Shown here piece by piece: positions 1 through 64,000 of a DNA stretch of 64,000 nucleotides (the first letter of the stretch is position 1; every line of letters begins with the position of its first letter). Source of the stretch: an uncultured bacterium (lineage in GTDB: Bacteria; Patescibacteriota; Microgenomatia; UBA1400; UBA12108); NCBI GenBank assembly GCA_903945195.1, contig CAJAUT010000013.1, positions 11,473-75,472 on the forward strand, read 5' to 3'. The position numbers and the translations under genes were made by a program. The notes under the pieces are model-generated. The model was not told the DNA's origin. It made no database searches and saw nothing but the letters and a program-made list of their open reading frames with translations.

Positions 1-10
1 CTACCACTTC

Positions 11-52
11 ACCTGCCCGCAGTGCTTACAGCACAGCTGTTGCAGGCGGGTC
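11..52. repeat. 42-nt repeat, exact copy of 58399..58440 (flanking similarity extends to position 2)
   Basis: Direct comparison of the two stretches; a diverged third copy lies at 16887..16924. Confidence 0.8.
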
Positions 53-81
53 ATCCCGCAAAGTAAGTGTATTTTACCAGA

Positions 82-1212
82 TTAGAGGTTTTTGAGGTGA
101 GAGGTGAAGTAGGCCCAGATCGCACCTAGTCCTACCCAGGTGAAGGCTACAGAGGCTAGCCAGCCTAGTCCTGGAATCAACCTAAGTACATAGAATAGTG
201 TGATACCTATGAAAAAGACTAGGTAAATACTAGGCTTCGTAAGATTTGCCATGACAGAGATAAATCTACCAAAAGCATAAGCCGCGATGAGCTTGGCGAC
301 ATGCACATCGACCCAGAACACAAGTAGCAGCAGTCCAGCTAGAGGCAGTCCGATGATAGTGAATGACAAAGCAAGTAAGACTGGGACTATGGCTAAGACC
401 ATAAGAAGACCGATACCTAGTAGCTTGAGTGGATTTTGCTGAACTTTTTCCGTTAGATTTAACATGGTCTTTGGGAATAATTTGAGGAAGATAAATCCTA
501 TCAAAATCGAGCTCAAGAATGAGAAGATCATCCAGGCCTTGCTAAACATTCTTCCTGCCCTCCCAAAATCTTCTCTGGCTTTTGCCATATCTTTTTGGGC
601 TTGCTCTGGCTCGATGTATCTATTTACTGATCCAGAAACAGATGACGAGGGATCTGCTTGTAGCTCTGCCTCAGAATCACCAAGTGCATAGAGTAAATCG
701 CCTGCTACGAGGTTTTGTGGACCTAGTTCTATAGTGCCTGCACCAAGTCTAGCTTCCTTGCCTACTCTCCCATTTTGATAAATGGTACCTGAACCTACTA
801 GGACATTTCTACCAACTGAAGCTGAATTTTTGAAGTTGCCGGATCCTACCATAAGAGAACCTGCTACCATCGCATCTTTGTCTAGCATGACATTGCCTGA
901 ACCTACTACCAGCGAGCCGCCGATCTTGGCTCCAGTTACACTTAAGTCTCCTGTACCTACAAATAAACCACCTTTGATATCACCAGATACTCGCACAGTA
1001 CCGGCAGCTACAAAGACATCACCTGTGACTACGCCATCGATCTCTACGGTTTCACCAGCGATAAAGAGATCATCATTTATGGTTTCTTTTTCTGAGATTG
1101 TGATAGTCCCTTTTTCTTGCATGATCACTTTAGCGGAAGCTTGGGAGGCAAAAGTGAAAAGTGATAAGTAAAAAGTGAGGAGTGAAATTGCGAGTAGATT
1201 TATTTTTTTCAT
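82..1212 (-). CDS. bactofilin-like (polymer-forming beta-helix repeat) membrane protein with N-terminal signal peptide and C-terminal TM helices
   Basis: Repetitive G-x-V-x-G beta-helix-like repeats; N-terminal hydrophobic signal; about four C-terminal TM segments. Confidence 0.4.
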   Translation of the reverse strand: MKKINLLAISLLTFYLSLFTFASQASAKVIMQEKGTITISEKETINDDLFIAGETVEIDGVVTGDVFVAAGTVRVSGDIKGGLFVGTGDLSVTGAKIGGSLVVGSGNVMLDKDAMVAGSLMVGSGNFKNSASVGRNVLVGSGTIYQNGRVGKEARLGAGTIELGPQNLVAGDLLYALGDSEAELQADPSSSVSGSVNRYIEPEQAQKDMAKAREDFGRAGRMFSKAWMIFSFLSSILIGFIFLKLFPKTMLNLTEKVQQNPLKLLGIGLLMVLAIVPVLLALSFTIIGLPLAGLLLLVFWVDVHVAKLIAAYAFGRFISVMANLTKPSIYLVFFIGITLFYVLRLIPGLGWLASVAFTWVGLGAIWAYFTSHLKNL

Positions 1213-1565
1213 ACAAGCTCTTTGTATTCTTTTGGCTTGAGTTTGCGGGCTTCGATTTTTTTGAGAGTGCCTAGGATGCGCTCATGAAGATCTATGTTCT
1301 TGATACGAGCAATACGCAAGATAGTCACGACTAGATCGCCTAGCTCTTGTTCGTATGACTCATCTTGCTGGGCAGCTAGATTTAAGGGTTTACGCCCGTG
1401 CTCTGCTAGGTAAGCTCTAGCAATCTCTCCTACTTCTTCCGTAAGTGAAAGTAAAAGAATAGAGCCGTATTCGTTTGAATATCTCTTGCCCCGATCTATG
1501 CGAGAAAGATAATTAAAATACTCAGCAAACGGAGATTTAAAATGTGTGTGTTTTGTTTTTGGCAT
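1209..1565 (-). CDS. MazG-like nucleoside triphosphate pyrophosphohydrolase (start moved to internal Met MPKTKH)
   Basis: EEVGEIA and ELGDLV motifs typical of the MazG/NTP-PPase all-alpha fold; the 5' extension would overlap the upstream ORF. Confidence 0.55.
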   Translation of the reverse strand: MPKTKHTHFKSPFAEYFNYLSRIDRGKRYSNEYGSILLLSLTEEVGEIARAYLAEHGRKPLNLAAQQDESYEQELGDLVVTILRIARIKNIDLHERILGTLKKIEARKLKPKEYKELV

Positions 1566-1569
1566 ATTT

Positions 1570-2238
1570 TTAATATTTGATAGTATCTGGGACTGTAGCA
1601 TCTAGATGAAACTTGCCATCTTTAAAGTTGGCATCGCGGACTTGTGCTCCACCAATTTGACCGATGCGGCGATTGATCATGTCCCCTACGACCATGGATG
1701 CTGGTCCAGTAATAGAATTTGGGACATTTACACGACCAACTTTAAATGAGCTTGGATTGATAATTAATATATTATTTGTCATGCCACCAGTACCTTTGAC
1801 GTAAAATGGGAGGTCCCCTGAAACGTATTTGATATAGTCTTTACCTTTTGAAATGTCCGTATCGGAATAACCGAGATTTTTGGCTAGAGTAATAGCGGTA
1901 TCAATTTTAAGAAGTCCAGAAGCTTCGCCTGTGCCGTCGGCATTGAATCTGACCTGGACATTTTTTAGAGGAAAATTGGGATCGCGCTCCTCCCAAACTG
2001 CAAATACCGAAGTAATTTCCTCGCTGCTTAGGGTAGTATTTAAACTCACTTTGCCAGTGCCATTTTTTTCTTTGCCATACTTTTCCTCAAATGAATAAAC
2101 TAAATTTTTGTCGGCTTTAACTCCTAAATCTAGAGGTTTAGCTACATATTTAGAAAGACCTGGGACTACGCCAAGATATGCTAGTAGCCCAATAGGAATA
2201 ATAACTAGAATGAGTAAAAAGATAAATAATTTTTTCAT
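1570..2238 (-). CDS. hypothetical membrane-anchored protein
   Basis: N-terminal TM helix; no recognisable motif. Confidence 0.4.
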   Translation of the reverse strand: MKKLFIFLLILVIIPIGLLAYLGVVPGLSKYVAKPLDLGVKADKNLVYSFEEKYGKEKNGTGKVSLNTTLSSEEITSVFAVWEERDPNFPLKNVQVRFNADGTGEASGLLKIDTAITLAKNLGYSDTDISKGKDYIKYVSGDLPFYVKGTGGMTNNILIINPSSFKVGRVNVPNSITGPASMVVGDMINRRIGQIGGAQVRDANFKDGKFHLDATVPDTIKY

Positions 2239-2245
2239 AGCTAGA

Positions 2246-3013
2246 TTATCCTACTTTAAGCCTAGGAAAGAAAGCGGGGGTCTTTTTGACGTATGCGCGC
2301 CAGTCGGCACGACCTGCATACTTCTTTTCTAGCATCGGGATGCCTGAGACAAAGAGAAGTAAGAAATCTATCATAATGGGCCCAATAAAGACTAGGAGAT
2401 TGCCAGAAAGACCAAAGGCTATGAGAGCTACTCCCCACCACAAGGTGGCTTCACCAAAATAATTGGGATGGCGGGTGAGGCTCCAGAGACCTGTCGTCAT
2501 AAGTTTGCCCTTGCTAGACTTTTTCTTTTTAAAGACTGTGAGTTGGTAGTCCCCTACTGCCTCAAAGAAAAAGCCAGTGAGCCAAATAATAATGCCAGGA
2601 ATAAGTAGTAATGGAGAGATGGAAAGGCTACCTGTGAGACCTATGACAATTGGGAGCGAGACTATCTGCATAAGTACCCACTGCAATAGGTATACTTGGA
2701 TAAATGAGCGGATCACCCAGTGACGACCCCAGTTGGCCCTCATCTGCTGATATCTAAAATCCTCACCTTTGCCCCAGTTGCGTAAAGCGATGTGGACTCC
2801 CAGTCGTAGACCCCAGACAGTGACATAGCCGAGAATTAGATTTTTGGCTAGACTCGGCTCTGTGAAAGAATAGGCAACCCAAGCGATCGCGACAAAACCT
2901 AGTCCCCAGAGGATATCGATGATCCCGTTGTTGCGCAGTAGCACAGCTATGAGAAATGTGACAACAAACAAGATAAGGGAGCTATAAGCCGTGTAGAGGA
3001 AAATTGAGTACAT
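2246..3013 (-). CDS. DUF1295 / ICMT-like membrane protein (steroid 5-alpha reductase-like)
   Basis: Polytopic membrane protein with the RHPNYFGE signature; start taken at ATG 3013. Confidence 0.55.
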   Translation of the reverse strand: MYSIFLYTAYSSLILFVVTFLIAVLLRNNGIIDILWGLGFVAIAWVAYSFTEPSLAKNLILGYVTVWGLRLGVHIALRNWGKGEDFRYQQMRANWGRHWVIRSFIQVYLLQWVLMQIVSLPIVIGLTGSLSISPLLLIPGIIIWLTGFFFEAVGDYQLTVFKKKKSSKGKLMTTGLWSLTRHPNYFGEATLWWGVALIAFGLSGNLLVFIGPIMIDFLLLFVSGIPMLEKKYAGRADWRAYVKKTPAFFPRLKVG

Positions 3014-3035
3014 ATATCTATGGTAGCATATACGC

Positions 3036-3674
3036 ATGACAATTAGAAAATTGTACGAAAAATATCATGTCATGCCACAGCTTGTGACCCACATGCTTCG
3101 AGTTGGGGCGGTAGGAAAAATTATTGCAGACAACTGGGTGAGTGAGTGTGACATAAAATTTACAACTGATTTGTGTTTGATACATGATATGGGAAATATC
3201 GTGAAATTTGATTTGAGTCAAAAAGAGAATAATAAATTGTTTGGACCAATTGAAAATATAGAAAAATGGAGAGAGATACAAAAATCATACTGGGACAAAT
3301 ATGGCCATGATGCACATGATGCAACCGTGGGGATACTAAATGACGCAGGACTTGGTAGATTTGTTGAGTGCATTACTGAAGAAGAGAAACTTTACTTTGC
3401 AGAAGCTAGTGCGTCTGAACTAGATGAGACAAATGTAGCCACGATAATCATGCTTTATAGTGACTGTAAGGTCACCCCAGGTGGAGTAGTCAGTTATCGG
3501 GAAAGAATTGATGATCTTTCAAAACGCTATGGTGGTGGGAGAACTAAAACATGGTACGACTGGACATATAGATTTGAAAAATGGATGCAGAGTAAAACTA
3601 AAATCGATTTGCAGAGCATAAATGAAGCGATGGTCGAGCCTCTCTTTGACGAACTACTGGATTACCAGATATAA
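3036..3674 (+). CDS. HD-domain phosphohydrolase
   Basis: H...HD metal-binding motif (HMLRV...LIHD). Confidence 0.5.
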   Translation: MTIRKLYEKYHVMPQLVTHMLRVGAVGKIIADNWVSECDIKFTTDLCLIHDMGNIVKFDLSQKENNKLFGPIENIEKWREIQKSYWDKYGHDAHDATVGILNDAGLGRFVECITEEEKLYFAEASASELDETNVATIIMLYSDCKVTPGGVVSYRERIDDLSKRYGGGRTKTWYDWTYRFEKWMQSKTKIDLQSINEAMVEPLFDELLDYQI

Positions 3675-3681
3675 TCAGATA

Positions 3682-4017
3682 ATGATTGATTATAACGACT
3701 TTTCGAAAGTAGATATCCGTGTGGGGAAAATAATAAATGTCGAAGAATTTCCTGAAGCCCAAAAGCCTGCTTACAAGCTGACCATCGATTTTGGGGAAGT
3801 GATAGGCATTAAAAAATCTAGTGCCCAGGTGAAAAAATACTACACCAAAGAGACGCTCATGAACAAAATAGTACTTGGTGTTGTAAACTTCCCGCCCAAA
3901 CAGATTGGTCCATTTATGTCGGAGTGTCTCACACTTGGAGCTCCTGACGAAGATGGGCAGTGTGTACTGATCTCACCAAACAATGAGAAAGCAGTAATAG
4001 GTGGAAAATTATTTTAA
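3682..4017 (+). CDS. tRNA-binding domain protein (CsaA/Trbp111-like OB fold)
   Basis: DFSKVDIRVGKI...VVNFPPKQIG...GAPDEDG pattern of EMAP/CsaA tRNA-binding domains; start at internal Met after the upstream stop. Confidence 0.6.
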   Translation: MIDYNDFSKVDIRVGKIINVEEFPEAQKPAYKLTIDFGEVIGIKKSSAQVKKYYTKETLMNKIVLGVVNFPPKQIGPFMSECLTLGAPDEDGQCVLISPNNEKAVIGGKLF

Positions 4018-4036
4018 TTTATAAATAGGAGAATTT

Positions 4037-5284
4037 ATGAAATACTCGAAAATGTTTGTCAAAACTTTAAAAACTGCACCCTCAGCCGCAGACACTGCCA
4101 ACCATAGGCTACTAGTACAGGCCGGGTTTGTACGCCAAGTCATGGCCGGAGTATATAGCTATCTACCACTAGGTCTTAGAGTACTTAATAAAATCTCAAA
4201 CATAGTCCGAGAAGAAATGGATACAATTGAGGCGCAAGAAGTGCTTATGCCGATCTTGCACCCAAGTGCACTCTGGAAACAAACTGGTGGATGGGACAAG
4301 ATCGATGTACTATTTAAAGTGAAAAGTAGAACTGATAGAGAGTACGCTCTAGCCCAAAGCAACGAAGAGACGGTCACTCCGCTTGCCAAAGAATGGATCC
4401 ACTCTGCCAAAGACTTGCCACTGGCGATCTACCATATCAACTGGAAATTCCGCGATGAACTAAGATCAAAATCAGGGATCATGCGCGGTCGCGAGTTTCT
4501 TATGAAAGATATGTATAGCTTCCATGCTACCCAGGAAGATTTTGACAAGTTTTACGCTAAAGCCAAGGTCGCCTACATGAATGTATATAAAAGGCTGGGA
4601 CTAGTAGCTAAAGCGACAGAGGCGTCTGGTGGTGCATTTACCGAAAAAGTATCTTATGAATTTGAGGTGCTAACTGATGCAGGTGAAGCTCCAGTACTAT
4701 ACTGTGACAAATGTGATTACTGTGTAAACGTGGATGATATCAAAACCTACAAGCTAGGGGACGAGTGTCCGATATGTCACAAAGATAACCTAAAATCTGC
4801 GATGGCTAGTGAGGTGGGAAATGTCTTTGACCTAGGGACAAAATATAGCAAAGCTTTTGAACTATCTATAAACGATAGTGAAGGAAATAAAATATTTCCT
4901 ATCATGGGCTGCTATGGTATAGGTATCTCTCGCACCATGGGGGTGATAGTCGAAAAGTTTAATGATGAGCGAGGCATAGTATGGCCAGCTAGCATTGCTC
5001 CTTTTACTGTGCATTTGTGTAGTTTAAATACCAATGATGAAACAGTAATTAAAAAAACTGATGCGATATACGAGTCGCTGACAAAAGCAGGTATTGAAGT
5101 GCTTTATGATGAGCGAACAGATGTGGGTGCCGGACAAAAACTAGGTGAGGCTGATATGATTGGCTGCCCTATCAGAGCTGTCGTTTCTACCAAGACAGGG
5201 GACCAAATAGAGGTGAAGATGAGAAGTGAGAAAGAAGCAAAAATGATGAGTCTTGAAGAACTAATTAATACCTGCAAGGTGTAA
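4037..5284 (+). CDS. proS: prolyl-tRNA synthetase, bacterial-type without editing (INS) domain, with an inserted Cys4 ribbon
   Basis: Strong N-terminal similarity to ProRS (class II motifs FRDE..., REFLMKDMYSFH, GCYGIGISR); CDKCDYC...CPICH insertion. Confidence 0.8.
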   Translation: MKYSKMFVKTLKTAPSAADTANHRLLVQAGFVRQVMAGVYSYLPLGLRVLNKISNIVREEMDTIEAQEVLMPILHPSALWKQTGGWDKIDVLFKVKSRTDREYALAQSNEETVTPLAKEWIHSAKDLPLAIYHINWKFRDELRSKSGIMRGREFLMKDMYSFHATQEDFDKFYAKAKVAYMNVYKRLGLVAKATEASGGAFTEKVSYEFEVLTDAGEAPVLYCDKCDYCVNVDDIKTYKLGDECPICHKDNLKSAMASEVGNVFDLGTKYSKAFELSINDSEGNKIFPIMGCYGIGISRTMGVIVEKFNDERGIVWPASIAPFTVHLCSLNTNDETVIKKTDAIYESLTKAGIEVLYDERTDVGAGQKLGEADMIGCPIRAVVSTKTGDQIEVKMRSEKEAKMMSLEELINTCKV

Positions 5285-5324
5285 CCTTGTAGGTTATCCG
5301 CTAGACCTACGAGGTTACACCTTG
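5275..5324. terminator. long near-perfect hairpin (about 20 bp stem) between convergent proS and gltX; candidate bidirectional terminator / REP-like palindrome
   Basis: caaggtgtaacc ttgtaggt ...loop... acctacga ggttacaccttg inverted repeat spanning both stop codons. Confidence 0.5.
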
Positions 5325-6709
5325 AGGGTCAAGCGAGCAAGCACTTTTTCGCGGCCGAGGATAACCATGGATTCACTCAGTGGTGGGGAGATTTTTTTGC
5401 CGGTTACTGCAAGTCTTAGTGCAGCAAAAAAAGGACCATTCTTCCAACCATGATCTTTGACGGCTGGGATAAGAGATCCTTCGATACCCTCTTTGGACCA
5501 TGCGCAGGAAGCAAGCAATTCTTTAGCAACTGAAAGATATTCTTTATCATCTGCAGTCATCTCAACAGCGGATGGTTCTAAATAAAAGAAACTTGCAAGA
5601 TCATCAAAATCTTTGAGAGTTACGAGACGCTCTTTGACGAGAGGGACAATACTCGCAAGTAATTCGCCGCTGCAAGCTGAAGGTACAAATCCTGCAGAAA
5701 GTCTCTCAGCTAACTCAACGTCTGTGAGTGAACGGATATAGCTACCATTGATCCAATTAAGTTTTTCGATATCATAAACCGGAGCTGTCAAAGTGATACG
5801 ATCTAGTGTAAATATTTTTAGAAATTCATCTAAACTGAAAATATCTTTTTTCTCAGGGTGAGACCAACCCATGAGCGCTAAGAAATTGTTAATAGCTTCT
5901 GGCAAGTAGCCGCGATCACGATGGGACAGAATTGAGACATCATTTTTGCGCTTACTCATTTTGCTATGATCTTTGTTTCTGATGACTGGGAGGTGAGCAA
6001 AGATGGGAAGCTCCCAACCAAAAGCCTCATAGATAAGCACATGTTTAGGCGAACTAGATAACCATTCTTCCCCACGAATAATGTGAGTAATCTTCATGAG
6101 ATGATCGTCGACCACTACCCCTAAATGGTAGGTAGGATAACCATCGGATTTTAGTAGCACCTGGTCATCAATACCTGAGTTTTGGAATTCTACAGGACCT
6201 CTGACGACGTCCTGACAAATGGTCACTCCTGTTTCTGGCACCGCTAGTCTGATGACGTGGGGCGCTTTTGAATCTAGTTGTTTTTGTATATCTTCGTCGG
6301 TTAGATGTCGACAGTGTCTGTCGTAGCGAGGCAACTCTTTTTTGGCTAGAGCAGCCGATCTAACTTGCTCTAGTCTCTCTTTGGTACAAAAACAATAATA
6401 GGCTTTTTTGTTTGCAATCAGCTGCTGTACGTACTCTTTATAGATAGGCAATCTTTCTGACTGAGTATATGGGGCGTAGGGACCACTGATATCTGGTGCC
6501 TCGTCATATGGATATCCTAACCATTTCATGGCTTCAAAAATGATATCGACAGCCCCTTCTACATAGCGCTCACGATCGGTATCTTCGATGCGGATGACAA
6601 ACTGACCACCATTTTGTCTGGCAATAGCCAAGTTGCGCATGGCGATGTAGGCCGTGCCCAAGTGAGCGATGCCGGTAGGTGAAGGTGCAATGCGTGTACG
6701 TACTGTCAT
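5315..6709 (-). CDS. gltX: glutamyl-tRNA synthetase
   Basis: PSPTG-x-H-x-G (HIGH-like) and KMSKR class I motifs; GluRS-like length. Confidence 0.8.
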   Translation of the reverse strand: MTVRTRIAPSPTGIAHLGTAYIAMRNLAIARQNGGQFVIRIEDTDRERYVEGAVDIIFEAMKWLGYPYDEAPDISGPYAPYTQSERLPIYKEYVQQLIANKKAYYCFCTKERLEQVRSAALAKKELPRYDRHCRHLTDEDIQKQLDSKAPHVIRLAVPETGVTICQDVVRGPVEFQNSGIDDQVLLKSDGYPTYHLGVVVDDHLMKITHIIRGEEWLSSSPKHVLIYEAFGWELPIFAHLPVIRNKDHSKMSKRKNDVSILSHRDRGYLPEAINNFLALMGWSHPEKKDIFSLDEFLKIFTLDRITLTAPVYDIEKLNWINGSYIRSLTDVELAERLSAGFVPSACSGELLASIVPLVKERLVTLKDFDDLASFFYLEPSAVEMTADDKEYLSVAKELLASCAWSKEGIEGSLIPAVKDHGWKNGPFFAALRLAVTGKKISPPLSESMVILGREKVLARLTLKV

Positions 6710-6732
6710 GGGAAGTATTATATACTAGCTAT

Positions 6733-7782
6733 ATGGCAAATCTCGGCGAAACAGCGATAGTGGCAAGAAAAGCTATCAAATATGGCGGAATAGGACTAGT
6801 GGTACTGATGATTGGGCGTATCATCCTGACAGCTTCGATCAATTACTACAAAATGTTAAACCCTGCACCACCACCACCACCTGATGTACTGTTTGGCAAG
6901 ATTCCAAAAATAGTATTCCCCCAAGCAGAAGCTCAGACATTTAACTACAAGTTAGAGACGCCAACTGGTGGACTGCCCACCAAACTACCTGGCCAGTTTA
7001 AAGTCTTTTTTATGCCGATCAAAAAAGCTAGTTTGTTAGCCTATGATGCTGCTCAGTCGGTGGCTACGAGATTGGACTTTATCCTGCCTGCAAAAAAATT
7101 GTCTGAGACAGAATATAGATGGGATGCCACCGATCCACTATCTGCCTCACTTACCATAAATATCATTACCGGAGCTTTTACACTTGATAAAAGATGGCAA
7201 GAAGACCCAAGCTACACTACTCCCACTATCTACTACAATGATGAGCAAGCAAAAGAAAGAGTCTATAGTCTCCTGTCCCGCGTAGAGCTACTACCACAAG
7301 ATATCAAAGAAGGTACAGCCACTGTACTACCACTTAAAGCAGATAAGGATCAGATAGTATCTGCTGCAGCGCTCGCTCAGGCTCATTTTTTGCAGGTAAA
7401 TTTATATAGAGCGCCTGTGGATAATGTAGAAGTCGTAAATCCCAGCTCTAAACAAGGATTAATCACTGCGATCATAGCTTTGCAGCGTGAGGATAAGAGA
7501 CAGTTTATCAATCTCAAATACAATTACTTTCCAGTGGATCTGACCAGGTCTGCGGTATATCCACTAATTGGTGTGGCTGAGGCATGGGCTCGACTACAAG
7601 CGGGACAGGCATTTATAGCCGGGGTCAAACAAAATACTACCAATGTGACGATAAATGATATAACTCTTAGATATTATGATCCAGATACTGCCCAACAATT
7701 CCTCCAGCCAGTTTATGAATTTACCGGATCACCTGATTTTGTAGCGTATGTACCGGCAGTAAGTGATGCGTGGACGGAGTAA
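6733..7782 (+). CDS. hypothetical membrane-anchored protein with poly-Pro linker
   Basis: N-terminal TM helix followed by PPPPP; no motif. Start moved to ATG 6733 to avoid overlap with gltX. Confidence 0.4.
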   Translation: MANLGETAIVARKAIKYGGIGLVVLMIGRIILTASINYYKMLNPAPPPPPDVLFGKIPKIVFPQAEAQTFNYKLETPTGGLPTKLPGQFKVFFMPIKKASLLAYDAAQSVATRLDFILPAKKLSETEYRWDATDPLSASLTINIITGAFTLDKRWQEDPSYTTPTIYYNDEQAKERVYSLLSRVELLPQDIKEGTATVLPLKADKDQIVSAAALAQAHFLQVNLYRAPVDNVEVVNPSSKQGLITAIIALQREDKRQFINLKYNYFPVDLTRSAVYPLIGVAEAWARLQAGQAFIAGVKQNTTNVTINDITLRYYDPDTAQQFLQPVYEFTGSPDFVAYVPAVSDAWTE

Positions 7783-7824
7783 GTACTCCTGTTTTCCAGT
7801 ACTCCAGTATTCAGGTATAGATAT

Positions 7825-9114
7825 TTATGGGCGAAGACGTTTGACGTCGCGAGGTAGGTAAGTCGCTTCTTTGACACTATCTAGCCCCATGATTTTCATG
7901 ACTAGTCTGCCTGGCCCCATACCAATACCACCATGTGGAGGACAACCATAGCGGAAGAAGTTGAGATAATCTTTGATAGATTCTAGATCCACTCCCTTTT
8001 CTAGCGCTTGCTTCTCTAGGATCTCTATCCTATGTTCGCGCTGGGCGCCCGTTGTGATCTCGAGACCTTTGTATAGTAGGTCAAAACCTTTGGTGAGTGT
8101 TTGATCATCTTCGTGTCGCATGTGGTAGAAAGCGCGGCCAACTGGAGGATAGTCGATGACAAAGATAAAGTCGGAACCCGTTTCTTCTTTGACTATTTTG
8201 GCTAGTTCACGTTCTTCTTCTGGTGACATATCGTGCGCTTTTTCGCTAGCGATACCTGCTTTGGCTAATCTAGCTTTGACATCTTTGAAAGTCCATCTAG
8301 GGAAAGGGGTGGTTGGGATCTCTAGCTCAGGCATTACTAGCTTGGCTTCAGTAAATGCAGCAACGAGGAGAGCTTCTTCCATATCCATAACATCATGATG
8401 AGAATCGATGTAAGAGATCTCAACATCCCAACCAGTAAACTCGGTCATGTGACGAGTAGTAAATGATTCTTCGGCACGAAAAACTGGACCGACCATAAAG
8501 ATTTTTTCCATACCACTGGCCATAGCCATTTGTTTGTAAAACTGTGGTGACTGAGCAAGAAAAGCTTTGCGATCAAAATATTTAACTTCAAAAAACTCAG
8601 CCCCGCCTTCGCTAGCTGTACTCATCATGTTTGGGGAATAAAGCTGAGTGAAACCATTTGAGAGAAAATACTTGCGCATCCCAGACTCTAATGCAGTCCA
8701 AACTTTAAATATTTTATGCTTATCATTTAAACGTAGATCTAACCAGCGCCAATCAAAACGATTGGTGATATCGACGTCTTCTGAACCTTTTTCGATGGCT
8801 ACGGGAATGGGGAGCTGGGCAGAAGCAAGAGAAAGTATAGTGATTTTGTCTGCGTCTATTTCAAAACCTTCTGGAACTTGTTTACTTTCTTTAAGCAGCC
8901 CTTCTACTTCTAAAACAGATTCAATAGTGACTGATTTTAAAGACTCAAAGACTTCTTTTTTCCAGGTACCTGTGACTATTTGAACTGAACCAGAATTGTC
9001 GCGGAGTCGTAAAAAGGCAATTTTACCTTGGTCGCGAAGTGCATGGACGAACCCAGCCACTTTGACGGTTGTACCAATAACGGAGCTTAGATCACTGATT
9101 TTTGTTCTTTTCAT
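7825..9114 (-). CDS. aspS: aspartyl-tRNA synthetase (archaeal/short type)
   Basis: Class II motifs (FRAEES, GGIGMGPGRL) and QSPQ Asp-recognition motif. Confidence 0.7.
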   Translation of the reverse strand: MKRTKISDLSSVIGTTVKVAGFVHALRDQGKIAFLRLRDNSGSVQIVTGTWKKEVFESLKSVTIESVLEVEGLLKESKQVPEGFEIDADKITILSLASAQLPIPVAIEKGSEDVDITNRFDWRWLDLRLNDKHKIFKVWTALESGMRKYFLSNGFTQLYSPNMMSTASEGGAEFFEVKYFDRKAFLAQSPQFYKQMAMASGMEKIFMVGPVFRAEESFTTRHMTEFTGWDVEISYIDSHHDVMDMEEALLVAAFTEAKLVMPELEIPTTPFPRWTFKDVKARLAKAGIASEKAHDMSPEEERELAKIVKEETGSDFIFVIDYPPVGRAFYHMRHEDDQTLTKGFDLLYKGLEITTGAQREHRIEILEKQALEKGVDLESIKDYLNFFRYGCPPHGGIGMGPGRLVMKIMGLDSVKEATYLPRDVKRLRP

Positions 9115-9130
9115 ATGAAGTCATTATAGC

Positions 9131-10093
9131 CTAGAGATCTACTGCAATCCAGTTGTGGTGAGCATAGACCCAGTCTACAAGTATTCTTGTATCGCCGAAG
9201 CGACTAAGAGAGCCAAGCACTACGATAATGATGCGCTTGCCGTCTCTATCTATATAACTCACTAGACACTCCCCTGCCCCACTGGTCCAACCAGTCTTTA
9301 GACCTTTAAGACCTGGCACTACACCTAGGAGTTCATTGGTATTTTCTAGATCATGGACGATGAGACCTGTGACGTCTGTCACGACAATACGTCTAATCTC
9401 CACTATCCGAGCGATCTCTGGATTTTTTAAGGCATATGAAGCCAAGACTGCGATATCGCGAGCAGTTGTCATATGACCATACTGCTCGACACCGGATGGG
9501 TTTTTGAAAGTGGTGTGATCCAAATGTTGGTCACGAGCTTTTTGGTTCATGGCAGCTACAAAAGCATCATAGCCACCATTGTAATTTTCAGCTACTGCTA
9601 GAGCTGCATCATTGCCTGAATGGACTAGGAGGCCATACAAAATATTTTGGATCGTGATCTTCTCACCTTTGACCAAATCTATGGTTTGACCGATGGCGCG
9701 ATCTTCGTTTTTGACTTCGATTACAGTGTTTAGATCATGATAGTAGTCTAGGGCGACAAGAGCCGTCATAACTTTGGTGATAGAAGCTGGCATCATAAGC
9801 AAGTCTGGATTTTTGCTGTACAAAATGCTTTTACCTTCGTCGTCTTGAATGATCGCGGATTTGGCGGAGATATAAGGAGCTTTGACACCGTCAGAAAGTG
9901 GATAAATAAAAGAGTTGATCTGGGGGAGTGTGTATGCATATACTTTACCTGGATTTAATAGAGTCGTCTGTAAGTCATTTTGTCCAGGATAGAGGAAAGC
10001 GAAAAGAAATATAGAGCAAGTAAGAATTTGGCGAGAAAGATCTAGCTTTATAAATCTCGACAAAAATAATTTAAGTGATTTAAATTTCCACAT
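9131..10093 (-). CDS. D-alanyl-D-alanine carboxypeptidase (PBP5-like serine peptidase)
   Basis: SITK (SxxK), SGN and KTG active-site motifs. Confidence 0.7.
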   Translation of the reverse strand: MWKFKSLKLFLSRFIKLDLSRQILTCSIFLFAFLYPGQNDLQTTLLNPGKVYAYTLPQINSFIYPLSDGVKAPYISAKSAIIQDDEGKSILYSKNPDLLMMPASITKVMTALVALDYYHDLNTVIEVKNEDRAIGQTIDLVKGEKITIQNILYGLLVHSGNDAALAVAENYNGGYDAFVAAMNQKARDQHLDHTTFKNPSGVEQYGHMTTARDIAVLASYALKNPEIARIVEIRRIVVTDVTGLIVHDLENTNELLGVVPGLKGLKTGWTSGAGECLVSYIDRDGKRIIIVVLGSLSRFGDTRILVDWVYAHHNWIAVDL

Positions 10094-11765
10094 GACTGCC
10101 TATCAACTGAAGCAACTCCTTGTCGCGCCAAACATTTATATCGATCGTACAAATAGCAGAAATTAAATGAGTCAGAGGATAGTCCAGCTTTGTATTAAAG
10201 AGCATAAGCTGACGAGTTTCACCATCCTGCTCTACCGTTAGCTTCCTGTGTTTACCACTACTGCCCAGCTGTTTGTCTTCTAAGACTTTTAAATTTTCGA
10301 AATAAAATTTGGGCTTTTGATTGTGCATACCAAAAGGCTCCATAGTAGAGATGAGTTTGGCGAGCTTGAGACTGGTAGAAGAAAGATCTAACTTTAGATC
10401 GGCAAAGTGAGTTTTTACCAGCAATTCATCTGTGATTTTTTTGTCTGCCAAAGCCTCTAATTCTTTAGTCATAGCTTTTACATTTTTTTTGTCGAGACTA
10501 AAACCTGCGGCTTGGTCATGACCACCCAGACCAAGGAAAGGAGTCTTGAGCGATCTAAGTAAATCAGTGATACTGACACCATTGACTGAGCGCGCTGAAC
10601 CTTTGATCACCTCTCCGTTATCGCTCATGACGATTGCTGGCTTGTTGTACAACTCTGCGAGTTTGCCGGCTACTAGTCCTATGACGCCTTCGTGATAATC
10701 ACCGATGATGACAATGATTTTGTGCTTGGCTTTTAGAGCAGCTACTGACTGCAATGCACTATCTGTATATTCTTGCCTATCTTTGTTGTGCGACTCTATT
10801 TTTGCAGCCAGCTCTTTGGCTTGTTTAGTATCTGAAGTACAAAGGAGTCGTAGAGCATCGAGTGGATTGTAGATACGGCCAGCTGCGTTGATGCGGGGAG
10901 CGATGCCAAAACTAATGTCATAGGTTGAGAGATCTTTAGCTCCTACACCCATTGCTTCTTTCATAGCGACGAGTCCTGGACGCTTGGTACGGGTAAGTGC
11001 AAATAAACCTTCTACGCAAATAGATCTATTTAAACCAACTAGTGGCATCATGTCTCCTACTACGCCTATCGTGGCTAGATCAACTAGGCGGATAGCAGCA
11101 TCACCTAGGAGATACATAGCAAAGATCCAGGCTACGCCCGCTCCTGAGGTGGCAGTCGTGTGCACGATGGCAGTTGCTTCTGGAAGAACTGATTCTGGGA
11201 GATGATGATCGGTGATAATCGTATCTATGCCAGCTGATTTAAATGTCGATATACCCACGTGGGCCACAATGCCTGTATCGACAGTGATGATGAGCTTGGG
11301 GCGATAACCTTTCAAGCTAGTGTGACTGAAAGCCTCGCCACTGACTACCTCAGCTACTGCTTTGTCCCCTAGGCCGTAACCATGTTTGTGACGATCTGGC
11401 ATAAATGGGAGGATGCGAGAGGTAGATTTTTGGAGCTTGGCGTAAGCGGTGATGGCCTGCCACATGATAGCGGTAGAGGAGACTCCGTCGGCGTCGTAAT
11501 CGCCAAAAACACAGATATCGGAAGATTTCTCTAGATGCGAGTCTATGAGCTTTTTGGCTTTATTTAAAATGGATTTTTTAAGACCTGATTCGTGCAAGAG
11601 ATAATCTAGATCTGGGGCAACTGGGTGCAAAAACTCTTCTTTTTGAACTTTGGTCTTGTATCCCCTACTCTCCATGAGAGTGTCAAAGATATCTTTGGCG
11701 GTAGCACCCTCTTCTACTTTGGTTTTGAGCTTGATGTCCATATTAATTTGTTCGGATAAAATCAA
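10080..11765 (-). CDS. recJ: single-stranded-DNA-specific exonuclease RecJ
   Basis: DHH family motifs (GDYDADG, ITDHH). Confidence 0.8.
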   Translation of the reverse strand: MILSEQINMDIKLKTKVEEGATAKDIFDTLMESRGYKTKVQKEEFLHPVAPDLDYLLHESGLKKSILNKAKKLIDSHLEKSSDICVFGDYDADGVSSTAIMWQAITAYAKLQKSTSRILPFMPDRHKHGYGLGDKAVAEVVSGEAFSHTSLKGYRPKLIITVDTGIVAHVGISTFKSAGIDTIITDHHLPESVLPEATAIVHTTATSGAGVAWIFAMYLLGDAAIRLVDLATIGVVGDMMPLVGLNRSICVEGLFALTRTKRPGLVAMKEAMGVGAKDLSTYDISFGIAPRINAAGRIYNPLDALRLLCTSDTKQAKELAAKIESHNKDRQEYTDSALQSVAALKAKHKIIVIIGDYHEGVIGLVAGKLAELYNKPAIVMSDNGEVIKGSARSVNGVSITDLLRSLKTPFLGLGGHDQAAGFSLDKKNVKAMTKELEALADKKITDELLVKTHFADLKLDLSSTSLKLAKLISTMEPFGMHNQKPKFYFENLKVLEDKQLGSSGKHRKLTVEQDGETRQLMLFNTKLDYPLTHLISAICTIDINVWRDKELLQLIGSHVEI

Positions 11766-12462
11766 GTGCTGATTTCACCATTTCCTTCCAGGCATTTTTT
11801 TCTATATTTGATTCAGGCTTGAGCATCTTATGTCCATACCCTGAGATAATTATTTTTTGAATATATTTGGCTGATTTAGAGTATATTTCTTTTACTTGCT
11901 CTGGGATCGTTGTGTCGTTTTCACCATAGAGCAAGAGAGTGGGATTACTAAACGATGACAAAGAACTAAATGCCAAACTATCTATCCAATTATTTTCTGT
12001 GTTGATTGCGTCTGAAAATTTGGGGCCAAAGCTCTGAGACTCTGCATGTTGTCCATAAGCTGCAGCTGACTGTAGGATCAAGCCTTTGATATTTGAATGA
12101 GTACTTGTAAGTCTAGCGGCGATATGACCACCCATACTAGAACCCCATAGAAAGATTTGATTATCTGTAAGTCCTGTTATATCTTTAAAACTCTTTAAGG
12201 CTGACTCTGCATCTACCAACCTATCTTTTAAGTTGCTTTCTTCAAAGATGCCTTCACTTGAGCCGCAGCCTCTAAAACTAAATGCCAAGCTAGTAATATT
12301 TTTATCTGAAAAAAATGACTGCACATCGCCATATCTTTCTGCACTTGAATGCCCTCCGCCATGAAGGAATAAAATCCCAACTTTAGAATGAGCTCTCGGA
12401 GTGTCAATAACACCATGTAGGACAAGGTTGTCAGACCGAATTTTTATATCTAGTTTAGTCAT
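11743..12462 (-). CDS. alpha/beta hydrolase (esterase/dienelactone hydrolase-like)
   Basis: GSSMGG nucleophile elbow, HGGGH oxyanion region. Confidence 0.55.
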   Translation of the reverse strand: MTKLDIKIRSDNLVLHGVIDTPRAHSKVGILFLHGGGHSSAERYGDVQSFFSDKNITSLAFSFRGCGSSEGIFEESNLKDRLVDAESALKSFKDITGLTDNQIFLWGSSMGGHIAARLTSTHSNIKGLILQSAAAYGQHAESQSFGPKFSDAINTENNWIDSLAFSSLSSFSNPTLLLYGENDTTIPEQVKEIYSKSAKYIQKIIISGYGHKMLKPESNIEKNAWKEMVKSALDFIRTN

Positions 12463-12492
12463 ATATTGTTCCGATGAATCGATTCAACGGTA
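12463..12492 (-). promoter_or_regulatory. 30-nt leader element containing 12-nt palindrome TGAATCGATTCA, abutting ATG of 11743..12462
   Basis: Near-identical copy at 12946..12975 abutting ATG of the TrpR-like gene. Confidence 0.5.
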
Positions 12493-12945
12493 TTATTTTA
12501 GTTTGCTTTTAATTATTCTAGTTTTATTTCTAAGAGCTTTTTCCTTTGCTAGGTGATGCCAATCGTGATATTTTCCTGGCGGCAACTTGTCTAATATAAC
12601 ATCAATATTGTCAAAAAATGTTTCCCAGTTTTTTTCTTTATTCAATTTTTCTAGACCTAACTTTGTACTCTCGGAGGCATTTTTTAGCCAGCTGTTTACA
12701 CTCATAACTGCTGAGTTGCTAACAAATAAGGTATTTTTGATATGTAGTGCTGAATGTCCTCTCATGAGCAATACCATTATCATAAACCTCTTGCTAAACA
12801 TAATTTTTTCGGTAGGAGTTAAAAAATCATTAAAAAAATGATCAATTGCATCTGAGGATTGCATTTTAGCCACAAAACTACTAAATTCCGTATATATAAG
12901 ATCTCCCATTTCTGGTTGTAGCTGATGTTTTGAGACCTGTGTCAT
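12493..12945 (-). CDS. TrpR-like (YerC/YecD family) DNA-binding protein; start at ATG 12945 rather than TTG 12957
   Basis: FLTPTEKIMFSKRFMIMVLLMRG...VSNSAV resembles the Trp repressor/YerC helix-turn-helix. Confidence 0.45.
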   Translation of the reverse strand: MTQVSKHQLQPEMGDLIYTEFSSFVAKMQSSDAIDHFFNDFLTPTEKIMFSKRFMIMVLLMRGHSALHIKNTLFVSNSAVMSVNSWLKNASESTKLGLEKLNKEKNWETFFDNIDVILDKLPPGKYHDWHHLAKEKALRNKTRIIKSKLK

Positions 12946-12975
12946 AAAATGTTCCAATGAATCGATTCAACGGTA
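12946..12975 (-). promoter_or_regulatory. second copy of palindrome-bearing leader element (TGAATCGATTCA) abutting ATG
   Basis: 27/30 identity with 12463..12492 including the spacing to the ATGAC start. Confidence 0.5.
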
Positions 12976-13031
12976 TAAAATTACTGTATTAGTTACATGA
13001 TACACTCCTTGCCCTGTGGTAGACTAGCTTT

Positions 13032-14399
13032 ATGAAGTTTAAACTAGATCCTGGGGTAATAAAAATAGTAGAGACAATAGAAGCTGCGGGACACGAAGCG
13101 TGGATAGTGGGTGGGGCTGTGCGTGACCTACTACTAGACCTACCCTCTTACGACTGGGACGTGACCACAGATGCTACTCCAGAACTTATAGTACCTCTAT
13201 TTAACGAAAGCTTTTATGACAATGAATATGGCACAGTCAAAGTAGCTGGCAAGCATATCAGGGAGCAATTTAAGCTAGAAGAAGGAGCGATAGATGACTC
13301 CGTACTTTATGACATCACGACTTTTAGATCTGAAAGTGAGTACAGCGATAAACGTAGACCTGATAGCGTGGAGTGGGGTAAGACGATACAAGAGGATTTG
13401 AAAAGACGTGACTTTACCATAAATGCGATAGCTATAAATTTGAAGGATGAGATAGTTGATCCTTATGGTGGGCAAGAAGATATTATAAATAAACTGATCA
13501 AAGCGGTGGGGAGGCCTGGCGAAAGGTTTGAGGAAGATGCGCTTCGGATCATGAGGGCGATAAGATTATCTGCCCAGCTTGGGTTTGGCATCGAAGCAGA
13601 AACGCTAAAGGCTCTAAATGATAAAGTGCAAAACCTCAAAGAGATCTCGTGGGAAAGAATTGGGGCGGAAGTGATGAAGTTACTCTCCACGGAACACAGC
13701 GCTGACGGGATTATGCTCATGACCAATTGTGGGATCACAGAGATAATCATGCCAGAACTTCTAGAAATGAAAGAAGTAAAACAAGGTGGTCACCATATCT
13801 ATGATGTCTTTACTCACTCTATAGAAGCACTGCGTGCATGCCCGTCCCCTGATCCTGTGGTACGACTAGCTACCCTACTACATGATATCGACAAACCTGT
13901 TGTGTCTAGAGAAGGCGGAGAGCGCGGAGTTACATTTTACAATCATGAGGTCAGTGGTGCCCGTACTGCTAAACGTATATCTGAGAGACTAAAGCTATCT
14001 AAAAAAGATCAAGACAGAGTATTTACCCTCGTCAGGTGGCATATGTTTGTCTACGAATCCAAGATGACCGATGCTTCGATCCGCAGATTTATCCGCCGGG
14101 TGGGAAAAGAAAATATCCATGACATGCTGGCACTAAGGGTGGGCGACAGAGTTGGCGGAGGATCTAAAGCTACTAGCTGGCGACTCACAGAGCTGCAAAA
14201 AAGAATTGGTGAGCAATTTTACGAACCGCTCTCACTAAAAGATTTAAATATAAATGGTGCAGAGATTATGGAGATACTAAATATCACTCCATCTAGAAAA
14301 ATAGGAGAAATACTTAATACTTTGTTTGAAGAAATCTTAGATGATAGTAGTAAGAACACTAAAGAGTATTTGATTGCCCGTGTGAAAGAGCTTGGTTAA
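13032..14399 (+). CDS. cca: CCA-adding tRNA nucleotidyltransferase with HD domain
   Basis: GGAVRD and RRDFTINA head-domain motifs; HD domain (HHIYDV...LLHDIDK). Confidence 0.8.
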   Translation: MKFKLDPGVIKIVETIEAAGHEAWIVGGAVRDLLLDLPSYDWDVTTDATPELIVPLFNESFYDNEYGTVKVAGKHIREQFKLEEGAIDDSVLYDITTFRSESEYSDKRRPDSVEWGKTIQEDLKRRDFTINAIAINLKDEIVDPYGGQEDIINKLIKAVGRPGERFEEDALRIMRAIRLSAQLGFGIEAETLKALNDKVQNLKEISWERIGAEVMKLLSTEHSADGIMLMTNCGITEIIMPELLEMKEVKQGGHHIYDVFTHSIEALRACPSPDPVVRLATLLHDIDKPVVSREGGERGVTFYNHEVSGARTAKRISERLKLSKKDQDRVFTLVRWHMFVYESKMTDASIRRFIRRVGKENIHDMLALRVGDRVGGGSKATSWRLTELQKRIGEQFYEPLSLKDLNINGAEIMEILNITPSRKIGEILNTLFEEILDDSSKNTKEYLIARVKELG

Positions 14400-15435
14400 T
14401 TTCTCCGATAACCTGAGGACCTTCGTAGATCATACCCGTGATGAGCTGGAGTAGATCGGCGCCAGCTTTAAACTTTGCCTTAGCATCAAGCGCGTTAAAT
14501 ACTCCCCCTGTCCCAACGATCACGATATCTTTGCCAAATTTTTTCCTGGTATGACGAATTAGTTTTAAAGAATTTTCAAAAGTAGGCTTTCCGCTAAAGT
14601 TGCCTGACAAATGTGAAATTTTGGCGACTTCACTTGGGACAAGAGCTTTGTTTGTACGATCTTTGACTAGATTGGAAAAGACAAAACCTTTGATACCATA
14701 TTTAAGAGCTGTAGAGACTAGGTCATCTGATTCTTTGAGTGACAACTCATTGGCCATCTTTACGAAGATTGGTTGTTTGAGTTTTAGCTTTTTGACGGCA
14801 GCGCAAAGCTTGGAGAAGTTTTCAATACTAGAAAAAGCGCCTTTGAGTCTGATATTGGGACAGCTGATATTTAGCTCAAAATATTTGACATACTTGCGGG
14901 GAGCAAATAGCTTGAAGGTAAAAATATAATCATCGATGGCTTTTTTGAGACTATCGATTTGTGGGAGATTGGACGAGCCCACGCTGATACCGATGGTATG
15001 TCCCTTTAGATTCTTAGCGTCTAGCCTAGCGCGGACCTCTTTGGCTCCGCCAGATTTGAAACCTTTGTTTACTAGGAGTGACTGCGACATGGGAAGCCTA
15101 GCTAAGCGAGGCTTTGTATTGCCTTCGTAGGCGATAGCTGTGACTGTGCCTACTGTGTTGAAGCCAAATCCTACATGTTTCATGACGCGAGCCATATGAC
15201 CATCATAATCAAATCCTGCCGCAAGCCCGATGGGATTATCAAAAGTCACGCCTAATAACTTCTTAGTTAAATTTGGATTTTCATACCTGAATAGTCGACT
15301 AATTAGATCACCCATATTTTCGCTTTTTTCACCTATATAGGTAAAGCTGTCGTGTACTAGTTCTGCGTCAAACAGAAACAGAATCGGTTTGAGAATGTGT
15401 TTGTAGCTATAACTAAAAAATGAAGTGGCTAACAT
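14359..15435 (-). CDS. pyrD: dihydroorotate dehydrogenase (class 2-like)
   Basis: GLAAGFDYDG, NISCPN, GTGG motifs colinear with E. coli PyrD. Confidence 0.7.
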   Translation of the reverse strand: MLATSFFSYSYKHILKPILFLFDAELVHDSFTYIGEKSENMGDLISRLFRYENPNLTKKLLGVTFDNPIGLAAGFDYDGHMARVMKHVGFGFNTVGTVTAIAYEGNTKPRLARLPMSQSLLVNKGFKSGGAKEVRARLDAKNLKGHTIGISVGSSNLPQIDSLKKAIDDYIFTFKLFAPRKYVKYFELNISCPNIRLKGAFSSIENFSKLCAAVKKLKLKQPIFVKMANELSLKESDDLVSTALKYGIKGFVFSNLVKDRTNKALVPSEVAKISHLSGNFSGKPTFENSLKLIRHTRKKFGKDIVIVGTGGVFNALDAKAKFKAGADLLQLITGMIYEGPQVIGEINQALSHGQSNTL

Positions 15436-15436
15436 A

Positions 15437-15907
15437 TTAGAGCTCTATTAGTCTTTCTTTGCCTTCTTCTGCTAGATCCTCATTGAAGAATTTGATCTTT
15501 TTAGGCGTGATTTTGTACATGCGACCTGAGATGGCTTTTTTGATCATGCCTTCGTAACTATAATCTTTATTTGTGACTCCAAGAGTTTTATTCCAGAGGG
15601 TGATAGCGTGGGTTACTTTTCTGGCTCCAGAAATCTGCTTACAAAGTCCGTAGATTTGAAGGCCTTTCTTTTTGGTATTTGGAGACTGAGGAGCATCTGA
15701 GATCGCAACTGCCACTTTAGGATTTTTAGCTATTTGCTTGCCGTGGATAGTAGAGGGACTAGTGAGGAAGTAGATGTTTAGATCGTTGTCTATAGAGTAA
15801 TAGACTGTGCAGATCCAAGGGAAACGGCCACTAGTTGCTACAGCCATTTGATAATGGGAAGAAAGATATTTTTTGATGTGCTCTAGATCTTGTTCTCTTG
15901 TTAGCAT
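15437..15907 (-). CDS. pyridoxamine 5'-phosphate oxidase-like FMN-binding protein
   Basis: Size and split-barrel-like pattern; weak. Confidence 0.4.
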   Translation of the reverse strand: MLTREQDLEHIKKYLSSHYQMAVATSGRFPWICTVYYSIDNDLNIYFLTSPSTIHGKQIAKNPKVAVAISDAPQSPNTKKKGLQIYGLCKQISGARKVTHAITLWNKTLGVTNKDYSYEGMIKKAISGRMYKITPKKIKFFNEDLAEEGKERLIEL

Positions 15908-15919
15908 ATGACCTCCGTA

Positions 15920-16660
15920 TTATATAGTTGTTAAATATCCACCATCTACTGCGATAATTTGTCCTGACATGCTATCATTTTTTGCGACCATCAAGCAGGC
16001 TTCTGCAACATCTTCTGGTGAAACCCATTTCTTTGTAAGAGTAGTAGCTAACAATTCAGTCTCATCTTTTGTATTCATGTCATCCCAAAATCTGGTCTTG
16101 GTGAAACCAGGAGCGATTGTATTTACTAAAATAATTGGGGCAAGTGTTTTGGATAGTGATTTGGTGAAACTATTTAGACCTGATCTTGCCATGGAAAATG
16201 GTAGTACTGATCCACAACCACTGATACCACAAATTGAAGAGATGTTTACTATCCTGCCTCCGCCATTTTTTAACATGAGCTTAGCTGCTTCCTGGGCGCA
16301 GTAAACCATACTAAAGATATTTAGTTTGAACTCACTGATCAAGTTCTCCTGAGTTATATCAAAGAATGAAACTTTTTTTGCTAACCCAGCATTGTTGATT
16401 AAAATATCTATCTTTTCGTATTTTTCTACTATTTTAAGAAACATTTCTTTTACTTCAGTTGGATTTGAGACATCAGCCTTTATAGCTATGGCCTCTCCAC
16501 CATCGCTTTTGATATCGGAGACTAGTTTTTCTGCATCTTCTGAACTATTACTATAATTAATGACAACTTTAGAATGTTCTGCTGCAAACATGAGCGAGAC
16601 TGCTTTACCTATACCCTGACTTCCGCCCGTAACTAAGACTATCTTATCCTTGAATATCAT
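15920..16660 (-). CDS. short-chain dehydrogenase/reductase (FabG-like)
   Basis: TGGSQGIG NAD(P)-binding motif 8 aa from corrected start, NNAG motif, catalytic Y...K region; the track's 5' extension to 16726 runs antisense through the RNase P RNA. Confidence 0.75.
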   Translation of the reverse strand: MIFKDKIVLVTGGSQGIGKAVSLMFAAEHSKVVINYSNSSEDAEKLVSDIKSDGGEAIAIKADVSNPTEVKEMFLKIVEKYEKIDILINNAGLAKKVSFFDITQENLISEFKLNIFSMVYCAQEAAKLMLKNGGGRIVNISSICGISGCGSVLPFSMARSGLNSFTKSLSKTLAPIILVNTIAPGFTKTRFWDDMNTKDETELLATTLTKKWVSPEDVAEACLMVAKNDSMSGQIIAVDGGYLTTI

Positions 16661-16687
16661 AAGATTATTATACACTCTGTTATAATT

Positions 16688-17002
16688 CTCTTGCCTTGGG
16701 TAGGTGGATAGTCGGGCTGGTCGCAAGATCAGTCAGGAAAGTCCAGACAGCAGAGTGCAGGGTGGGTAGCGCAAGCTATCACGGGTAACCGCTAGTTTAG
16801 AGCAACAGTGACGAATCCCTTTAGTGGGAGTGAAACGGGCAATCCTCCCCGCTGCAACCGACGAATTTGGCCATGGGACGCACTCCCCTGCCCGCATTGC
16901 TACGCGCAAGCGTTGCAGGCGGGTGAGCCATAAAGTTTGCGGGCATTAGAGAAATGATTATCTTAAAAACAGAATCTGGCTTATGCCTACCCAAGGCAAA
17001 AT
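16688..17002 (+). ncRNA. rnpB: RNase P RNA (bacterial type A-like, reduced)
   Basis: P1 helix ttgccttgggtagg/cctacccaaggcaa; P4 strands AGGAAAGTCCAGAC and ACAGAATCTGGCTTAT; GCAGGGTG, GGTAACCG, GAGCAACAGTGA, GGGAGTGAAACGGG motifs in canonical order; P3 with GCAA tetraloop. Confidence 0.8.
16887..16924. repeat. diverged copy of the 42-nt repeat embedded in a peripheral (P12-like) helix of RNase P RNA
   Basis: cctgcccgca ...16-nt related spacer... ttgcaggcgggt matches the ends and order of the repeat at 11..52 and 58399..58440. Confidence 0.55.
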
Positions 17003-17005
17003 AAA

Positions 17006-17584
17006 CTAGTTTGAGTTCAATGCTTTCTCTAATCTTTGATATTCATCTCGGAATTTATCTTGATTAAGAGTTAGGATTCCAAACGATTGAAGCCTACTAT
17101 CTTTCTGATATTTCGTAATCACACCCAGGACATCAAATATACATCCTGGATAATCTCTGGTATTACCGGTAATCACACATGCAACTCCAGACGAGTAGGT
17201 CATGAGCCTACCAGCAAGGAACAAGTCAACTAGACTAGCGTGCTTACCAGCATCTCCATTAGAATGCAGAGCATAAATTTTAGATAAAATAAAAGCGTTA
17301 TCCTGAATTTTAACAAATATCTCTTGGTTTCTAGATACTGGAGTAAATATTTCGCTCTTAACAAATTTGTCCATTTTCACAGCTTCTTTTGGAGAAGTCA
17401 CGCTACGGGAAAACTCAAATTCTATTAGTGGATCAATCATAGGATAGGAAAATCCATATACCAGACTCGTGAACTGAGAAAATAGATCTTCGTCTTTGTA
17501 AATCTCATTTAGAAAATCAGAGTCTAGGAAAAGATATTTAGATGTTATATGTTTTTGTAAATCTGGACTTATTATCGTTGTCAT
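17006..17584 (-). CDS. PIN-like domain protein (putative VapC-like RNase), atypically long
   Basis: YLFLDSDFL (beta1 Asp), DNAFILSKIYA, ITGNTRDY motifs in PIN order; 4-nt start/stop overlap with the upstream small ORF. Confidence 0.35.
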   Translation of the reverse strand: MTTIISPDLQKHITSKYLFLDSDFLNEIYKDEDLFSQFTSLVYGFSYPMIDPLIEFEFSRSVTSPKEAVKMDKFVKSEIFTPVSRNQEIFVKIQDNAFILSKIYALHSNGDAGKHASLVDLFLAGRLMTYSSGVACVITGNTRDYPGCIFDVLGVITKYQKDSRLQSFGILTLNQDKFRDEYQRLEKALNSN

Positions 17585-17787
17585 ACGACTATATTTGGCC
17601 GGGCACTGGAAGCATATTCTTCACGAATTTTTCTTGCGCTAACGATAATCTCTGTCATTTCCTTGATTATTTGTGCTTTTGATTTTTTCATGACAGGTTT
17701 TGGCAATTTAATGCTAGTTTTTCTACCTAGATATGGTTTTAGATTTGGAAAGTTGGTCATATACTTATAATATACACTTTCTGTCAA
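17581..17787 (-). CDS. small basic protein, putative cognate antitoxin-like partner
   Basis: 59-68 aa, ATGA overlaps on both sides; no motif. Confidence 0.3.
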   Translation of the reverse strand: MTESVYYKYMTNFPNLKPYLGRKTSIKLPKPVMKKSKAQIIKEMTEIIVSARKIREEYASSARPNIVV

Positions 17788-18341
17788 ATGATTTCTGAGT
17801 ATTTTGGGATTCCGGGTTGATTAAAATCTAGGCAAACTAGCCCGCCCATGGGGATGTAACGAACTTCTTTTTTGAGTACTCCGTTTAGATAATATTTGAT
17901 TGGGTCTCCGTGCGAGACAATTAGGTGCGAAGAATTTTTACTCATTAGTTTTAATTTTTCGATGAAGTTGCTCATTCTTTCAAAGATCATCTTTGTGGTT
18001 TCCCCACCACCTTCTATATGTGCTGGTACGTCGTATGGGAAGTCACCTATGACTTTGTCGTGATCGGCTATAGAGATTCCCTGTAATGGAGTCAAAGTTT
18101 CGGTAAGCGCCTCATTTTGATTGGCTGCCAACTTTAACTCTTTACCTATGATGCTGGCAGTTTGATAACACCTCTCTATGGGACTACAAAAAATATCACG
18201 AATATTTAATGATTGGAGTTTGTCGGCTTGAAGGCGAGCTTGGGAGATACCTAGATCAGTTAGCGGAAAACCTGGCATGCGATAAGGCACAACTAAATCT
18301 GGATTTTGGTACTCACCATGCCTAGCAAAATATACTTTCAT
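17784..18341 (-). CDS. histidine phosphatase family protein (phosphoglycerate mutase-like)
   Basis: FARHGE catalytic motif and downstream His. Confidence 0.6.
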   Translation of the reverse strand: MKVYFARHGEYQNPDLVVPYRMPGFPLTDLGISQARLQADKLQSLNIRDIFCSPIERCYQTASIIGKELKLAANQNEALTETLTPLQGISIADHDKVIGDFPYDVPAHIEGGGETTKMIFERMSNFIEKLKLMSKNSSHLIVSHGDPIKYYLNGVLKKEVRYIPMGGLVCLDFNQPGIPKYSEII

Positions 18342-19210
18342 TTTTTAATCCGATGAGAAAATTTGTCCCAAGCAATTAAGATCGGAGCAGCTGTAAAGGT
18401 AGATGAGTAAGTGCCTGAGATAGTACCAATAAGTAGGGCAAAGATAAACCATTTTGTCGAGTCACCACCTAGGAGATACATCGCTAAAAGCATGAAGACA
18501 ATGGTGAGCGAGTTGTTGATACTGCGACCCATGGTTTCTACGACAGCCCGATTTACGATCTCTTCGAATTCTAGATAACCATGTTTTTTCTTTAGCTCAC
18601 GAATCCGATCATAAACCACAATCGTGTCGTGAACTGAAAAACTAAGGATGGTCAGAAGTGCCGTGACAAACAAAGTATCTACTTCTACTTTTAAATACAC
18701 TCCAAGTAAACTAAAGACACCAAGTAGGACTAGTGAGTCGTGAAGCATGGCTAGGATGGCAGAGATCCCAAACTTGATGTTTTTGAAACGGTAAGCGACA
18801 TAAAACAAAATCAGTGAGGCTGCTAGTAAAATCGCGGTCACGGTCTTTTTGATTAGCTCACTACCTAAAGCTGGGCCCACGGCATCATATGAAAGTTCCT
18901 TGACTCCTTCAAACTGGGATTTGTATTTTTGATAAATTTCTTTTTCTATCGGGCTTGCCGAGATAGTCCAGACATTTCCTTTTTGCATAACTTCACGGAT
19001 CTCGATCCCATCTTCTTTGGCAAAATCTTTGATTTTTGATTCTTCTGTATTTACTTCCCAAACTATGGTGGTGCCGCCGGTAAAGTCGATAGATGGTTTA
19101 AGACCCCGCGTGATGAGTGAGAAAGTGCCAGGAATGATGACGACTAGAGAGATAATGAAATATAGCCACCAATATTTCATCGGTTGAAGAATTTTTAGTT
19201 TATTTGCCAT
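18338..19210 (-). CDS. secF: protein translocase subunit SecF
   Basis: SecD/SecF family topology and motifs; follows secD. Confidence 0.8.
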   Translation of the reverse strand: MANKLKILQPMKYWWLYFIISLVVIIPGTFSLITRGLKPSIDFTGGTTIVWEVNTEESKIKDFAKEDGIEIREVMQKGNVWTISASPIEKEIYQKYKSQFEGVKELSYDAVGPALGSELIKKTVTAILLAASLILFYVAYRFKNIKFGISAILAMLHDSLVLLGVFSLLGVYLKVEVDTLFVTALLTILSFSVHDTIVVYDRIRELKKKHGYLEFEEIVNRAVVETMGRSINNSLTIVFMLLAMYLLGGDSTKWFIFALLIGTISGTYSSTFTAAPILIAWDKFSHRIKK

Positions 19211-20513
19211 GTTCCCCCTTCTTCACAGTTAAGGCGCGTAGTAAATTGCGAGTGACAAAGATACCGGTAAATAGGGAGATGGCGATACCTAGAAATAGGG
19301 TGAGAGCAAAACCGCGGACCATACCTGAGCTATTTAGGAAATTCCAGTCGAAAGGATTAAAGAGCACGAAGGTGGTGATGAGGGTTGCGATATTTGCGTC
19401 TTTGATTGCGTCCCAAGCTTTACCAAATCCTAGCTCCATAGAACCTATGAAATCATTACCTTTGCGACGCTCTTCTTTCATGCGTTCAAAGATGAGGATG
19501 TTTGAGTCTACAGCCATACCAATAGAGAGAATAAAGCCAGCTAGCCCTGGGAGGGTAAGGGTGATAGGTACTAGCTTGTAAACTGCAAGAGTAAGCAGAC
19601 CATAGATAACTAGTCCTACGACAGCGATAAATCCAAGGTAACCATAATTCAGGATCATAAACAAGGCTACTAGACCTAGTCCTACAGAACCTGCAGTCAA
19701 ACTCTTTTTGATACTTTCGGCACCCAGTGTGGGGGCGATGTTTTGTTGTTTGATGATTTCGATAGGTACTGGGAGCGCTCCTGCATTTAGAGTGATGACC
19801 ATGTTTTTGGCTTCTTCTATCGTATAGGTACCATTTATTACGGCGTTGCCATCCATGATGGCTTGCTGGACTACTGGTGCAGTCAAGATCTGACCATCTA
19901 GCATGATCCAGACAGTTTTGCCGATATTGCGAGTTGTGATCTCACCAAATTTTTTGGCACCTTCTGGCGTAAACTGCAAACTGATTTCTGGCTTACCATC
20001 TTGAGAGTTGAATGTGACTGCGGATTTTTTGAGATCTTTGCCGGTTAGACCTGTTGGTTTTAAATCTGCATAGGTGGGACTGTCGGTAGCTACAGGCATA
20101 TCATAAAAATCTAGCGAGGCGGTCTGACCGATCAGGCTAAGGGCTTCGTCTGGATTACTTACACCAGGTAGAGCTACCAGGATGCGATAGGTATCGTTGC
20201 TGATTACGGTCTTGATGGTCGGCTCAGCCACTCCGTACATATCTACCCGACGCGAGATGATCTCTTTGGCCGAATCAAGGGCATCGGTGCGATCGCCCTC
20301 TGCCACATCTTTCATGTCGGCCACGAGCGTGACCTCGGTACCACCGCGAAGATCTAGACCCTGTTTAATGTTTAAATCTCTTTTGAAGTTGCCAATACTG
20401 ATCGTGGGACTAGAAAGAGTAAAGTTGCCGATTTTTAAATTTTTAGGTGCGTCTATGACTAGAGCTGCTGCGGTAAGTAGGATAATTAGGAAGATATTTC
20501 GGCGAAGTTTCAT
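19200..20513 (-). CDS. secD: protein translocase subunit SecD
   Basis: LDLRGG motif, periplasmic domain plus 6 TM. Confidence 0.8.
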   Translation of the reverse strand: MKLRRNIFLIILLTAAALVIDAPKNLKIGNFTLSSPTISIGNFKRDLNIKQGLDLRGGTEVTLVADMKDVAEGDRTDALDSAKEIISRRVDMYGVAEPTIKTVISNDTYRILVALPGVSNPDEALSLIGQTASLDFYDMPVATDSPTYADLKPTGLTGKDLKKSAVTFNSQDGKPEISLQFTPEGAKKFGEITTRNIGKTVWIMLDGQILTAPVVQQAIMDGNAVINGTYTIEEAKNMVITLNAGALPVPIEIIKQQNIAPTLGAESIKKSLTAGSVGLGLVALFMILNYGYLGFIAVVGLVIYGLLTLAVYKLVPITLTLPGLAGFILSIGMAVDSNILIFERMKEERRKGNDFIGSMELGFGKAWDAIKDANIATLITTFVLFNPFDWNFLNSSGMVRGFALTLFLGIAISLFTGIFVTRNLLRALTVKKGEHGK

Positions 20514-20519
20514 AAGGTT

Positions 20520-20699
20520 TCATTTTACATCAAGTTTGAGTTGTTTTGTCTCTACAAATGTAGCAGAAAGGATTTGGGTGGCTGGGTCATAGCTTAGTTC
20601 TACCTCATCACCTTCGTCCAGAGCTAGAGCTTTGATTACAACACTCGGGATAATGATCCCTTTGGAGTTGCCTATGCGCGTGATTTTTGTGCGGTTCAC
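20520..20699 (-). CDS. AbrB/MazE/SpoVT-type swapped-hairpin DNA-binding small protein (59 aa, GTG start), not in ORF track
   Basis: RIGNSKGIIIPSVVIKALALDEGDEVEL; GTGA overlap with upstream gene's stop; stop 6 nt before secD ATG. Confidence 0.5.
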   Translation of the reverse strand: MNRTKITRIGNSKGIIIPSVVIKALALDEGDEVELSYDPATQILSATFVETKQLKLDVK

Positions 20700-21277
20700 T
20701 GTACTAATTCCTCTTCGTCCCCTACTATCATGATACGAGAGGCTTCTAGGATCCTATTTATAAATGGGTCGCTGTGGGTTTTGCGGTACAAGAGCTCGGC
20801 TTCTGTCATGACAGTGTAGTTGATTTCGCGGGAAAGCTTGGCTTCCTGCTCCTTGATGAGTTCAGTGAGCTGAGGCATGATGAGGTCACCTACGAGAAGT
20901 AGATCTACTGTGTCTTTAGCCCTAGGCATGTGGCGGACAAAACGGCCAGAGACCATGGCAAACTTTAGTTTCCCTAGTTTGGGTGCTGATTTGGTGATGG
21001 CTAACCCTAGGCCTGTGGTTTTGCCTATCATGCTCATGAGCTCTTTATGGAAGAGATAGTTTTTGTTGAAAGTGTAGTAGATGCGGTTGCCGCGATGCTC
21101 GTCTTTGACCATGCCAACTGATTGCATGTGGATGAGCTCGCGCCTCACGGCGTTGATTTCTTCCCCTATTTTTCTTGTGAGTTCTCGGATATAAAACATG
21201 GTCTCTGGCTCGACAAGAAATACTTCTAGGAGCTTGACCCGTACTTTGGAAACTACAAAATCAGATAAATCAGCCAT
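20696..21277 (-). CDS. winged-helix transcriptional regulator-like protein with uncharacterised C-terminal domain
   Basis: N-terminal wHTH pattern (recognition helix then GMVKDEHRGNRIYYTF wing). Confidence 0.4.
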   Translation of the reverse strand: MADLSDFVVSKVRVKLLEVFLVEPETMFYIRELTRKIGEEINAVRRELIHMQSVGMVKDEHRGNRIYYTFNKNYLFHKELMSMIGKTTGLGLAITKSAPKLGKLKFAMVSGRFVRHMPRAKDTVDLLLVGDLIMPQLTELIKEQEAKLSREINYTVMTEAELLYRKTHSDPFINRILEASRIMIVGDEEELVQ

Positions 21278-21328
21278 GACTTAATTGTACACAAAATGTG
21301 TGCTAATTCAACTGAGTCAGAGTAGGTC

Positions 21329-21952
21329 TTAAGACAAACTTAGTATCTCATCGACCCTGGCAGTGTCTGTAATCTGGCGTAAATTGGCAATATCTTGATC
21401 ATGAGTGGGTTTATGTGTCAGTGTGCGCTGCTTGAAGAGTATGTCGGCCAAGTGAGTATGGGGATTTTGAACGTCTATATGAATGTCACCTAGTAATCCC
21501 TCAACTGGACCGGGGAATCTTTTTTCGGTATTTGTAATGGCCTCACCGTTTTGTTTGATTATTTTATTTAAATTGGTAAATGGGTTTTCGCTGGTTTGGA
21601 CATAATAAATATTGGCTCCTAGTCCTGGAGAGTGGAGATCTATAACAACCATAAAATCATTTTTGGTAATTTCGAGAGTAGCCCTTTGAATTGAGCTCGA
21701 CAAGAAATTGGTAATTTTTGGAAGGATAACTTCCCGATGATCTTGGCCATAGATAATGATGTCTACGTCATTGTGGGTACGAGTGATTTGGCCTAGTAGG
21801 ATATCGAGACCATAACCACCAGATACTACTATTCTCCACCCTTGCGATTTTGTGAAAACCTGAAATGATTTGATGAATTTTAAGTCAGTGGAAGTCTTCG
21901 ACCAATTAATCGATTCCTTTGGGGCGCACTTGACTGCAACTTTGCTCATCAA
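21329..21952 (-). CDS. nucleotidyltransferase-fold protein, aminoglycoside 2''-adenylyltransferase-like
   Basis: SGGYGLDILLG...HNDVDIII matches the G[GS]...D-x-D minimal NTase motif. Confidence 0.45.
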   Translation of the reverse strand: MMSKVAVKCAPKESINWSKTSTDLKFIKSFQVFTKSQGWRIVVSGGYGLDILLGQITRTHNDVDIIIYGQDHREVILPKITNFLSSSIQRATLEITKNDFMVVIDLHSPGLGANIYYVQTSENPFTNLNKIIKQNGEAITNTEKRFPGPVEGLLGDIHIDVQNPHTHLADILFKQRTLTHKPTHDQDIANLRQITDTARVDEILSLS

Positions 21953-23148
21953 TATGTAACTGTGTTGTCGAGGGGGAGGATCTCGAAGACAATCTTACCT
22001 CTGTTGAAGGAGACTTTTTTGCCTTTGGAATCAGACCAGACAGTACGAGCTTCCCTGTCCTTTTTGGACCAGGTCACTTCGGTAGCTGTGCCATCTTGGA
22101 ACAGTAGGCCTTTACCAGTACCTATGACCTCATAGAGCATGTGTTTGTGTTCATCAAGTGGTCCTAGCTCTTTGGTGAACTGAACGACTACTACTTTGGC
22201 ATTTATTTGTTCTTTGGTATTTAGATCAGTGTGAGATGTCCCGCCATTTTCGCGTAAGTACTGATTGTTTGTGGCATCATAGTTCCATACGACATCAAAC
22301 TGATGGTAGCTTTCCCAGAATCCGAATGAGATCTTGGCTACACTCCCTTTATCTTTAGCATCATCCTTGAAAGTAAATGGTACAAACTTGTCTTTCCAAT
22401 CAGATTTACCATCTGGTGTTTTATTGGTCCAGCCGCGAGTGGCGGAAGCATATTTCCAGAGCTTTTCGGTGCTTGTATACATGGTGTGTTCGGTGGCTAC
22501 AGTTTCGCCAAGTCTTTCATAATCACGCCAGAAAGTCGGGAAACCGATAGAGAACTGATTGAGGTCGTTGCCTTTGCTGCCACCCCAGCCATACTGATTG
22601 ATTTGTTCTAGAGCTTGGACGCGTTTGTCGGTGTTGCAGAGCTTGGGATCGGAAGAGCCACAATTGGCACCACCTACGTGAGTATAGAGAGGATAGTTGT
22701 ACTCTGAAGCAGCATTGATGAATGTAGTGCGGGCTGAGCGGACTGGTCCAATAATAGTGTCCTGAGCTGCTACACCACAATAGAAGACGGCGGCAAAACG
22801 AGAGACCCCACCTTCGGCAACGGCTTCGTAGATCACATCGGCTGAGTTTAGACCTGACTGAGGACGAGCTTCGGGCATGTTTTCGATCATGGCCACTATT
22901 GGCCTTCTAGATTCCCAGACTTTTTGTTCAGCTGCTGTAAACATCTTGCCGTTTGTAGGACACTCTGATTTGCGGGGAGCTGAGGGATCAATGTTTAAAC
23001 CGCCCCCGATCTTTGGGCTAGTGAGTGGCGTGGTTGCACCATTGCTCTCTGGAGCATAGAGATAACTGGTTAAAGCGTAGCTAGCACCAGTTGAAAGAGA
23101 AAATGCGACCAAAAAGGCAATAACTGAGGTGACTACTTGTTTTTTCAT
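21949..23148 (-). CDS. secreted DUF3048 (YerB-like) domain protein
   Basis: Signal peptide; IENMPEARPQSGL..ADVIYEAVAEGGVSRFAAVF core. Confidence 0.5.
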   Translation of the reverse strand: MKKQVVTSVIAFLVAFSLSTGASYALTSYLYAPESNGATTPLTSPKIGGGLNIDPSAPRKSECPTNGKMFTAAEQKVWESRRPIVAMIENMPEARPQSGLNSADVIYEAVAEGGVSRFAAVFYCGVAAQDTIIGPVRSARTTFINAASEYNYPLYTHVGGANCGSSDPKLCNTDKRVQALEQINQYGWGGSKGNDLNQFSIGFPTFWRDYERLGETVATEHTMYTSTEKLWKYASATRGWTNKTPDGKSDWKDKFVPFTFKDDAKDKGSVAKISFGFWESYHQFDVVWNYDATNNQYLRENGGTSHTDLNTKEQINAKVVVVQFTKELGPLDEHKHMLYEVIGTGKGLLFQDGTATEVTWSKKDREARTVWSDSKGKKVSFNRGKIVFEILPLDNTVTY

Positions 23149-23154
23149 ATATTA

Positions 23155-23625
23155 TTATTTACCCTTTCTATTTATAGTTTTTTGCTCTTCGTCAGACAGT
23201 GGATGGTCTATACCAACACCACCATTAACCGATTTTACATAGAATCTAGTATTTTCTCTACTATGAAGTGATGTTATCACTACCCCGTCTGAATTGCCAT
23301 CCAACAAGGCTAAAATAAAGCTTTGATCGCCTCCTGTATCACCAAATGGGTTAAATCTTTTGAGAGTGATGTGCTGTACATGAAGGCGTATAGCATCTTT
23401 GATTTTTTGAATATCATTTTTTGCCACTGAGTGTAGTCTCTCATGCTCGGCTAGAGTATGTTGGATTCCCTGGAGAGCATTCATTAGAGTTTTGGGATCA
23501 ACCCCTTTGGTTAGACTATTGTAATGAGAGGTCATTTTAGACAACCATACAAAGAGAACGAGATTTAAGATTAAAGAAATGGAAGCCAACACTGCGACCA
23601 CAATAAATTCGAGCGTAAATTGCAT
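23155..23625 (-). CDS. DUF4446 membrane protein
   Basis: N-terminal TM plus RFNPF.D.GG.QSF..ALLD..G.GVV.TS pattern. Confidence 0.45.
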   Translation of the reverse strand: MQFTLEFIVVAVLASISLILNLVLFVWLSKMTSHYNSLTKGVDPKTLMNALQGIQHTLAEHERLHSVAKNDIQKIKDAIRLHVQHITLKRFNPFGDTGGDQSFILALLDGNSDGVVITSLHSRENTRFYVKSVNGGVGIDHPLSDEEQKTINRKGK

Positions 23626-23651
23626 GAGTTTATGATAGCATAGAACTAGAT

Positions 23652-24251
23652 ATGGCTTATTTGTCATTTGATAAACATGTGGATAGTGTTAGTGACAACA
23701 CTCCAACCTCTACAAAGATACAAGCTATCGTAAAAGTGGTTTCACTTTTTGGATTTGCAGCTGTGCTTGGAGGTGTAGTGCTAGTGAATACTTTAGTTAA
23801 AGGCAAAGTTAGCCAAGTCACTATAACTGATTCTTTTGGAAAACTAGAGTACTCTGTGCCATACAAAAATACACTTTATGAGAGCTTTGGGTTTGTACAA
23901 GAACCAAAGGTGACTATGCCAATGAAAACTTTAAAAGGTTATGTAGATACTGTATTCTTGCTTGATTCTGGAGCTGTGGTATCTACCTTGCCACTGCAGG
24001 CAGCACAAGATACAGGGGTGGATCTATCTAAAGCCAAGCGCATCACACTACAAGGATTTTCGGGAGTGCCGGCTTTTGCTTATCTAGATAAGATTACTAT
24101 TAAAATTGGCTCAACCCCCGTAGAATTACCGGCTACTTTTACAGAGTCTAATGCTACTACTTACATACTTGGACGCAAGGGACTCTTTGATGATTTTACA
24201 ATTAACTTTGACAATGTGCAGCGAGTAATTACAATCAGCAAAAGGAGTTAA
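23652..24251 (+). CDS. membrane-anchored retropepsin-like aspartic protease domain protein
   Basis: FLLDSGA (D-S/T-G-A) active-site motif; N-terminal TM. Confidence 0.45.
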   Translation: MAYLSFDKHVDSVSDNTPTSTKIQAIVKVVSLFGFAAVLGGVVLVNTLVKGKVSQVTITDSFGKLEYSVPYKNTLYESFGFVQEPKVTMPMKTLKGYVDTVFLLDSGAVVSTLPLQAAQDTGVDLSKAKRITLQGFSGVPAFAYLDKITIKIGSTPVELPATFTESNATTYILGRKGLFDDFTINFDNVQRVITISKRS

Positions 24252-24256
24252 ACTAC

Positions 24257-25072
24257 ATGACACAAAATATATATGAACGCATACACGAAACTTTAACTTG
24301 GAAGAGAATCCTGAGTTTCAACTTGTTGCTATTTCTAATCCTCATTATTCCGTTATCCGTGTCTTTGTCTCAACAAAGTACAGAAAATAGATCAAACGCA
24401 TCGGAAGAAGCTCCTATTGTGACTCCTCCACCAAACTATCCAACAGGGATGCCAAAAATCGACAGAGTCAGTACTTTTTTTGGAAAAACTGGCGATACAG
24501 TTGTAATACTAGGAACTAATTTTGGAGACTATCAATGGGCTAGTAAAATATTTGTTGGAAACGTAGAAGCCCCTAAAGAATCAGTTGTGAGATGGAGTAA
24601 CAATATATTAGAAGTAAAAATTCCCGACGGCGCTCGCACTGGTTCTGTTTGGATTGTGTCAAATAATAGAGAATCCAAGTGGGATGGTAGCTTGCTACTA
24701 TACGACGTAGCACGAGCTGCACAAATTGGAATTCAAAAAACCTCAAACACAACCGGTAAGTTGTATACACTTAATGCAAACGGAGTGATTAAAGGTATGG
24801 TAGAACTTTCTTATACGAGTGAACCACTAGTCTTTGTGACTGACCCAGGCATAGTGATAAGTTCACAGACTCAAAGCAATGATAGTCTAGGCAAAAAGAT
24901 GAAGATCGTGTTTGATAGTCCACTTGCTATGAATAGTGGTAGGACAGAGATAGCAGAATATAGCTATCCAGGACTAGGATCTATAGAGATAATTAGAGCA
25001 GAACTTTATGATGCTAGCGGGAAGTTAATCTCTATATTCTCTGACCCACTGAGTATTAAAGTAACACCTTAA
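24257..25072 (+). CDS. secreted hypothetical protein (IPT/TIG-like beta-sandwich)
   Basis: N-terminal TM/signal; weak. Confidence 0.3.
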   Translation: MTQNIYERIHETLTWKRILSFNLLLFLILIIPLSVSLSQQSTENRSNASEEAPIVTPPPNYPTGMPKIDRVSTFFGKTGDTVVILGTNFGDYQWASKIFVGNVEAPKESVVRWSNNILEVKIPDGARTGSVWIVSNNRESKWDGSLLLYDVARAAQIGIQKTSNTTGKLYTLNANGVIKGMVELSYTSEPLVFVTDPGIVISSQTQSNDSLGKKMKIVFDSPLAMNSGRTEIAEYSYPGLGSIEIIRAELYDASGKLISIFSDPLSIKVTP

Positions 25073-25829
25073 AGACAATAAGAATTGTAGCGACAGCTAG
25101 TCGATAATAACCAAATATTTCTAGAGTGTGAGTGCTTAGGTATTTGATCAGCCATTTGACCACAAAATAGGCTACAAATAATGAGGTTAAAAAACCTATG
25201 GCAAGTAAAGTATACCCACCTTGCAAAGAACCAAGTAGTTCCCTGCCCTGATATAAATCTAGAGCGCTTGCAGCAAAGATAGTAGGCAAAGACAAGAGAA
25301 AGGTATATTTAGCTGACTCATCTCTTTTGTAACCCATAAACATCATGGCTACAATCACAGAGCCTGCGCGAGAAACTCCTGGGATCACAGAAAGTGCCTG
25401 AGCAAGTCCTATGAGCAATGCTTGCCGGACTGTCAGAGACTCTATATTTTTGGAAAGTAAAAGATGAGATCGTTCTATATAAATAAAAATAATACCGACT
25501 AACACAAATACTGAAAGCATAAGAATATTTGATTCGAAGAAAATTGTTTTGATAATTTTGTGTAGACCAAAACCTATGATTGCTGTAGGAATGAACGAAT
25601 ATATAACATTTATAAATAATTTTTTATCGGAAAATAACATTTTTAAATAGATAAAAACAAGTGCAAAGATGGCGCCACTTTGGATAAAGACTTCAAACAT
25701 TTTAAGAAAATCAGTTGAAGCTAGACCTAAAATCTTTGACGTTACAATTAAATGAAAAGTTGAAGAAATAGGCAAAAACTCGGTCAATCCTTCGACTATT
25801 CCAAGTATCAGGGCGTCAAAGTAATTCAT
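25056..25829 (-). CDS. uppP: undecaprenyl-diphosphatase
   Basis: GIVEGLTEFLPISST signature of BacA/UppP. Confidence 0.8.
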   Translation of the reverse strand: MNYFDALILGIVEGLTEFLPISSTFHLIVTSKILGLASTDFLKMFEVFIQSGAIFALVFIYLKMLFSDKKLFINVIYSFIPTAIIGFGLHKIIKTIFFESNILMLSVFVLVGIIFIYIERSHLLLSKNIESLTVRQALLIGLAQALSVIPGVSRAGSVIVAMMFMGYKRDESAKYTFLLSLPTIFAASALDLYQGRELLGSLQGGYTLLAIGFLTSLFVAYFVVKWLIKYLSTHTLEIFGYYRLAVATILIVFKVLL

Positions 25830-25836
25830 AATTTAA

Positions 25837-26529
25837 TTACTTTTTGAGATCGTGCTTGAGCTCTTTGTACCAGTCAGATAATGCTTGGCCGATCACATCT
25901 TTGGCACCTAGTCCGATGGCTAGTCCAAAACCAAGTGCAAGCATGGCTACAAAGCCGATAAAGAGGATATTGATGAAGCTAGAAGCTATTTTGAGTTCGG
26001 CAAAAGCAGCTAATGTAGTAATGGTGACTACTGTATAGCTTGCTATCTTGCCCATAAGCCTGGCCGTTTTTAAGTCTACGGTAGCTAAGGCTCCCTTAAC
26101 TAGCCCTTCGATGAGTCCAGCTAAAAGTACGCCTATTGCCATGACTATGACAGCTGAAACTATGTTTGGCACGTATGATAGCACTCCACCCAAGACATTT
26201 GAGACGGTGGTAAGACCTAAGATATTGGTAGCTGCAATAAAGAAGGTCAAAACGATGAGCCATTTGAGGATTGCGCCTATGACTTCTTCTACTTTTTCAG
26301 TGACTTCAGCTTTGATTAAAAATGCTTTAAACTTACTATCTTTGATTAAGTTTTCGAACCGAAGCATTTGAAGAGATTTGATAGTAATAGATTTGACCCA
26401 ATTACCAAGAATAAGGCCAATGGAAGCTACAAGTACTGCTCCCAGTATATTGGGTAGCAAGGTCAAAAAAGAACCCATGGTCGAATTCCAGACGCTATAG
26501 AGAGCAGTTTCCCAGGCTTGAATATCCAT
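25837..26529 (-). CDS. hypothetical polytopic membrane protein (conserved TM-helix repeat)
   Basis: Hydrophobicity only. Confidence 0.35.
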   Translation of the reverse strand: MDIQAWETALYSVWNSTMGSFLTLLPNILGAVLVASIGLILGNWVKSITIKSLQMLRFENLIKDSKFKAFLIKAEVTEKVEEVIGAILKWLIVLTFFIAATNILGLTTVSNVLGGVLSYVPNIVSAVIVMAIGVLLAGLIEGLVKGALATVDLKTARLMGKIASYTVVTITTLAAFAELKIASSFINILFIGFVAMLALGFGLAIGLGAKDVIGQALSDWYKELKHDLKK

Positions 26530-26533
26530 ATAA

Positions 26534-27523
26534 TTAACTCCTTTGTCCTCTTGCGGGACTTAGTGCTTTGTAAACTGTTTGGATAGTCAGGTAGATAGGC
26601 ATAGACAAGACAGCTCCAGCGATCCCACCTAGAGTAAAACCTACAAGTAGTACGATGATAGTGGCTAGAGGCTCTGTTCCCGTAGCTGATTGCATAACTT
26701 TGGGGACTATCAGATTATTTTCTAGTTGTTGGATGACAATACTTAAAATAAGTGTGCCTAGAGCAATAACTGGGGAAACGGTAAGAGCTATGACAATTGC
26801 TGGCACAGCAGCCATGGTCGGCCCTAGATTTGGTACTAGCTCAAGTAGTCCGGCAAGGACTGCTAGAGGTAAGGCATAAGGTACGCCCAAGAGGAAGAGC
26901 CCTAGGTAAGTCATGACGCCAATGATAAGCATAAGAAATAATTCGCCTCTGACCCAGCCACCCACTTGCTTTTCGATATCTACTACCAGCTTTTCAGCTT
27001 TTGCTTCTGAATCCTTATCGTCAAACAATTTAAGTAGATAGGTATGAAGTCTTGGACGCTCTAGGACGAGATAATAGGACATAAAGAAAAGAGCCAATAT
27101 ATTCATAACGTTTGAAAAGATGCCCCCTGCCACTTTAAGTAAGTTGCTTGGAATGGTGTTTAGATAGTTGCCAAGAACATTTGGATCAAACTGCGCATTG
27201 AAGGTAGACTCTAGATTGTGAAGAAATGATGGCAAAACTAGGGTGAGATCTTTGGTTTGTTGCACTACTGCTGGGACAAGGGAAGCTATGACAGTAGAGA
27301 TGAGTGCAATCAGACCAAAGTAAATGACTAGCATGACTACGATGGTTGGGAGTTTGATTTTACTGGCAAGTTTGACCAGAGGATTGACAGCTGTCATGAG
27401 AATGAAAGCGATAAAGAGTAATACGATAATGCTACGAACTTGGAATAAGAACCATAAAGACAACAATAAACCGACAGTAAAAATAATAGTTTTTTGTGAA
27501 ATCTCGATTTTTTTGGTTTCCAT
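26534..27523 (-). CDS. AI-2E family (PerM/UPF0118) transporter
   Basis: About 8 TM, length and C-terminal pattern typical of the family. Confidence 0.5.
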   Translation of the reverse strand: METKKIEISQKTIIFTVGLLLSLWFLFQVRSIIVLLFIAFILMTAVNPLVKLASKIKLPTIVVMLVIYFGLIALISTVIASLVPAVVQQTKDLTLVLPSFLHNLESTFNAQFDPNVLGNYLNTIPSNLLKVAGGIFSNVMNILALFFMSYYLVLERPRLHTYLLKLFDDKDSEAKAEKLVVDIEKQVGGWVRGELFLMLIIGVMTYLGLFLLGVPYALPLAVLAGLLELVPNLGPTMAAVPAIVIALTVSPVIALGTLILSIVIQQLENNLIVPKVMQSATGTEPLATIIVLLVGFTLGGIAGAVLSMPIYLTIQTVYKALSPARGQRS

Positions 27524-27535
27524 AGTTTAGTCTCC

Positions 27536-28378
27536 TTATATTGTGTCTACATCATACCAAATTACGGGAACTTTATGAAACCAAGTCATTTGTCTTTTGA
27601 CATATGCCATTTCGTCGTGAACCCAAGCCTCTATCATTTCATCTTTAGTAAGCTCATTTTTTAGGTATTTGATAATGCTTTTGTATCCTATAGCAGACAT
27701 GGACTGGACACCCTCTGAGTATTGTTTTAATAATATTTTTGTTTCTTCTACTGCTCCTAAGTCTAGGCGTGACAAAACTCTAGAGTGAATTTGTGCTTTT
27801 TGAATATTTGAATCATTGTATTTTAAGCCAATGATTTTTGGTTCTGTTTTACAAAGAACCGTTCTTTGTAAAGTTTGACCGCTCATGGAAATCTCTATGG
27901 CTCGCACTAAGCGGCGAGGATTTAGCTGGTCACTATGATTCATGGACTCAAATTTAGAGTTGTCTACACTCATGAGTTTGGTTTGTAACTCAATGATAGA
28001 AAGTGACTCTAATTCTTTTCTGAGATTGTGATTGATAGGTACTGACATGGTCTCTATACCATCTGTGATGGCTTTTACGTATAGCCCTGTACCGCCTACT
28101 ACGATGACTTGTTTCCCTGTTTCGATAGCTTCAGAAATATGTGGGATAACAGCGTCGTACCAAATAGAGACGGAGCAAGACTCATCTGGATTTACAAGGT
28201 CTATGCCATATACTGGAATATCTTTTGGATGATCTTTACCAGGGACGATATCCATGCCTTCAAATACTTGGCGAGAATCCGCGGAAACTAGAATACTTGA
28301 GTGAGTACTAGCTAGCTCTAAAGCTTTTTTGGTTTTGCCGGTTGCGGTTGAGCCTACTACACAAATTATTTGATCCAT
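27536..28378 (-). CDS. miaA: tRNA dimethylallyltransferase (start at internal Met MDQIICVVGSTATGKT)
   Basis: P-loop immediately at N-terminus; MiaA-like length. Confidence 0.75.
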   Translation of the reverse strand: MDQIICVVGSTATGKTKKALELASTHSSILVSADSRQVFEGMDIVPGKDHPKDIPVYGIDLVNPDESCSVSIWYDAVIPHISEAIETGKQVIVVGGTGLYVKAITDGIETMSVPINHNLRKELESLSIIELQTKLMSVDNSKFESMNHSDQLNPRRLVRAIEISMSGQTLQRTVLCKTEPKIIGLKYNDSNIQKAQIHSRVLSRLDLGAVEETKILLKQYSEGVQSMSAIGYKSIIKYLKNELTKDEMIEAWVHDEMAYVKRQMTWFHKVPVIWYDVDTI

Positions 28379-28380
28379 AT

Positions 28381-29166
28381 TTATTCGACTGAAATGAGTC
28401 CGCGCTTGAGGATAGCGCTGTAGCTGCCATAAAGGAAGTAAAGTGAGAGCATCAAATATATAAGACACAAAATTAATGGCCAAAATAGTGCAGAGAGTGG
28501 TGCGGGCTGACCAGCAATGATAGATCTCATACCTTCAAATACATAGCTGACTGGGACGTAGTGCGCAATTGTTTGGGCCCAGGATGGTAGTACTGATATT
28601 GGGTAAAACACGCCGGCAAAGGGTGAAACAATAGCCATAGACATCCATGCTAGAGTTTGGATTTTGGTGCCATAGCGCATAATGAGACTAGCGATAAAGA
28701 AACCAAAAACCCAGCCAAACATAATGAGTAACCCAGCCCATGGAAGCAAGATGATACCCAATGTATAGATGTTTGCTGCGTATAAAACTACAGCAATTAC
28801 CGATGCGAAAGCAAAGGAAATAATTGATTTAAAAATCCCGATAAACATGACCGAGACTACCCATTCAGAAAATAATATGGGCGTAGCAAAGAGATTGACT
28901 AGGTTTCGATTCCAGAGATCTTCTAGGAGACTGACCGTGATCTCGTACTGGCCGCGCCATGGAAAGATCCAGAGCATGATGCCTCCAAGTAGTGCAAGAA
29001 CTAGAGTGTTGCTGGTAGAGCCTGTGGAAACGAGATAAGAGCTAGTTAGTCCCCAAAGCAAGAGATCTATAAATGGCCAGAAAAACATATCGGTCAATCT
29101 ATCATAGGTATGAATGAGGTTGTAAAAATACCTAAGGAATATACCCCAGATGCGATGCAGTTTCAT
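28381..29166 (-). CDS. ABC-2 type transporter permease
   Basis: 6-TM permease preceding an ABC ATPase with 4-nt overlap. Confidence 0.55.
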   Translation of the reverse strand: MKLHRIWGIFLRYFYNLIHTYDRLTDMFFWPFIDLLLWGLTSSYLVSTGSTSNTLVLALLGGIMLWIFPWRGQYEITVSLLEDLWNRNLVNLFATPILFSEWVVSVMFIGIFKSIISFAFASVIAVVLYAANIYTLGIILLPWAGLLIMFGWVFGFFIASLIMRYGTKIQTLAWMSMAIVSPFAGVFYPISVLPSWAQTIAHYVPVSYVFEGMRSIIAGQPAPLSALFWPLILCLIYLMLSLYFLYGSYSAILKRGLISVE

Positions 29167-30101
29167 GACATGTCTCCCCTGCTTTTAGTTTCTACTGTTG
29201 ATTTGGCGATTTTCATAAAGTAATCTTCGAGGTTTGGTTTGTCGATAGAGATCTCAGTGTAACCCACATTTTTCTTGGTAATTTCGTAAAGGAAAAGTGG
29301 CAAGAGAGTTTCTTTGATCGTAATGGTGTATTGTTTGTCCTCTTGGACTGACTCTAGTTTACGCAAAGAAATGAGCTTGTCTAACTCCGCCACATTTTTT
29401 GTGACCCTGAGACGTAGATGAGAATACTCGATTTTTTTGGCTAGGTTGGCTGGAGTATCATTTCCCACAATCATGCCATCTTTTAAGATCAAGACTCTAT
29501 CACAAAGACTTTCTACTTCGGACATATTGTGTGAGGTCAAGATAATGCTTTTGTTGTAGGTTTTGCGCTGGTTCGCAAAGAACTCACGGATGTAGGTAGC
29601 TACTTCTGGGTCTAGACTGGCAGTGGGCTCGTCGAGCAATAAAATACTAGGGAAATTGATCATAGAGCGAGCAAGATTTACTCTAGTTTTTTGACCAGCT
29701 GACAAAGCAGAGACTGGTTGGTTCCATTGTTTTTCTAATAGAAAAAGTTCCTTGATTTGGTTTAAACGTTTGCGACGATCTGGTATCTCGTAGAGCCATG
29801 ATGACCATTCCAAGTTTTCTTTGACAGTGAGCCTCCAAGGCATGTCGACGTAAGTAGAGGAAAAGTTCATCTTTTCTAAAATCTCTGACTTGTGAGTGGC
29901 CAAATCTTTGTCGAATACTTTGATTGTGCCACTTGTAGGTGTAAGGATACCAAGTAGCATTTGCAGAGTTGTGGTTTTACCTGCTCCATTTGGACCAAGG
30001 ATTCCTAGGATCTCCCCTTCTTGCATATCAAAAGTAAGACCCTTGATGATCTCTGATTTTTTGAAGGTTTTTTTAAGATTTTTTACCTCGAGTATAGTCA
30101 T
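29163..30101 (-). CDS. ABC transporter ATP-binding protein
   Basis: Walker A GPNGAGKTT, LSAGQ signature, LLLDEPT Walker B. Confidence 0.8.
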   Translation of the reverse strand: MTILEVKNLKKTFKKSEIIKGLTFDMQEGEILGILGPNGAGKTTTLQMLLGILTPTSGTIKVFDKDLATHKSEILEKMNFSSTYVDMPWRLTVKENLEWSSWLYEIPDRRKRLNQIKELFLLEKQWNQPVSALSAGQKTRVNLARSMINFPSILLLDEPTASLDPEVATYIREFFANQRKTYNKSIILTSHNMSEVESLCDRVLILKDGMIVGNDTPANLAKKIEYSHLRLRVTKNVAELDKLISLRKLESVQEDKQYTITIKETLLPLFLYEITKKNVGYTEISIDKPNLEDYFMKIAKSTVETKSRGDMS

Positions 30102-30123
30102 CCTACGATTGTATCACGTAAGA

Positions 30124-30960
30124 TCAGCTACTAGCTGAGCTGTAGAACATGAGGGCGCGGTGCCAAACATAGAGTGCAAGCTTGATTTGGATAACCGCAA
30201 GGATCGCAAACCCAAGTAGATAAAGTGGATTGTAAAGCCCAAAGACATATCTAGCGGGGATGGTGGCGATAAGTGCAAAAGGGAAAACATAGGTCATGAT
30301 CCCTGCCCCTACTTTGCCGTAAATCTCGATAGGCATAGCAGCCATTTTTTCCAGATCTCTATAAAGCATGATCGTATTGTCGACTTCTAAGTATTTGACT
30401 CCGATACTCAATATTAATATGTGCCATGACAAAACCATGACAAAGCCAATTATCATGATAAGTAGAAGAATGAAAGCTACTGGAATGGTAAGTGGGTAAC
30501 CCGCATTTGCTGCTGCCCATACCACGAGCCCCAAGTATGGGACTACTAGCAAAGTATCGATGGGATCAGTATAGGAAAACAAACTATAGAACAATTCAGA
30601 GAGTGGATTGAGTAGATAAAAATCAAAGGTTCCGTCAACTATTTTTTGTCTAAACATATAGATCCCGCGCATAAAAAGCTGCGAGATGGTAGAGACAAAG
30701 TTAAATAGTGCGAGAATGAGGATGGCCTGTGGCAAGGTATAGCCAACTATGAGTTTGGCTTTACCCATGATGACATAAAGCATGAGAAAAGCGGTTGCAA
30801 GTCTAAACAATTTGCCAAACATAAATAGTAAAGCAGCTCCGCGAGAGTTGGCTATTTGGGACTCAAATTGCTGGATAGTAAGCTTGAGCCAAACCCGCCC
30901 ATAACTTCGTAATAAGGCGGGCAGGCTCCTAAAATAGGCTTTTATATTTTGTATATTCAT
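30124..30960 (-). CDS. ABC-2 family permease (start at ATG 30960; the track extension overlaps the upstream permease)
   Basis: Polytopic; paired with ATPase 31781..32701. Confidence 0.5.
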   Translation of the reverse strand: MNIQNIKAYFRSLPALLRSYGRVWLKLTIQQFESQIANSRGAALLFMFGKLFRLATAFLMLYVIMGKAKLIVGYTLPQAILILALFNFVSTISQLFMRGIYMFRQKIVDGTFDFYLLNPLSELFYSLFSYTDPIDTLLVVPYLGLVVWAAANAGYPLTIPVAFILLLIMIIGFVMVLSWHILILSIGVKYLEVDNTIMLYRDLEKMAAMPIEIYGKVGAGIMTYVFPFALIATIPARYVFGLYNPLYLLGFAILAVIQIKLALYVWHRALMFYSSASS

Positions 30961-30992
30961 AATGTCATCTTTCCTTCGACTTCGCTCAGGAC

Positions 30993-31781
30993 CTAACGGC
31001 CCTCCGATTCGTAAGAAGAAATACCTCTTGCCCATACTTTTGTAGCGATAAACCAAAGGATGATAACCCATACTAACCCGATGAGTAAATGGTTTAACCA
31101 TAGTGGGTCGGTGCCTAGGTAGATTTTGAGTGGGACATAAAGTAGATACGGGAAAGGTAGAGCTAGCATAATTTTTTGCCATACCACCGGGAGCATATCA
31201 AGCGGGAACATAGCACCTGTGGCAAATTCCATGACTACCATAAGCATAAAACGAGGCGCCCAGATATCTCTCGTCCAAAAAGCAAATGAACCAAAAATAA
31301 TGTTGATGTAAAAATATATAAGAATAGCAAATAGCGTACTGCTTACGGCATACAGTAGAACAATGGGATTAGATTGGATGAAGACCGGGGGATGAAAAAT
31401 AAAGTAAATGAGTGGGAGCTCTAGAAACATAAAGCCCAAGTTGAAAAGTTTGTCCGCTAGATCGCGGATGAAGAAAAAACTAAAGATATTGATCGGACGC
31501 ATGAGTGGGACAGTAAGTGCACCGGTATTGATCATCCACCCCAAGTCTATCGTACGCGAACCCATGACAAGAGAGCGCAGGACAGTCGTACCAAAGAGAT
31601 AGGTCATGATGGCTGCAAAAGAGTAGCCATAGATATCTCCTCCACCACCCAACACGGATTTCCAGATGAAAAATGGAATCAGGAAGACAAAAACTTGGCG
31701 GACTCGCCACATTAGCATGTTGAGACGATAGGTGAAGATTTCTTGTAGAGTGATGGAGAAAAGTGAGAGATATTTTTGCAT
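30993..31781 (-). CDS. ABC-2 family permease
   Basis: Polytopic; start overlaps ATPase stop. Confidence 0.5.
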   Translation of the reverse strand: MQKYLSLFSITLQEIFTYRLNMLMWRVRQVFVFLIPFFIWKSVLGGGGDIYGYSFAAIMTYLFGTTVLRSLVMGSRTIDLGWMINTGALTVPLMRPINIFSFFFIRDLADKLFNLGFMFLELPLIYFIFHPPVFIQSNPIVLLYAVSSTLFAILIYFYINIIFGSFAFWTRDIWAPRFMLMVVMEFATGAMFPLDMLPVVWQKIMLALPFPYLLYVPLKIYLGTDPLWLNHLLIGLVWVIILWFIATKVWARGISSYESEGR

Positions 31782-32701
31782 TATTTGCCTGCAAACACCT
31801 GGCGGATAACGTCTTCGATTTCGACTTCTTTGATATTGATATCTACGACACCCGGGTCTTTGAGGAGCTCGGCCGCTTTTTCTGCAACCTGTTTGCGCAA
31901 GACCTTGTGAGTTTTGGTGCCAGCGGGGGTGATCACTTCGATGATTTTGTGCTTACTAAATTTGGCTATTACTTCGGACAAGAGACCATCGTACAAGATA
32001 CTGCCTTGGTCGATGATGATGACTCTTTTACATAATTCTTTGACGTCATCCATGTAGTGACTGGTGAGGATGATGGAGCCATCTCCCCCTTGGTTGTACT
32101 GCTTTAGGAAGCTCCTCATAGACTGCTGCATAACTACATCTAGTCCAATCGTGGGCTCATCGAGAAATAAGATTTTGGGAGAGTGGATAAGAGCTGCTAC
32201 CAGCTCGGCTTTCATGCGCTGACCTAGAGAGAGTTTGCGCACCTGGACGTTTAAGACATCTCCAATTTCTAGCATCTCTACTAGATTATTTAGAGTTTTT
32301 TTGTAACTAGAGTCTGAGATACCATAAATATCTTTGGCTAAATTAAATGATTCTATAGCTGGCAAATCCCACCATAATTGATTTTTTTGGCCCATGACAA
32401 GAGAGATATTTTTGAGGAAATCGTACTGCCGCTTCCAGGGATCATGACCTATCACAGAGACACTACCACCACTAGGATAAAGCAGTCCAGAAAGCATCTT
32501 GAGGGTCGTAGTCTTGCCGGCTCCGTTTGGTCCGATAAAGCCGACTAGCTCACCTTCGTCGATCACGAAAGAGACATCTTTGACGGCTACCTTTTTCTCG
32601 TAAACTGGAGAGTAGAGATCGCGGAGTGAGCCAGAAAGCCCTGGCCTTTTCTTTTGGACATCGTAAACTTTAGACAAACCATCCGCTATGATTGTGTGCA
32701 T
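31781..32701 (-). CDS. ABC transporter ATP-binding protein
   Basis: GPNGAGKTT, LSLGQ, LFLDEPT motifs. Confidence 0.8.
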   Translation of the reverse strand: MHTIIADGLSKVYDVQKKRPGLSGSLRDLYSPVYEKKVAVKDVSFVIDEGELVGFIGPNGAGKTTTLKMLSGLLYPSGGSVSVIGHDPWKRQYDFLKNISLVMGQKNQLWWDLPAIESFNLAKDIYGISDSSYKKTLNNLVEMLEIGDVLNVQVRKLSLGQRMKAELVAALIHSPKILFLDEPTIGLDVVMQQSMRSFLKQYNQGGDGSIILTSHYMDDVKELCKRVIIIDQGSILYDGLLSEVIAKFSKHKIIEVITPAGTKTHKVLRKQVAEKAAELLKDPGVVDINIKEVEIEDVIRQVFAGK

Positions 32702-32728
32702 AGGATTATGTTAACACAGGTACCCATA

Positions 32729-32813
32729 AGGTCTGACCTGGTCTCCACATTGTATATTGAACTCGACTAAACATGCTTCGGCAAGCTCAGCATTTCCTTA
32801 GCAGGTCAGACCT
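32729..32813. repeat. about 85-nt long-hairpin element, copy 1 (homologous to 37274..37355); candidate terminator or structured RNA
   Basis: Outer stem aaggtctgacctg/caggtcagacctt; conserved core gtctcca..ttgtat.ttgaa.tcgactaaaca and ttccttag; apical hairpin differs with compensatory pairing. Confidence 0.55.
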
Positions 32814-32834
32814 TGTGGGCTACCATTGGGAGTG

Positions 32835-33110
32835 TCACCAGATTATTTTGCGGAGAGGTTTGGCGGCTTTGAAGTTGACGACGTGATGTGACTTTACAGT
32901 CACACGTTTGTCGCTTTTGCCAAAGGGAACTACATCTTTTGGCCCGACTTTACCGATAGAAAGTGTGCCTACTCCTGATAAAACAACTTTGTCACCTTTT
33001 TTGAGAGTCTTTACGACTTCATCCAAAAAAGTATCAATCGCGTCTTTGGCCGTTTTTTTGGTCATGTGAGCAGACTTGGCAATAATTTCGTAGTAATCGG
33101 ACTTTTTCAT
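32835..33110 (-). CDS. hup: DNA-binding protein HU
   Basis: HU/IHF family pattern including GVGTLSIG arm region. Confidence 0.8.
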   Translation of the reverse strand: MKKSDYYEIIAKSAHMTKKTAKDAIDTFLDEVVKTLKKGDKVVLSGVGTLSIGKVGPKDVVPFGKSDKRVTVKSHHVVNFKAAKPLRKIIW

Positions 33111-33135
33111 GGTTCTCTCCCCTATTTATAAATAA

Positions 33136-34662
33136 TTATTTTGCGACTTGTTGTGCGCGTGTTTCGCGAATGACAGTAACAGTAACTGTACCTGGATAGG
33201 TCAGCTTGGCTTTGATTTCATCTCTGATATCTGAGGCCATACGCACTGCTTCGTCGTCTGTGGCTTTACCTGGGTCTACCATGACGCGTACTTCTCGGCC
33301 GGCAGAGATAGCAAATGCTTCTAATGCGCCTGGCTTGGACATAGCGATTTCTTCGATAGCCTTCAAGCGCTTCACATATTCTGCCACATTTTCGTAACGT
33401 GCACCAGGACGTGAACCTGAGATTGCATCTGAAATGTAGACTAGGATAGATTCTTTACTTGTAAACTCAGTATCTTCGTGATGTTGAGCTACGCAGTCTA
33501 TCACTGCTTTTGGCATGTTGTTTTTTTCTAACAATTTGACGCCTAACTCTACGTGACTACCCTCTTCATCCGTGATGATTTTGCCGATATCGTGGAAGAG
33601 ACAACCCAAGCGGACGATGTCTACGTTGGCGTGAGTCTCTGCGGCTAGGTTCATACCGATTCTGGTTTCTTCTAGAGTATGAGCCAACATATTTTGGCCA
33701 TAACTAGAGCGGAACTTGAATCTACCAAGCATAGCAATGAGCTCTTGTGGGAGATTGTATGCACCTACCATGTGGCAAAGTTTCTTACCTTCTTCGTACA
33801 TGATTTTTTCGATATCATGGCGAGCTTTGGCGACATATTCTTCGATACGAGTTGGCTGGATACGACCATCTTTGATGAGACGTTCTAGGGCGACACGAGC
33901 TACCTCCCGGCGGACACCATCGTAACAAGAGAGTCTAACTTCACCTGGTGTTTCGTCCATGTCGATATCTACGCCAGTCACTTTTTCGAAGGTGCGGATA
34001 TTGCGACCCTCTTTACCGATGATGCGGCCTTTGACGTCGTCGTCGGCAATCTTGACTGTAGAGATAGTAAACTCGGCGACGTACTCTGTAGAGCCATGGT
34101 ACATGGCATCAATCAAGAGGTCGCGAGACTTTTCTTCGACTGTTTCTTTGATTTCATCTTCGGCGACACGGATACGCTCAGCTACATCGCGAGCGAGTTT
34201 TTTATCTACGGCTTCAAGGAGAATATCTTTGGCTTTTTCTTTGGTTAAGCCGCCGATTTTTTCTAGTTTTTCTACTTGTTTGAGTCTTAGTTCGGCCATC
34301 TCAGCTTTGGTCTTTTCGATATCTGCAAGGCGAGCATCGATTTGCTTATCTTTGGTGACTAGATTGTTTTCTTTAGTCTGAAGTGACTCTTCGTATTTAC
34401 GGAGCTTATCTTCTTGAGCGCGAAGCGTATTTTGGAGCTCACGCATCTCAGTTTTAGCTGTTTCGCGGATTTTTTCAGCTTCTTCTCTGGCAAAAGTGAG
34501 CACTTCTTTGGCGGTACTTTCGGCTTGTTTTAAAATCTCAGGATTTTCTAATACAACCTTGTCTTTTTTTACCTCGACTGGCTTAGCTACTTTTAATGTA
34601 GCTGATTTGACTACCTTTGATTTGTTGAAGGTAGCGAGTAATGATTTTAGTAATGATGACAT
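33136..34662 (-). CDS. rny: ribonuclease Y (ATG 34662 preferred over TTG 34695)
   Basis: Coiled-coil, KH domain (IIGKEGRNIR), HD domain (HTLE...LFHDIGK). Confidence 0.8.
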   Translation of the reverse strand: MSSLLKSLLATFNKSKVVKSATLKVAKPVEVKKDKVVLENPEILKQAESTAKEVLTFAREEAEKIRETAKTEMRELQNTLRAQEDKLRKYEESLQTKENNLVTKDKQIDARLADIEKTKAEMAELRLKQVEKLEKIGGLTKEKAKDILLEAVDKKLARDVAERIRVAEDEIKETVEEKSRDLLIDAMYHGSTEYVAEFTISTVKIADDDVKGRIIGKEGRNIRTFEKVTGVDIDMDETPGEVRLSCYDGVRREVARVALERLIKDGRIQPTRIEEYVAKARHDIEKIMYEEGKKLCHMVGAYNLPQELIAMLGRFKFRSSYGQNMLAHTLEETRIGMNLAAETHANVDIVRLGCLFHDIGKIITDEEGSHVELGVKLLEKNNMPKAVIDCVAQHHEDTEFTSKESILVYISDAISGSRPGARYENVAEYVKRLKAIEEIAMSKPGALEAFAISAGREVRVMVDPGKATDDEAVRMASDIRDEIKAKLTYPGTVTVTVIRETRAQQVAK

Positions 34663-34813
34663 ATGTCTCCTAAAAAAACTGTTAAAACCAATCAAGAAAT
34701 AACTACCAAAAAACAGAATCCGCTACTTAAACTAATTTTGCTTGGAACATTGAATATAGTTTGGTCATGTTTTTGTTTTTTTTGTAATATCTTTCTTAAA
34801 AGGTACTCTCATT

Positions 34814-35434
34814 CTACTCTGACTGCCAGCTTTTTACAACCTCAGACACCTTGTCCCAGGCGAAGCCCTGTCTAACCAGATAGCCCTGGATTTTGACCTG
34901 CTCTAGCTTGTCTAAAGTCCTATGACTCCCTAGTTTTTTGTCTAGTAAATGCATAATTGTGGCTTTTTCGTCACCCATAGTTGAGACCAAATCAGAGACT
35001 ATATCCTTGGGTACCCCTTTTTGCGAAAGTTCCATTTTGAGCATACTCACAGACCTGGGACGGTGGGTATTTCTGGACTGTATGAACCACTTGGCGAAAC
35101 TGACATCGTCCAGATACCCTTTGGACTTTAATTTGTCGATAACAAGGTTTTGAGAGTCCTCGTCTTTTACCTCGTATTTCCATAGACGATCGCGCACTTC
35201 TTTGACAGTACGGGGACGAAATGAAAGGAAGTTTAGGATCTTACCGTAGATATACTCGTCCGAGTCGGCTTTTTTTAGATCCTCGATTTCAGCTGGAGAA
35301 AGTTCCAACCCTTTTTTTAGGGATTTCTTGCCCACTTCATCTATAGAAAGTGCAAAGACAAAGACATCATCCAAGTAAAGATTGACCCTATTTGGGTTTT
35401 TCTTGCCCTGGACTAAGCGTGTAATGACTGGCAT
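34814..35434 (-). CDS. recX: RecX-like regulatory protein
   Basis: Immediately downstream of recA; RecX-like helical repeats. Confidence 0.6.
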   Translation of the reverse strand: MPVITRLVQGKKNPNRVNLYLDDVFVFALSIDEVGKKSLKKGLELSPAEIEDLKKADSDEYIYGKILNFLSFRPRTVKEVRDRLWKYEVKDEDSQNLVIDKLKSKGYLDDVSFAKWFIQSRNTHRPRSVSMLKMELSQKGVPKDIVSDLVSTMGDEKATIMHLLDKKLGSHRTLDKLEQVKIQGYLVRQGFAWDKVSEVVKSWQSE

Positions 35435-36498
35435 TAGACTGCTGCTTTTTCCTCTTCTTTTTCGACGGCTTTGATTTGATCCCAGATTTCTTTTTCGATT
35501 TTTTTCATGAGATCTGGTTTCTCTTCAAGGAGAGCTTTGGTAGCTTCGCGACCTTGGGCTAGCATCTCACCATTGTATTTAAAGAAGGAGCCTGATTTTT
35601 CGATGATACCTTTGTCTACGGCTACATCTAGGACTCCGCCAGAGCGTGAAATACCATTTGCGGTCATGTCGAACTCGGCCACTTTAAAGGGAGGCGAGAC
35701 TTTGTTTTTGACTATCTTGGCTCTGTGATGAGAGCCTACGATAGTATCGCCTTCTGTGATATTGCCTACTTTGCGCATATCGATACGGACAGAAGAGTAG
35801 AACTTGAGGGCTTGACCGCCGGCTGTGGTCTCTGGATTACCAAACATCACACCGATCTTCATGCGGAGCTGATTGGTGAAGATCATGACAGTGTTGCTCT
35901 TGCTGATGGCACCTGTGAGTTTGCGAAGTGCTTGGGACATGAGGCGTGCTTGCATACCCATGACGGCATCGCCCATCTCCCCTTCGATCTCGGCCTTGGG
36001 GACGAGAGCGGCGACTGAGTCTACGACGATCACGTCTACGGCCCCTGAACGGATCAAGGTCTCGGCAATCTCTAGGGCTTGCTCACCGGTGTCTGGCTGA
36101 GAGATGAGGAGCTCGTCTAGATTGACTCCGACCGCCTTGGCGCGGGCTGGGTCTAGGGCATGCTCTGCGTCAATGAAAGCGGCGGTACCACCTTGTTTTT
36201 GAGCTTGCGCGATGACGTGTAAACAGACAGTGGTTTTGCCGGAAGCCTCAGGTCCGTAGATCTCTGTGATGCGGCCACAAGGGAAGCCACCGATACCTAG
36301 AGCCAGGTCGAGTGCTATGGCGGAGGTAGGGATACTTTTGATGTCCATGTGATGGGAGGCGCCGAGCTTCATGATGGAGCCAGTACCAAATTGTTTGTCG
36401 ATCTGCTCCATGGCCACTTTAATGGCCTGAAGTTTCTCAGATTTTAAATCTGGTTTTGAGTTTACTGTTTTTTCTGCTTTGTCGTTTGCTTTGGCCAT
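35434..36498 (-). CDS. recA: recombinase RecA
   Basis: Walker [20 protein letters not shown]1/L2 loops. Confidence 0.9.
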
Positions 36499-36527
36499 AT
36501 ACCCTCCTATAAATATTTCTTATATCT

Positions 36528-36557
36528 AATATGACCAAAAACTACCCGAATGTCAAC
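36528..36557 (-). promoter_or_regulatory. recA promoter: perfect -35 TTGACA inside conserved module GTTGACATTCGGGTAGT, 17-nt spacer, -10 CATATT; AGGAGG Shine-Dalgarno follows
   Basis: Read on minus strand; same 17-nt module at 37194..37210. Confidence 0.5.
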
Positions 36558-36642
36558 AGATCAAAATGTGACTTTTATGGTCCCACCTTTGTTTTTTGAG
36601 CATATTTTGATATACTACATGTATCATCATGACTGGACTAGC

Positions 36643-37173
36643 CTAAGGTTTCGACCGACCGCGAATGCCAGTCTTTTTATATTCAAGCGACTTTTTCAAT
36701 AAATCTATTCTCACTATAAAGTTGTTGTATTTTCGCAGCAAACTAGAGTAGTGCATAGTAGGTGCAAGTATTTTTAACAACTTACCTTGTTTTTCTAGAT
36801 ACTCTATCAAACAGAAAAAATCTCCATCCCCAGAAACTATGATAGCTTTAGAATAGTGATCATATTCCACCATCGAATGTAATACCAATTCGGCATCCAC
36901 ATTTCCTTTGATGACTGTGGCCTTCCCTTCCTTTCTTTCCAAAGTTGGCTTAAAGATACAAGTATAGCCAGCTAAATTGAGTGACTTGTAGAGACTTTCA
37001 TTGCCTGGAACCATACCAATAAATAGGAAGGCTTTCGAAACACTATATTTATCTGTGAGATATCTTCTGAATTTTGCAAAATCTAAGTGCCAACCTTGTG
37101 ACTTTACTCCAAGGTTTAAGTTTTGACTATCGATAAACGCATATACTATTTTTTCTTTTACTTTAATTCCCAT
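36643..37173 (-). CDS. NYN/LabA-like domain protein
   Basis: YAFIDSQN ... IVSGDGDF pattern of NYN (DUF88) nucleases. Confidence 0.65.
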   Translation of the reverse strand: MGIKVKEKIVYAFIDSQNLNLGVKSQGWHLDFAKFRRYLTDKYSVSKAFLFIGMVPGNESLYKSLNLAGYTCIFKPTLERKEGKATVIKGNVDAELVLHSMVEYDHYSKAIIVSGDGDFFCLIEYLEKQGKLLKILAPTMHYSSLLRKYNNFIVRIDLLKKSLEYKKTGIRGRSKP

Positions 37174-37180
37174 ACTATTA

Positions 37181-37210
37181 ATTTATTCCAAATACTACCC
37201 GAATGTCAAC
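37181..37210 (-). promoter_or_regulatory. promoter for the NYN gene (GTTGACATTCGGGTAGT module, 17-nt spacer, -10 ATAAAT); geometry predicts a leaderless mRNA starting at the ATG
   Basis: -10 ends 7 nt before the A of ATG 37173; no Shine-Dalgarno present. Confidence 0.45.
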
Positions 37211-37273
37211 CCCTCCTTCGCTCTGCAAGCTACGGGAGGGCACGGTGGAACAATTTAGAACAAAATTCCAATA

Positions 37274-37355
37274 AGGTCTGACCTGGTCTCCAGTTTGTAT
37301 TTTGAAGTCGACTAAACAATCCGCCATGGCGGATATTCCTTAGCAGGTCAGACCT
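37274..37355. repeat. about 85-nt long-hairpin element, copy 2, immediately downstream of rpsI
   Basis: See 32729..32813; apical stem here is the perfect palindrome atccgccatggcggat. Confidence 0.55.
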
Positions 37356-37371
37356 TTGGGAACTGAAAATT

Positions 37372-37821
37372 TTAGCGTTTTGGTGATTGCTTGGTGCGGC
37401 GAGACTTACCACCAGTACCGATCATGCGGCGCTGTTTGGCACGAGCATCGCGGGTAAGTAGGCCGGCGGTCTTTAGAGTAGCTCTGTAGGCATCGCGGTC
37501 AAGTAAAGCTAAAGCGCGAGCTATACCGTGGATGGTAGCATCGAGCTGGCCTTTTTTGCCTGAGCCTAAAACTACGACTGAAGCTGACATTTTGGTTAGA
37601 GTTTCGGTAAGAATAAAAGGCTTTCTGTAAGCAGCTTTGGATGTTTCACCTGGGAAATAGACATCGGCTGGCTTGCCATTGACTGTAAGCTGGATGCCAT
37701 CAAAACCTGGGACACTAGCTGATTTATAGATACGGACGCGAGCATTGGCGGTCTTTCTGCGACCTACTGCGTAGGTATAGTTTGCTTTTGTAGTGGTTTT
37801 TTTGACGATAGCTTTAGCCAT
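37372..37821 (-). CDS. rpsI: 30S ribosomal protein S9
   Basis: uS9 C-terminal basic tail ...RRTKQSPKR. Confidence 0.9.
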   Translation of the reverse strand: MAKAIVKKTTTKANYTYAVGRRKTANARVRIYKSASVPGFDGIQLTVNGKPADVYFPGETSKAAYRKPFILTETLTKMSASVVVLGSGKKGQLDATIHGIARALALLDRDAYRATLKTAGLLTRDARAKQRRMIGTGGKSRRTKQSPKR

Positions 37822-37824
37822 AAT

Positions 37825-38253
37825 TTAATCCTTTTTTTCAAAATTGGCAGAATGTGGGTGAACATCTGATTTATAAACTTTTAGACGTGACATGCGAGGA
37901 TCTTGGAGTTTGTTTTTGGCAAGCATGCCGCGAACTGCATGCTCGATAACTTTACGTGGATCTCTATCCATTAGACGACCTGCTGATTCTTGGCGGAAAC
38001 CACCTGGATGACCAGAGTGTCTAGAATATTGTTTGTCCATGAGCTTGTTGCCTGTGAGTTTGATATCTTTAGCATTGATCACTACTACGAAGTCGCCCAT
38101 ATCCATGTGGGGAGTATAGTCGACCTTGCCCTTGGCAGACAAAAGTCCGGCAATTTTGGTAGAGAGACGTCCAAGTGTTTGTCCCTGACAATCCAAGAGG
38201 TGCCAAGTCCTTTTGATGTCGGCTGTTTTAACCATTGATGTTGCTTTTTTCAT
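37825..38253 (-). CDS. rplM: 50S ribosomal protein L13
   Basis: uL13 N-terminal pattern (RTWHLLD..GQTLGRL). Confidence 0.9.
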   Translation of the reverse strand: MKKATSMVKTADIKRTWHLLDCQGQTLGRLSTKIAGLLSAKGKVDYTPHMDMGDFVVVINAKDIKLTGNKLMDKQYSRHSGHPGGFRQESAGRLMDRDPRKVIEHAVRGMLAKNKLQDPRMSRLKVYKSDVHPHSANFEKKD

Positions 38254-38750
38254 TTGTCACCTCTTTTGCCTGTACGCTTGACTAATTTGGGAGCGGCTTT
38301 GGTAGCTTTGACGATTTCTGGTGTCACTGCCTTGACTACTGATTTTTTCTTTTCAACAGTGACTTCTTCTTTGACTTTGACGGGCGCAACTTCTGATTTT
38401 TTAGTGAGAGAAAGTCTAACTAGTGGAGCATTGTCGCCGCGACGATTGCCGATTAAAGTAAGTTTGGTGTAGCCACCTCGTACTTCTTTATACAATGGTG
38501 CGATTTTGGTAAATAGCTTTTTGACTAGGTCACCTTCCTGAATATATGCTTGGACCATGCGGCGATTTTGAATAGAATCGATTTTGGCACGAGTGATCAG
38601 TTTTTCAAAGATTGGAGTCACTGCTTTGGCTTTAATTTTGGTCGTTACAATTGCCTCATGTTGAATGAGAGCATAAACCAAGTTTTTCATGAGCGCCAAA
38701 CGGGCTTCTGAATCGCGATTTAATTTGTAACCACTGATGTGCTTTTTCAT
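38250..38750 (-). CDS. rplQ: 50S ribosomal protein L17
   Basis: bL17 core with Lys/Val-rich C-terminal extension. Confidence 0.85.
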   Translation of the reverse strand: MKKHISGYKLNRDSEARLALMKNLVYALIQHEAIVTTKIKAKAVTPIFEKLITRAKIDSIQNRRMVQAYIQEGDLVKKLFTKIAPLYKEVRGGYTKLTLIGNRRGDNAPLVRLSLTKKSEVAPVKVKEEVTVEKKKSVVKAVTPEIVKATKAAPKLVKRTGKRGDK

Positions 38751-38756
38751 ATAATT

Positions 38757-39656
38757 TTATTTTGTACGTGTTAGTCCTTTAGTAGCAAGAGCTTCGTCGA
38801 TCAAACCTAGAGATTTACCACCTAGATTTTTAACGGTTTTGAGATCTTTGTCGGAAGCTGTAGCTAATTCTGCGGCTGTTTTATAACCAGCTGCTTTTAA
38901 AGCGTTGGCAACGCGAGTTGGAAGACCTAGATCGTCAGTCATTACTAAAGAAGCAGAACTTGGGATGATGCCTTCTTCGCTAACTTCAACTGGTGAAACT
39001 ATTTGAGAAAAAGCTGCAACCAAGATATTAGCTGCTTCTTTTAAGACTACACTAGGAAGAGTTGAACCATCGGTGTAGATTTCTATGACAACTTTATCAA
39101 AATCTGTTCTGCGACCTACACGAGTGGACTCAACTTTGTAGGCTACACGCTCGACAGGTGAGTAGATAGCGTCGATTGACATAGTGCCGATAGTTGAAGA
39201 AGGGCGTTCATCAGCTGGAGAATATCCATAACCAGTTCCTATGGTGAGCTCTAGCTCTAACTTGGCATCCTTAGAGATATTGGCGATAACTTTGTCAGTG
39301 TTGACGATTTTAACATTTGCAGGAGCAATGATATCTGCAGCCGTAACTACACGAGGACCTTTGACTGAGATCTTGGCAACCACAGGTTCATCACCTTCGT
39401 AGCCTACTTTGACAGATTTGAGATTCAAGATTAGATCGATCATGTCTTCGCTCAGGCCAGCAAGAGTTGAGAATTTGTGAGTGACTCCACCGACTTTGAC
39501 GGTAGTGATAGCTGCGCCACGGAAACTAGAAAGTAGTACACGACGAAGTGAGTTACCTAGTGTGTGGCCAAAGCCAGTGACTAAAGGTTCAATAGAAAAG
39601 ATACCAAAATTGTCTCTCTCTTCTACTGTTTTGACTGTAAAGTTCATAGATTGCAT
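38757..39656 (-). CDS. rpoA: DNA-directed RNA polymerase subunit alpha
   Basis: NTD and CTD patterns; position in alpha operon. Confidence 0.9.
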   Translation of the reverse strand: MQSMNFTVKTVEERDNFGIFSIEPLVTGFGHTLGNSLRRVLLSSFRGAAITTVKVGGVTHKFSTLAGLSEDMIDLILNLKSVKVGYEGDEPVVAKISVKGPRVVTAADIIAPANVKIVNTDKVIANISKDAKLELELTIGTGYGYSPADERPSSTIGTMSIDAIYSPVERVAYKVESTRVGRRTDFDKVVIEIYTDGSTLPSVVLKEAANILVAAFSQIVSPVEVSEEGIIPSSASLVMTDDLGLPTRVANALKAAGYKTAAELATASDKDLKTVKNLGGKSLGLIDEALATKGLTRTK

Positions 39657-39680
39657 AGGGCCCCCTTTATATATAGCTTA

Positions 39681-40292
39681 TTAACGGGAATAAAATTCCA
39701 CAATTAATTGTTCGTTAATAGCCTCTGTAATGTCGCTTCTTGAAGGTAAGCGAGAAACCTTGCCAGCAATGGCTTTTTTGTCGAGCCAAGCAGCAGATAA
39801 TTTTTCTTTGTCAGCTATGAGTGATTTGATGTAGGGGATGTTTGCAGCAGTGTCTGTGAGCGAAATCACATCGCCTACTCTCACTTTGTAGGAAGGAATG
39901 TTTAGTTTTTTGCCGTTTACTTGGACATTGCCGTGAGAAACTATCTGACGAGCTGCGGCTCTTGTAGGAACAAAACCTAGACGATAAACACAGTTGTCTA
40001 GGCGACGTTCTAGGAGCTGGAGCATGACATCACCAGTTGAGAGTGGATTGCGAGCAGCTTCTGTGTAGTATTTTTTGAATTGGCGTTCTAGGATACCATA
40101 GATGATTTTGGCTTTTTGTTTTTCGGCTAACTGGACGCCGTAGTCAGAGACTTTGCGGTTGCCACCCTTGCGACCATGTGCACCAGGTGGGGTACCAATG
40201 CGACGTTCTAGTTTGGCACCTGTGGTTTTTAACCCAAGATCAACTCCGAGTCTACGAGCTTTTTTATTTTTTGGACCAGTATAGCGAGCCAT
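39681..40292 (-). CDS. rpsD: 30S ribosomal protein S4
   Basis: MARYTGPK start, S4 domain. Confidence 0.9.
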   Translation of the reverse strand: MARYTGPKNKKARRLGVDLGLKTTGAKLERRIGTPPGAHGRKGGNRKVSDYGVQLAEKQKAKIIYGILERQFKKYYTEAARNPLSTGDVMLQLLERRLDNCVYRLGFVPTRAAARQIVSHGNVQVNGKKLNIPSYKVRVGDVISLTDTAANIPYIKSLIADKEKLSAAWLDKKAIAGKVSRLPSRSDITEAINEQLIVEFYSR

Positions 40293-40314
40293 AAATTAAA
40301 TCCTTTTTTTAATA

Positions 40315-40686
40315 TTAACCATGCCTTGGTTTTTTGGCACGTGTGCCGTTGTGTGGGATAGGAGTGACATCTTGCATTTCGGTGACTTTGATACCGACTG
40401 TGCGAAGTACGCGCAGAGCAGCATCGCGGCCTGGACCTGGACCTTTGATATAAACTGCAGCTGAGCGAAGACCCATGGCTTTACCGGCATCAACTGCGGC
40501 AGTGATAGCTTGGGTAGCTGCAAAAGGAGTAGATTTCCTGGAACCTTTGAATCCTACTTTGCCGGTAGAACTCCAGCCAATGACATTGCCTGAAGTATCT
40601 GTCACAGTGACGATTGTATTGTTGAAAGTCGCAAGGATGTAAATGCGACCATCAATTATGTTTTTGTTGTTTTTTGCTACTGCCAT
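40315..40686 (-). CDS. rpsK: 30S ribosomal protein S11 (start at internal Met, abuts rpsM stop)
   Basis: [14 protein letters not shown] uS11 motif. Confidence 0.85.
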
Positions 40687-40687
40687 A

Positions 40688-41083
40688 TTATTTTGCTCCT
40701 GCAACTTTAGCTGCATCTTCTTTCTTCATAGCACCGATAGTCTTGCGTTTGCCACGTAGAGTACGAGCATTGGTGCGAGTGCGCTGGCCACGAACAGGTA
40801 AACCTGCTGAGTGCCTAGACCCGCGATAAGCGCCAATTCTTTTTAAGCGCTGGATATTTTCGCGGACTTCTTTGCGGAGGTCTCCCTCTACTTTGAATTC
40901 TTCGATGATTTTTTGGAGTTTAGCGACATCAACTGCGGTTAAATCCTTGGCTCTTAGATCTTCACTAATTTTGGCTTTTTCAAGAATCTTTTTGGCTATT
41001 TTTGGTCCGATTCCGTAAACATAAGTCAAAGCTATGACTATGCGCTTGTTTTCTGGTAAATCTATTCCGACTAAACGTAGCAT
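40688..41083 (-). CDS. rpsM: 30S ribosomal protein S13
   Basis: uS13 N-terminal and C-terminal basic tail. Confidence 0.9.
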
Positions 41084-41087
41084 AAAA

Positions 41088-41201
41088 TTATCCTTGACGT
41101 TGTTTGTGGCGAGGGTTTTCGCACACTATAAATAAGACGCCCTTACGACGTACGTACTTGCACTTTAGGCAGCGTTTTCTTAAAGATGCTTGTACTTTCA
41201 T
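41088..41201 (-). CDS. rpmJ: 50S ribosomal protein L36 (37 aa; below ORF-track cutoff)
   Basis: [37 protein letters not shown] (C-x2-C...C-x4-H zinc ribbon); ATGA overlap with infA stop. Confidence 0.8.
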
Positions 41202-41434
41202 ATGGTTGTTTGACCTTCTTTGACTCTATATGTGATACGACCTTTTGTGGTGTCGTATGGTGTCATTTCGAGTTTGACTTTGTCTCCTGGCATAATACTA
41301 ATACGATACATGCGCATCTTGCCAGATAAGTGCGCTAGTATTTCATTACCATCTTCCAGGGTGACCCGAAACATAGTATTTGGTAAAGCTTGAGTTACGG
41401 TACCTATCTTTTCTGTGACGTCAGCTTTACTCAT
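41198..41434 (-). CDS. infA: translation initiation factor IF-1
   Basis: S1-like OB fold, GKMRMYRI motif. Confidence 0.9.
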
Positions 41435-41458
41435 AATTGATTTTGATATTGTACCAGA

Positions 41459-42247
41459 TTAAACGATCTGAAACAATGAGGGTACAGTCAAAATAGAACA
41501 ACCGTCCTGTGTAACCATGACGGTTTCTTCGTGTACGGCTGAAAGTGTACCATCTTTAACGGAGATTGTCCAGCCATCTTCCTCGAGTATGAGCTTGGGA
41601 TTGCCCTCGACGTAGATGATCTCTATTGCTAGTGTTTGACCTAGTTTGATGATAGGAGTTTTCTCTTTAGGACCGAGTACCACATTTGAGATCATAGGGT
41701 CTTCGTGGAGTTCTTTGCCCACCCCATGACCTGTGAGCTCACGAGTGGCACGATATCCATACTTTTTGAGGGTGGATTCCATAGCTTCTGAGATATCTCC
41801 GATATAACCACCTGGTTTGACTGCGGCGATGGCGTTTTTGAGGCCTTCTAGACCGGCTTTTAAAAACTTATCTTTGGAAGCAGTCGAGGTCCCGACGATT
41901 TTAGAAAAAGCTGCATCGGTATGGTAGCCTTTGTAAAATACGCCTACGTCGACTGTGACTAGGTCACCGTCCGCAAAAGGAACGGTGGATGTGGGGATGC
42001 CGTGGACGATGCCTTCGTTGATATTGATACAAGTGGCCCAGCGATAGCCTGGAACTTTGGTAAAAGAGAGCTCCCCCCCTTCTGATTTAATCAATTCTCT
42101 GGCTTTAAACTCGACCTGGGTAGGAGTAATACCGACAACCGTGAAATCGTAAAGAGCAGCTCTAACTCTGCCTAGCATGGCTCCACCGATGGTCATGGCC
42201 TCGATTTGATTCATCTTATTTGCTAGCCTGGGTAAGGATATCGGCAA
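41459..42247 (-). CDS. map: methionine aminopeptidase type I
   Basis: Pita-bread fold metal ligand pattern (D..D..H..E..E). Confidence 0.85.
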   Translation of the reverse strand: MPISLPRLANKMNQIEAMTIGGAMLGRVRAALYDFTVVGITPTQVEFKARELIKSEGGELSFTKVPGYRWATCININEGIVHGIPTSTVPFADGDLVTVDVGVFYKGYHTDAAFSKIVGTSTASKDKFLKAGLEGLKNAIAAVKPGGYIGDISEAMESTLKKYGYRATRELTGHGVGKELHEDPMISNVVLGPKEKTPIIKLGQTLAIEIIYVEGNPKLILEEDGWTISVKDGTLSAVHEETVMVTQDGCSILTVPSLFQIV

Positions 42248-42794
42248 AAACTTTTTCCACTTCTTGCTCGCCGTTGATTTCTACTAGGACACCGCGAGTT
42301 TTGTAATACTCTAGTACGCTAGATTCTTCGGCTTTGTAGCGCTTTAGACGCTCCCTAATCAATTCTTCGGAGTCGTGGAGACCTCCGTCGGCGAGCTTGC
42401 GACCGCGTTTGAGCAATCTACCCATACTAGTTTCTTCAGAAACGTTTAGATAGATGACGAGATCTACTTTTTTACCATGCTTGTCGAGCTTGTCCTCTAA
42501 AAACTCAGCTTGAGTCATATTGCGAGGAAAACCATCGATCACCCAACCATTTTGGGTGTCTGTATCTTTAAGACGAGCTTTCCAGAGTACAAACATCTCA
42601 GAGTCAGCGACGTAGTGGCCAGCAGCCAAAGTCTCTCTGCAGATATCGCCCATGATGCCTTTGTCATTTTCTGCCATACGGCGGACGAGATCGCCAGAGA
42701 CTAAGCATGGGACGCCTAGCTTTTCGGCGAGCATCTTGGCCTGGGTGGTTTTGCCGGCACCTTCTGGGGCGTAGAAAATGATATTTTTGGACAT
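42216..42794 (-). CDS. adk: adenylate kinase (short form, no zinc LID)
   Basis: P-loop, IDGFPR motif; operon position after secY. Confidence 0.8.
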   Translation of the reverse strand: MSKNIIFYAPEGAGKTTQAKMLAEKLGVPCLVSGDLVRRMAENDKGIMGDICRETLAAGHYVADSEMFVLWKARLKDTDTQNGWVIDGFPRNMTQAEFLEDKLDKHGKKVDLVIYLNVSEETSMGRLLKRGRKLADGGLHDSEELIRERLKRYKAEESSVLEYYKTRGVLVEINGEQEVEKVFADILTQASK

Positions 42795-42829
42795 AAAATA
42801 AACTCCTAATAATTAAGGATAACTAAGGT

Positions 42830-42856
42830 ATTATAGCGCAATCTGAGAAAGTGCAA
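42830..42856 (-). promoter_or_regulatory. candidate internal promoter (TTGCAC, 15-nt spacer, perfect TATAAT) upstream of adk with AGGAG Shine-Dalgarno
   Basis: Within the unusually long 102-nt secY-adk spacer. Confidence 0.35.
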
Positions 42857-42857
42857 T

Positions 42858-42896
42858 GCCCTACAAGGTTGCCCTACAAGGTTACACCTTGAAGGT
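42858..42896. repeat. tandem 13-nt direct repeat (gccctacaaggtt x2) plus half-copy of the 5275..5324 palindrome (cctacaaggttacaccttgaaggt)
   Basis: 24-nt match with 2 transitions to the 3' arm of the proS/gltX hairpin. Confidence 0.5.
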
Positions 42897-44204
42897 TTAG
42901 CGGATGAAAGAATCGTAGGATTTGGTGACCTGGTAGGACTCGGTCTTGCGGTAGGTTTCTAGGACGACGGAGACGACGATGAGGATACTGGTTCCACCTA
43001 TTGTGAGTGTAGTGATGCCGGTTAGACCCTGGACGATACTAGGCAAAATTGCGATAAGACCTAGAAATAGTGCACCAGCTAGAGTGGTGCGCTTGACGAT
43101 ATAACTCATGTATTTACTGGTTTCTTTGCCTGGTCTAATGCCTGGGACGTAACCACCATTTTGTTTGAGCTGATCTGCGATCTTGTCGGTATCAAAAACT
43201 ACAGCTGTATAGAAATAGGTAAAGCTGACAACCATGGCAAAATAAAAGATGTTGTAGGCGATAGAGGTCGGGGTAAACCAAGCGGCAAAAGCGGTAGCGG
43301 CGGATGCGACACTAGCATTGCCTACCCCTTTGAGTAAATTGGCGAGCATAGAAGGAGCTAGTACTAAAGCGATAGCAAAGATGATTGGAATGACGCCAGC
43401 ATTGTTGAGTTTGATCGGGAGATAAGTAGAGCCACCACCTGTTTCTTTGCCTCCTCGCATGCGGCGAGAGTAAGAAACGGGGATGCGGCGCTTGGCTTCG
43501 TCGATAGCTACGATCGAGTAGATAACAAACAACCCTAGGATAGCATAAGCCACAATACTGGCTGGATTTATAGTTGAGGCGATGGTGCTAGTTTGTAAGA
43601 AGGTGACTGGTAGACGCCCTACGATACCGGCAAAAATCAGGAGCGAGATACCGTTTCCTAGACCATACTCTGTCAGGTTTTCTCCTAGCCACATGAGGAA
43701 GATACTGCCTGCAGCCATAGTGGCAAGCAGTGTGATAATAGAAAGTGGATTAGTGGTCGTAACTAGCTGACTATTTTTTAGTGGCATAAACATAGCGGCG
43801 CTCTGCATGATAGCTAAAGGTACGGCCAACATACGAGTATATTGATTGATGATGTTTTGACCTGTCTCGCCTTCTTTTTGCATCTCTTCAAGTTTGGGAT
43901 TGATCATGGTCATAAGCTGCATGATGATAGAGGCATTGATGTAAGGATTTAAGCCTAGGGCTAGGATAGAAAAGTTGGCAAGTGTACCACCAGAAAAGAC
44001 ATCAAGTAGCGAGAGAAGTTGATTGGAAGCAAAGACGTTTTTTATGGCCTCTAAGTTTACACCTGGCACTGGAATATGGGTAACAAAACGAAATATAGCA
44101 AAAATAACTAGGGTTACAATGAGGCGTCTACGAAGTTCCCTGTTGGTTTTTAGAGTAAGTAGCAGCTCTTTAAGCTTGTCCACTGTACTCCCCCTTTGCA
44201 GCAA
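42897..44204 (-). CDS. secY: protein translocase subunit SecY
   Basis: 10-TM SecY pattern. Confidence 0.9.
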
Positions 44205-44616
44205 GTATCGCTTTTTGAGCAGATAGAGTAGCAGGGACTATCACTTTTAGTTTCTTGGATAGCTGCCCCGTACCGACGATCTTGATACTAGAGATGGTGG
44301 ATTGATTTCTAGAGATCACTTTTTTCTCGATCAAGGTTTCCATGGAAACTAGTTCGCCATTTTCAAAGACGTTGAGCTTGGAAAGATTGATCAAAGCTTT
44401 TTTGCCAAAAGAGTTGAAACGAGATTTGCCGCGCATAAAAGGTAAGCGTTTGAACCATACCCAAGATGAACCAGTAAATGATAGGCGGACGCCATTTCTG
44501 GACTTTTGGCCTTTTTGACCGCGACTAGAAGTATGACCACCTTTGCCTGAGCCATAGCCATGGCCTAGTCTTTTGTTTTTGCGAGTTGTGATTTTTGGCA
44601 GTTCGTTTAGTTTCAT
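44170..44616 (-). CDS. rplO: 50S ribosomal protein L15
   Basis: uL15 Gly-rich N-terminus. Confidence 0.85.
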
Positions 44617-44622
44617 ATATTT

Positions 44623-45174
44623 TTACCTAATGATTGTTGGTTGTTTTTTAGTAGAGTTGGTTTGGCCAAGTGCATTTTTGACAGCAACAGTTTTTTTCAT
44701 AATTTTTAAAGCTTCAAAAGTAGCTGTGACATTGCTCATTTTGTTGTTGGTACCTAAGATCTTGGATACGACGTCTTTGATGCCTGCAAGTTCTAGCACT
44801 GCGCGAACAGATCCACCAGCAATAACTCCAGTACCAGCAGGAGCTGGTTTGAGGATCAATTTGGCTGCGCCTAGTTTGACCATCAGTTCGTGTGGGATAG
44901 TACGATTGTCTACGAGAGGTATAGTGATCACGGTTTTTTTACCGCGACGTACGCCTTTTTTGATAGCGTTCATGACATCTTTGGCTTTGCCTAGGGCAAC
45001 GCCGACTCTACCTTTTCTGTCACCCACGACTACTAAAGCGGTGAAACTCATGTTGTTGCCACCTTTTGTCTTTTTGGTCACGCGCGAAATGCGGATGACT
45101 TTTTCGTCAAACTCTTGTGGAGCACGAGGTGCTCTTTCTTTGTTGCGATCTTGTTTGCCACCATTGTTGTACAT
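44623..45174 (-). CDS. rpsE: 30S ribosomal protein S5
   Basis: uS5 dsRBD and S5 C-terminal domain. Confidence 0.9.
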   Translation of the reverse strand: MYNNGGKQDRNKERAPRAPQEFDEKVIRISRVTKKTKGGNNMSFTALVVVGDRKGRVGVALGKAKDVMNAIKKGVRRGKKTVITIPLVDNRTIPHELMVKLGAAKLILKPAPAGTGVIAGGSVRAVLELAGIKDVVSKILGTNNKMSNVTATFEALKIMKKTVAVKNALGQTNSTKKQPTIIR

Positions 45175-45175
45175 A

Positions 45176-45520
45176 TTAGAACTCCAATCCTGCTAACCTG
45201 GCTGCTTCGGCTACTGCCTTGACGCGACCATGATATTTATAAGCGCCACGATCAAAAACTATTTTAGTCACATTTTTTGCTAGTGCCAACTTGGCAATTT
45301 GCTCACCAAGTTTGGTAGAACGCATAGTCTTGGTGTCACCTTTTTCGAGCTTGATAGCTTTGGTATTTAAAGAGACGATGGTCTTGTGTGCGGCATCATC
45401 AATGATCTGAGCCCAAATGTGCATATTGGAGCGATAGATTGTTAAACGTGGACGGCCAGAAGTTTTGATACTAGCTCTAACACGAGTCATGCGGTTTTGT
45501 TTTTTGCTTTTTAGTTGCAT
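45176..45520 (-). CDS. rplR: 50S ribosomal protein L18
   Basis: uL18 pattern. Confidence 0.9.
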   Translation of the reverse strand: MQLKSKKQNRMTRVRASIKTSGRPRLTIYRSNMHIWAQIIDDAAHKTIVSLNTKAIKLEKGDTKTMRSTKLGEQIAKLALAKNVTKIVFDRGAYKYHGRVKAVAEAARLAGLEF

Positions 45521-45525
45521 AATTT

Positions 45526-46074
45526 TTAGGCGGCGGCGGCTTTGGCGGCTTTACCGGCTTTCCTACGCACAACTTCTCCGGCGTAGCGGATACCCTTGCC
45601 CTTGTAAGGCTCTGGTTTTCTATATGAACGAATGACAGCGGCAACTTGACCGACTGATTGAATGTCGAAACCTGAGATGATGATAACATTTGTGCCTTCG
45701 ACTTTGATGTCGATGCCTTTTGGAGGTACAAACTCGATTTCATGAGAATAGCCAAGAGATAGAATCAATTTTGTACCTGCGAGGCGTGCGCGATAACCAG
45801 TACCTACGAGCTCAAGATTTTTGGAGAAACCGTCAGAGACTCCTTTGACCATGTTGGCAATAAGGGCGCGCGTAAGACCATGGAGAGCTCTGATAGGCTT
45901 GTCTTCGCTAGTGCGTGAAATAACTAGCTGATCGCCTGAAAGTTCTAGTTTAATTTTGGGTTTTATGGTGTAACTTAACTCACCCTTTGGTCCTTTGACA
46001 TTTACTACGTCACCTGTGATAGTGAGCGTAACTGAGGCGGGAATCGTGATTGGTAGACGGCCGATTTTTGACAT
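45526..46074 (-). CDS. rplF: 50S ribosomal protein L6
   Basis: uL6 two-domain pattern. Confidence 0.9.
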   Translation of the reverse strand: MSKIGRLPITIPASVTLTITGDVVNVKGPKGELSYTIKPKIKLELSGDQLVISRTSEDKPIRALHGLTRALIANMVKGVSDGFSKNLELVGTGYRARLAGTKLILSLGYSHEIEFVPPKGIDIKVEGTNVIIISGFDIQSVGQVAAVIRSYRKPEPYKGKGIRYAGEVVRRKAGKAAKAAAA

Positions 46075-46080
46075 ATGTGA

Positions 46081-46476
46081 TTACCAAAGTTCTAGAAGAA
46101 CTTCTCCTCCAATTTTGTTTATTTTGGCGTTACGATCGGACATAATACCTTTTGAAGTACTAAGGATGGCGATACCTAGACCTGATAAGACTGGTTTAAA
46201 GTCGGCTACGTGGCGATAGATACGAACTCCGGGTTTTGAGATTCTTTTAATTGAAGTGATGGCGGCTGAGTCATCTTTGTAAGAGAGTGAAACAACTAGA
46301 GTTTTATCAGTTACCCCTTCGCCTTTAACTTCGAATTTGGAGATATATTTTTCTGAAAGCATAACTGAGGCTACAGCTTCTAGAACCTTGGTATAAGGCA
46401 TTGAGACTGTTTTTTTGTGCATGGCGTACGCGTTTTTGATGCGTGTAACCATGTCTGACAATGTATCATTTATCAT
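46081..46476 (-). CDS. rpsH: 30S ribosomal protein S8 (internal Met start)
   Basis: uS8 core. Confidence 0.85.
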   Translation of the reverse strand: MINDTLSDMVTRIKNAYAMHKKTVSMPYTKVLEAVASVMLSEKYISKFEVKGEGVTDKTLVVSLSYKDDSAAITSIKRISKPGVRIYRHVADFKPVLSGLGIAILSTSKGIMSDRNAKINKIGGEVLLELW

Positions 46477-46487
46477 ATTTTTATTCC

Positions 46488-46673
46488 TTACCAACTGGCT
46501 TTGGTTACTCCTGGTAAATTGCCTTTTTGGGCTTCTTCGCGGAAGCAAAGACGACACATGCCAAAGTGGCGCATGTAAGCTTTTGGTCTACCACACAACT
46601 TGCAGCGATTGTGCGCTCTTGTTGAGAATTTTGGTTTAAGTAGACTTTTTGCTACTAGTGCTTTACGTGCCAT
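46488..46673 (-). CDS. rpsZ: 30S ribosomal protein S14 type Z (zinc-binding)
   Basis: 61 aa with C-x2-C...C-x2-C. Confidence 0.9.
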
Positions 46674-46676
46674 ATT

Positions 46677-47234
46677 TTATTTCTCTGCCTTTTCAAAGGG
46701 CATGCCTAATATTTTTAGTAGTGCAAAAGCTTGTTTGTTGTCTTTTGCAGTTGTGACAATGACAATTTCCAAGCCGTGGATTTTCTCCGTCTTGGCATAA
46801 TCTATCTCAGGAAAAATAATTTGTTCCGAGAGACCGAGTGTGTAATTGCCGTGCCCATCAAAAGCGGTACTTTTGACACCCCGGAAGTCTTTTACTTGCG
46901 GAAGGACTATTCTACACAATTTATCGAGGAAATCAAACATTTTTGCGCCGCGAAGAGTAACTGAAACTCCAACTGGATCACCAGCGCGGATTTTGAAACC
47001 TGCAATAGACTGTTTGGCGCCACCAACTTTGGGTGACAAACCAGAGAGGGAAGCTAATTCACCCTTGACTGTTTCGACATCCTTGGTAGAGGTATCTGAC
47101 TTTGAAATACCTACGTTGAGAACGATTTTTTTGAGCCTAGGAGCTGCAAGCTTGTTGGAAAGCCCGAGTTCTTTGATCAGATTGACACTATATTCATTTT
47201 CAAAACGTGTTTTTAGGTTTGGATCTGTTGTCAT
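46677..47234 (-). CDS. rplE: 50S ribosomal protein L5
   Basis: uL5 pattern. Confidence 0.9.
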   Translation of the reverse strand: MTTDPNLKTRFENEYSVNLIKELGLSNKLAAPRLKKIVLNVGISKSDTSTKDVETVKGELASLSGLSPKVGGAKQSIAGFKIRAGDPVGVSVTLRGAKMFDFLDKLCRIVLPQVKDFRGVKSTAFDGHGNYTLGLSEQIIFPEIDYAKTEKIHGLEIVIVTTAKDNKQAFALLKILGMPFEKAEK

Positions 47235-47488
47235 ACAGTTTTCTTTCCCGCAAAGCGGACCTGTTTACCATCTTTTACGTGACTGATTTTGCCGGTTGAA
47301 AGGGCTCTTTCGCGAGAGACCATGCCACCTTCTGTGTTTTGAGTAGGTTTAACGTGTTTTTTGTACATATTGGCACCTTTAACTACGACAGAGTCTCTTT
47401 TAGGAAACACTTTTGTGATCTCTCCAGTTTTGCCTTTGTCTTTGCCTGCTGTAACTAGTACAACATCGCCTTTTTTAAATTTTTTCAT
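47231..47488 (-). CDS. rplX: 50S ribosomal protein L24
   Basis: KOW motif. Confidence 0.9.
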   Translation of the reverse strand: MKKFKKGDVVLVTAGKDKGKTGEITKVFPKRDSVVVKGANMYKKHVKPTQNTEGGMVSRERALSTGKISHVKDGKQVRFAGKKTV

Positions 47489-47489
47489 T

Positions 47490-47861
47490 TTATATTACCT
47501 CCTGAGCTAGTGAAGCGATCTTGGCGTAACCACGATCTTTGACTTCACGGGCGATTGGACCAAATACACGGGAGCCGATAGGATCGCCTGTTTTTGGATC
47601 GATGATAACGGCGGCATTGTCGTCGAATCTGACGTAAGTACCGTCAGCGCGCCTAGTTTCTTTGCGAGTTCTTACAATAATGGCTTTAACTAGCTGAGAA
47701 TCTTTGACATAACCATTTGGATCAGCCTGATCAACTGCTGCAGAAACCATGTCTCCAATATAACCAAAGCGACGCCATGAGCCACCATGGACATGGATAA
47801 CCTTGAGGCGTTTGGCCCCTGAGTTGTCTGCGACTGATAGGACTGATCTAAGTTGTATCAT
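47490..47861 (-). CDS. rplN: 50S ribosomal protein L14
   Basis: uL14 pattern. Confidence 0.9.
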   Translation of the reverse strand: MIQLRSVLSVADNSGAKRLKVIHVHGGSWRRFGYIGDMVSAAVDQADPNGYVKDSQLVKAIIVRTRKETRRADGTYVRFDDNAAVIIDPKTGDPIGSRVFGPIAREVKDRGYAKIASLAQEVI

Positions 47862-47868
47862 ATATTAT

Positions 47869-48099
47869 TTATTTCTTTACTACCTTTGTAATGGTAAAGC
47901 GTTTGCGAGCTGATAAAGGTTTTGTTTCTTGAATTTCAACGTTGTCACCAGAGACAGCTTTTACATCGTTTTGGACAAGGTATTTTTTACTACGTCTAAC
48001 CAACTTGCTATAAAGTGGGTGTCTGAATGAAGTTTCCACCATAACGATGGCGCCTTGTTCAAATTTAGCTGATATGACTAATCCTGTTAGTTTTTTCAC
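47869..48099 (-). CDS. rpsQ: 30S ribosomal protein S17
   Basis: uS17 OB fold. Confidence 0.9.
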   Translation of the reverse strand: MKKLTGLVISAKFEQGAIVMVETSFRHPLYSKLVRRSKKYLVQNDVKAVSGDNVEIQETKPLSARKRFTITKVVKK

Positions 48100-48305
48100 A
48101 GTGTCCCCTTTAATTCTGCTTTAATAGTTTTGAGTGTAGCAATAGCGCGCCTCGTAAGCCCTAGCTCACGGAGATTTTTAAGTTCGTTTTTCATTTTTAG
48201 TAGCATATTTTTGGTATAGTCGACAGAAAGCTCGGCAAGCTTAGCGTCAATAGCTTTGATGCCGCCTTTGCGTAATTCTGTGTAGTCGTTTTTGCGTAGT
48301 TTCAT
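48096..48305 (-). CDS. rpmC: 50S ribosomal protein L29
   Basis: uL29 helical pattern. Confidence 0.85.
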   Translation of the reverse strand: MKLRKNDYTELRKGGIKAIDAKLAELSVDYTKNMLLKMKNELKNLRELGLTRRAIATLKTIKAELKGTL

Positions 48306-48310
48306 ATGTT

Positions 48311-48724
48311 TTAGATTTCACCTCTAATAACGAATCTTGTAAGTACTGGGAGCTTGGAAGCTGCCTTGCGGAAGGCTTCTCTGGCTGTGGCCTCGTCGGT
48401 TGAACCTAGTTCAAACACAACTGTGCCGCGTTTGACGACGGCTGTATATTTTTCGATATCACCTTTACCTGAACCCATTTTGGCACCGGCGGTTTTGTGA
48501 GTCAAAGGTTTGTGAGGGAAAACTCTGAGCCAGAGCTTGCCGCCACGCTTGGTGTGATGAGTGATGGTGCGGCGAGCTGCTTCGAGCTCGGCTGCAGAGA
48601 TCCAAGAACTCTCGATCACTTTAAGACCAAAGTCGCCGAAAGAGACATCGGCACAACGAGTAGCAGTGCCACCCATCTTGCCTCTAAATTCTTTGCGGTG
48701 TTTAGATTTCTTTGGTTGCATCAT
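48311..48724 (-). CDS. rplP: 50S ribosomal protein L16
   Basis: uL16 pattern. Confidence 0.9.
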   Translation of the reverse strand: MMQPKKSKHRKEFRGKMGGTATRCADVSFGDFGLKVIESSWISAAELEAARRTITHHTKRGGKLWLRVFPHKPLTHKTAGAKMGSGKGDIEKYTAVVKRGTVVFELGSTDEATAREAFRKAASKLPVLTRFVIRGEI

Positions 48725-48730
48725 ATATTT

Positions 48731-49387
48731 TTAAAGAGTTGCCTCTCCCTTGTATACCCAGACTTTGATACCTACGTATCCCGATCTGGTTAGTGAAGCT
48801 ACTTTGGCAAAATCAATATCGGAGCGAAGAGTTTGGGTAGGAATGGTTCCCATTGGATACTTTTCGCTGCGACCAATTTCGGCTCCGCCTACGCGACCTG
48901 AGACCTGGATTTTGATACCTTTGGCTCCGGCAGACATAGCGCGTTCTTGAGCTTGTGAGATAGCGCGGCGATGTGGGTAGCGCTTGATGAGCTGCTCAGA
49001 GATACGCTCGCCAATGAGTTTGGCCGAGAGATCTGGATTTTTGACTTCTTTGACTTCAAGTTGGAACTTGAGGGAAGAACTTGCACCGATTTTTTTGAGG
49101 TATGTCTCTAGTTCTTTCTTTAGAACTTCGAGGCTAGAACCACCGCGACCAATGATGACACCAGGGCGACCTGCATGAATGATGACTTTGATGATGTTGA
49201 TAGATCTTTCGATTTCAACACTGACAATGCCAGCAAGAGCGAGTCTCTTGAAGATAAAATTCTTGATTTTAATATCTGCAAGTACGAGAGACTGATAATC
49301 CTTTTTAGAAGCAAACCAAGTACTGCTTGCTTTATAAAGGATTCCGAGTCTAAAGCTGAGAGGATTAACTTTTTGCCCCATGGACAA
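48731..49387 (-). CDS. rpsC: 30S ribosomal protein S3
   Basis: KH domain plus S3-C domain. Confidence 0.9.
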   Translation of the reverse strand: MSMGQKVNPLSFRLGILYKASSTWFASKKDYQSLVLADIKIKNFIFKRLALAGIVSVEIERSINIIKVIIHAGRPGVIIGRGGSSLEVLKKELETYLKKIGASSSLKFQLEVKEVKNPDLSAKLIGERISEQLIKRYPHRRAISQAQERAMSAGAKGIKIQVSGRVGGAEIGRSEKYPMGTIPTQTLRSDIDFAKVASLTRSGYVGIKVWVYKGEATL

Positions 49388-49709
49388 CCTCCTCTAGCTC
49401 AACAAGAATATGTGAAGTGCGTTTCATGATGGAATGAGCCATTCCACGAGAAACTGCTCTGAATCTTTTGTAGGTAGGACCTTCTTGGACATCTAGAGTT
49501 TTGAAGGCTAGCTTGTCGACGGAGAGACCCTTTTGTTCTTTGGCGTTTGAGACAGCTGCGTGGATAGCTTTATACATTGGCTCAGCTGCAGATTTGCTCG
49601 TAAATTTGAGGTGCAATAAAGCTTGCTCAGGTGACAAAACCCTGACAGCATCGGCTACGAGACGTAGCTTTCTGGCACTGGTTCTGATGTATTTTTGTAT
49701 TGTTTTCAT
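49365..49709 (-). CDS. rplV: 50S ribosomal protein L22
   Basis: uL22 pattern. Confidence 0.9.
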   Translation of the reverse strand: MKTIQKYIRTSARKLRLVADAVRVLSPEQALLHLKFTSKSAAEPMYKAIHAAVSNAKEQKGLSVDKLAFKTLDVQEGPTYKRFRAVSRGMAHSIMKRTSHILVELEEVVHGAKS

Positions 49710-49713
49710 ATTT

Positions 49714-49998
49714 TTATGTTTTGGTCAGTGTACGTTTAACGATCTTACCGTGACCACGGAAGGTACGAGTTGGGGAGAATTCTCCTAGTTTGTGACCTAC
49801 CATGCCTCCAGAGACAAATACTTCTTTAAAGACGCGGCCATTGTGTACAAGGAAAGTACAACCAACAAATTCTGGTGGAACTGTGCAAGCACGTGCCCAA
49901 GTTTTGATTGGCATTTTAGTACCAGTTGATGCGGCTTTCATGACTTTTGCCAAAAGCTTTGCGTCAATGAATGGACCTTTTGCGGCACTGCGACTCAT
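49714..49998 (-). CDS. rpsS: 30S ribosomal protein S19
   Basis: uS19 pattern. Confidence 0.9.
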
Positions 49999-49999
49999 T

Positions 50000-50827
50000 T
50001 TATTTTACTCTCCTGTCTTTAATAATATATTTGTTCGAGTACTTGTATTTACCTCTAGTCTTGTAACCTAGAGCTGGTTTGCCCCATGGAGTCTTTGGTC
50101 CTGGCATACCGATACCGGATCTGCCTTCACCACCACCATGTGGATGGCTGCCTGGATGTTGTGCAATACCACGAACAGAAGGACGCCAGCCCATGTGACG
50201 TTTACGTCCTGCTTTTCCAATCTTGCGGTTCTTGTGTTCCAGATTTGAGACCTGGCCGATTGTAGCAAAACATTCGCCTTTAATCAATCTTACTTCACCT
50301 GATGGAAGCTTTACAGTGACAAATTCACCCTCTTTAGACTGAATCATGGCCATAGTACCGGCAGATCTGACGATCTGACCACCGCGACCAGATTTTAGTT
50401 CAAGATTGTGAATAGGTAGACCAATAGGGATTTTTTTCATAGGTAGTGAGTTGCCTACGCGTGGCTCTACATCTGGTCCTGAGACAATAAGAGAATCAAC
50501 TGCTAGGGTGTCTGGACAAAGAATATAGCGTTTTTCACCATCTCTGTAGTAGAGAAGAGCGATGTTGGCTGATCTGTTTGGATCATATTCGATAGTCACT
50601 ACGCGTGCTTCTACACCTGGCTTGTTGCGTTTGTAGTCGATGATGCGATATCTACGCTTTTCACCACCGCCACGATGACGAGTTGTGACGTGACCATGAG
50701 CATTGCGACCAGAATTTTGTTTGTGAGGAGAAGTTAATGATTTTTCTGGACTAGTAGCAGTTAAGCCACGGTCGAAGCTGACTTGGTGACGCATCCCGGC
50801 TGAGGTAGGTTTTTTAGCTATTAACAT
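50000..50827 (-). CDS. rplB: 50S ribosomal protein L2
   Basis: uL2 pattern (GRNA..G). Confidence 0.9.
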
Positions 50828-50828
50828 A

Positions 50829-51116
50829 TTACTTTCCCTCTTTCAGATCAAATAAATCAATGGTCTGACCTTTTTTGAGTTTCAACATGGCAAATTTCTT
50901 GAAAGAAGAATTACCTTTGATGCGCTTACTGCCAGTTGACTTGGCTGGTACGTGACGTCTAGTCATATTTATACCAACAACATTAACTTTGAAAGTAGTC
51001 TCTACTTCGACTCTAGCCATAGATTTAGAAGTATCTAGAGTAACTTCAAAAGTATAAAGCCCTTGACTGGCGGCCATCATAGATTTTTCGGTGATGACAG
51101 GACGAATTAGAGTCAT
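50829..51116 (-). CDS. rplW: 50S ribosomal protein L23
   Basis: uL23 pattern. Confidence 0.9.
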
Positions 51117-51763
51117 ATGGACCTTCCTGTGATAGTAGATAAGGCTTTTTTGGTCAAGATGAGTGAGTCTACGGATACCAAGTCTAGAGCGTTGACGAGA
51201 GCTGCTCTTTTCATAGTGACACCCTGGAGATTACCGATTGATTGATAAAGTGAAGAGGCAGCAGCATCGGTAACAATCAGTACTTTGTTTTTTGGATGGG
51301 ATGCGAGTTTGGACAATAGTTCTACCATACTAGCGGTCTTGCCAGAGAATTTTTTGACTCCTGAGATACCTACAATGGCGTTATCTGCCATTTTGGACTG
51401 CATAGCTGATGCTAGTGCGCGTCTGCGCATAGCTTTAGGGAGAATCATGTTTTCTGGTCTGACGCCAGTTGGACCATGTGCTATACCACCACCTACAAAG
51501 ATTGGGGCATATTTGGCACCGTGTCTAGCGTTGCCCGTACCTTTTTGGCGGAAGATTTTTTTGGTGGAACCATTTACTTCCCCACGAGTTAGGACTTTGT
51601 GTGTTTTTTGATGAGAATTGGAGATGTATATACGGACAGCTTGAGATAGAATTGCGTCGTTTTTGGCTCCAAAGAGAGTGTCTTCGATTTTCCAAGTTTC
51701 TAGTTCTTTGCCTTTTGTATCGTAGACTTTGATATTCATATTATTCCTTTGATCCTTCGACAA
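51113..51763 (-). CDS. rplD: 50S ribosomal protein L4
   Basis: uL4 pattern. Confidence 0.9.
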   Translation of the reverse strand: MSKDQRNNMNIKVYDTKGKELETWKIEDTLFGAKNDAILSQAVRIYISNSHQKTHKVLTRGEVNGSTKKIFRQKGTGNARHGAKYAPIFVGGGIAHGPTGVRPENMILPKAMRRRALASAMQSKMADNAIVGISGVKKFSGKTASMVELLSKLASHPKNKVLIVTDAAASSLYQSIGNLQGVTMKRAALVNALDLVSVDSLILTKKALSTITGRSI

Positions 51764-52445
51764 GCTCAGGACTTGTCTGAGCGGAGTCAGACGCAGCTTC
51801 TACTACTTTTTCAACTATTTTTGGGAGACCGCCGGAAAGATAGGAGATGACGCCTGCATCTTTTTGGTCTACTACTTCTAGACGAACCAAAGAGTGACGG
51901 CTACCTGGAACTGGGCCTGTAACCCAGACGATGTTTGAGGATTCATCAAATGCTACGACCATGGATTTTTTCATGGTGACGGTGTCTGAGCCCATGCGAC
52001 CTGGCATTTTTTTGCCTTTATGGACACGACCTGGAGTAGTGCCTTGACCGATTGAGCCTGGAGCACGAAGACGATCAGATTGGCCGTGAGTACGAGGACC
52101 ACCGGCGAAGTTCCAGCGTTTTACAACGCCAGCAAAACCTTTGCCTTTGGAAGTACCTTGGATATCGCAGATAGAACCGATTGAGACGACATCTTTAGGA
52201 TTTATAACTGAGCCTACTTCTAGACCTTCCTCAAAACCCATTTCGCGATTTTTGTTTACTTTTCTTTGAGTATGTTTTTTGGGGGCTCCAAAACCGACTT
52301 GGATAGCATTATAGCCATCTTTTTCGGTATTTTTGAGCTGAGTGACGGTCATAGGATAAAGAGCAATTTTTGTTGCACCTCTACGGGTCTCGCCTAGATA
52401 GACTTCCCCCATTTCAACTTTTTTGCCGTATATTACTTTGGTCAT
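51741..52445 (-). CDS. rplC: 50S ribosomal protein L3
   Basis: uL3 pattern. Confidence 0.9.
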   Translation of the reverse strand: MTKVIYGKKVEMGEVYLGETRRGATKIALYPMTVTQLKNTEKDGYNAIQVGFGAPKKHTQRKVNKNREMGFEEGLEVGSVINPKDVVSIGSICDIQGTSKGKGFAGVVKRWNFAGGPRTHGQSDRLRAPGSIGQGTTPGRVHKGKKMPGRMGSDTVTMKKSMVVAFDESSNIVWVTGPVPGSRHSLVRLEVVDQKDAGVISYLSGGLPKIVEKVVEAASDSAQTSPELVEGSKE

Positions 52446-52452
52446 AGAATTT

Positions 52453-52761
52453 TTACATCTTTACTTCGATGCCTACTCCTGCTGGAAGCTCAAGGTGCAT
52501 GAGAGCATCAATGGTCTTGCCTGTTGGTGAACCAATGTCGATTAAGCGTTTGTGGGTCAAGATCTGGAAATGTTCACGAGCGTTTTTGTCGACGTGAGGA
52601 GAAGTTAAAACTACCATGAGCTTGCGACGAGTAGGCAAAGGTACTGGACCAATGATGGAAGCGCCTGTGGAGATAGCGGTATCGACAATTTTTTGAGCGG
52701 CTTCGTCGATGACTCTGTGGTCAAATGATTTTAGCTTGACTCTAATTCTTTGTGCTACCAT
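52453..52761 (-). CDS. rpsJ: 30S ribosomal protein S10 (internal Met start [14 protein letters not shown])
   Basis: uS10 core of about 102 aa. Confidence 0.85.
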
Positions 52762-52794
52762 ACTTGGTCCCTTTTTATGTTTCAAGATTTTTAA

Positions 52795-52872
52795 GAGAGG
52801 AGTGCTACTGTGGTAGGACTCCTCTCCCTTTGCTCTATGAGGGTAACTCATGAGCTAATTTTGTATATTATA
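52795..52872 (-). promoter_or_regulatory. S10-operon leader: candidate promoter (TTGGCT, 17-nt spacer, TATAAT overlapping tuf stop) and a 9-bp stem-loop gagaggagt/actcctctc (52795..52826)
   Basis: Hexamers and hairpin read on minus strand; position analogous to the L4-regulated S10 leader in other bacteria. Confidence 0.35.
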
Positions 52873-52874
52873 CC

Positions 52875-54074
52875 TTATTTCTTTGCGTCAGCCAAGATCT
52901 TGGTGATAACACCAGCTCCGACTGTTTTGCCACCTTCGCGGATAGCGAAGCGTAGACCTTCTTCCATAGCCACTGGGACTATGAGTTTGACGGTCATTTT
53001 GGCATCATCTCCTGGCATAACCATCTCTACTCCTTCTGGGAGTTTGATGTCACCAGTCACGTCTGTGGTACGGATGTAGAACTGAGGTTTGTAGCCTGAG
53101 AAGAATGGAGTGTGACGTCCACCCTCTTCCTTGGTGAGCACGTAAACTTGAGCTTCGAAATCGGTGTGTGGCTTGATACTGCCAGGTTTGGCAATAACTT
53201 GACCGCGCTCGATGTCTTCTTTTTCAACACCGCGGAGAAGGACGCCGACGTTGTCGCCTGCTTGACCCTCATCGAGTTGTTTGCGGAACATTTCGACACC
53301 GGTAACGACAGTTTTTTTGTCTTTACCCATACCGACGATTTCCATTTCTTCGCCGATTTTACAGACACCTCTTTCAATACGACCTGTGGCAACTGTGCCA
53401 CGACCTTTGATAGAGAAAACGTCTTCGACAGGCATAAGGAATGGCTTGTCTAGGGCGCGCTCTGGAGTTGGGATGTACTGATCCACCTTGTCCATAAGTT
53501 CTTGGACTTTGGCTTCCCAGGTAGCATCGCCTTCGAGGGCTTTGAGGGCTGAGACACGAACGATTGGGATTTCTTCTCCAGGATAGTCATATTTGGTCAA
53601 GAGATCGCGGATTTCCATTTCGACTAGGTCAAGAAGCTCAGCGTCGTCAACCATGTCGCATTTGTTTAGGGCGACAACTAGTTTAGGAACGTTGACTTGT
53701 TTGGCTAGCAAGATGTGTTCGCGAGTCTGAGGCATAGGACCATCAGTTGCGGCAACGACTAGAATAGCACCGTCCATCTGAGCAGCACCGGTGATCATGT
53801 TTTTGATGTAGTCAGCATGACCTGGAGCATCGATGTGAGCGTAGTGACGTGCTTCGGTTTCGTATTCTTGATGGGAGAGATTGATTGTGACACCGCGCTG
53901 TCTCTCTTCTGGAGCGGAGTCGATATCTGCGTAGGAACGAGCAACAGCTAGACCCTTTTTGGCTAGAACGGAAGTAATAGCAGCAGTGAGGGTGGTTTTG
54001 CCGTGATCGACGTGACCGATGGTCCCGATGTTGATATGTGGTTTACTGCGTACATATTTAGCGACGTCTGCCAT
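52875..54074 (-). CDS. tuf: elongation factor Tu (ATG start MADVAKY...; the track's 5' extension is not part of EF-Tu)
   Basis: [20 protein letters not shown]-motifs. Confidence 0.9.
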
Positions 54075-54108
54075 ATGATCTCCCTTTCGGCGTTGCTCAG
54101 GGCAAGCC

Positions 54109-56235
54109 TTACTTGTTTTCTTTATTAATAATTTTGTCAGCAATGTTGCTTGGGACGGGGTCGTAATGGCTCATTTCCATGTACGAACTGGCTCGACCCT
54201 GGGTCATGCTTCTAAGTATTGTAACATAGCGAGATAGCTCAGACAAGGGAACAATGGCGTTGATCACGCGCACATTTCCTCTTTGGCTGGTACCTAATAC
54301 TTGACCACGTTTACTAGAGATATCGCCGATCACATCTCCCATGAAATCTTCGGGCGTGGTGATCTCTAGCTTCATGATTGGTTCTAAGATGATTGGGGTA
54401 GCTTGTCTCACGGCGGATTGGATGGCCATAGAACCTGCGATCTTGAAGGCAATTTCACTCGAGTCGACATCGTGGAACGAACCATCGTAAAGGGTGACCT
54501 CTATATCAACCAAGTTGAAGCCGGCAATAATACCGTTTTCTAGGGCTTCTCTGACACCCTTTTCAACTGGGGTGATGAATTCTTTAGGAATGACACCACC
54601 AACGATGGCGTTGACAAATTTGACACCTTCACCACGTGGAAGAGGTTTGATACGGAGATAACAATGACCATATTGACCACGACCACCTGATTGCTTGATG
54701 TATTTACCTTCGGCATCGGCGTCTTTTGTGATGGTTTCGCGGTAGGCAACCTGTGGATTACCCACATTGGCGTCTACGTTGAACTCGCGCTTCATGCGGT
54801 CGACGATGATTTCTAGATGTAGTTCGCCCATGCCAGCGATCAAGGTCTGACCAGTTTCTTGGTTGGTGCGGATCTTGAAGGTAGGATCTTCTTCGGCTAA
54901 TCTAGCAAGAGCCATACCCATCTTTTCCTGATCGGCTTTGGTTTTTGGTTCGATAGAGAGTGAGATAACTGGCTCGGCAAAAGAGATACCTTCGAGCATG
55001 ATTGGATGGTCTGGAACACAGAGAGTGTCGCCGGTGCGCGTATCTTTCATGCCTACGACACCTACGATCTCACCTGCAACTGCCTCTGGTACTTCTTCGC
55101 GATCATTAGCGTGCATTAAGACGAGACGTCCGACGCGCTCGGTCTTGTCTCTTGTGGCATTGTAGATATAGGAGCCACTTGTGATCTTGCCTGAGTAAAC
55201 GCGGAGATATGTGAGCTTGCCAATGTGTGGATCTGCTTGGATTTTAAAAGACAAGCCTGCAAAAGGTTCTTTGACATCTGGCTTGCGGATAGCTACTTCG
55301 TCGGTACCTGGCACTTTACCTTCGGCTGGAGGAACGTCGAGTGGAGACGGTAGGTAGTCGACGACACCATCAAGTAGTGGCTGGACACCTTTGTTGCGAA
55401 GTGAAGTACCACAATACATAGGTACGAGCTTGTAGGCGATGGTTGCGGCGCGGAGGGCTTTTTTGAGCTCAACGAGAGTTGGGACAACGCCATCTAGATA
55501 TTTCTCAAGGAGAACATCGTCGGTTTCACAGATTTGCTCAATGAGATGAGCGCGCTCACGAGCTACTTCTTCGATCATGTCTTCTGGGATAGGACCTACT
55601 GTGTAAGCTGCGCCTGTTTCGTCGCCGGCCCAGATGACTGATTGCTCTTCAAGTAGCATGACGACGCCCTTGAAGGAATTTTCGGCGCCAATTGGATAGG
55701 TGACGATCGCGGTATGGGCGCCTAGTTTTTCTTCGACGTCGGCAAGGGTGTGCTTGAAGTCGGCACCCATCTTGTCCATTTTGTTGACGAAACAGATACG
55801 AGGCACTTTATATTTGTCTGCTTGGCGCCAGACAGTTTCGGATTGGGACTGGACACCTTCTTCGGCATCTAGCACTGTGACACCACCATCTAGCACGCGC
55901 AGACTACGCTCTACTTCGGCGGTGAAGTCGACGTGTCCTGGTGTGTCGATCAAGTTGATGCGATATTGGTCGGTAAAGAGAGATTTGGGGAGTTTGGGTG
56001 TCCAGAAAGTGGTGGTAGCGGCGGAGACGATTGTGATACCGCGCTCTTTTTCTTGCTCCATCCAGTCCATCTGGGTATTACCATCATCGATGTCACCAAT
56101 CTTGTAGGACTTGCCAGTGTAGAAAAGGATGCGTTCTGAGGTTGTGGTTTTACCCGCGTCGATGTGGGCGATGATGCCGATATTGCGGATTTTATCCATT
56201 GCTAGTTGACGATCTTGTGTTTTGACGATGGCCAT
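54109..56235 (-). CDS. fusA: elongation factor G
   Basis: [19 protein letters not shown]-motifs; five-domain length. Confidence 0.9.
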
Positions 56236-56327
56236 ATAGATTTAATCCTAAATCTTAAATTCTCAAATTCTCAAGTTAAGAGAGCTTTGAGCGACAAATA
56301 ATTACTCAAACTAATGAGGCAGGGTGT

Positions 56328-56357
56328 ATTGTACTCTATACTCAGGCACTTGAGCAA
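56328..56357 (-). promoter_or_regulatory. candidate fusA-tuf promoter (TTGCTC, 18-nt spacer, TACAAT)
   Basis: Read on minus strand in the spacer between the small ORF and fusA. Confidence 0.35.
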
Positions 56358-56369
56358 GAGATCTGGGAG

Positions 56370-56546
56370 TTACTCGGCTGCGTTCTTCACGGCTTCTTCC
56401 TCTAAAAATTGAGCTCGTGCTCGTGCGTTCTTAGCATCTTCCGTAAGTCCATCTTTTTCCGCCAATTTTGCTGTCAAGATCAAATCGGCATGCTGATCTA
56501 CCACGAGAGTGGTTGGTGTTGCTGTAACTGCAGTCTCTACTACCAT
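56370..56546 (-). CDS. small protein (58 aa) with strong Shine-Dalgarno (GGAGGA, 7 nt spacing); not in ORF track
   Basis: MVVETAVTATPTTLVVDQHADLILTAKLAEKDGLTEDAKNARARAQFLEEEAVKNAAE; own promoter 56579..56607. Confidence 0.45.
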   Translation of the reverse strand: MVVETAVTATPTTLVVDQHADLILTAKLAEKDGLTEDAKNARARAQFLEEEAVKNAAE

Positions 56547-56578
56547 AATTCTTCCTCCAATTTATTAATCTAAAGAGG

Positions 56579-56607
56579 ATTATCGAGAGAGAGAGAGAGT
56601 TTGTCAA
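56579..56607 (-). promoter_or_regulatory. strong sigma70-like promoter TTGACA, 17-nt spacer, GATAAT whose spacer is almost entirely a (CT)7 microsatellite
   Basis: -35 at 56602..56607, -10 at 56579..56584, repeat 56585..56599 (GA)7G on the plus strand. Confidence 0.5.
56585..56599. repeat. (GA)7G dinucleotide microsatellite forming the promoter spacer
   Basis: gagagagagagagag. Confidence 0.9.
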
Positions 56608-56640
56608 ATTGATAGGGAAAAACAAGGTTCGGAACTTTGT

Positions 56641-57441
56641 TTATTTAAGAAAATTTTTCTTAGTGACGATGGATTTGCCTAGGCGGGTTTCTAGAGCTGT
56701 GCGGGCGTCGCCAGCGATCTTGCCACCAGCCACAGCATCAGATTTGAGTTTTGGATAACCTTTTGAGTCCTCGGTACGATGGATCTCGGTAGTGGCGCGC
56801 TCGCCGAGCATGGTAAAGATGAGCTCAAGATCGTCCATGTGGTCACGGAGATTTTGATGTTTGAGCGATTTGATCTTTCGATATTCGCTCGGCGTCACTC
56901 CAAAAGTAGCTTTGCTGATCTCGGCAGTTAAAATCTCATATTCTCTACCCTCGTTGGCTCCGCGGTCCTTCCACTCTTGTGTTAACTCTTCCCGAATTGC
57001 GATGCCACGCATCCTTTTCTCGATCCAACTGTCTGGATACCCCTTGGCTTTATATAGTGCTCTGGTGCGCTTGGTGGCAAGCTCGGGGTCTTCGATCTCC
57101 TGAATCCGCTCGTAGCCAACTTTTGCAAGCCAGCGTTTGAAAGGCTCGGCTTTTGGTGAAGGGATGGACTGGATGATGCGAAAAATACCTTCTGTATTTG
57201 CACAAACAATATTTTGCACTCCGCCGGCAGTTTTGATTGGAAGGGGGTGTTCAATTTGAACCCACCCTTTGAATAACTCTTCATCTCGATTTAACATGTT
57301 CTGGAGATATTGCTTTGGGTTTTGTGAATCAGTTAATGCAGCAATTACATCAACAATCACAAACCACCATTCATTTTTATAAATAGTTTTTCGAATTTCT
57401 TTTTGATGGAAGATGGCTATACGAGTCTCTGAGTCTGTCAT
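56641..57441 (-). CDS. Bro-N domain / DinD-like (DNA-damage-inducible protein D-like) protein; ATG 57441 preferred over TTG 57459
   Basis: N-terminal Bro-N-like pattern (IAIFHQKEIRKTIYKNEWWFVIVDVIAAL); C-terminal similarity to E. coli DinD (NLRDHM..EL...E...). Confidence 0.5.
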   Translation of the reverse strand: MTDSETRIAIFHQKEIRKTIYKNEWWFVIVDVIAALTDSQNPKQYLQNMLNRDEELFKGWVQIEHPLPIKTAGGVQNIVCANTEGIFRIIQSIPSPKAEPFKRWLAKVGYERIQEIEDPELATKRTRALYKAKGYPDSWIEKRMRGIAIREELTQEWKDRGANEGREYEILTAEISKATFGVTPSEYRKIKSLKHQNLRDHMDDLELIFTMLGERATTEIHRTEDSKGYPKLKSDAVAGGKIAGDARTALETRLGKSIVTKKNFLK

Positions 57442-57461
57442 ATTTCCATGATCCCCCAATG

Positions 57462-57488
57462 TAACACGAATGTCAATATGTGTATAAT
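57462..57488. promoter_or_regulatory. divergent promoter region: minus-strand ATTGACATTCGTGT module (leaderless geometry for 56641..57441) and plus-strand perfect TATAAT (57483..57488) for tgt
   Basis: Third instance of the TTGACATTCG module; -10 GATCAT ends 7 nt before ATG 57441. Confidence 0.4.
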
Positions 57489-57532
57489 CTCAAGATATCC
57501 CCCTTCGTTCTGGGGGAACTACGGAGGAACAC

Positions 57533-58678
57533 GTGCAAGATAATTTTAGAATGTTAAATGGGCAGACACTGCCATATCCACTGTTTTTCCCGGATGCTAC
57601 GAGGGGTGAGGTAAGACAGCTGACATTTGAGGATGTAAAAATGGTTGGGTTACCAGGGATACTCGTAAATACCTTTCATCTACTGAGACTAGTGGGGACA
57701 GAGAAAACCGTGGCAGCTGGTGGAATACATAAATACCTGGGATGGGACGGCGCTATGATATCTGACTCTGGAGGATTTCAGGTAATGTCGATCGCCAAGA
57801 AATATGGGGGAAACAGCACTGTGACGGATGAGGGTGTGACATTCACTCTCGACGGCATTGATCATCATTTCTCCCCCGAAGATTCAATTAAATATCAGAT
57901 GGCGATGGGGACTGACCTAATGGTGGTGCTAGATGACTTCACCCCACCGGATGCCACACATGAAGAAGCGGAGGTCACGGTAAATAGGACGACACTTTGG
58001 GCAAAGAGATGTAAGGAAGAATTCAACAGGCTGCAAAGTTCCGATCACTCGCCTAAAATCACGCAAGGATCGGAACTAGGGAACAAAAGACCTTATCTGA
58101 TTGGGGTGGTACAGGGAGGAGAATACGAAGACCTGAGACTAAAGAGCATTAAAGAGCTGATGGAAATTGGGTTTGATGGGTACGGTTATGGAGGATTCCC
58201 CATGAAAGATGGGAAATTTGATGAGGCAATGGCAAAGTTTATGGCGGACAATTTGCCAAAAGATACCGTATTGTATGGCCTAGGAATAGGTAAACCAGAT
58301 GATATTGTGAAATGCGTGAACCTAGGATGGCAGATATTTGATTGTGTCCTACCAACAAGGGACGCCCGCCACGGACGGCTTTATGTATATACCAATGAAC
58401 CTGCCCGCAGTGCTTACAGCACAGCTGTTGCAGGCGGGTCGATTCAACGGATCAATGTGCAAAAAGATGGATTTTATGAATATTACAACCCTAGACAGGC
58501 GTTACATCTCGAAGAAACTGGGCCGGTTAGTAGTGCGTGTGATTGCGAACTGTGCACGAGTTTGAGCCGCAAAGAATTTGCTACCATGTGGAGAGCGCGA
58601 GATGAAAAAGTGCTGCGACTAGCCACGATCCATAACCTTAGGTTTTATGCGATACTGATGGAAAAATTGAGGAAATGA
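57533..58678 (+). CDS. tgt: queuine tRNA-ribosyltransferase (GTG start with GGAGGA Shine-Dalgarno)
   Basis: DSGGFQ, LMVVLDDFTPP, VQGG, GFDGYGYGG, FDCVLPTRDARHG, CDCELC...H zinc site; about 28-aa lineage-specific insertion before the zinc site. Confidence 0.8.
   Translation: MQDNFRMLNGQTLPYPLFFPDATRGEVRQLTFEDVKMVGLPGILVNTFHLLRLVGTEKTVAAGGIHKYLGWDGAMISDSGGFQVMSIAKKYGGNSTVTDEGVTFTLDGIDHHFSPEDSIKYQMAMGTDLMVVLDDFTPPDATHEEAEVTVNRTTLWAKRCKEEFNRLQSSDHSPKITQGSELGNKRPYLIGVVQGGEYEDLRLKSIKELMEIGFDGYGYGGFPMKDGKFDEAMAKFMADNLPKDTVLYGLGIGKPDDIVKCVNLGWQIFDCVLPTRDARHGRLYVYTNEPARSAYSTAVAGGSIQRINVQKDGFYEYYNPRQALHLEETGPVSSACDCELCTSLSRKEFATMWRARDEKVLRLATIHNLRFYAILMEKLRK
58399..58440. repeat. 42-nt repeat, exact copy of 11..52, in-frame inside tgt (encodes EPARSAYSTAVAGGS)
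   Basis: Direct comparison. Confidence 0.8.
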
Positions 58679-58690
58679 TAAGATAAAAAT

Positions 58691-58999
58691 ATGGTAGAGA
58701 TAATTGCGATTGTAGTGGCACTATGGCTACTTGGGGTGATAAATATCCCATGGCTCACTATGCCCCACTTCCCCGTTTTTTCTGTGCTTGGTTATAGCGT
58801 GACTATCCAGAGACTCCTGATCTTTGGGATTGTCATCTGGTTGGCATCGAGCTTGGGATCGCCTTTTCGCCAGATGCTGTGGGTATTTTTTATCTTATGG
58901 CTCCTGTCGACACTCGGAATAATAGGGACAATCGCGATGGGGACTTTGATTCTTGTTTCGATTGTGGTGGGACTGATACTTTCGGTCGTGCAAAAATAA
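58691..58999 (+). CDS. small hydrophobic membrane protein (3 TM)
   Basis: Hydrophobicity; 12 nt after tgt. Confidence 0.4.
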   Translation: MVEIIAIVVALWLLGVINIPWLTMPHFPVFSVLGYSVTIQRLLIFGIVIWLASSLGSPFRQMLWVFFILWLLSTLGIIGTIAMGTLILVSIVVGLILSVVQK

Positions 59000-59003
59000 T
59001 ATT

Positions 59004-59767
59004 TCACAAAACTAGATTGGGAAATGATAATTCAAGATTTTCGTTGATTTGACGACCGGTGAGGCGATATACCTTATAGCCGAGACCATAGAGATATTGA
59101 TCTTTTCTCTTATCTCTAATCTTACTTTGAGGTCGTAAATGCCAAAACTCGCCATCGCACTCGATAATTGTCTTTGTGCCGGTGAGTAAAAAGTCGGCTC
59201 GATATTTGGCAAATTTCACTTCCTGTTGAAATTCAATGTGTTTACTCTCGAGATATTTACGAACTTTTTCTTCGAGAGATGACTCGCCATTGAATTTGAT
59301 AAAACATTCCCGCGAGCAAAATTTGCCCCTTCCGGTATTGATCACCGAATTAGGAATGGTAAATTCCTGATGACAATTGGCACACTTTTTGGTGACAAAC
59401 TCTGACATACCAAGGTCGTGACATTTTTTAGAACAGTATATGGTGTGAACGGCCACGGCTGGTGAACGCTTTACTGCCTTGCCACACTGTTGACAAATTT
59501 TAGTGACAAGATGATCTCTGTTTACTTTGTTCTGGCACGTGCGTCTGCAATAAATTCCGAATCCGTGGCGAACTTGGGTGGGCGATGGGATAAATGTCTT
59601 TTTACAGATAAACATCTCTTTTCGAACTTTAATCTTGTCGAGTTATGGTAACAAGGAAGCGAGCAATAATTGGTTGGTCGGACAAGATATGGCATTTTTA
59701 TAAAATCTTTACCACATCCATCACATTTAACTTGTTCTCTATATCCAATGGGACTGACTTTACGCAT
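59004..59767 (-). pseudogene. frameshifted gene: N-terminal tandem Cys4 zinc-ribbon repeats plus C-terminal DUF559 (Vsr/PD-(D/E)xK-like) endonuclease domain
   Basis: ORFs 59522..59767 and 59004..59615 overlap out of frame; a 1-nt deletion near 59612 restores a continuous K-x-C-x2-C-G-K-x-F...Y-C-S-x2-C repeat; YRADFLLTGTKTIIECDGEFWH matches the DUF559 core. Confidence 0.5.
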
Positions 59768-59848
59768 ATTATTCGGTATCTACGTATTAGTGTAGAACCA
59801 AATAATATTGCTGTCAATAAATTGCTTGAAAGTGAAATTAGCTTGATC

Positions 59849-60325
59849 CTACCATCTAAAATGTGAAAACGCTTTGTTTGCGTCAGCTTGTCGATGTACA
59901 TCGTCGCGTTTCTTGATGGTGGCACCTTGGCCGTTGTAGGCATCCATGATCTCAGCAGCAAGTTTCTCACCATAGGTGTGATACTCGGAGTTTGAGCGTT
60001 TATTGGAGAACTCGACCAACCAGCGGATGGAAAGTGAGAACTGGCGACGTGGGGGAACTGGCATAGGTACCTGGTAAGCAGCGCCACCAATGCGGCGACT
60101 ACGAACTTCGGTCTTTGGTTTGATGTTGTTTAGAGCGGTCATTAAAACGTCTAAAGGTTTAAGACCAGTCTTCTCGCCTAGGATATCCATGGCTTTGTAG
60201 ATCTGTTTCTCGGCTACGACTTTTTTACCGTCCATCATGGCACGATTGATGAGTTTGGCAACTTCTAAAGAGTTGTATTTAACGTCACCTTCGACTCTTT
60301 TAATACCTGCTAATTTTGCGCGCAT
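59849..60325 (-). CDS. rpsG: 30S ribosomal protein S7
   Basis: uS7 pattern. Confidence 0.9.
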   Translation of the reverse strand: MRAKLAGIKRVEGDVKYNSLEVAKLINRAMMDGKKVVAEKQIYKAMDILGEKTGLKPLDVLMTALNNIKPKTEVRSRRIGGAAYQVPMPVPPRRQFSLSIRWLVEFSNKRSNSEYHTYGEKLAAEIMDAYNGQGATIKKRDDVHRQADANKAFSHFRW

Positions 60326-60338
60326 ATTGTTTTAATCC

Positions 60339-60752
60339 TTATTTTTTAGGTCTCTTGGTTCCATATTTGGAACGTGATGTCTTGCGTTTGTCGACCCCAG
60401 CAGTGTCGTATTTTCCACGCACGATATGATATTTAACACCTGGTAAATCTTTGACACGGCCACCGCGGACCAAAACGACTGAGTGCTCGGCCAAGTTGTG
60501 ACCTTCACCCATGATGTAGGCGGTGACTTCTTGCTTGTTTGAAAGTCTAACACGAGCTACTTTACGTAGAGCTGAGTTAGGCTTTTTAGGGGTCATAGTT
60601 TTGACGATGATACAAACTCCACGTTTCTGAGGAGAAGCGTACTCGACTGACTTGCGTTTTGTGGCATTGTAACCACGGCGCAAGGCACTACCCTTTTTCT
60701 TTTTGGCTTTGGTATCTCTACCGTGTCTGACTAGTTGATTTACTGTTGGCAT
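60339..60752 (-). CDS. rpsL: 30S ribosomal protein S12
   Basis: MPTVNQLVR...PKKPNSA uS12 pattern. Confidence 0.9.
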
Positions 60753-60761
60753 AAGTGTTTG

Positions 60762-63700
60762 CTATTGTATCACAGCCCTCTCTGGATTTGTAGGAATTAA
60801 GCGGCCGATGATCACGTTTTCCTTGAGACCAAAGAGTGGATCTTCTTTACCTTCGATTGCTGCTTCACTTAGCACGTTGGTTGTCTGCTCGAAAGAGGCA
60901 GCAGATAGCCAGGAGTGAGTGTGCAAGGCAGCGCGGGTGACACCAAGCATTACAGAGACTGCAGTTGCTGGCTCTCCACCTTCGGCTAGGACGGCATCGT
61001 TGCCTGTATCAAAGGCAAAGCGGTCGACGATCTCTCCACCGATGAGTGAAGTATCGCCTGAGTCTTCGATTTTGACTTTACTAGTCATTTCGCGAACCAC
61101 AACTTCGAAGTGTTTGTCGGAGATTGGGATTCCTTGAGACTCGTAAACTGCTTGGATCTCACCGATCAAGTAGATTTGAGCGTCGCGGATACCACGGACT
61201 CTAAGTACTTCTTGAATATTTTGAGGACCATTGGCTAGAGGGAATCCTGCTGTGATTAAATCCTTATCCTTGACTGAGAGAGTCAAAGTAGCTGGAACAA
61301 AGTGATCTTCAACAGCTCCGTTTGTACTTGTGATCGTGACTTTGGCGCCACCTTCGGCTTCTTCTACCATGATCTTACCTGAAATACCGGCAAGTGGGGA
61401 AGCAACTTTTGGATTTCTAGCTTCAAAGAGCTCTTCCACACGTGGCAAGCCTTGGGTCACGTCGAGACCGACGATACCACCAGCATGTTTGACACGCATA
61501 GTTAACTGAGTACCTGGTTCGCCGATACTTTGGGCGGCAATGACACCAACTGGGCTCCCAAGCTCTACGAGTTTGCGTGTTCCAAAGTCCCATCCGTAAC
61601 AGGCGGCACAGAGTCCGTATCTAGCTTTACAGGTCAAAGGTGAGCGGATCTCGATACTTTCAATGCCTGAAGCATATAGAGTTTCTGCGATTTGGTCGTC
61701 GATGATTTCGCCTTTTTTGATCAAGACTGCTTTAGATTTTGGATCTTTAATAGTTGAAGCCACTGCGCGACCTAAGACGCGTTTGACAAAGTGTTTTCCT
61801 CTGACGCCAGTTGTTTCAATTTCTAGAACTTCGGTCGTGCCACAGTCATCTTCGCGGATGATAGAGGTGTGTGAGACGTCGACCAAGCGGCGAGTGAGGT
61901 AACCAGCATCAGCTGTTTTTAGAGCTGAATCTGTCAAACCTTTACGCGAGCCACGAGATGAAGTCACATATTCAAAGATTGAAAGGCCTTCACGGAAGTT
62001 TGACTTGGTAGGCATTTCCACGATCTTACCTAGTGGGTCAACAACTAGTCCACGCATAGCAGACAATTGTTTGACCTGATCGCGAGAAGCACGAGTACCA
62101 CCTGAGTCAATGATGATCTTGACGGCGTTGCGCTCGTCAAATTTTTCCCAGGTAGCGGTAGCGATGGATTCGGTTGTTTCCATCCAGACTTCAAAAGATA
62201 GTCTGCGCTTTTCTTCCTGGGTGATTAAGCCCTGGTTGAAAGTTTCTAGGATTTCATTGACTCTAGCATCGGCGTCTTTGATCATGCCAACTTTTTCTTT
62301 GATCATGATGTTGTCTGCAACGGCGACTGAGAGACCAGATGTAGTCAAGTATTCAAAGCCAATAGACTTGATTTTGTCTACTAGATCTGCAACTAGGTCA
62401 TTATCGAAAACGCGGATTGCTTCTCTAATGATGTCTGTGATCTTTTTGGCATTGATAGCTTCGTTGATGAATCTCAACTCAACTGGCAAGGCTTCATTGA
62501 AGATCAAACGACCTACGGAAGTCTCGATGATTTTGCCGTCTACTCTAACAGTAATAGGTTGGCGTAGTTCGACAATACCAGCTTCCCTGGCGGCATAAGC
62601 TTGTTCAGAGTCACCATAGATACTGCCTGAGTTTTTCAAATCTGGATTGAAACTAGTCAAGTAGTAACAACCTAGGGCCATTTCTTTGTTAGGAACGGTG
62701 ATAGGTGAACCATTGGCTGGTTTAAGTAGATTGTTTTTGGCCATCATGCGGGTACGAGCATCTTCGATAGCAGTCTCTGAAAGTGGGACGTGAATAGCCA
62801 TCTGGTCACCATCAAAGTCAGCGTTGTATCCTGCACAGACACAAGGGTGAAGCTGGATAGCATTACCTTCGATGAGCACTGGATAAAATGCTTGAATACC
62901 TAGTTTGTGCAAGGTAGGAGCACGGTTGAGCAAGACTGGGTGGTTTTTGGTGATGCGCTCTAGGATATCAAACACTAGAGGGTCTTTGCGTTCGATGGCG
63001 TGCTTGGCACTCTTGACGTTTGGAGCTGTACCTTCGGCGATGAGCTCGCGAAGAACGTATGGTTTAAACATCTCAAGAGCCATATCTTTGGGGATACCAC
63101 ACTCAGAGAGCTTGAGCTCTGGACCTACGACGATAACGGAGCGACCTGAATAGTCGACGCGTTTACCTAGTAGATTTTGGCGGAAGCGACCTTGCTTGCC
63201 TGACAACATGTCAGAGAGTGAGCGAAGAGGTTTGACTACGCGGCGCCTGGTGGTCTTGGCTTGGGAAGCATCAATTAGTGAGTCAACTGCTTCTTGGAGC
63301 ATGCGTTTTTCGTTGCGCAAGATGATCTCTGGGGCACCTAGATCGATCAAGTGCTTGAGACGGTTGTTGCGGTTGATGACGCGGCGATAGAGATCGTTGA
63401 GATCTGAACTAGCGAATCTTCCACCTGAAAGCTGGACCATAGGACGTAGTTCTGGAGGTAGAACTGGAAGTACCTTAAGTACCATCCAGGAAGGTGAAAG
63501 ACCAGCATTTTTGAGTCCATCTACGACTTTAAGACGTTTGGACAACTTGGTTCTTTTGATACTAGCACTACCTTCTTCTTTGAGTTCTATTTTGATTTCT
63601 TTGGAAAGCTTTTGGACGTCGATGGTTTCTAGGTACTCAAGGATTGCTTCGGCACCCATGCCTACTTTGAGGTGATTTATAGCGTTGTATTCATCTAGCT

Positions 63701-64000
63701 TGAGATATTCATCTTCGGCCATGACAGTACCTGGAACAATGCGTTTGGCCATGGTGGTCACAGTCTTGTAGATCTCGGTCAAAGAATCTTTGTCGAGAAC
63801 TAGTGACTCACGGAGATTTTCAATAGCTTTTTTGGCACTGTTGGTCTGACGTTCGGTTGGTTTTTCACCTAGACCTTCTTTGACCTTTTGCATATCAGTC
63901 TTGATAGAATCTTCAAGAGCTTCAAGAGCTGCTGCATGTTGAGTATTTAAGGACTCGATTACTTTGGCTTTTTCGTCTTTGTCCACAGCTAGTACCAAGT
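60762..64000 (-). CDS. rpoC: DNA-directed RNA polymerase subunit beta' (C-terminal about 1080 aa; 5' end beyond window)
   Basis: NADFDGDQM catalytic motif; reading frame open to window edge. Confidence 0.9.

What the first reader, a model, noticed from the sequence alone, without database searches (positions are those of the whole stretch)
56236..59848. str operon split: 3.6 kb insertion between rpsG and fusA carrying Bro-N/DinD-like, tgt, a membrane protein and a broken Zn-ribbon/DUF559 nuclease
rpsL-rpsG-fusA-tuf is one of the most conserved gene strings in bacteria. Here rpsG (ends 59849) and fusA (starts 56235) are separated by five genes on both strands. Two of them are typical of mobile or defence DNA: a Bro-N/DinD-like protein, and a DUF559 endonuclease with four Cys4 ribbons that is frameshifted. 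fusA then appears to have acquired its own promoter (56328..56357). This looks like a prophage remnant or defence islet inserted into the ribosomal super-operon. It also moves tgt into an unusual context.
Basis: partly seen in the sequence, partly recalled or inferred. Interest (0 to 1): 0.6.

Follow-up and report, generated by a model that had tools for sequence, protein, structure and literature searches.

The report
Layered gene insertions splitting rpsG–fusA
The 3.6 kb between rpsG and fusA in this Microgenomates (CPR) genome is not a prophage scar but several layers of insertion at a spot where these bacteria often break the operon: an old, fixed tgt gene, a newly broken homing-endonuclease-like gene found only next to rpsG, and a variable Bro-N module.

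Summary
On the minus strand the order is rpsL, rpsG, a frameshifted Zn-ribbon/DUF559 nuclease, a 102-aa membrane protein (+), tgt (+), Bro-N, a 58-aa ORF, fusA, tuf.

The "single mobile or defence islet / prophage remnant" reading is only partly right.
- There is no integrase, att repeat or tRNA, and GC matches the window (0.433 vs 0.431).
- The antisense tgt occupies this slot throughout a monophyletic clade of at least 15 species-level lineages, under purifying selection. The fusA promoter is also clade-wide. Both are old.
- About half of 80 related Patescibacteria species carry extra DNA between rpsG and fusA, with diverse cargo. This operon boundary is a habitual insertion hot spot.

The most interesting part is the nuclease. 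It has four Zn ribbons plus a Vsr-like domain whose nearest solved relative is the EDxHD homing endonuclease I-Bth0305I. In every informative locus (about 26 lineages) its subfamily sits directly 3′ of rpsG with its own promoter. It is patchy among sister species and mostly intact. Here a real 1-nt deletion has broken it.

The Bro-N gene (PADLOC candidate PDC-S13) carries a conserved promoter with a (CT)n spacer, followed by a small ORF that differs between strains.

Homing activity is inferred, not shown.

The parts
59849..60325 (-). rpsG (ribosomal protein S7). It is the last gene of the rpoB-rpoC-rpsL-rpsG unit and the fixed left neighbour of the nuclease cassette.
   Evidence: Pfam Ribosomal_S7 2e-51. 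It lies directly upstream of every informative member of the nuclease subfamily.
59789..59817 (-). Promoter-like element of the nuclease cassette (TTGACA-17-TACACT), in the 81-bp spacer after the rpsG stop.
   Evidence: Consensus scan. A TTGAC[AT]-N17-TAnnnT element is found in 17 of 24 rpsG-nuclease spacers from divergent lineages. Activity was not tested.
59004..59767 (-). Pseudogene (or split gene) of a 4x Zn-ribbon + Vsr-like (EDxHD-type) nuclease. A 1-nt deletion at about 59609-59612 leaves an 81-aa N fragment (59522-59767) and a 203-aa C fragment (59004-59615).
   Evidence: The catalytic residues (RADF, IECDGEFWH, RDKRK) are still present in the C fragment. dN/dS is 0.05 against the intact L007 orthologue, so the break is recent.
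58691..58999 (+). 102-aa small membrane protein of unknown function, co-directional with tgt.
   Evidence: No Pfam or NCBIfam hit. It is conserved next to tgt in L006, L007, L009, L010, L095 and L346 (56-87% identity). dN/dS is 0.05-0.14. Only 49 representative clusters of about 100 aa exist.
57533..58678 (+). tgt (tRNA-guanine transglycosylase), antisense to the str genes. It is the old, clade-wide resident of the spacer.
   Evidence: Pfam TGT 4.5e-83. It is present between rpsG and fusA in all members of the clade except L016. Catalytic Asp residues and the Zn site are kept. dN/dS is 0.05-0.10.
57442..57532 (.). Divergent tgt/Bro-N intergenic region with a promoter-like site on each strand (57461-57488 on +, 57476-57448 on -).
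   Evidence: Consensus scan only. Not tested.
56641..57441 (-). Bro-N domain protein of 266 aa: an N-terminal Bro-N domain plus a helical C-terminal domain. It matches PADLOC candidate PDC-S13.
   Evidence: Pfam Bro-N 1.8e-14. PADLOC PDC-S13 3e-107 over the full length, and phrog_15286 1e-80. More than 8000 homologues, 74-97% identical across CPR phyla. The predicted fold is closest to DdrC. dN/dS is 0.05.
56579..56607 (-). Strongest promoter match in the region (TTGACA-17-GATAAT). Its spacer is a (CT)7 tract (+ strand 56585-56598).
   Evidence: It is conserved downstream of Bro in L004, L103, L015 and L096. The spacer is 17 nt here and 15 nt in sister strain L004.
56370..56546 (-). 58-aa ORF with no homologues. 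It occupies a variable slot between the Bro module and the fusA promoter.
   Evidence: No family hits. It is replaced by unrelated ORFs in L004 (76 aa), L103 (92 aa), L015 and L096.
56236..56358 (-). fusA promoter (-35 TTGCTC at 56353-56358, -10 TACAAT at 56329-56334) and a conserved leader of about 90 nt that begins GCCTCATT.
   Evidence: It is conserved upstream of fusA in L003, L004, L006, L009, L010, L011, L013, L014 and L096, including genomes without Bro.
54109..56235 (-). fusA (EF-G), first gene of the fusA-tuf-rpsJ... unit.
   Evidence: Pfam EF-G domains.

Best explanation
The 3.6 kb is a mosaic that built up in layers at the rpsG|fusA boundary. In this part of the Patescibacteria that boundary separates two transcription units and tolerates insertions.

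Layer 1 (old, fixed). An antisense tgt gene entered the spacer in the ancestor of a family-level Microgenomates clade. It was later joined by a 102-aa membrane-protein gene. It has since been inherited vertically as an ordinary housekeeping gene. fusA is served by its own conserved promoter.

Layer 2 (locus-specific selfish element). Directly 3' of rpsG sits a self-contained cassette: its own promoter plus a nuclease with an array of four or more Zn ribbons and a Vsr-like EDxHD-type catalytic domain. I infer that it is, or descends from, a free-standing homing endonuclease gene. On this model its product recognises the cassette-free rpsG 3' junction and cuts there, and the gene is copied in by recombinational repair. 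That would explain why the subfamily is found only at this site, is patchy among sister species, and is absent cleanly elsewhere. In this genome a 1-nt deletion has recently inactivated it, which is the decay phase of the homing cycle.

Layer 3 (variable). Between tgt and the fusA promoter lies a Bro-N/DdrC-like DNA-binding protein (PADLOC candidate PDC-S13). It carries a conserved downstream promoter whose spacer is a (CT)n tract, followed by a small ORF that is swapped between strains.

Shown: gene identities, conservation patterns, the reality of the frameshift, fold and catalytic-residue conservation, locus specificity, and strain variability.

Inferred: homing activity, promoter function, and any defence role of the Bro module.
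For: Mosaic and old core.
- tgt lies between rpsG and fusA in all members of a monophyletic clade except L016. Further members confirm this.
- dN/dS is at most 0.14 for tgt, the membrane protein and Bro.
- The fusA promoter is conserved with or without Bro.
- Islet GC equals the window GC. There are no att repeats and no tRNA.

Hot spot.
- Of 80 species, 37 have rpsG and fusA adjacent and 40 have them interrupted or separated.
- The cargo is unrelated from one lineage to the next: IS200/RAYT, 23S-IVS protein, plain DUF559, methyltransferase, GT2, M16 peptidase, P-type ATPase, ABC transporter, HAD, GNAT.
- The cassette-free relative L064 has a terminator-like hairpin and then the fusA promoter where L112 has the nuclease.

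Nuclease.
- The best PDB sequence hit is I-Bth0305I (3r3p), E = 9e-13. It is also the best fold hit, with TM 0.74-0.75.
- D192, E203, D205, H210 and D219 are invariant. They align with I-Bth0305I D196, E206, N208, H213 and D222.
- The Zn-ribbon part matches phage 'HNH/homing endonuclease' PHROGs.
- Distant relatives sit in phage-like contexts, next to an intein-bearing terminase or a NUMOD3 protein.
- Every informative homologue at 41% identity or more, plus L130 at about 36%, lies directly after rpsG on the same strand.
- The cassette has its own conserved promoter.
- It is patchy among sisters. No remnants are found in cassette-free clade members.
- The frameshift is real and recent.

Bro module.
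-.
Against: - No cleavage or homing was tested, and no target site could be defined.
- The nuclease tree is broadly congruent with the rpsG tree (Spearman 0.73).
- The nuclease has co-diverged with its hosts where this can be checked. L111 vs L112 dS is 1.19, against 0.5-0.9 for the flanking genes.
- The one clear incongruence (L101) is due to a divergent rpsG, not to a transferred nuclease.
- dN/dS of about 0.05 shows long-term selection, which also fits a host function.
- The DNA-binding part is a Zn-ribbon array, not the NUMOD region of characterised EDxHD enzymes.
- Promoters are consensus matches only. The scan found 16 sites against 9.6 +/- 3.1 expected by chance.
- Bro could be an ancestral resident lost several times rather than a mobile gene.
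Confidence: 0.6

Rival explanations
1. First reader's model. The whole 3.6 kb is one mobile insertion, either a prophage remnant or a defence islet, that landed recently in the str operon and forced fusA to acquire a promoter.
For: - Bro-N and DUF559-type nucleases are typical of mobile DNA.
- The nuclease is frameshifted.
- The region is more strain-variable than its flanks.
Against: - tgt and the fusA promoter are clade-wide.
- The components occur independently of each other. Some loci have rpsG-nuclease-fusA only, some have tgt only, and some have tgt + Bro without the nuclease.
- There is no integrase, no att repeat, no tRNA and no GC deviation.
- All intact genes are under purifying selection.
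Confidence: 0.05
2. The nuclease is not selfish. It is a vertically inherited host gene functionally tied to the str operon, for example a Vsr/RAP-like nucleic-acid-processing or repair factor, possibly RNA- or ribosome-associated. It has been lost many times and is being lost here.
For: - It is always co-oriented with and adjacent to rpsG.
- Most copies are intact.
- dN/dS is about 0.05.
- The trees are broadly congruent, and its dS is similar to that of the flanks.
- Fold hits include RAP-type proteins of the Toxoplasma mitoribosome, and there is a weak Pfam RAP hit.
Against: - It is present in only about 5 of 80 related species representatives, with nuclease-free sisters and no remnants. 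This would need very many clean losses.
- In sister lineages the slot is filled instead by IS200/RAYT genes.
- Its nearest characterised relative is a homing endonuclease.
- The same architecture occurs in phage contigs.
- It has its own promoter rather than simple operon membership.
Confidence: 0.3
3. Assembly or binning artefact: a chimeric contig joins rpsG and fusA flanks to unrelated DNA, and the frameshift is a sequencing error.
For: The source is a MAG. Homopolymer-type errors can mimic frameshifts.
Against: - The same arrangement occurs in independent assemblies from ENA, Logan and NCBI.
- A diverged strain (L004) carries the same deletion.
- Many related species share the arrangement.
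Confidence: 0.01

Closest known systems
EDxHD homing endonucleases (prototype I-Bth0305I, PDB 3R3P; PMC3239194)
   Same: - The C-terminal Vsr-like nuclease domain is the best sequence match (E 9e-13) and the best fold match (TM 0.74-0.75).
- All catalytic positions are conserved across the family.
- The protein is bipartite, with an N-terminal DNA-binding region and a C-terminal nuclease.
- Free-standing members of the EDxHD family are known.
- Relatives occur in phages.
   Different: - The DNA-binding part is an array of 4-6 zf-FCS/MYM-like Zn ribbons rather than NUMOD/HTH motifs.
- The gene is chromosomal, in CPR bacteria, and not in an intron, intein or phage.
- The subfamily is restricted to one intergenic site, 3' of rpsG.
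- No activity has been shown.
- The copy in this window is frameshifted.
Free-standing homing endonuclease genes of T4-like phages (Seg/Mob/Hef; 'intronless homing')
   Same: - The gene sits between conserved genes and has its own promoter.
- It is patchy among relatives.
- Different selfish genes occupy the same slot in sister genomes (here the nuclease versus IS200/RAYT).
   Different: - Those are phage genes of the GIY-YIG or HNH type (Hef is Vsr-like).
- Here the host is a cellular chromosome and the slot is a ribosomal operon boundary.
- Inheritance appears mostly vertical.
E. coli Vsr / DUF559 proteins (PDB 1VSR, 1CW0, 3HRL)
   Same: The PD-(D/E)xK-derived Vsr fold and catalytic Asp/His residues.
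   Different: - Scores are below the curated Vsr cut-offs.
- No dcm-type methyltransferase was seen among the ORFs scanned in the 3.6 kb.
- It has extra Zn-ribbon arrays.
- Its genomic position is fixed.
Bro-N proteins / PADLOC candidate PDC-S13 / phrog_15286; structurally DdrC of Deinococcus
   Same: - Full-length HMM matches.
- An N-terminal Bro-N (winged-helix-like) domain plus a helical C-terminal domain.
- DdrC is the only significant PDB fold hit.
   Different: - PDC-S13 is an untested candidate system.
- Similarity to E. coli DinD is marginal.
- The DdrC match has TM of only 0.4-0.5.
- In CPR the family is far more conserved (74-85% across phyla) than expected for a typical accessory gene.
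Bacterial tRNA-guanine(34) transglycosylase Tgt (Z. mobilis TGT structures)
   Same: The fold, catalytic D102/D156/D280 equivalents and the CxCxxC...H zinc site are kept.
   Different: - The score is below the TIGR00430 equivalog cut-off.
- Pocket residues differ (C158 to F, V233 to M, E235 to D).
- It has a 32-aa insertion.
- It is encoded antisense inside the str gene string.

Membership tests
EDxHD homing endonuclease family | Vsr-like catalytic domain fold | tested here: met
   - Profile vs PDB: 3r3p_A, E 9.3e-13.
- AF2 model of orthologue P0002 (pLDDT 89): Foldseek top hit 3r3p, TM 0.74-0.75, rmsd 3.0-3.3 over about 90 residues.
EDxHD homing endonuclease family | Conserved catalytic residues (I-Bth0305I D196, E206, H213, D222) | tested here: met
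   - D192, E203, H210 and D219 (plus D205) are invariant in 24-40 family members.
- They were aligned to 3r3p. Residue roles are taken from PMC3239194.
- The residues are present in the window's C fragment, but the ORF is frameshifted.
EDxHD homing endonuclease family | N-terminal NUMOD/HTH DNA-binding region | tested here: not met
   The N-terminal region is 4-6 CxxC...C...C Zn ribbons (zf-FCS hits). No NUMOD hit was found.
EDxHD homing endonuclease family | Selfish-element context: in an intron or intein, or free-standing at a fixed site in or near a conserved gene, with patchy distribution | tested here: met
   - It is free-standing and always directly 3' of rpsG in about 26 lineages.
- It is patchy among sisters.
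- No remnants are found in empty sites.
EDxHD homing endonuclease family | Site-specific double-strand cleavage of the cassette-free allele, and homing | not testable with these tools
   Needs biochemistry or population data. The phylogenetic signal for transfer is weak.
Vsr very-short-patch repair endonuclease | Score above curated family cut-offs | tested here: not met
   - PF03852: 22.2 bits against a cut-off of 27.
- TIGR00632: 25.3 bits against a cut-off of 97.85.
Prophage / integrative element | Integrase or recombinase, and phage structural or replication genes | tested here: not met
   None of the six ORFs scanned in the 3.6 kb (five genes, the nuclease as two fragments) matches such a family.
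Prophage / integrative element | att-like direct repeats at the borders, or a tRNA target | tested here: not met
   - No border repeats. The only repeat spanning the region (D1) is the similar RBS/start region of fusA and rpsG.
- No tRNA or tmRNA in the window.
Prophage / integrative element | Presence/absence of the whole block among relatives, and atypical composition | tested here: not met
   - The components vary independently and tgt is clade-wide.
- GC is 0.433 against 0.431.
PADLOC PDC-S13 / Bro-N family | Full-length HMM match and Bro-N domain | tested here: met
   - PDLC04920: 3.1e-107, residues 5-265.
- PF02498: 54.5 bits against a cut-off of 25.6.
PADLOC PDC-S13 / Bro-N family | Anti-phage function | not testable with these tools
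   PDC-S13 is a candidate only. No paper mentioning it was found.
E. coli DinD | Significant sequence similarity to DinD (b3645) | tested here: not met
   BLASTP E = 0.045, 17 of 44 identities, C-terminal only.
Bacterial Tgt (TIGR00430 equivalog) | Equivalog score; catalytic Asp residues; Zn site | tested here: inconclusive
   - 253.5 bits against a cut-off of 306.75.
- D102, D156, D280 and the CxCxxC...H site are conserved.
- Pocket residues C158 and V233 are replaced, and there is a 32-aa insertion.

The most novel reading that the evidence does not exclude
The rpsG-linked Zn-ribbon/EDxHD nuclease is an active, chromosome-resident homing endonuclease of CPR bacteria. On this reading its repeated cutting at the rpsG|fusA junction is what makes this boundary a cassette-exchange hot spot. 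Break repair would co-convert flanking DNA and so import or swap cargo such as tgt, the Bro module, RAYTs, transporters and the strain-variable small ORFs. That would be a cellular counterpart of nuclease genes marking boundaries of genetic exchange in phages.
Probability: 0.2. Interest if true: 0.7.

Novelty: new variant of a known kind. Interest (0 to 1): 0.5.

Why it matters
rpsL-rpsG-fusA-tuf is treated as nearly invariant and is used as a synteny and phylogenetic anchor. In Microgenomates/Patescibacteria this junction is instead a frequent insertion site, which matters for annotating and binning CPR genomes.

Selfish endonucleases in CPR are known from rRNA and tRNA introns (LAGLIDADG, GIY-YIG). 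A Vsr-like, Zn-ribbon-armed family tied to one protein-gene junction would add a new homing lineage and a possible source of programmable Zn-ribbon DNA recognition.

The Bro-N module is also worth follow-up. It has a repeat-containing promoter and a strain-specific small ORF, and its protein family is more conserved than ribosomal protein S7 across CPR phyla.

Tried and rejected
- **att-like direct repeats at the borders.** Only chance matches and one RBS-region similarity were found.
- **Rfam and tRNA scans of the window.** Nothing was found.
- **Using dS to date transfer of the nuclease.** Synonymous sites are saturated between species (dS of 1 or more, or undefined). For L111/L112 the nuclease dS is similar to that of the flanks. 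The test was therefore uninformative or pointed to vertical descent.
- **Apparent nuclease/host incongruence.** L101 has nuclease identity of 85% but rpsG identity of 74%. This traced to an unusually divergent rpsG body lying between more similar rpsL and nuclease sequences, so it is not evidence of nuclease transfer.
- **Degenerate nuclease remnants in cassette-free clade members.** Only noise was found (E > 0.05).
- **Contexts of distant nuclease homologues (37% identity or less).** None is near rpsG. Some are phage-like or archaeal.
- **'DinD-like' label.** Direct comparison with E. coli DinD is marginal.
- **Literature.** Nothing was found on PDC-S13, on homing endonucleases at rpsG/fusA, or on DUF559 homing in CPR.
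- **Defining a target site from the L112 (cassette) vs L064 (no cassette) comparison.** The spacers are unrelated beyond the rpsG stop codon, so no clean insertion joint could be read.

Full report
**1. Observation**

ORF listing and Pfam scans confirm the gene order. On the minus strand it runs rpoC, rpsL (60339-60752), rpsG (59849-60325), two overlapping fragments of a Zn-ribbon/DUF559 nuclease (59522-59767 and 59004-59615), then on the plus strand a 102-aa membrane protein (58691-58999) and tgt (57533-58678). It then returns to the minus strand with a Bro-N protein (56641-57441), a 58-aa ORF (56370-56546), fusA (54109-56235) and tuf.

The contig is a Microgenomates (Patescibacteria/CPR) MAG. 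The identical locus occurs in independent ENA and Logan assemblies. A slightly diverged strain, GCA_965094495.1 (L004), also carries it.

Alignment with the intact 273-aa orthologue of L007 shows that the nuclease is broken by a single-base deletion at about 59609-59612. L004 shares the deletion, so it is not a sequencing error. By chance the deletion puts an ATG in frame with the downstream 203 codons.

**2. Not one insertion and not a prophage**

- None of the ORFs scanned in the 3.6 kb matches an integrase or a phage structural family.
- The window has no tRNA or Rfam hit.
- There are no att-like border repeats.
- GC of the 3.6 kb is 0.433, against 0.431 for the window.

**3. Synteny in relatives**

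I fetched 80 species representatives through S7 and mapped the window's proteins onto them.

- A tree of RpoC+S12+S7 (1520 columns) recovers a monophyletic clade: the window, L006-L018, L095 and L086. Every member except L016 has tgt antisense between rpsG and fusA.
- Further members confirm this. One lies on a 964-kb contig (L346) and one has a tgt 63% identical to the window's (L347).
- tgt identity falls from 80% to 50% in step with S7 identity (95% to 67%).
- dN/dS is 0.05-0.10 for tgt and 0.05-0.14 for the membrane protein.

So tgt is an old, fixed resident.

A -35/18 nt/TACAAT element and a leader beginning GCCTCATT are conserved upstream of fusA in nine loci, including those with only 140 bp between tgt and fusA. 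It is therefore ancestral, not newly acquired.

**4. The junction is a hot spot**

Among the 80 species:
- 37 have fusA within 300 bp of rpsG;
- 33 have 377-5748 bp in between;
- 7 have no fusA within at least 2.3 kb;
- 3 are uninformative.

The cargo is unrelated from lineage to lineage. It includes IS200/RAYT-like genes, a 23S-IVS protein, a plain DUF559, methyltransferase, glycosyltransferase, M16 peptidase, P-type ATPase, ABC transporter, HAD hydrolase and GNAT.

In the cassette-free relative L064, rpsG is followed by a terminator-like hairpin and then a fusA promoter. The str string thus appears to be two transcription units here. That is a plausible reason why insertions are tolerated.

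**5. The nuclease**

*Domain structure and relatives*
- The intact protein has four (in some lineages five or six) CxxC...C...C ribbons and a C-terminal domain with invariant D192, E203, D205, W209, H210 and D219.
- A family profile hits the catalytic domain of the homing endonuclease I-Bth0305I best (3r3p, E 9e-13). DUF559 (3hrl) and Vsr follow.
- An AlphaFold model (pLDDT 89) gives the same ranking: TM 0.74-0.75 to 3r3p.
- The invariant residues align with the catalytic D196, E206, H213 and D222 of I-Bth0305I (PMC3239194).
- The ribbon region matches phage 'HNH/homing endonuclease' PHROGs.
- Distant homologues lie in phage-like contigs, next to an intein-bearing terminase or a NUMOD3 protein, or carry an HNH domain instead.

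*Locus specificity*
- The subfamily is small, with 51 clusters.
- Every member of at least 41% identity with readable upstream DNA, plus one at about 36%, lies directly after rpsG on the same strand. In most loci the spacer is 50-100 bp.
- These loci come from the GTDB set, from exact-protein look-ups and from 21 metagenome loci, about 26 lineages in all.
- Many are simply rpsG-nuclease-fusA, so the cassette is independent of tgt and Bro.
- A TTGAC[AT]-N17-TAnnnT element precedes the gene in 17 of 24 spacers.

*Distribution*
- It is patchy, found in about 5 of 80 species representatives, with nuclease-free sisters.
- Cassette-free clade members show no remnants. In four of them the rpsG and tgt stop codons abut.
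- In L006, L008, L009 and L016 the same slot holds an IS200/RAYT-like gene.

*Evidence that tempers the homing model*
- The nuclease and S7 trees are broadly congruent (Spearman 0.73).
- dN/dS is about 0.05.
- dS between L111 and L112 is similar to that of the flanks.
- The L101 anomaly is due to a mosaic rpsG.

I conclude that this is an EDxHD-type, Zn-ribbon-armed, locus-specific nuclease cassette. It is most likely a free-standing homing endonuclease gene, or a descendant of one, that is transmitted mainly vertically or among close relatives. In this genome it has just begun to decay. A domesticated host function remains a serious rival (about 0.3).

**6. The Bro-N module**

- The 266-aa protein matches PADLOC candidate PDC-S13 over its full length (3e-107) and phrog_15286.
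- More than 8000 homologues exist. The best 120 are 74-97% identical and come from many CPR phyla, which makes the family more conserved than S7. In Peregrinibacteria the gene sits in an unrelated context.
- Full-length relatives at 41-58% identity occur in 206 viral stretches.
- Similarity to E. coli DinD is marginal.
- The predicted fold (pLDDT 77) resembles only the DNA-break-binding protein DdrC (E 4e-5, TM 0.4-0.5).
- Within the tgt clade the gene sits between tgt and the fusA promoter in the window, L004, L103/L346, L015, L096 and L018/L086. These copies mostly group together. An old resident with repeated losses is therefore as likely as repeated gain.
- Downstream of Bro, a conserved TTGACA-N17-GATAAT promoter has a (CT)n tract as its spacer. 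The spacer is 17 nt here and 15 nt in strain L004. A conserved RBS follows, and then unrelated small ORFs in each genome (58, 76, 92, at least 59 and 38 aa).
- Between the two strains the background is 0-5 differences per 250 bp. Bro reaches 35, and the small-ORF segment is replaced outright. Bro dS is 0.28, against 0.01-0.04 for tuf and fusA.

This is the part of the islet that behaves as variable, possibly conflict-related DNA. Its function is unknown.

**7. Verdict**

The region is a layered mosaic at an operon boundary that is a lineage-wide insertion hot spot.

The element of wider interest is the rpsG-linked Zn-ribbon/EDxHD nuclease family. I could not find it described in the held literature.

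Noticed in passing
window 56579-56607 (tract 56585-56598); L004 13721-13747; L103 4632; L015 11023; L096 5854: The spacer of the strongest promoter match (TTGACA-N17-GATAAT, downstream of Bro-N) is a (CT)n dinucleotide tract. It is 17 nt in the window and in three other species, but 15 nt in the sister strain L004. It could be a slippage-variable (phase-variable) promoter.
   Followed up: partly
window 56370-56546; L004 13780-14010; L103 4693-; L015 11081-; L096 5914-: Behind the conserved promoter and RBS, each genome has a different, unrelated small ORF (58, 76, 92, at least 59 and 38 aa). The two strains of the same species differ completely here, although their flanks are nearly identical.
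   Followed up: partly
window 57533-58678: The TGT keeps its catalytic Asp residues and Zn site. Its substrate-pocket residues differ from Z. mobilis TGT (C158 to F, V233 to M, E235 to D), it carries a 32-aa insertion (residues 287-318), and it scores below the TIGR00430 equivalog cut-off. It may have an altered base specificity.
   Followed up: partly
L006 8512-9000; L008 4504-4911; L009 8512-9015; L016 8510-8944 and 8997-9392: In sister lineages the slot directly after rpsG holds an IS200/Y1 (REP-associated tyrosine transposase-like) gene instead of the nuclease.
   Followed up: partly
window 56641-57441 and homologues P0052-P0171: This Bro-N family is 74-85% identical across different CPR phyla (Peregrini-, Moran-, Taylor-, Levybacteria), which is more conserved than ribosomal protein S7 in the same genomes. 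The cause could be extreme constraint or recent spread. This is unexplained.
   Followed up: partly
window 59604-59618: The 1-nt deletion that breaks the nuclease also brings an ATG into frame. The 203-aa C fragment (2.5 ribbons plus an intact nuclease domain) is therefore an ORF with its own start codon. Whether it is translated is unknown.
   Followed up: no
L112 4796-5233: The fusA promoter region (CATTGATT...GCTAAAATCACAC) occurs twice: once right after the nuclease stop and again about 330 bp later, just before fusA. This suggests a further insertion or a duplication at the cassette's right border.
   Followed up: no
L101 315-791: The body of rpsG is much more divergent (61-72% nt identity to the window and L007) than the flanking rpsL (81%) and nuclease (80-86%). 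This points to a recombination mosaic within the str genes.
   Followed up: partly
window 56236-56327 and the aligned leaders in L004, L006, L009-L011, L013, L014, L096: The fusA leader of about 90 nt is conserved. It starts GCCTCATT, has a TTTGAG...CTCAAA inverted repeat, and then AT-rich GAATTTG-like repeats. There is no Rfam match. It may be a regulatory leader.
   Followed up: no
L346 2178-6977; L091 6795-9437; L012 and L016: Other lineages add more cargo at the same junction: HAD hydrolase and GNAT acetyltransferase in L346, and a three-gene ABC transporter after the nuclease in L091. In L012 and L016, fusA is no longer within 8 kb of rpsG.
   Followed up: partly

What the first reader, a model, noticed from the sequence alone, without database searches (positions are those of the whole stretch)
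56546..56607. Promoter whose 17-nt spacer is a (CT)7 microsatellite, driving a small unannotated ORF
On the minus strand TTGACA (56602..56607) and GATAAT (56579..56584) are separated by exactly 17 nt, of which 15 are (CT)7C. Gain or loss of one CT unit by slipped-strand mispairing would change the spacer to 15 or 19 nt and switch the promoter off. This is the architecture of classical phase-variable promoters. Twenty-six nt downstream, a GGAGGA Shine-Dalgarno precedes a 58-aa ORF (56370..56546) that the ORF track missed.
Basis: seen in the sequence. Interest (0 to 1): 0.6.

Follow-up and report, generated by a model that had tools for sequence, protein, structure and literature searches.

The report
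CT-microsatellite promoter heading a small gene
A near-consensus promoter whose 17-base spacer is a (CT)7 repeat is real, drives a genuine 58-codon gene in an uncultured Collierbacteria-like bacterium, and recurs in five related lineages with spacers of 11 to 21 bases, which fits repeat slippage setting expression, though switching within a population was not shown.

Summary
On the minus strand, TTGACA (56607-56602), a 17-nt spacer AA(CT)7C, GATAAT (56584-56579), GGAGGA and ATG 56546 precede a 58-aa ORF. It is the only dinucleotide repeat of 5 or more units in the 64 kb.

The ORF is a real gene. Its codon usage matches the host, and it has one syntenic homologue.

The organism is a CPR bacterium (Microgenomates, Collierbacteria-like). 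Variable gene cassettes sit between tgt and fusA. fusA has its own promoter, P2 (TACAAT, 56333-56328), conserved in all 13 lineages examined. So the CT promoter (P1) is not the fusA promoter.

P1 recurs in five other lineages, upstream of unrelated small ORFan genes. Both hexamers are identical in all six. The flanks are unrelated. The CT-tract spacer is 11, 15, 15, 17, 17 or 21 nt, always differing by an even number.

This pattern is expected for a slippage-tunable, phase-variable-type promoter, and this genome is at the optimal length.

Not shown: heterogeneity within a lineage. Three lineages with 2-4 assemblies each are invariant. The transcription start and the effect of spacing are also untested. 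It would be a new member of a known kind. Interest is moderate.

The parts
56618..56640 (-). Terminator-like hairpin after the Bro-N gene: ACAAAGTT-ccg-AACCTTGT followed by a T run
   Evidence: Sequence and fold. The same hairpin precedes P1 or P1' in L089 and L103, and in L103 the stem is a perfect 8 bp (ACAAGGTT/AACCTTGT). The simple terminator scan did not call it.
56602..56607 (-). P1 -35 hexamer TTGACA
   Evidence: It is identical in six lineages. Homology with relatives begins exactly here.
56585..56601 (-). P1 spacer, 17 nt = AA(CT)7C. The microsatellite is 56585-56599.
   Evidence: The homologous spacers in relatives are 11, 15, 15, 17 and 21 nt.
56579..56584 (-). P1 -10 hexamer GATAAT
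   Evidence: It is identical in six lineages, together with the adjoining (CT)4C.
56547..56572 (-). Predicted 5' UTR (transcription start inferred near 56572-56571) with Shine-Dalgarno GGAGGA at 56558-56553
   Evidence: The start site is inferred from the usual -10 to +1 distance and was not measured. The UTR is nearly identical in L085 and L089.
56370..56546 (-). orf58, a 58-aa acidic protein predicted to form a two-helix hairpin; function unknown
   Evidence: The codon-usage score of 0.21 per codon is at the 41st percentile of real-gene segments and above all 92 spurious ORFs. One homologue, P0002 (E 5e-7, 61% identity over residues 15-58), was found among 1.84 billion representatives, and it sits at the syntenic position. 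AlphaFold gives mean pLDDT 73.6 with helices 11-32 and 35-57. No Pfam, PHROG or PADLOC family matches.
56328..56357 (-). P2, the conserved fusA promoter: TTGCTC (56357-56352), 18-nt spacer, TACAAT (56333-56328)
   Evidence: TACAAT followed by AC..TGCCTCATT is present upstream of fusA in all 13 lineages examined, including those without any cassette.
56295..56319 (-). Conserved fusA leader motif CCTCATTAGTTTGAGTAATTATTTG
54109..56235 (-). fusA (EF-G), first gene of the fusA-tuf-S10 ribosomal gene cluster downstream
   Evidence: Pfam. No terminator lies between orf58 and fusA.
56641..57441 (-). Upstream cassette gene, a Bro-N domain protein. It belongs to the variable region but is not part of the P1 unit.
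   Evidence: Pfam Bro-N, PHROG 15286 and PADLOC candidate PDC-S13 at E 3e-107. Relatives carry other genes at this position.

Best explanation
P1 is a genuine sigma-70-type promoter. It forms the 5' end of a small portable promoter module (TTGACA, CT tract, GATAAT). In Collierbacteria-like CPR bacteria this module heads exchangeable small ORFan genes inserted between tgt and the conserved fusA promoter P2.

The spacer is a CT microsatellite that gains and loses two-base units by slipped-strand mispairing. This moves the two invariant hexamers in and out of the 17-nt register. In this genome the tract, AA(CT)7C, gives the optimal 17 nt, so orf58 is predicted to be transcribed from about 56572 and translated from the GGAGGA/ATG. 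Read-through would add to fusA transcription, which otherwise depends on P2. Lineages with 11, 15 or 21 nt are predicted to be low or off.

Shown here: the architecture; that orf58 is a real gene; the invariant hexamers; the exact boundary of homology at the -35; the even-step length differences confined to the tract; and the independent P2.

Inferred: the transcription start; the dependence of activity on spacing in these organisms; and above all that length changes happen fast enough, and reversibly enough, to count as phase variation rather than slow evolutionary tuning.
For: The architecture and its improbability by chance come.

Six lineages carry the module:
- window: AA(CT)7C, 17 nt
- L085: AATCACG(TC)7, 21 nt
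- L086: AATC(CT)5C, 15 nt
- L089: AATCCCCC(CT)4C, 17 nt
- L090/L091: AATC(CT)5C, 15 nt
- L103/L104: TT(CT)4C, 11 nt

All 12 hexamer positions are identical in the six lineages. The upstream 30 nt are only 31-37% identical, and fusA of the five other lineages is 82.7-89.2% identical to the window's. So the hexamers are kept by selection even where the spacing looks non-functional. No alternative -35 exists at 16-18 nt in the 11-, 15- or 21-nt lineages.

Homologous promoters without a repeat (P1' in L087 and L089) keep a canonical 16-nt spacer. P2 keeps 17-18 nt.

Between the window and L085, the block from P1 to the Shine-Dalgarno sequence is almost identical, while the ORF core is only 70% identical.

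The genes downstream of P1 are intact and unrelated to one another.

In 1.0 Mb of fetched loci, (CT)5 or longer occurs only in P1 modules, plus one unrelated case.

Precedent: changes in spacer repeat number control hifA/hifB and porA (review PMC3899988).
Against: No variation was seen within any lineage. L001, L002, L003 and L084 are 100% identical to the window, so they are probably the same population. L090 and L091 differ by 6 SNPs in 9127 nt but carry the same tract, and L103 equals L104.

L086 and L090 are about 84% identical in fusA yet share exactly the same 15-nt spacer. So the tract can stay stable for a long time, or 15 nt is itself functional.

Tracts of 4.5-5.5 units are short for rapid slippage. 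The 11- and 21-nt states are 2-3 units from 17.

The window has only one notable repeat in 64 kb, so there is no genome-wide pattern of contingency loci.

The controlled genes are cytoplasmic-looking ORFans, not surface or restriction-modification genes.

Promoter spacing rules have not been measured in CPR bacteria. I apply them by analogy with E. coli and B. subtilis.

The same-parity argument is weak statistically, at roughly 1 in 8.
Confidence: 0.5

Rival explanations
1. P1 is an ordinary constitutive promoter. The CT tract is tolerated spacer sequence that changes length only rarely over evolutionary time. This would be slow tuning, or decay in lineages where the cassette gene matters little. 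There would be no meaningful switching within a population.
For: The tract is identical in every pair or set of assemblies from one lineage. Diverged L086 and L090 have identical 15-nt spacers. L089 and L085 have point-interrupted tracts, which stabilise repeats. The window has no other contingency-type repeats.
Against: Four of six lineages have spacings (11, 15, 15, 21) that should cripple a sigma-70 promoter, yet they keep perfect hexamers and intact downstream ORFs. Simple decay should also erode the hexamers. Repeat-free homologues of the promoter keep a canonical 16-nt spacer.
Confidence: 0.35
2. P1 is chiefly the promoter of the fusA-tuf-S10 ribosomal gene cluster, needed because the str operon was split by inserted DNA. 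On this view orf58 is incidental.
For: S12-S7 and fusA are separated by about 3.6 kb that includes the opposite-strand tgt. No terminator lies between orf58 and fusA. P1 is a much better consensus match than P2.
Against: P2 (TACAAT plus the leader) is conserved upstream of fusA in all 13 lineages, including L088 and L098, where tgt abuts fusA with no cassette and no P1. P1 is absent from 5 of the 11 lineages in which the region could be read. An essential operon would not tolerate 11-21-nt spacers.
Confidence: 0.06
3. The conserved core (TTGACA, CT tract, GATAAT) is not primarily a promoter. It would be a junction or recombination site, or a protein-binding or H-DNA-forming element, at which cassettes are exchanged.
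For: The core is the only sequence shared between cassettes whose flanks are unrelated on both sides. The locus is a cassette hotspot, with REP-like palindromes, a duplicated P2 flanking the cassette in L089, and Y1 transposase genes nearby. The (CT)4C next to GATAAT is invariant.
Against: The two conserved blocks are exactly a consensus -35 and a near-consensus -10. They are always oriented toward an ORF with a ribosome-binding site, and are often preceded by a terminator hairpin. No dyad symmetry or recombinase-type arms are evident. A viral-contig scan for the core found nothing.
Confidence: 0.06
4. The match is a coincidence: a microsatellite that happens to lie between hexamer-like words.
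For: Consensus scans alone give 2.7 +/- 1.4 weak matches in this 1.8-kb region.
Against: The chance of an 11/12 match bracketing the only repeat is about 1e-4. The same arrangement recurs in five other lineages.
Confidence: 0.01

Closest known systems
Haemophilus influenzae hifA/hifB fimbrial promoter with a (TA)n repeat between -35 and -10
   Same: A dinucleotide repeat forms the promoter spacer. Each unit gained or lost changes the hexamer spacing by 2 bp and so changes transcription (PMC3899988).
   Different: The hif repeat is TA rather than CT. It lies in overlapping divergent promoters that control surface fimbriae of a pathogen, and switching there was measured. Here the promoter is unidirectional, controls cytoplasmic-looking ORFans in an uncultured CPR bacterium, and switching has not been measured.
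Neisseria meningitidis porA (poly-G) promoter spacer, with similar promoter repeats in Bordetella pertussis and Mycoplasma hyorhinis
   Same: A simple sequence repeat lies inside or next to the -35/-10 spacer. Tract length sets promoter strength, giving graded or on/off expression (PMC3899988). M. hyorhinis is also a reduced-genome bacterium.
   Different: The porA tract is a homopolymer with 1-bp steps. The genes controlled in these systems are outer-membrane or surface proteins and variable lipoproteins.
Helicobacter pylori CT dinucleotide repeats in outer-membrane protein genes (oipA, sabA, hopZ); from my own knowledge, not checked here
   Same: The repeat unit is the same (CT), the copy numbers are similar (about 6-11), and the mechanism is slipped-strand mispairing.
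   Different: Those repeats lie inside the coding sequence and act by frameshifting translation, not by changing promoter spacing.
Split str operon (rpsL-rpsG-fusA-tuf) with an internal fusA promoter
   Same: The gene order S12-S7 ... EF-G-EF-Tu-S10 is retained. fusA is served by its own conserved promoter P2.
   Different: In this clade, tgt and variable cassettes are inserted between rpsG and fusA. P1 belongs to the cassette, not to the operon.

Membership tests
Sigma-70-type promoter | -35 and -10 hexamers close to TTGACA/TATAAT, separated by 16-18 nt | tested here: met
   TTGACA, 17 nt, GATAAT: 11 of 12 matches.
Sigma-70-type promoter | Lies upstream of a gene, in the right orientation, in non-coding DNA | tested here: met
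   It sits in the 94-nt gap between the Bro-N stop (56641) and the orf58 ATG (56546), after a terminator-like hairpin and before a Shine-Dalgarno sequence.
Sigma-70-type promoter | Hexamers conserved in relatives while surrounding sequence diverges | tested here: met
   All 12 hexamer positions are identical in six lineages. The upstream 30 nt are 31-37% identical.
Sigma-70-type promoter | Mapped transcription start site | not testable with these tools
   No RNA data were available. The start near 56572 is inferred.
Repeat-mediated (slipped-strand) phase-variable promoter, hif/porA type | Simple sequence repeat located between the -35 and -10 hexamers | tested here: met
   (CT)7C fills 15 of the 17 spacer bases.
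Repeat-mediated (slipped-strand) phase-variable promoter, hif/porA type | Tract long enough to slip (commonly taken as about 5-6 or more dinucleotide units; from my own knowledge) | tested here: met
   There are 7.5 units here. Relatives have 4.5-7 units, and some of those are marginal.
Repeat-mediated (slipped-strand) phase-variable promoter, hif/porA type | Repeat number differs at the homologous locus among related strains or lineages | tested here: met
   The spacers are 11, 15, 15, 17, 17 and 21 nt, with pure CT tracts of 4.5 to 7.5 units, in six lineages. These are species-level relatives, not strains.
Repeat-mediated (slipped-strand) phase-variable promoter, hif/porA type | Repeat-number heterogeneity within a clonal population, with reversible high-frequency switching | tested here: inconclusive
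   Only consensus assemblies were available. No difference was seen within three lineages.
Repeat-mediated (slipped-strand) phase-variable promoter, hif/porA type | Expression of the downstream gene changes with repeat number | not testable with these tools
   This needs RNA data or reporter assays.
orf58 small-protein family | Significant sequence homologues exist | tested here: met
   There is one homologue, P0002 (72 aa, E 5e-7), in a syntenic position. Word-indexed searches found no others.
fusA (str operon) promoter | Conserved upstream of fusA across the clade | tested here: not met
   P1 is absent from 5 of the 11 lineages in which the region could be read. P2 (TACAAT) is present in all 13.

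The most novel reading that the evidence does not exclude
CPR (Patescibacteria) bacteria have a contingency locus. A portable promoter with a slippage-prone CT spacer is fused to interchangeable ORFan cassettes at a recombination hotspot between tgt and fusA. Sub-populations would then switch individual accessory genes on and off. These genes may relate to phage defence or host interaction, given the neighbouring Bro-N/PDC-S13-like, toxin-antitoxin and endonuclease genes. This would be the first repeat-based phase variation described in the ultra-small symbiotic bacteria.
Probability: 0.3. Interest if true: 0.7.

Novelty: new member of a known kind. Interest (0 to 1): 0.5.

Why it matters
Promoters and gene regulation in CPR bacteria are almost entirely uncharacterised, because these organisms are rarely cultured. 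My two literature searches found no report of repeat-based phase variation in them.

If the CT tract really toggles this promoter, bet-hedging by slipped-strand mispairing is not confined to host-adapted pathogens. It would also operate in tiny groundwater symbionts.

It would also mark the variable ORFan cassettes beside fusA as genes whose expression is under fluctuating selection.

The six natural variants (11-21 nt) form a ready-made allelic series for testing promoter spacing rules in this phylum.

Independently of that, the comparison pins down the likely housekeeping fusA promoter of the clade. It also shows that orf58 is a real, lineage-restricted gene.

Tried and rejected
- Two exact-match scans of the JGI metagenome contigs, with the ORF-start 39-mer and the conserved 25-nt -10/UTR block, returned nothing. 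That collection seems not to hold these organisms, and the cap is now used.
- A viral-contig scan for the P1 core returned nothing.
- Rfam found no RNA family anywhere in the window.
- Folding of the P1/UTR region and of the orf58-fusA spacer gave no significant structure (z = 0.52 and -1.40).
- Pfam, PHROGs and PADLOC gave nothing credible for orf58 or the other P1-driven proteins.
- The AlphaFold model is a generic helical hairpin, and Foldseek against the PDB gave only non-specific matches with E > 2.
- A search for target-site duplications or terminal inverted repeats around the 56.2-60.4 kb insert found only short, chance-level repeats.
- The nearest genome in the species collection (L004, 86% EF-G identity) ends 271 nt upstream of fusA, so it could not show whether P1 is present.
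- I considered that contigs starting at 56568 reflect repeat heterogeneity. I rejected this because a de Bruijn bubble at the repeat would rejoin inside or at the repeat, not 16 nt downstream. The cause stays unexplained.
- The spacing survey of TTGACA/TATAAT-like pairs showed only a weak peak at 17, and it is too small to define the clade's spacing rule.

Full report
**1. Observation**

The minus strand reads caatTTGACAaaCTCTCTCTCTCTCTCGATAATcctctttagattaataaattGGAGGAagaattATG.
- TTGACA is at 56607-56602.
- The spacer at 56601-56585 is 17 nt, AA(CT)7C.
- GATAAT is at 56584-56579, GGAGGA at 56558-56553 and ATG at 56546.
- The 58-aa ORF ends with TAA at 56372-56370.

The consensus scan scores the site 11 of 12 with a 17-nt spacer. 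Only three sites in the whole window reach 11/12, against 1.37 expected in Markov simulations.

The tract is the only dinucleotide repeat of 5 or more units in 64 kb, and no homopolymer exceeds 8. (CT)6 is expected 0.04 times in shuffles. My arithmetic puts the chance of the lone repeat being bracketed exactly by an 11/12 promoter at about 1e-4.

**2. Local anatomy**

- Upstream, a Bro-N-domain gene ends at 56641. A hairpin ACAAAGTT-ccg-AACCTTGT plus a T run follows at 56640-56618. It resembles a terminator, and it recurs with a perfect stem in front of the homologous promoter in L103.
- Downstream of orf58 there is no terminator.
- A second promoter-like site, P2, lies at TTGCTC (56357-56352), 18 nt, TACAAT (56333-56328). 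A conserved leader (56319-56295) follows, and then the fusA ATG at 56235.

**3. orf58 is a gene**

- Its codon-usage log-odds score is 0.21 per codon. That is the 41st percentile of segments from 59 long genes of the window and above all 92 out-of-frame ORFs. Every other frame scores negative.
- The word-indexed search of 5.8 billion proteins found only the protein itself. A full HMMER scan of 1.84 billion representatives found one true homologue, P0002: 72 aa, 61% identity over residues 15-58, E 5e-7.
- In the 44-codon core, differences fall 12/9/19 by codon position, and 11 codon differences are synonymous.
- The model is a two-helix hairpin with pLDDT 73.6. It has no informative structural or family match. 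Function is unknown.

**4. Organism and context**

- EF-G relatives place the window in the CPR Microgenomates. The closest named relatives are Collierbacteria and Woesebacteria.
- On the minus strand the order is rpoC, S12, S7. Next come a DUF559/Vsr-like gene, a small membrane ORF (+) and tgt (+). Then follow Bro-N, orf58, fusA, tuf and S10.
- Most bacteria in the comparison keep S12-S7-EF-G contiguous.
- Eleven lineages of this clade could be read across the tgt-fusA region. These are the window, L085, and nine lineages whose EF-G is 93-97% identical in protein to the window's (fusA 81-89% identical in nucleotides). In all of them tgt sits divergently upstream of fusA.
- The gap between tgt and fusA varies by lineage:
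  - nothing in L088 and L098;
  - a Bro-N gene or remnant in L092-97 and L102;
  - a Gp49/HTH toxin-antitoxin pair in L085 (an HTH_3 gene in L086);
  - assorted small ORFans in the others.
- P2's TACAAT and the leader AC..TGCCTCATT are present in all 13 lineages examined. P2 is therefore the housekeeping fusA promoter, and P1 belongs to the variable cassette region.

**5. The decisive comparison**

The homologue P0002 lies at the same position in L085, and homology with the window begins exactly at TTGACA. A pattern search of all fetched loci (1.0 Mb), followed by further look-ups, found the P1 module in six lineages:

| Lineage | Spacer | Length | Gene downstream |
|---|---|---|---|
| window | AA(CT)7C | 17 | orf58 |
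| L085 | AATCACG(TC)7 | 21 | orf72 (homologue of orf58) |
| L086 | AATC(CT)5C | 15 | 194 aa |
| L089 | AATCCCCC(CT)4C | 17 | 86 aa |
| L090/L091 | AATC(CT)5C | 15 | 119 aa |
| L103/L104 | TT(CT)4C | 11 | 64 aa |

- TTGACA, GATAAT and the (CT)4C next to the -10 are identical in all six.
- The 30 nt upstream are at random-level identity (0.31-0.37) and come from three unrelated contexts.
- Identity downstream falls from 0.69 to 0.40.
- Apart from the orf58/orf72 pair, the downstream proteins are unrelated to one another.
- All length differences lie in the tract or at its 5' edge, and all are even.
- No lineage with 11, 15 or 21 nt has an alternative -35 at 16-18 nt.
- Homologous promoters without a repeat (P1', TTGACA-16-CATAAT, in L087 and L089) keep a canonical spacing. 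P2 keeps 17-18 nt.
- Between the window and L085, the P1-to-Shine-Dalgarno block differs by one substitution plus the spacer indel. The ORF core is only 70% identical and fusA 89%.

**6. Interpretation**

The hexamers are under selection in every lineage. Homology starts at the -35. The unit always faces an ORF with a ribosome-binding site. P1 is therefore a promoter (my estimate: about 0.9).

Its spacer has changed length repeatedly and only in two-base steps, as microsatellite slippage predicts. By the E. coli/B. subtilis spacing rule (established knowledge, untested in CPR bacteria), 17 nt should be active and 11, 15 and 21 nt weak or silent.

Perfect hexamers and intact ORFs persist in the "mis-spaced" lineages. 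That is what one sees at phase-variable loci caught in the OFF state, and it is hard to reconcile with simple decay. I therefore favour a slippage-tunable, phase-variable-type promoter. This genome would be in the ON register.

What is missing is the rate. All contigs of this strain are identical to the window. L090 and L091 differ by 6 SNPs in 9.1 kb but carry the same tract, and L103 equals L104. Diverged L086 and L090 share the same 15-nt spacer. Slow evolutionary tuning therefore remains a strong rival (0.35, against 0.5 for the favoured model).

**7. Comparison with known systems**

The mechanism proposed is that of the H. influenzae hifA/hifB (TA)n promoter and the N. meningitidis porA poly-G promoter (review PMC3899988). 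Of the defining features:
- repeat in the spacer: met;
- adequate tract length: met;
- variation between lineages: met;
- heterogeneity within a population: inconclusive;
- expression linked to repeat number: untestable here.

I found no report of repeat-based phase variation in CPR bacteria. Four papers mention both terms, and the one I read concerns a coding 9-mer repeat in a Gracilibacterium. If confirmed, this is a new member of a known kind, in a new phylum. Its unusual feature is that one portable promoter serves unrelated cassettes.

**8. Dead ends**

The metagenome and viral DNA scans, Rfam, family and fold searches, and the repeat search for element ends all gave nothing useful. Contigs that begin at 56568 in two assemblies are not explained by repeat heterogeneity and remain unexplained.

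Noticed in passing
window 12468-12493 and 12951-12976; relatives L086 ~2060-2150, L089 ~1195-1270, L090 ~2870-2925, L102 ~3335-3365: A 26-nt palindrome (ATTCCGTTGAATCGATTCATCGGAAT-like) occurs twice in the window, flanking the 154-aa ORF 12493-12957, where 0 copies are expected by chance. It also marks cassette boundaries next to tgt/fusA in relatives. Several relatives carry a Y1 transposase (PF01797) gene beside S7. This may be a REP-like element with a RAYT/IS200-type transposase in CPR genomes.
   Followed up: partly
window 56236-59848 and loci L085-L104: The interval between rpsG and fusA is a hotspot for gene cassettes in this clade. Its contents include Bro-N, Gp49/HTH toxin-antitoxin genes, an acetyltransferase, a DUF559 endonuclease, a Y1 transposase and various ORFans. 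In L089 the P1 cassette is flanked by two copies of about 40 nt of P2 (1080-1120 and 1620-1665). The 97.5%-identical L087 lacks that cassette, which suggests gain or loss by recombination at P2.
   Followed up: partly
window 56641-57441 (-): The Bro-N protein matches the PADLOC candidate defence model PDC-S13 over its full length (E 3e-107) and PHROG 15286 (E 1e-80). The neighbouring DUF559/Vsr-like gene (59004-59615) weakly matches a homing-endonuclease model. The region may resemble a defence island.
   Followed up: no
window 56568 (start of contigs L003 and ERZ1426737): Contigs in two separate assembly records begin at exactly the same base, 11 nt downstream of the -10 hexamer and 16 nt from the repeat. 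The position does not fit a de Bruijn bubble caused by repeat-length variation. The cause (strain variant, coverage drop or shared reads) is unknown.
   Followed up: partly
window 57476-57448 (-) and 37209-37180 (-): Two TTGACA-type promoter matches (10/12) end 7 nt before an ATG (57441 for Bro-N, 37173 for a 176-aa ORF). This would give leaderless mRNAs.
   Followed up: no
window 59616-59760 (-): Upstream of the 203-aa DUF559/zinc-finger ORF, the sequence continues to encode CxxC-type zinc-finger-like repeats. The homologue in L088 is 277 aa. The window copy may be truncated or frameshifted.
   Followed up: no
L095 2045-2080, L097 185-215, L004 190-225: Some relatives carry a short GC-rich hairpin inserted in the fusA leader between the P2 TACAAT and the CCTCATT motif, for example GCCTCGCCGAATAGGCGGGTTGCC. 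It looks like a small mobile or regulatory stem-loop.
   Followed up: no
window 42073-42079: This is the only G/C homopolymer of 7 in the window (C7), inside the ORF 41459-42247. It is probably insignificant.
   Followed up: no

What the first reader, a model, noticed from the sequence alone, without database searches (positions are those of the whole stretch)
58399..58440. Exact 42-nt repeat inserted in-frame inside tgt, repeated at the window edge, with a diverged copy inside RNase P RNA
The 42-mer acctgcccgcagtgcttacagcacagctgttgcaggcgggtc occurs identically at 11..52 and at 58399..58440, and 11/14 of the flanking bases upstream also match. In tgt it is read in frame as EPARSAYSTAVAGGS. It lies within an insertion of about 28 aa between the FDCV..ARHG and CDCxxC zinc-site motifs, a region that is short in E. 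coli Tgt. At the window start the same peptide (TTSPARSAYSTAVAGGS) is encoded in an open frame running off the window edge. A third, roughly 75% identical copy (cctgcccgca..ttgcaggcgggt, 16887..16924) sits in a distal P12-like helix of the RNase P RNA, the most insertion-tolerant part of that molecule. A short element that lands in-frame in proteins and in permissive helices of structured RNAs resembles the Rickettsia palindromic elements. The alternative is a partial tgt duplication at the window edge.
Basis: seen in the sequence. Interest (0 to 1): 0.65.

Follow-up and report, generated by a model that had tools for sequence, protein, structure and literature searches.

The report
Mobile GC-rich palindrome with GIY-YIG partner
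A 37-39-base hairpin-forming DNA element has been inserted cleanly into a tRNA-modifying enzyme gene, the RNase P RNA gene and a leftover tRNA-gene fragment of an ultra-small bacterium; it belongs to a widespread family, for which I found no description, that sits next to a tiny nuclease gene parked in front of tRNA genes.

Summary
The exact 42-mer occurs at 11-52 and 58399-58440, and a third copy with the same 10-nt arms lies in the RNase P RNA gene (16887-16923).

Relatives provide empty sites for all three loci.
- tgt gained exactly 39 nt (13 aa, in frame) with no target duplication.
- rnpB gained exactly 37 nt, in the P16/P17 arm rather than P12.
- The window-edge copy is not in a gene. 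It splits a 20-nt duplicate of the 5' end of tRNA-Gln, just upstream of an 82-aa GIY-YIG-only nuclease gene. That gene is itself an insertion into the tRNA-Gln gene and is absent in a close relative.

The same arms occur in more than 120 stretches of species-representative genomes, mostly Patescibacteria and PVC phyla, and in 15 viral contigs. Copies are often in frame inside ORFs and sometimes nested.

In 80 loci chosen only by the GIY-YIG protein:
- 58 of 76 evaluable loci have a tRNA gene directly downstream.
- 53 of 76 have a GC-rich palindrome in the 130 nt upstream, against 3 of 66 control windows.

The dispersed-element reading is supported, and the tgt-duplication alternative is refuted. 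The most likely mechanism, which is inferred, is that the nuclease cuts tRNA D-arm-like DNA and the palindrome is copied in from the cassette. I found no published description.

The parts
12..50 (+). Element copy 1 (39 nt, 67% G+C). It is intergenic and splits a 20-nt duplicate of the 5' end of tRNA-Gln(CUG), 17 nt upstream of the GIY-YIG start codon, which lies just outside the window on the minus strand.
   Evidence: The GIY-YIG gene is L001 11218-11466 and the tRNA-Gln is L001 11457-11528. Window position 1 corresponds to L001 11212.
2..11 (-). Second half of the duplicated tRNA-Gln fragment. Read on the minus strand it is TGAAGTGGTA, tRNA nucleotides 11-20.
   Evidence: Direct repeats D2 and D6. 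Empty site in L226, TGCGGGATGATGAAGTGGTATC.
51..60 (-). First half of the duplicated tRNA-Gln fragment. Read on the minus strand it is TGCGGGATGA, tRNA nucleotides 1-10. It is preceded by the tRNA gene's native upstream flank.
   Evidence: The upstream flank is the same as in the cassette-free relative L226.
58400..58438 (+). Element copy 2 (39 nt), identical to copy 1, inserted in frame in tgt (PARSAYSTAVAGG). It is a clean insertion between GAA and TCG.
   Evidence: Empty-site DNA in L210, TATACCGATGAA|TCGATTCAAC.
57533..58678 (+). tgt (queuine tRNA-ribosyltransferase, 381 aa), host gene of copy 2.
16887..16923 (+). Element copy 3 (37 nt). It has the same arms and a different interior (TTGCTACGCGCAAGCGT). 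It is inserted in the RNase P RNA gene between CACTCC and TGAGCC.
   Evidence: Absent from L203, L204, L206 and L207.
16696..16998 (+). Reduced class-A RNase P RNA (no P13/P14/P18), host gene of copy 3. The insert lies in the P16/P17 arm.
   Evidence: 85.9 bits; relative L204, 94.7 bits, with a cleaner alignment of P15-P17.

Best explanation
The repeat is a member of a widespread family of short (30-52 nt, mostly 36 or 39 nt), G+C-rich, pseudo-symmetric palindromic mobile DNA elements. They insert precisely, with no target duplication or deletion. They persist where they are tolerated: in frame in surface loops of proteins, in a peripheral arm of RNase P RNA, and in non-essential tRNA-gene fragments.

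The family is physically coupled to a minimal GIY-YIG nuclease of about 80 aa, related to UPF0213 proteins and SLX1. That gene is inserted in tRNA genes after about nucleotide 20-30. It leaves the old 5' end of the tRNA gene, with the native upstream flank, as a fragment in front of the nuclease ORF. A duplicated 5' end restores the tRNA behind the ORF. The palindrome almost always splits that fragment within the D-arm region.

Proposed mechanism (inferred): the nuclease cuts tRNA D-arm DNA or D-arm-like DNA. At the dispensable fragment, and occasionally at look-alike sites such as those in tgt and rnpB, the break is repaired by copying the palindrome from the cassette copy through short flanking homology. 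This would destroy the cut site and leave a clean insertion.

Steps shown: mobility with clean insertion, family breadth, linkage to the GIY-YIG/tRNA cassette, presence/absence of the cassette among relatives, and identical copies within one genome. Steps inferred: that the nuclease makes the breaks, and that repair is templated.
For: Clean insertions against empty sites:
- tgt gained 39 nt.
- rnpB gained 37 nt.
- The cassette is absent in L226, which has an intact tRNA-Gln behind the same upstream flank.

Family breadth:
- 15 viral contigs also match.
- Nested copies occur in L026, L034, L095 and L115.

Tolerated placement:
- 32 of the 42 elements read through by long open frames are multiples of 3.
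- The commonest reading is PARNASHSDAGG.

Structure:
- Two overlapping inner helices are each supported by compensatory changes: 20 and 15 double-change cells, reached by 0 of 500 shuffles, with slid registers far lower.
- Both strands look alike, which points to a DNA-level constraint.

Linkage to the nuclease:
- In loci selected by the element, the element lies 13-53 nt from a GIY-YIG start codon in L081, L084, L071, L026 and L108.
- In 80 loci selected only by the protein, 58 of 76 have a tRNA gene directly downstream.
- 28 of 76 have this element family within 150 nt upstream.
- 53 of 76 have a G+C-rich palindrome with 10-bp arms in the 130 nt upstream, against 3 of 66 control windows.
- The palindromes split the duplicated tRNA 5' fragment.
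- The element subfamily tracks nuclease similarity: this family in 22 of 32 loci at 62% identity or more, against 6 of 44 below that.

Copying within genomes:
- The tgt copy is identical to the cassette copy.
- L124 has identical copies at the same D-loop position of the fragment and of a neighbouring pseudo-tRNA.

Target resemblance:
- The tgt and rnpB sites match the tRNA-Gln site TGCGGGATGA|TGAAGTGGTATC at 11/22 (p=0.009) and 10/22 (p=0.027), in the same orientation relative to the element.

The nuclease:
- It has a GIY-YIG catalytic domain only (PF01541, 57 bits).
- Its closest solved structures are the UPF0213 proteins 1zg2 and 1ywl and the structure-specific endonuclease SLX1.
Against: - No cleavage or transposition activity is shown; the link to the nuclease is by position only.
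- An 80-aa protein with no DNA-binding domain is an unlikely sequence-specific enzyme on its own.
- Element orientation relative to the tRNA varies between cassettes, and the insertion point ranges over tRNA nucleotides 6-21. No single cut site is implied.
- Some cassettes lack a palindrome (L165, L182), so it is not needed for cassette formation.
- The viral contigs with elements show no GIY-YIG in the stretches held.
- Target resemblance rests on two sites with modest p-values.
- Microhomology on the right side of the tgt site is only about 6-8 nt.
- Co-variation of element type with nuclease type could simply reflect shared genome ancestry.
Confidence: 0.5

Rival explanations
1. REP-like element moved as single-stranded DNA by a Y1 (HUH) transposase of the RAYT/IS200 type encoded elsewhere in the genome. 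In this reading the GIY-YIG cassette is only a favoured, harmless landing site.
For: - Insertion without target duplication is typical of IS200/IS605-type transposition (established knowledge).
- Each strand can fold as a hairpin with a 4-nt tail, as REPs do.
- A Y1_Tnp gene lies next to tgt in the closest relative, L208.
Against: - The Y1 gene in L208 is flanked by its own, unrelated GTAG-type hairpin.
- It has no homologue in the window or in any other fetched locus.
- The element has no conserved GTAG head and no conserved target tetranucleotide in its flanks.
- The association with GIY-YIG holds in a protein-selected sample.
Confidence: 0.15
2. No dedicated enzyme. The palindromes spread by host recombination or replication template switching and have an intrinsic preference for tRNA D-arm-like DNA. 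They accumulate in the cassette fragment only because that copy is dispensable, and the nuclease plays no part.
For: - Elements also sit in whole pseudo-tRNAs (L012, L124).
- Many copies are far from any GIY-YIG gene.
- Some cassettes lack a palindrome.
Against: - The arms are conserved base for base across phyla while interiors vary with compensatory changes. This argues for recognition by a conserved factor.
- Palindrome subfamily tracks nuclease subfamily.
- The 25-30-nt fragment carries a palindrome in about 70% of cassettes.
Confidence: 0.2
3. RNA-level feature: a small intron-like segment removed from transcripts, or a regulatory or terminator hairpin that arose repeatedly.
For: - A few copies whose length is not a multiple of 3 interrupt ORFs that are restored by excising the element in silico (L033: 159 to 813 nt; also L115, L060, L106).
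- The element folds as a stable hairpin (-18 to -20 kcal/mol).
Against: - The tgt copy and most ORF copies are in frame and read through.
- Both orientations occur relative to genes and to the cassette.
- Both strands carry equivalent helices.
- There is no Rfam match.
- The interrupted ORFs are few and are expected for any mobile element.
Confidence: 0.04
4. The window-edge copy is a fragment of a duplicated tgt gene, or an assembly artefact.
For: Identity over 42 nt plus partial flank similarity.
Against: - Beyond the element the flanks are tRNA-Gln sequence, not tgt.
- The arrangement is present in an independent ENA assembly.
- The same Tgt protein is on four contigs and the GIY-YIG protein on ten.
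Confidence: 0.01

Closest known systems
Rickettsia palindromic elements (RPE)
   Same: Palindromic repeats that insert in frame into protein-coding genes, and also into RNA genes, and are kept where the product tolerates them. The mobilising enzyme is unknown. (Own knowledge of the RPE literature.)
   Different: RPEs are about 100-150 bp and confined to Rickettsia and its close relatives. This family is 30-52 nt, has unrelated sequence, spans Patescibacteria and PVC phyla, and is linked to a GIY-YIG/tRNA cassette.
REP/REPIN elements with RAYT transposases
   Same: Short imperfect palindromes present in many copies. A single-copy nuclease gene is flanked by copies of its own repeat. The repeat subfamily tracks the enzyme subfamily.
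   Different: - REPs have a conserved GTAG or GTGG head.
- REPs are extragenic.
- REPs partner a Y1 HUH transposase.

Here the head is CCTG or CCCG, copies lie inside genes, and the partner is a GIY-YIG-only protein placed in a tRNA gene.
Free-standing GIY-YIG homing endonuclease genes, for example phage T4 SegB in the tRNA gene cluster
   Same: A GIY-YIG gene embedded among or within tRNA genes, with presence/absence polymorphism between relatives. (SegB from own knowledge; polymorphism.)
   Different: Seg and I-TevI proteins carry a DNA-binding domain of about 100-150 aa, whereas this protein is the catalytic domain alone. No palindromic satellite element is known for them.
G+C clusters of yeast mitochondrial DNA and double-hairpin elements of fungal mitochondria
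   Same: Short G+C-rich palindromes in an A+T-rich genome that are optional between strains. They insert into intergenic DNA, rRNA genes and, in frame, into coding genes, and they show two-hairpin architecture. (Own knowledge.)
   Different: They occur in a different domain of life, have unrelated sequences, and some classes leave short target duplications. No tRNA-gene cassette is involved.
UPF0213 / SLX1 structure-specific GIY-YIG nucleases
   Same: They are the closest solved relatives of the cassette protein (1zg2 at E=1.8e-14; SLX1 at about 1e-5). SLX1 cuts branched and hairpin DNA, which is what a palindrome extrudes.
   Different: SLX1 works with SLX4 in eukaryotic repair. The bacterial UPF0213 proteins have no assigned function.

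Membership tests
Rickettsia palindromic elements | Length about 100-150 bp | tested here: not met
   Elements are 30-55 nt, with modes at 36 and 39 nt.
Rickettsia palindromic elements | In-frame insertion into ORFs and insertion into RNA genes | tested here: met
   tgt gained 13 aa in frame. rnpB gained 37 nt. 32 of 42 ORF-embedded copies are multiples of 3.
Rickettsia palindromic elements | Sequence similarity to the RPE families; Rickettsiales host | not tested
   No RPE library was available. The hosts here are Patescibacteria and PVC metagenome-assembled genomes according to their record titles.
REP/REPIN-RAYT | Short imperfect palindrome, many copies | tested here: met
REP/REPIN-RAYT | Conserved 5' GTAG/GTGG head | tested here: not met
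   The ends are CCTG on one strand and CCCG on the other.
REP/REPIN-RAYT | Extragenic location | tested here: not met
   Copies lie inside tgt, rnpB and 42 long open frames.
REP/REPIN-RAYT | Flanks a Y1 (HUH) RAYT gene | tested here: not met
   tblastn with the L208 Y1_Tnp protein found no other copy in the window or in any locus. The L208 gene has a different, GTAG-type hairpin. The neighbouring gene is a GIY-YIG gene instead.
MITE derived from an insertion sequence | Target-site duplication | tested here: not met
   Two empty-site comparisons show none.
MITE derived from an insertion sequence | Parent IS with the same terminal repeats and a transposase | tested here: inconclusive
   None was seen in the loci held. 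Whole genomes were not available.
Free-standing GIY-YIG homing endonuclease cassette | GIY-YIG catalytic domain with the catalytic residues kept | tested here: met
   PF01541 at 57 bits. Invariant Y16, R26, H30 and E62 in alignment A1.
Free-standing GIY-YIG homing endonuclease cassette | Separate DNA-binding domain | tested here: not met
   The proteins are 78-85 aa and consist of the catalytic domain only.
Free-standing GIY-YIG homing endonuclease cassette | Present or absent at a conserved target among close relatives | tested here: met
   L001 carries the cassette, whereas L226, L227 and L228 have an intact tRNA-Gln only.
Free-standing GIY-YIG homing endonuclease cassette | Cuts the cassette-free allele | not testable with these tools
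   This needs biochemistry.
Intron (group I/II or protein-spliced) | Ribozyme core or splicing motif; reading frame restored only by removal | tested here: not met
   No Rfam match. The tgt copy is in frame.

The most novel reading that the evidence does not exclude
The minimal UPF0213/SLX1-like GIY-YIG proteins of bacteria are the partner nucleases of a class of palindromic insertion elements. This would be a nuclease-palindrome partnership parallel to RAYT-REPIN. The nuclease gene homes into tRNA genes, rides their promoters and restores the tRNA behind itself. Its palindrome is seeded into D-arm-like sites in proteins and ribozymes across Patescibacteria and PVC bacteria. That would assign a function to UPF0213 proteins and explain the sporadic short inserts that pepper proteins of these bacteria.
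Probability: 0.35. Interest if true: 0.85.

Novelty: new variant of a known kind. Interest (0 to 1): 0.72.

Why it matters
- Short palindromic repeats that insert into genes (RPEs, mitochondrial G+C clusters) have lacked an identified mobilising enzyme. This family has a strong, testable candidate partner.
- The partner belongs to the UPF0213 family, which has solved structures but no known function.
- The element shows that essential genes of genome-reduced bacteria (tgt, RNase P RNA) accept recent hairpin insertions. This affects gene calling, RNA family detection (rnpB here falls below Rfam's threshold) and contig assembly.
- The tRNA-gene cassette is a compact selfish arrangement: the old 5' end is left behind, the nuclease ORF follows, and the tRNA is rebuilt behind it. 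It deserves description in its own right.

Tried and rejected
- **Rfam.** The whole window at gathering score gave nothing. A permissive scan of 16000-17600 gave only RNase P, plus chance microRNA hits on the hairpin.
- **More diverged copies.** An nhmmer profile found no further copies in the window or in the 10-kb extension.
- **Partial tgt duplication.** Rejected, because the flanks are tRNA-Gln sequence.
- **Native RNase P helix.** Rejected by four relatives that lack it. The conserved TTTGCGGGCA downstream, which I first took for an element remnant, is native RNase P sequence.
- **Folding RNase P with and without the insert.** Minimum-free-energy folding is uninformative for this pseudoknotted RNA. 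It shows only that the insert folds on itself.
- **Intron reading.** Rejected for tgt because the copy is in frame. A few interrupted ORFs elsewhere were noted.
- **RAYT partner.** The only Y1 gene found has its own, different REP.
- **Simple full-length hairpin register for the interior.** Pair 11-26 does not co-vary, whereas the two overlapping helices do.
- **Literature.** Searches by sequence strings and by topic found no description.
- **NCBIfam and PHROGs.** Neither gave a useful name for the nuclease.
Full report
**1. The observation**

The 42-mer ACCTGCCCGCAGTGCTTACAGCACAGCTGTTGCAGGCGGGTC is present without mismatch at 11-52 and 58399-58440, both on the + strand. No match is expected in shuffled sequence. 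The looser pattern CCTGCCCGCA-N(5-35)-TGCAGGCGGG finds those two and a third at 16887-16923, again with 0 expected. The element is 67% G+C in a window of about 43% G+C. A profile built from family members finds no further copy in the window or in 10 kb of extra contig.

**2. The tgt copy**

The ORF at 57533-58678 is a 381-aa queuine tRNA-ribosyltransferase.

- In an alignment of 120 sequences, this one plus 119 homologues, only the window's own protein carries PARSAYSTAVAGG. Relatives at 84-91% identity read ...YTxE|SIxxI....
- At DNA level a relative (L210, 87%) reads TATACCGATGAA|TCGATTCAAC. The window has exactly 39 nt (58400-58438) between GAA and TCG, with nothing duplicated or lost.
- Compared with solved Tgt, this lineage has about 28 extra residues at this point. 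Only 13 of them are the element.
- Homologues carry other sporadic short inserts at other positions: LPRGKAG in four proteins, SFDSAQDLR, PPSLRRGGASEG and NGRTRGSAPT.
- The window's tgt has a second, unrelated 41-nt palindrome at 58037-58077. It is shared with the 91% relative and absent from the 87% one.

**3. The RNase P copy**

Rfam reports nothing at gathering score. A permissive scan finds a class-A RNase P RNA at 16696-16998 scoring 85.9 bits, against a threshold of 100.

I fetched the same intergenic region from four relatives through the neighbouring 192-aa protein. All four lack the 37 nt and read GCACTCC|TGAGCCATAAAG. The covariance-model alignment of a relative places the site on the 3' side of a tiny P17, in the P16/P17 arm. 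P13, P14 and P18 are missing in this lineage. In a minimum-free-energy fold the insert pairs with itself.

**4. The window-edge copy**

The contig extends beyond position 1 (ENA ERZ27313463 k141_185855, fetched as L001; window position 1 is L001 11212).

On the minus strand the sequence reads:

TGCGGGATGA [element] TGAAGTGGTA GGGAGT ATG ...(82-aa ORF)... TGCGGGATGATGAAGTGGTATCATGCGAC...

The last part is an intact tRNA-Gln(CUG). The element therefore splits a 20-nt duplicate of the 5' end of the tRNA, 17 nt upstream of the start codon of the ORF.

The ORF is a GIY-YIG catalytic domain and nothing else (PF01541, 57 bits). Its closest solved relatives are two UPF0213 proteins of unknown function and the structure-specific endonuclease SLX1.

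A relative whose neighbouring DUF8173 protein is 91% identical (L226) has the same upstream flank followed directly by the intact tRNA-Gln. It has no ORF and no element. Two more distant relatives, L227 and L228, also have an intact tRNA-Gln(CUG) right after the DUF8173 gene with no GIY-YIG gene called. The nuclease gene is thus an insertion after tRNA nucleotide 20. The old 5' end, with the native upstream flank, stays in front of the ORF, and a duplicated 5' end rebuilds the tRNA behind it.

**5. The family**

About 34 hits would be expected by chance by my rough estimate.

- *Hosts.* By record title most are Patescibacteria of many classes. Others are Verrucomicrobia, Kiritimatiellia and Lentisphaerae, and some are labelled Gammaproteobacteria. 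I did not verify those labels.
- *Chance matches.* A minority in high-G+C genomes, with unrelated interiors, look like chance matches.
- *Viral contigs.* Fifteen viral contigs also carry the pattern.
- *Lengths.* Lengths peak at 36 nt (45 copies), 39 nt (21) and 32 nt (16).
- *Nesting.* Elements occur inside other elements in L026, L034, L095 and L115.
- *Reading frames.* Of 42 copies read through by an open frame with at least 150 nt open on each side, 32 are multiples of 3. Among the remaining copies, 49 of 85 are. The commonest reading is PARNASHSDAGG.
- *Disrupted ORFs.* A few copies whose length is not a multiple of 3 interrupt ORFs that precise removal would restore, for example L033. 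Occasional gene disruption fits a mobile element.

**6. Structure**

Among 47 distinct 36-mers, two inner 4-bp helices are each supported by compensatory changes.

| Helix | Columns paired | Pair types at the outer pair | Double-change cells |
|---|---|---|---|
| A | 11-14 with 18-21 | pair 11-21: AU 20, UA 9, GC 7 | 20 |
| B | 16-19 with 23-26 | pair 16-26: AU 21, UA 11, GC 4 | 15 |

In both cases 0 of 500 shuffles reach the observed values, and slid registers are far lower. The two helices share columns 18-19, so they cannot coexist on one strand.

The arms behave similarly. Positions 3 and 30 change together (T-A to A-T) in three variants. The reverse complement of the consensus differs from the consensus only by transitions at four symmetric position pairs.

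My reading, which is an inference, is that each strand can form a hairpin of about 12 bp with a 4-nt tail, and that both strands are constrained. This points to DNA-level recognition rather than an RNA function.

**7. Linkage to the nuclease**

In the element-selected loci, a homologue of the GIY-YIG protein (57-67% identity) starts 13-53 nt from an element in L081, L084, L071, L026 and L108, and within 250 nt in three more. In each case with enough sequence, the order is: tRNA 5' fragment, element, rest of the D-arm, ORF, intact tRNA (Gln, Met, Asn).

To remove selection bias I searched metagenome contigs with an alignment of these proteins. In those 80 loci:

- 58 of 76 evaluable loci have a same-strand tRNA gene starting between -7 and +98 nt from the end of the matched ORF segment, covering 13 amino-acid identities.
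- 28 of 76 have this element family within 150 nt upstream, in either orientation.
- 53 of 76 have a G+C-rich palindrome with 10-bp arms in the 130 nt upstream, against 3 of 66 control windows.
- Where the downstream tRNA is known, the palindrome splits a copy of tRNA positions about -6 to +25/30, at positions 6-21. The commonest insertion points are 10/11, 18/19 and 21/22.
- Loci whose nuclease is at least 62% identical to the window's carry this family in 22 of 32 cases. Those below 62% do so in 6 of 44 cases and mostly have variant arms.
- L165 has an uninterrupted 32-nt fragment, so cassette formation and palindrome insertion are separate events.

**8. Copying within genomes and choice of target**

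- The tgt copy equals the cassette copy, in a family whose interiors differ between genomes.
- In L124 the cassette fragment and a neighbouring pseudo-tRNA-Asn carry identical elements at the same D-loop position. L126 shows near-identical copies.
- Read in tRNA orientation, the empty tgt site (GTTGAATCGA|TTCATTGGTATA) matches the tRNA-Gln site (TGCGGGATGA|TGAAGTGGTATC) at 11 of 22 positions. The rnpB site matches at 10 of 22. Empirical probabilities in this window are 0.009 and 0.027. Both sites are in the same orientation relative to the element as the cassette copy.

This is suggestive, not conclusive.

**9. Mechanism**

Shown:
- The element is mobile and inserts cleanly.
- The nuclease cassette is itself an insertion into tRNA genes.
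- The two are tightly linked.

Inferred: the nuclease cuts D-arm or D-arm-like DNA, perhaps as a structure-specific enzyme acting on extruded or transcribed DNA. The break is then mended by copying the palindrome from the cassette copy through short homology. This would explain the identical sequence, the fixed orientation and the absence of target duplication. It would also protect the leftover fragment from further cutting, or from repeat-mediated loss of the ORF.

Rivals:
- Y1 transposase-type movement. The only Y1 gene seen, in L208, has its own GTAG-type REP.
- Enzyme-independent spread with a preference for D-arm DNA.
- An RNA-level role.

My estimates of probability are as follows.

| Claim | Estimated probability |
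|---|---|
| The repeat is a mobile palindromic element family | about 0.9 |
| There is a functional link of some kind with the nuclease | about 0.6 |
| The nuclease makes the insertion breaks | about 0.4 |
| Repair is templated from the cassette copy | about 0.3 |

**10. Comparison with known systems, and novelty**

In behaviour the element resembles RPEs and mitochondrial G+C clusters. In organisation it resembles REP/REPIN-RAYT, with a repeat next to its single-copy nuclease and subfamilies that match. It fails defining features of each:

- RPE: size and host.
- REP: the GTAG head, the extragenic position and the Y1 partner.
- MITE: the target duplication.

The cassette resembles free-standing GIY-YIG homing genes but lacks their DNA-binding domain. 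Seven literature searches, two by sequence string or family name and five by topic, plus one paper read, found no description. The library is incomplete, so prior description cannot be excluded. I rate it a new variant of a known kind.

Noticed in passing
window 58037-58077: tgt carries a second, unrelated 41-nt palindrome inserted in frame (AGTTCCGATC...GATCGGAACT, perfect 10-bp arms, encoding SSDHSPKI...). It is shared with the 91% relative L208 and absent from the 87% relative L210. tgt therefore carries two different hairpin inserts.
   Followed up: partly
Tgt homologues P0002, P0034, P0050, P0105; L208 about 2690-2710: Four non-adjacent Tgt homologues have a 7-aa insert (LPRGKAG, LPLGKAG or LPRRQAG) at one site, 6 residues downstream of where the window's element sits. 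In L208 the DNA is a 21-nt mini-palindrome, CCTGCCTCGCGGCAAGGCGGG, with arms like this family. It is either a truncated relative or a hot spot.
   Followed up: partly
Tgt homologues: Other sporadic short inserts occur at further sites: SFDSAQDLR (6 proteins), PPSLRRGGASEG (3) and NGRTRGSAPT (5 or more). They look like translated G+C-rich repeats of other families. Proteins of this clade seem peppered with such inserts.
   Followed up: no
L208 3237-3752: The closest relative has a 162-aa Y1_Tnp (RAYT/IS200-like) gene just downstream of tgt. It is flanked by a GTAG-type hairpin (GGGCGACC-gtaaa-GGTCGCCC-CTAC). This is a classical REP/RAYT pair, distinct from the element studied.
   Followed up: partly
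window 56641-57459 (-) and 59004-59615 (-): tgt is flanked by a Bro-N domain protein and by a zinc-finger plus DUF559/Vsr-like endonuclease protein. In relatives the downstream slot holds either the DUF559 gene (L210) or the Y1 transposase (L208). It is a variable spot for selfish genes.
   Followed up: partly
window 16696-16998: The RNase P RNA of this lineage lacks P13, P14 and P18. It scores below Rfam's gathering threshold even without the insert (94.7 bits in L204, 85.9 here), so standard annotation misses it.
   Followed up: yes
window 16869-16886 compared with L204: Just 5' of the rnpB insert the window's sequence (CATGGGACG) has diverged and shortened relative to four relatives (GATAAAGACAGTAG). 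The native P17 seems to have been remodelled after the hairpin arrived.
   Followed up: no
L124 1755-1950; L012 5200-5480: Whole pseudo-tRNA genes (Asn, Val) next to intact copies carry the element in the D-loop. L012 also has a second palindrome in the anticodon loop. In L012 the GIY-YIG gene lies downstream of the intact tRNA and is followed by a tRNA 3' fragment, which is a variant layout.
   Followed up: partly
L001 14409-14648: A second, 39%-identical small GIY-YIG gene lies between KilA-N and Bro-N genes 3 kb from the first. It has no tRNA gene and no element beside it. A zeta-toxin gene that is absent from L226 follows the tRNA-Gln.
   Followed up: no
L162, L183, L196, L199: In cassettes upstream of tRNA-Lys, the tRNA starts 73-89 nt after the ORF and is immediately preceded by GCGGGC or GCAGGC. 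This suggests a palindrome between ORF and tRNA rather than upstream of the ORF.
   Followed up: no
L212-L225 (viral contigs): The element family occurs in IMG/VR contigs of 51-69% G+C, with four copies on one contig. This is a possible route between phyla. No GIY-YIG gene was found in the stretches held.
   Followed up: partly
L002 (Logan contig, 6995 nt): An independent assembly of the same locus ends 59 nt after the DUF8173 gene, which is at the element. This is consistent with the repeat breaking assemblies.
   Followed up: no
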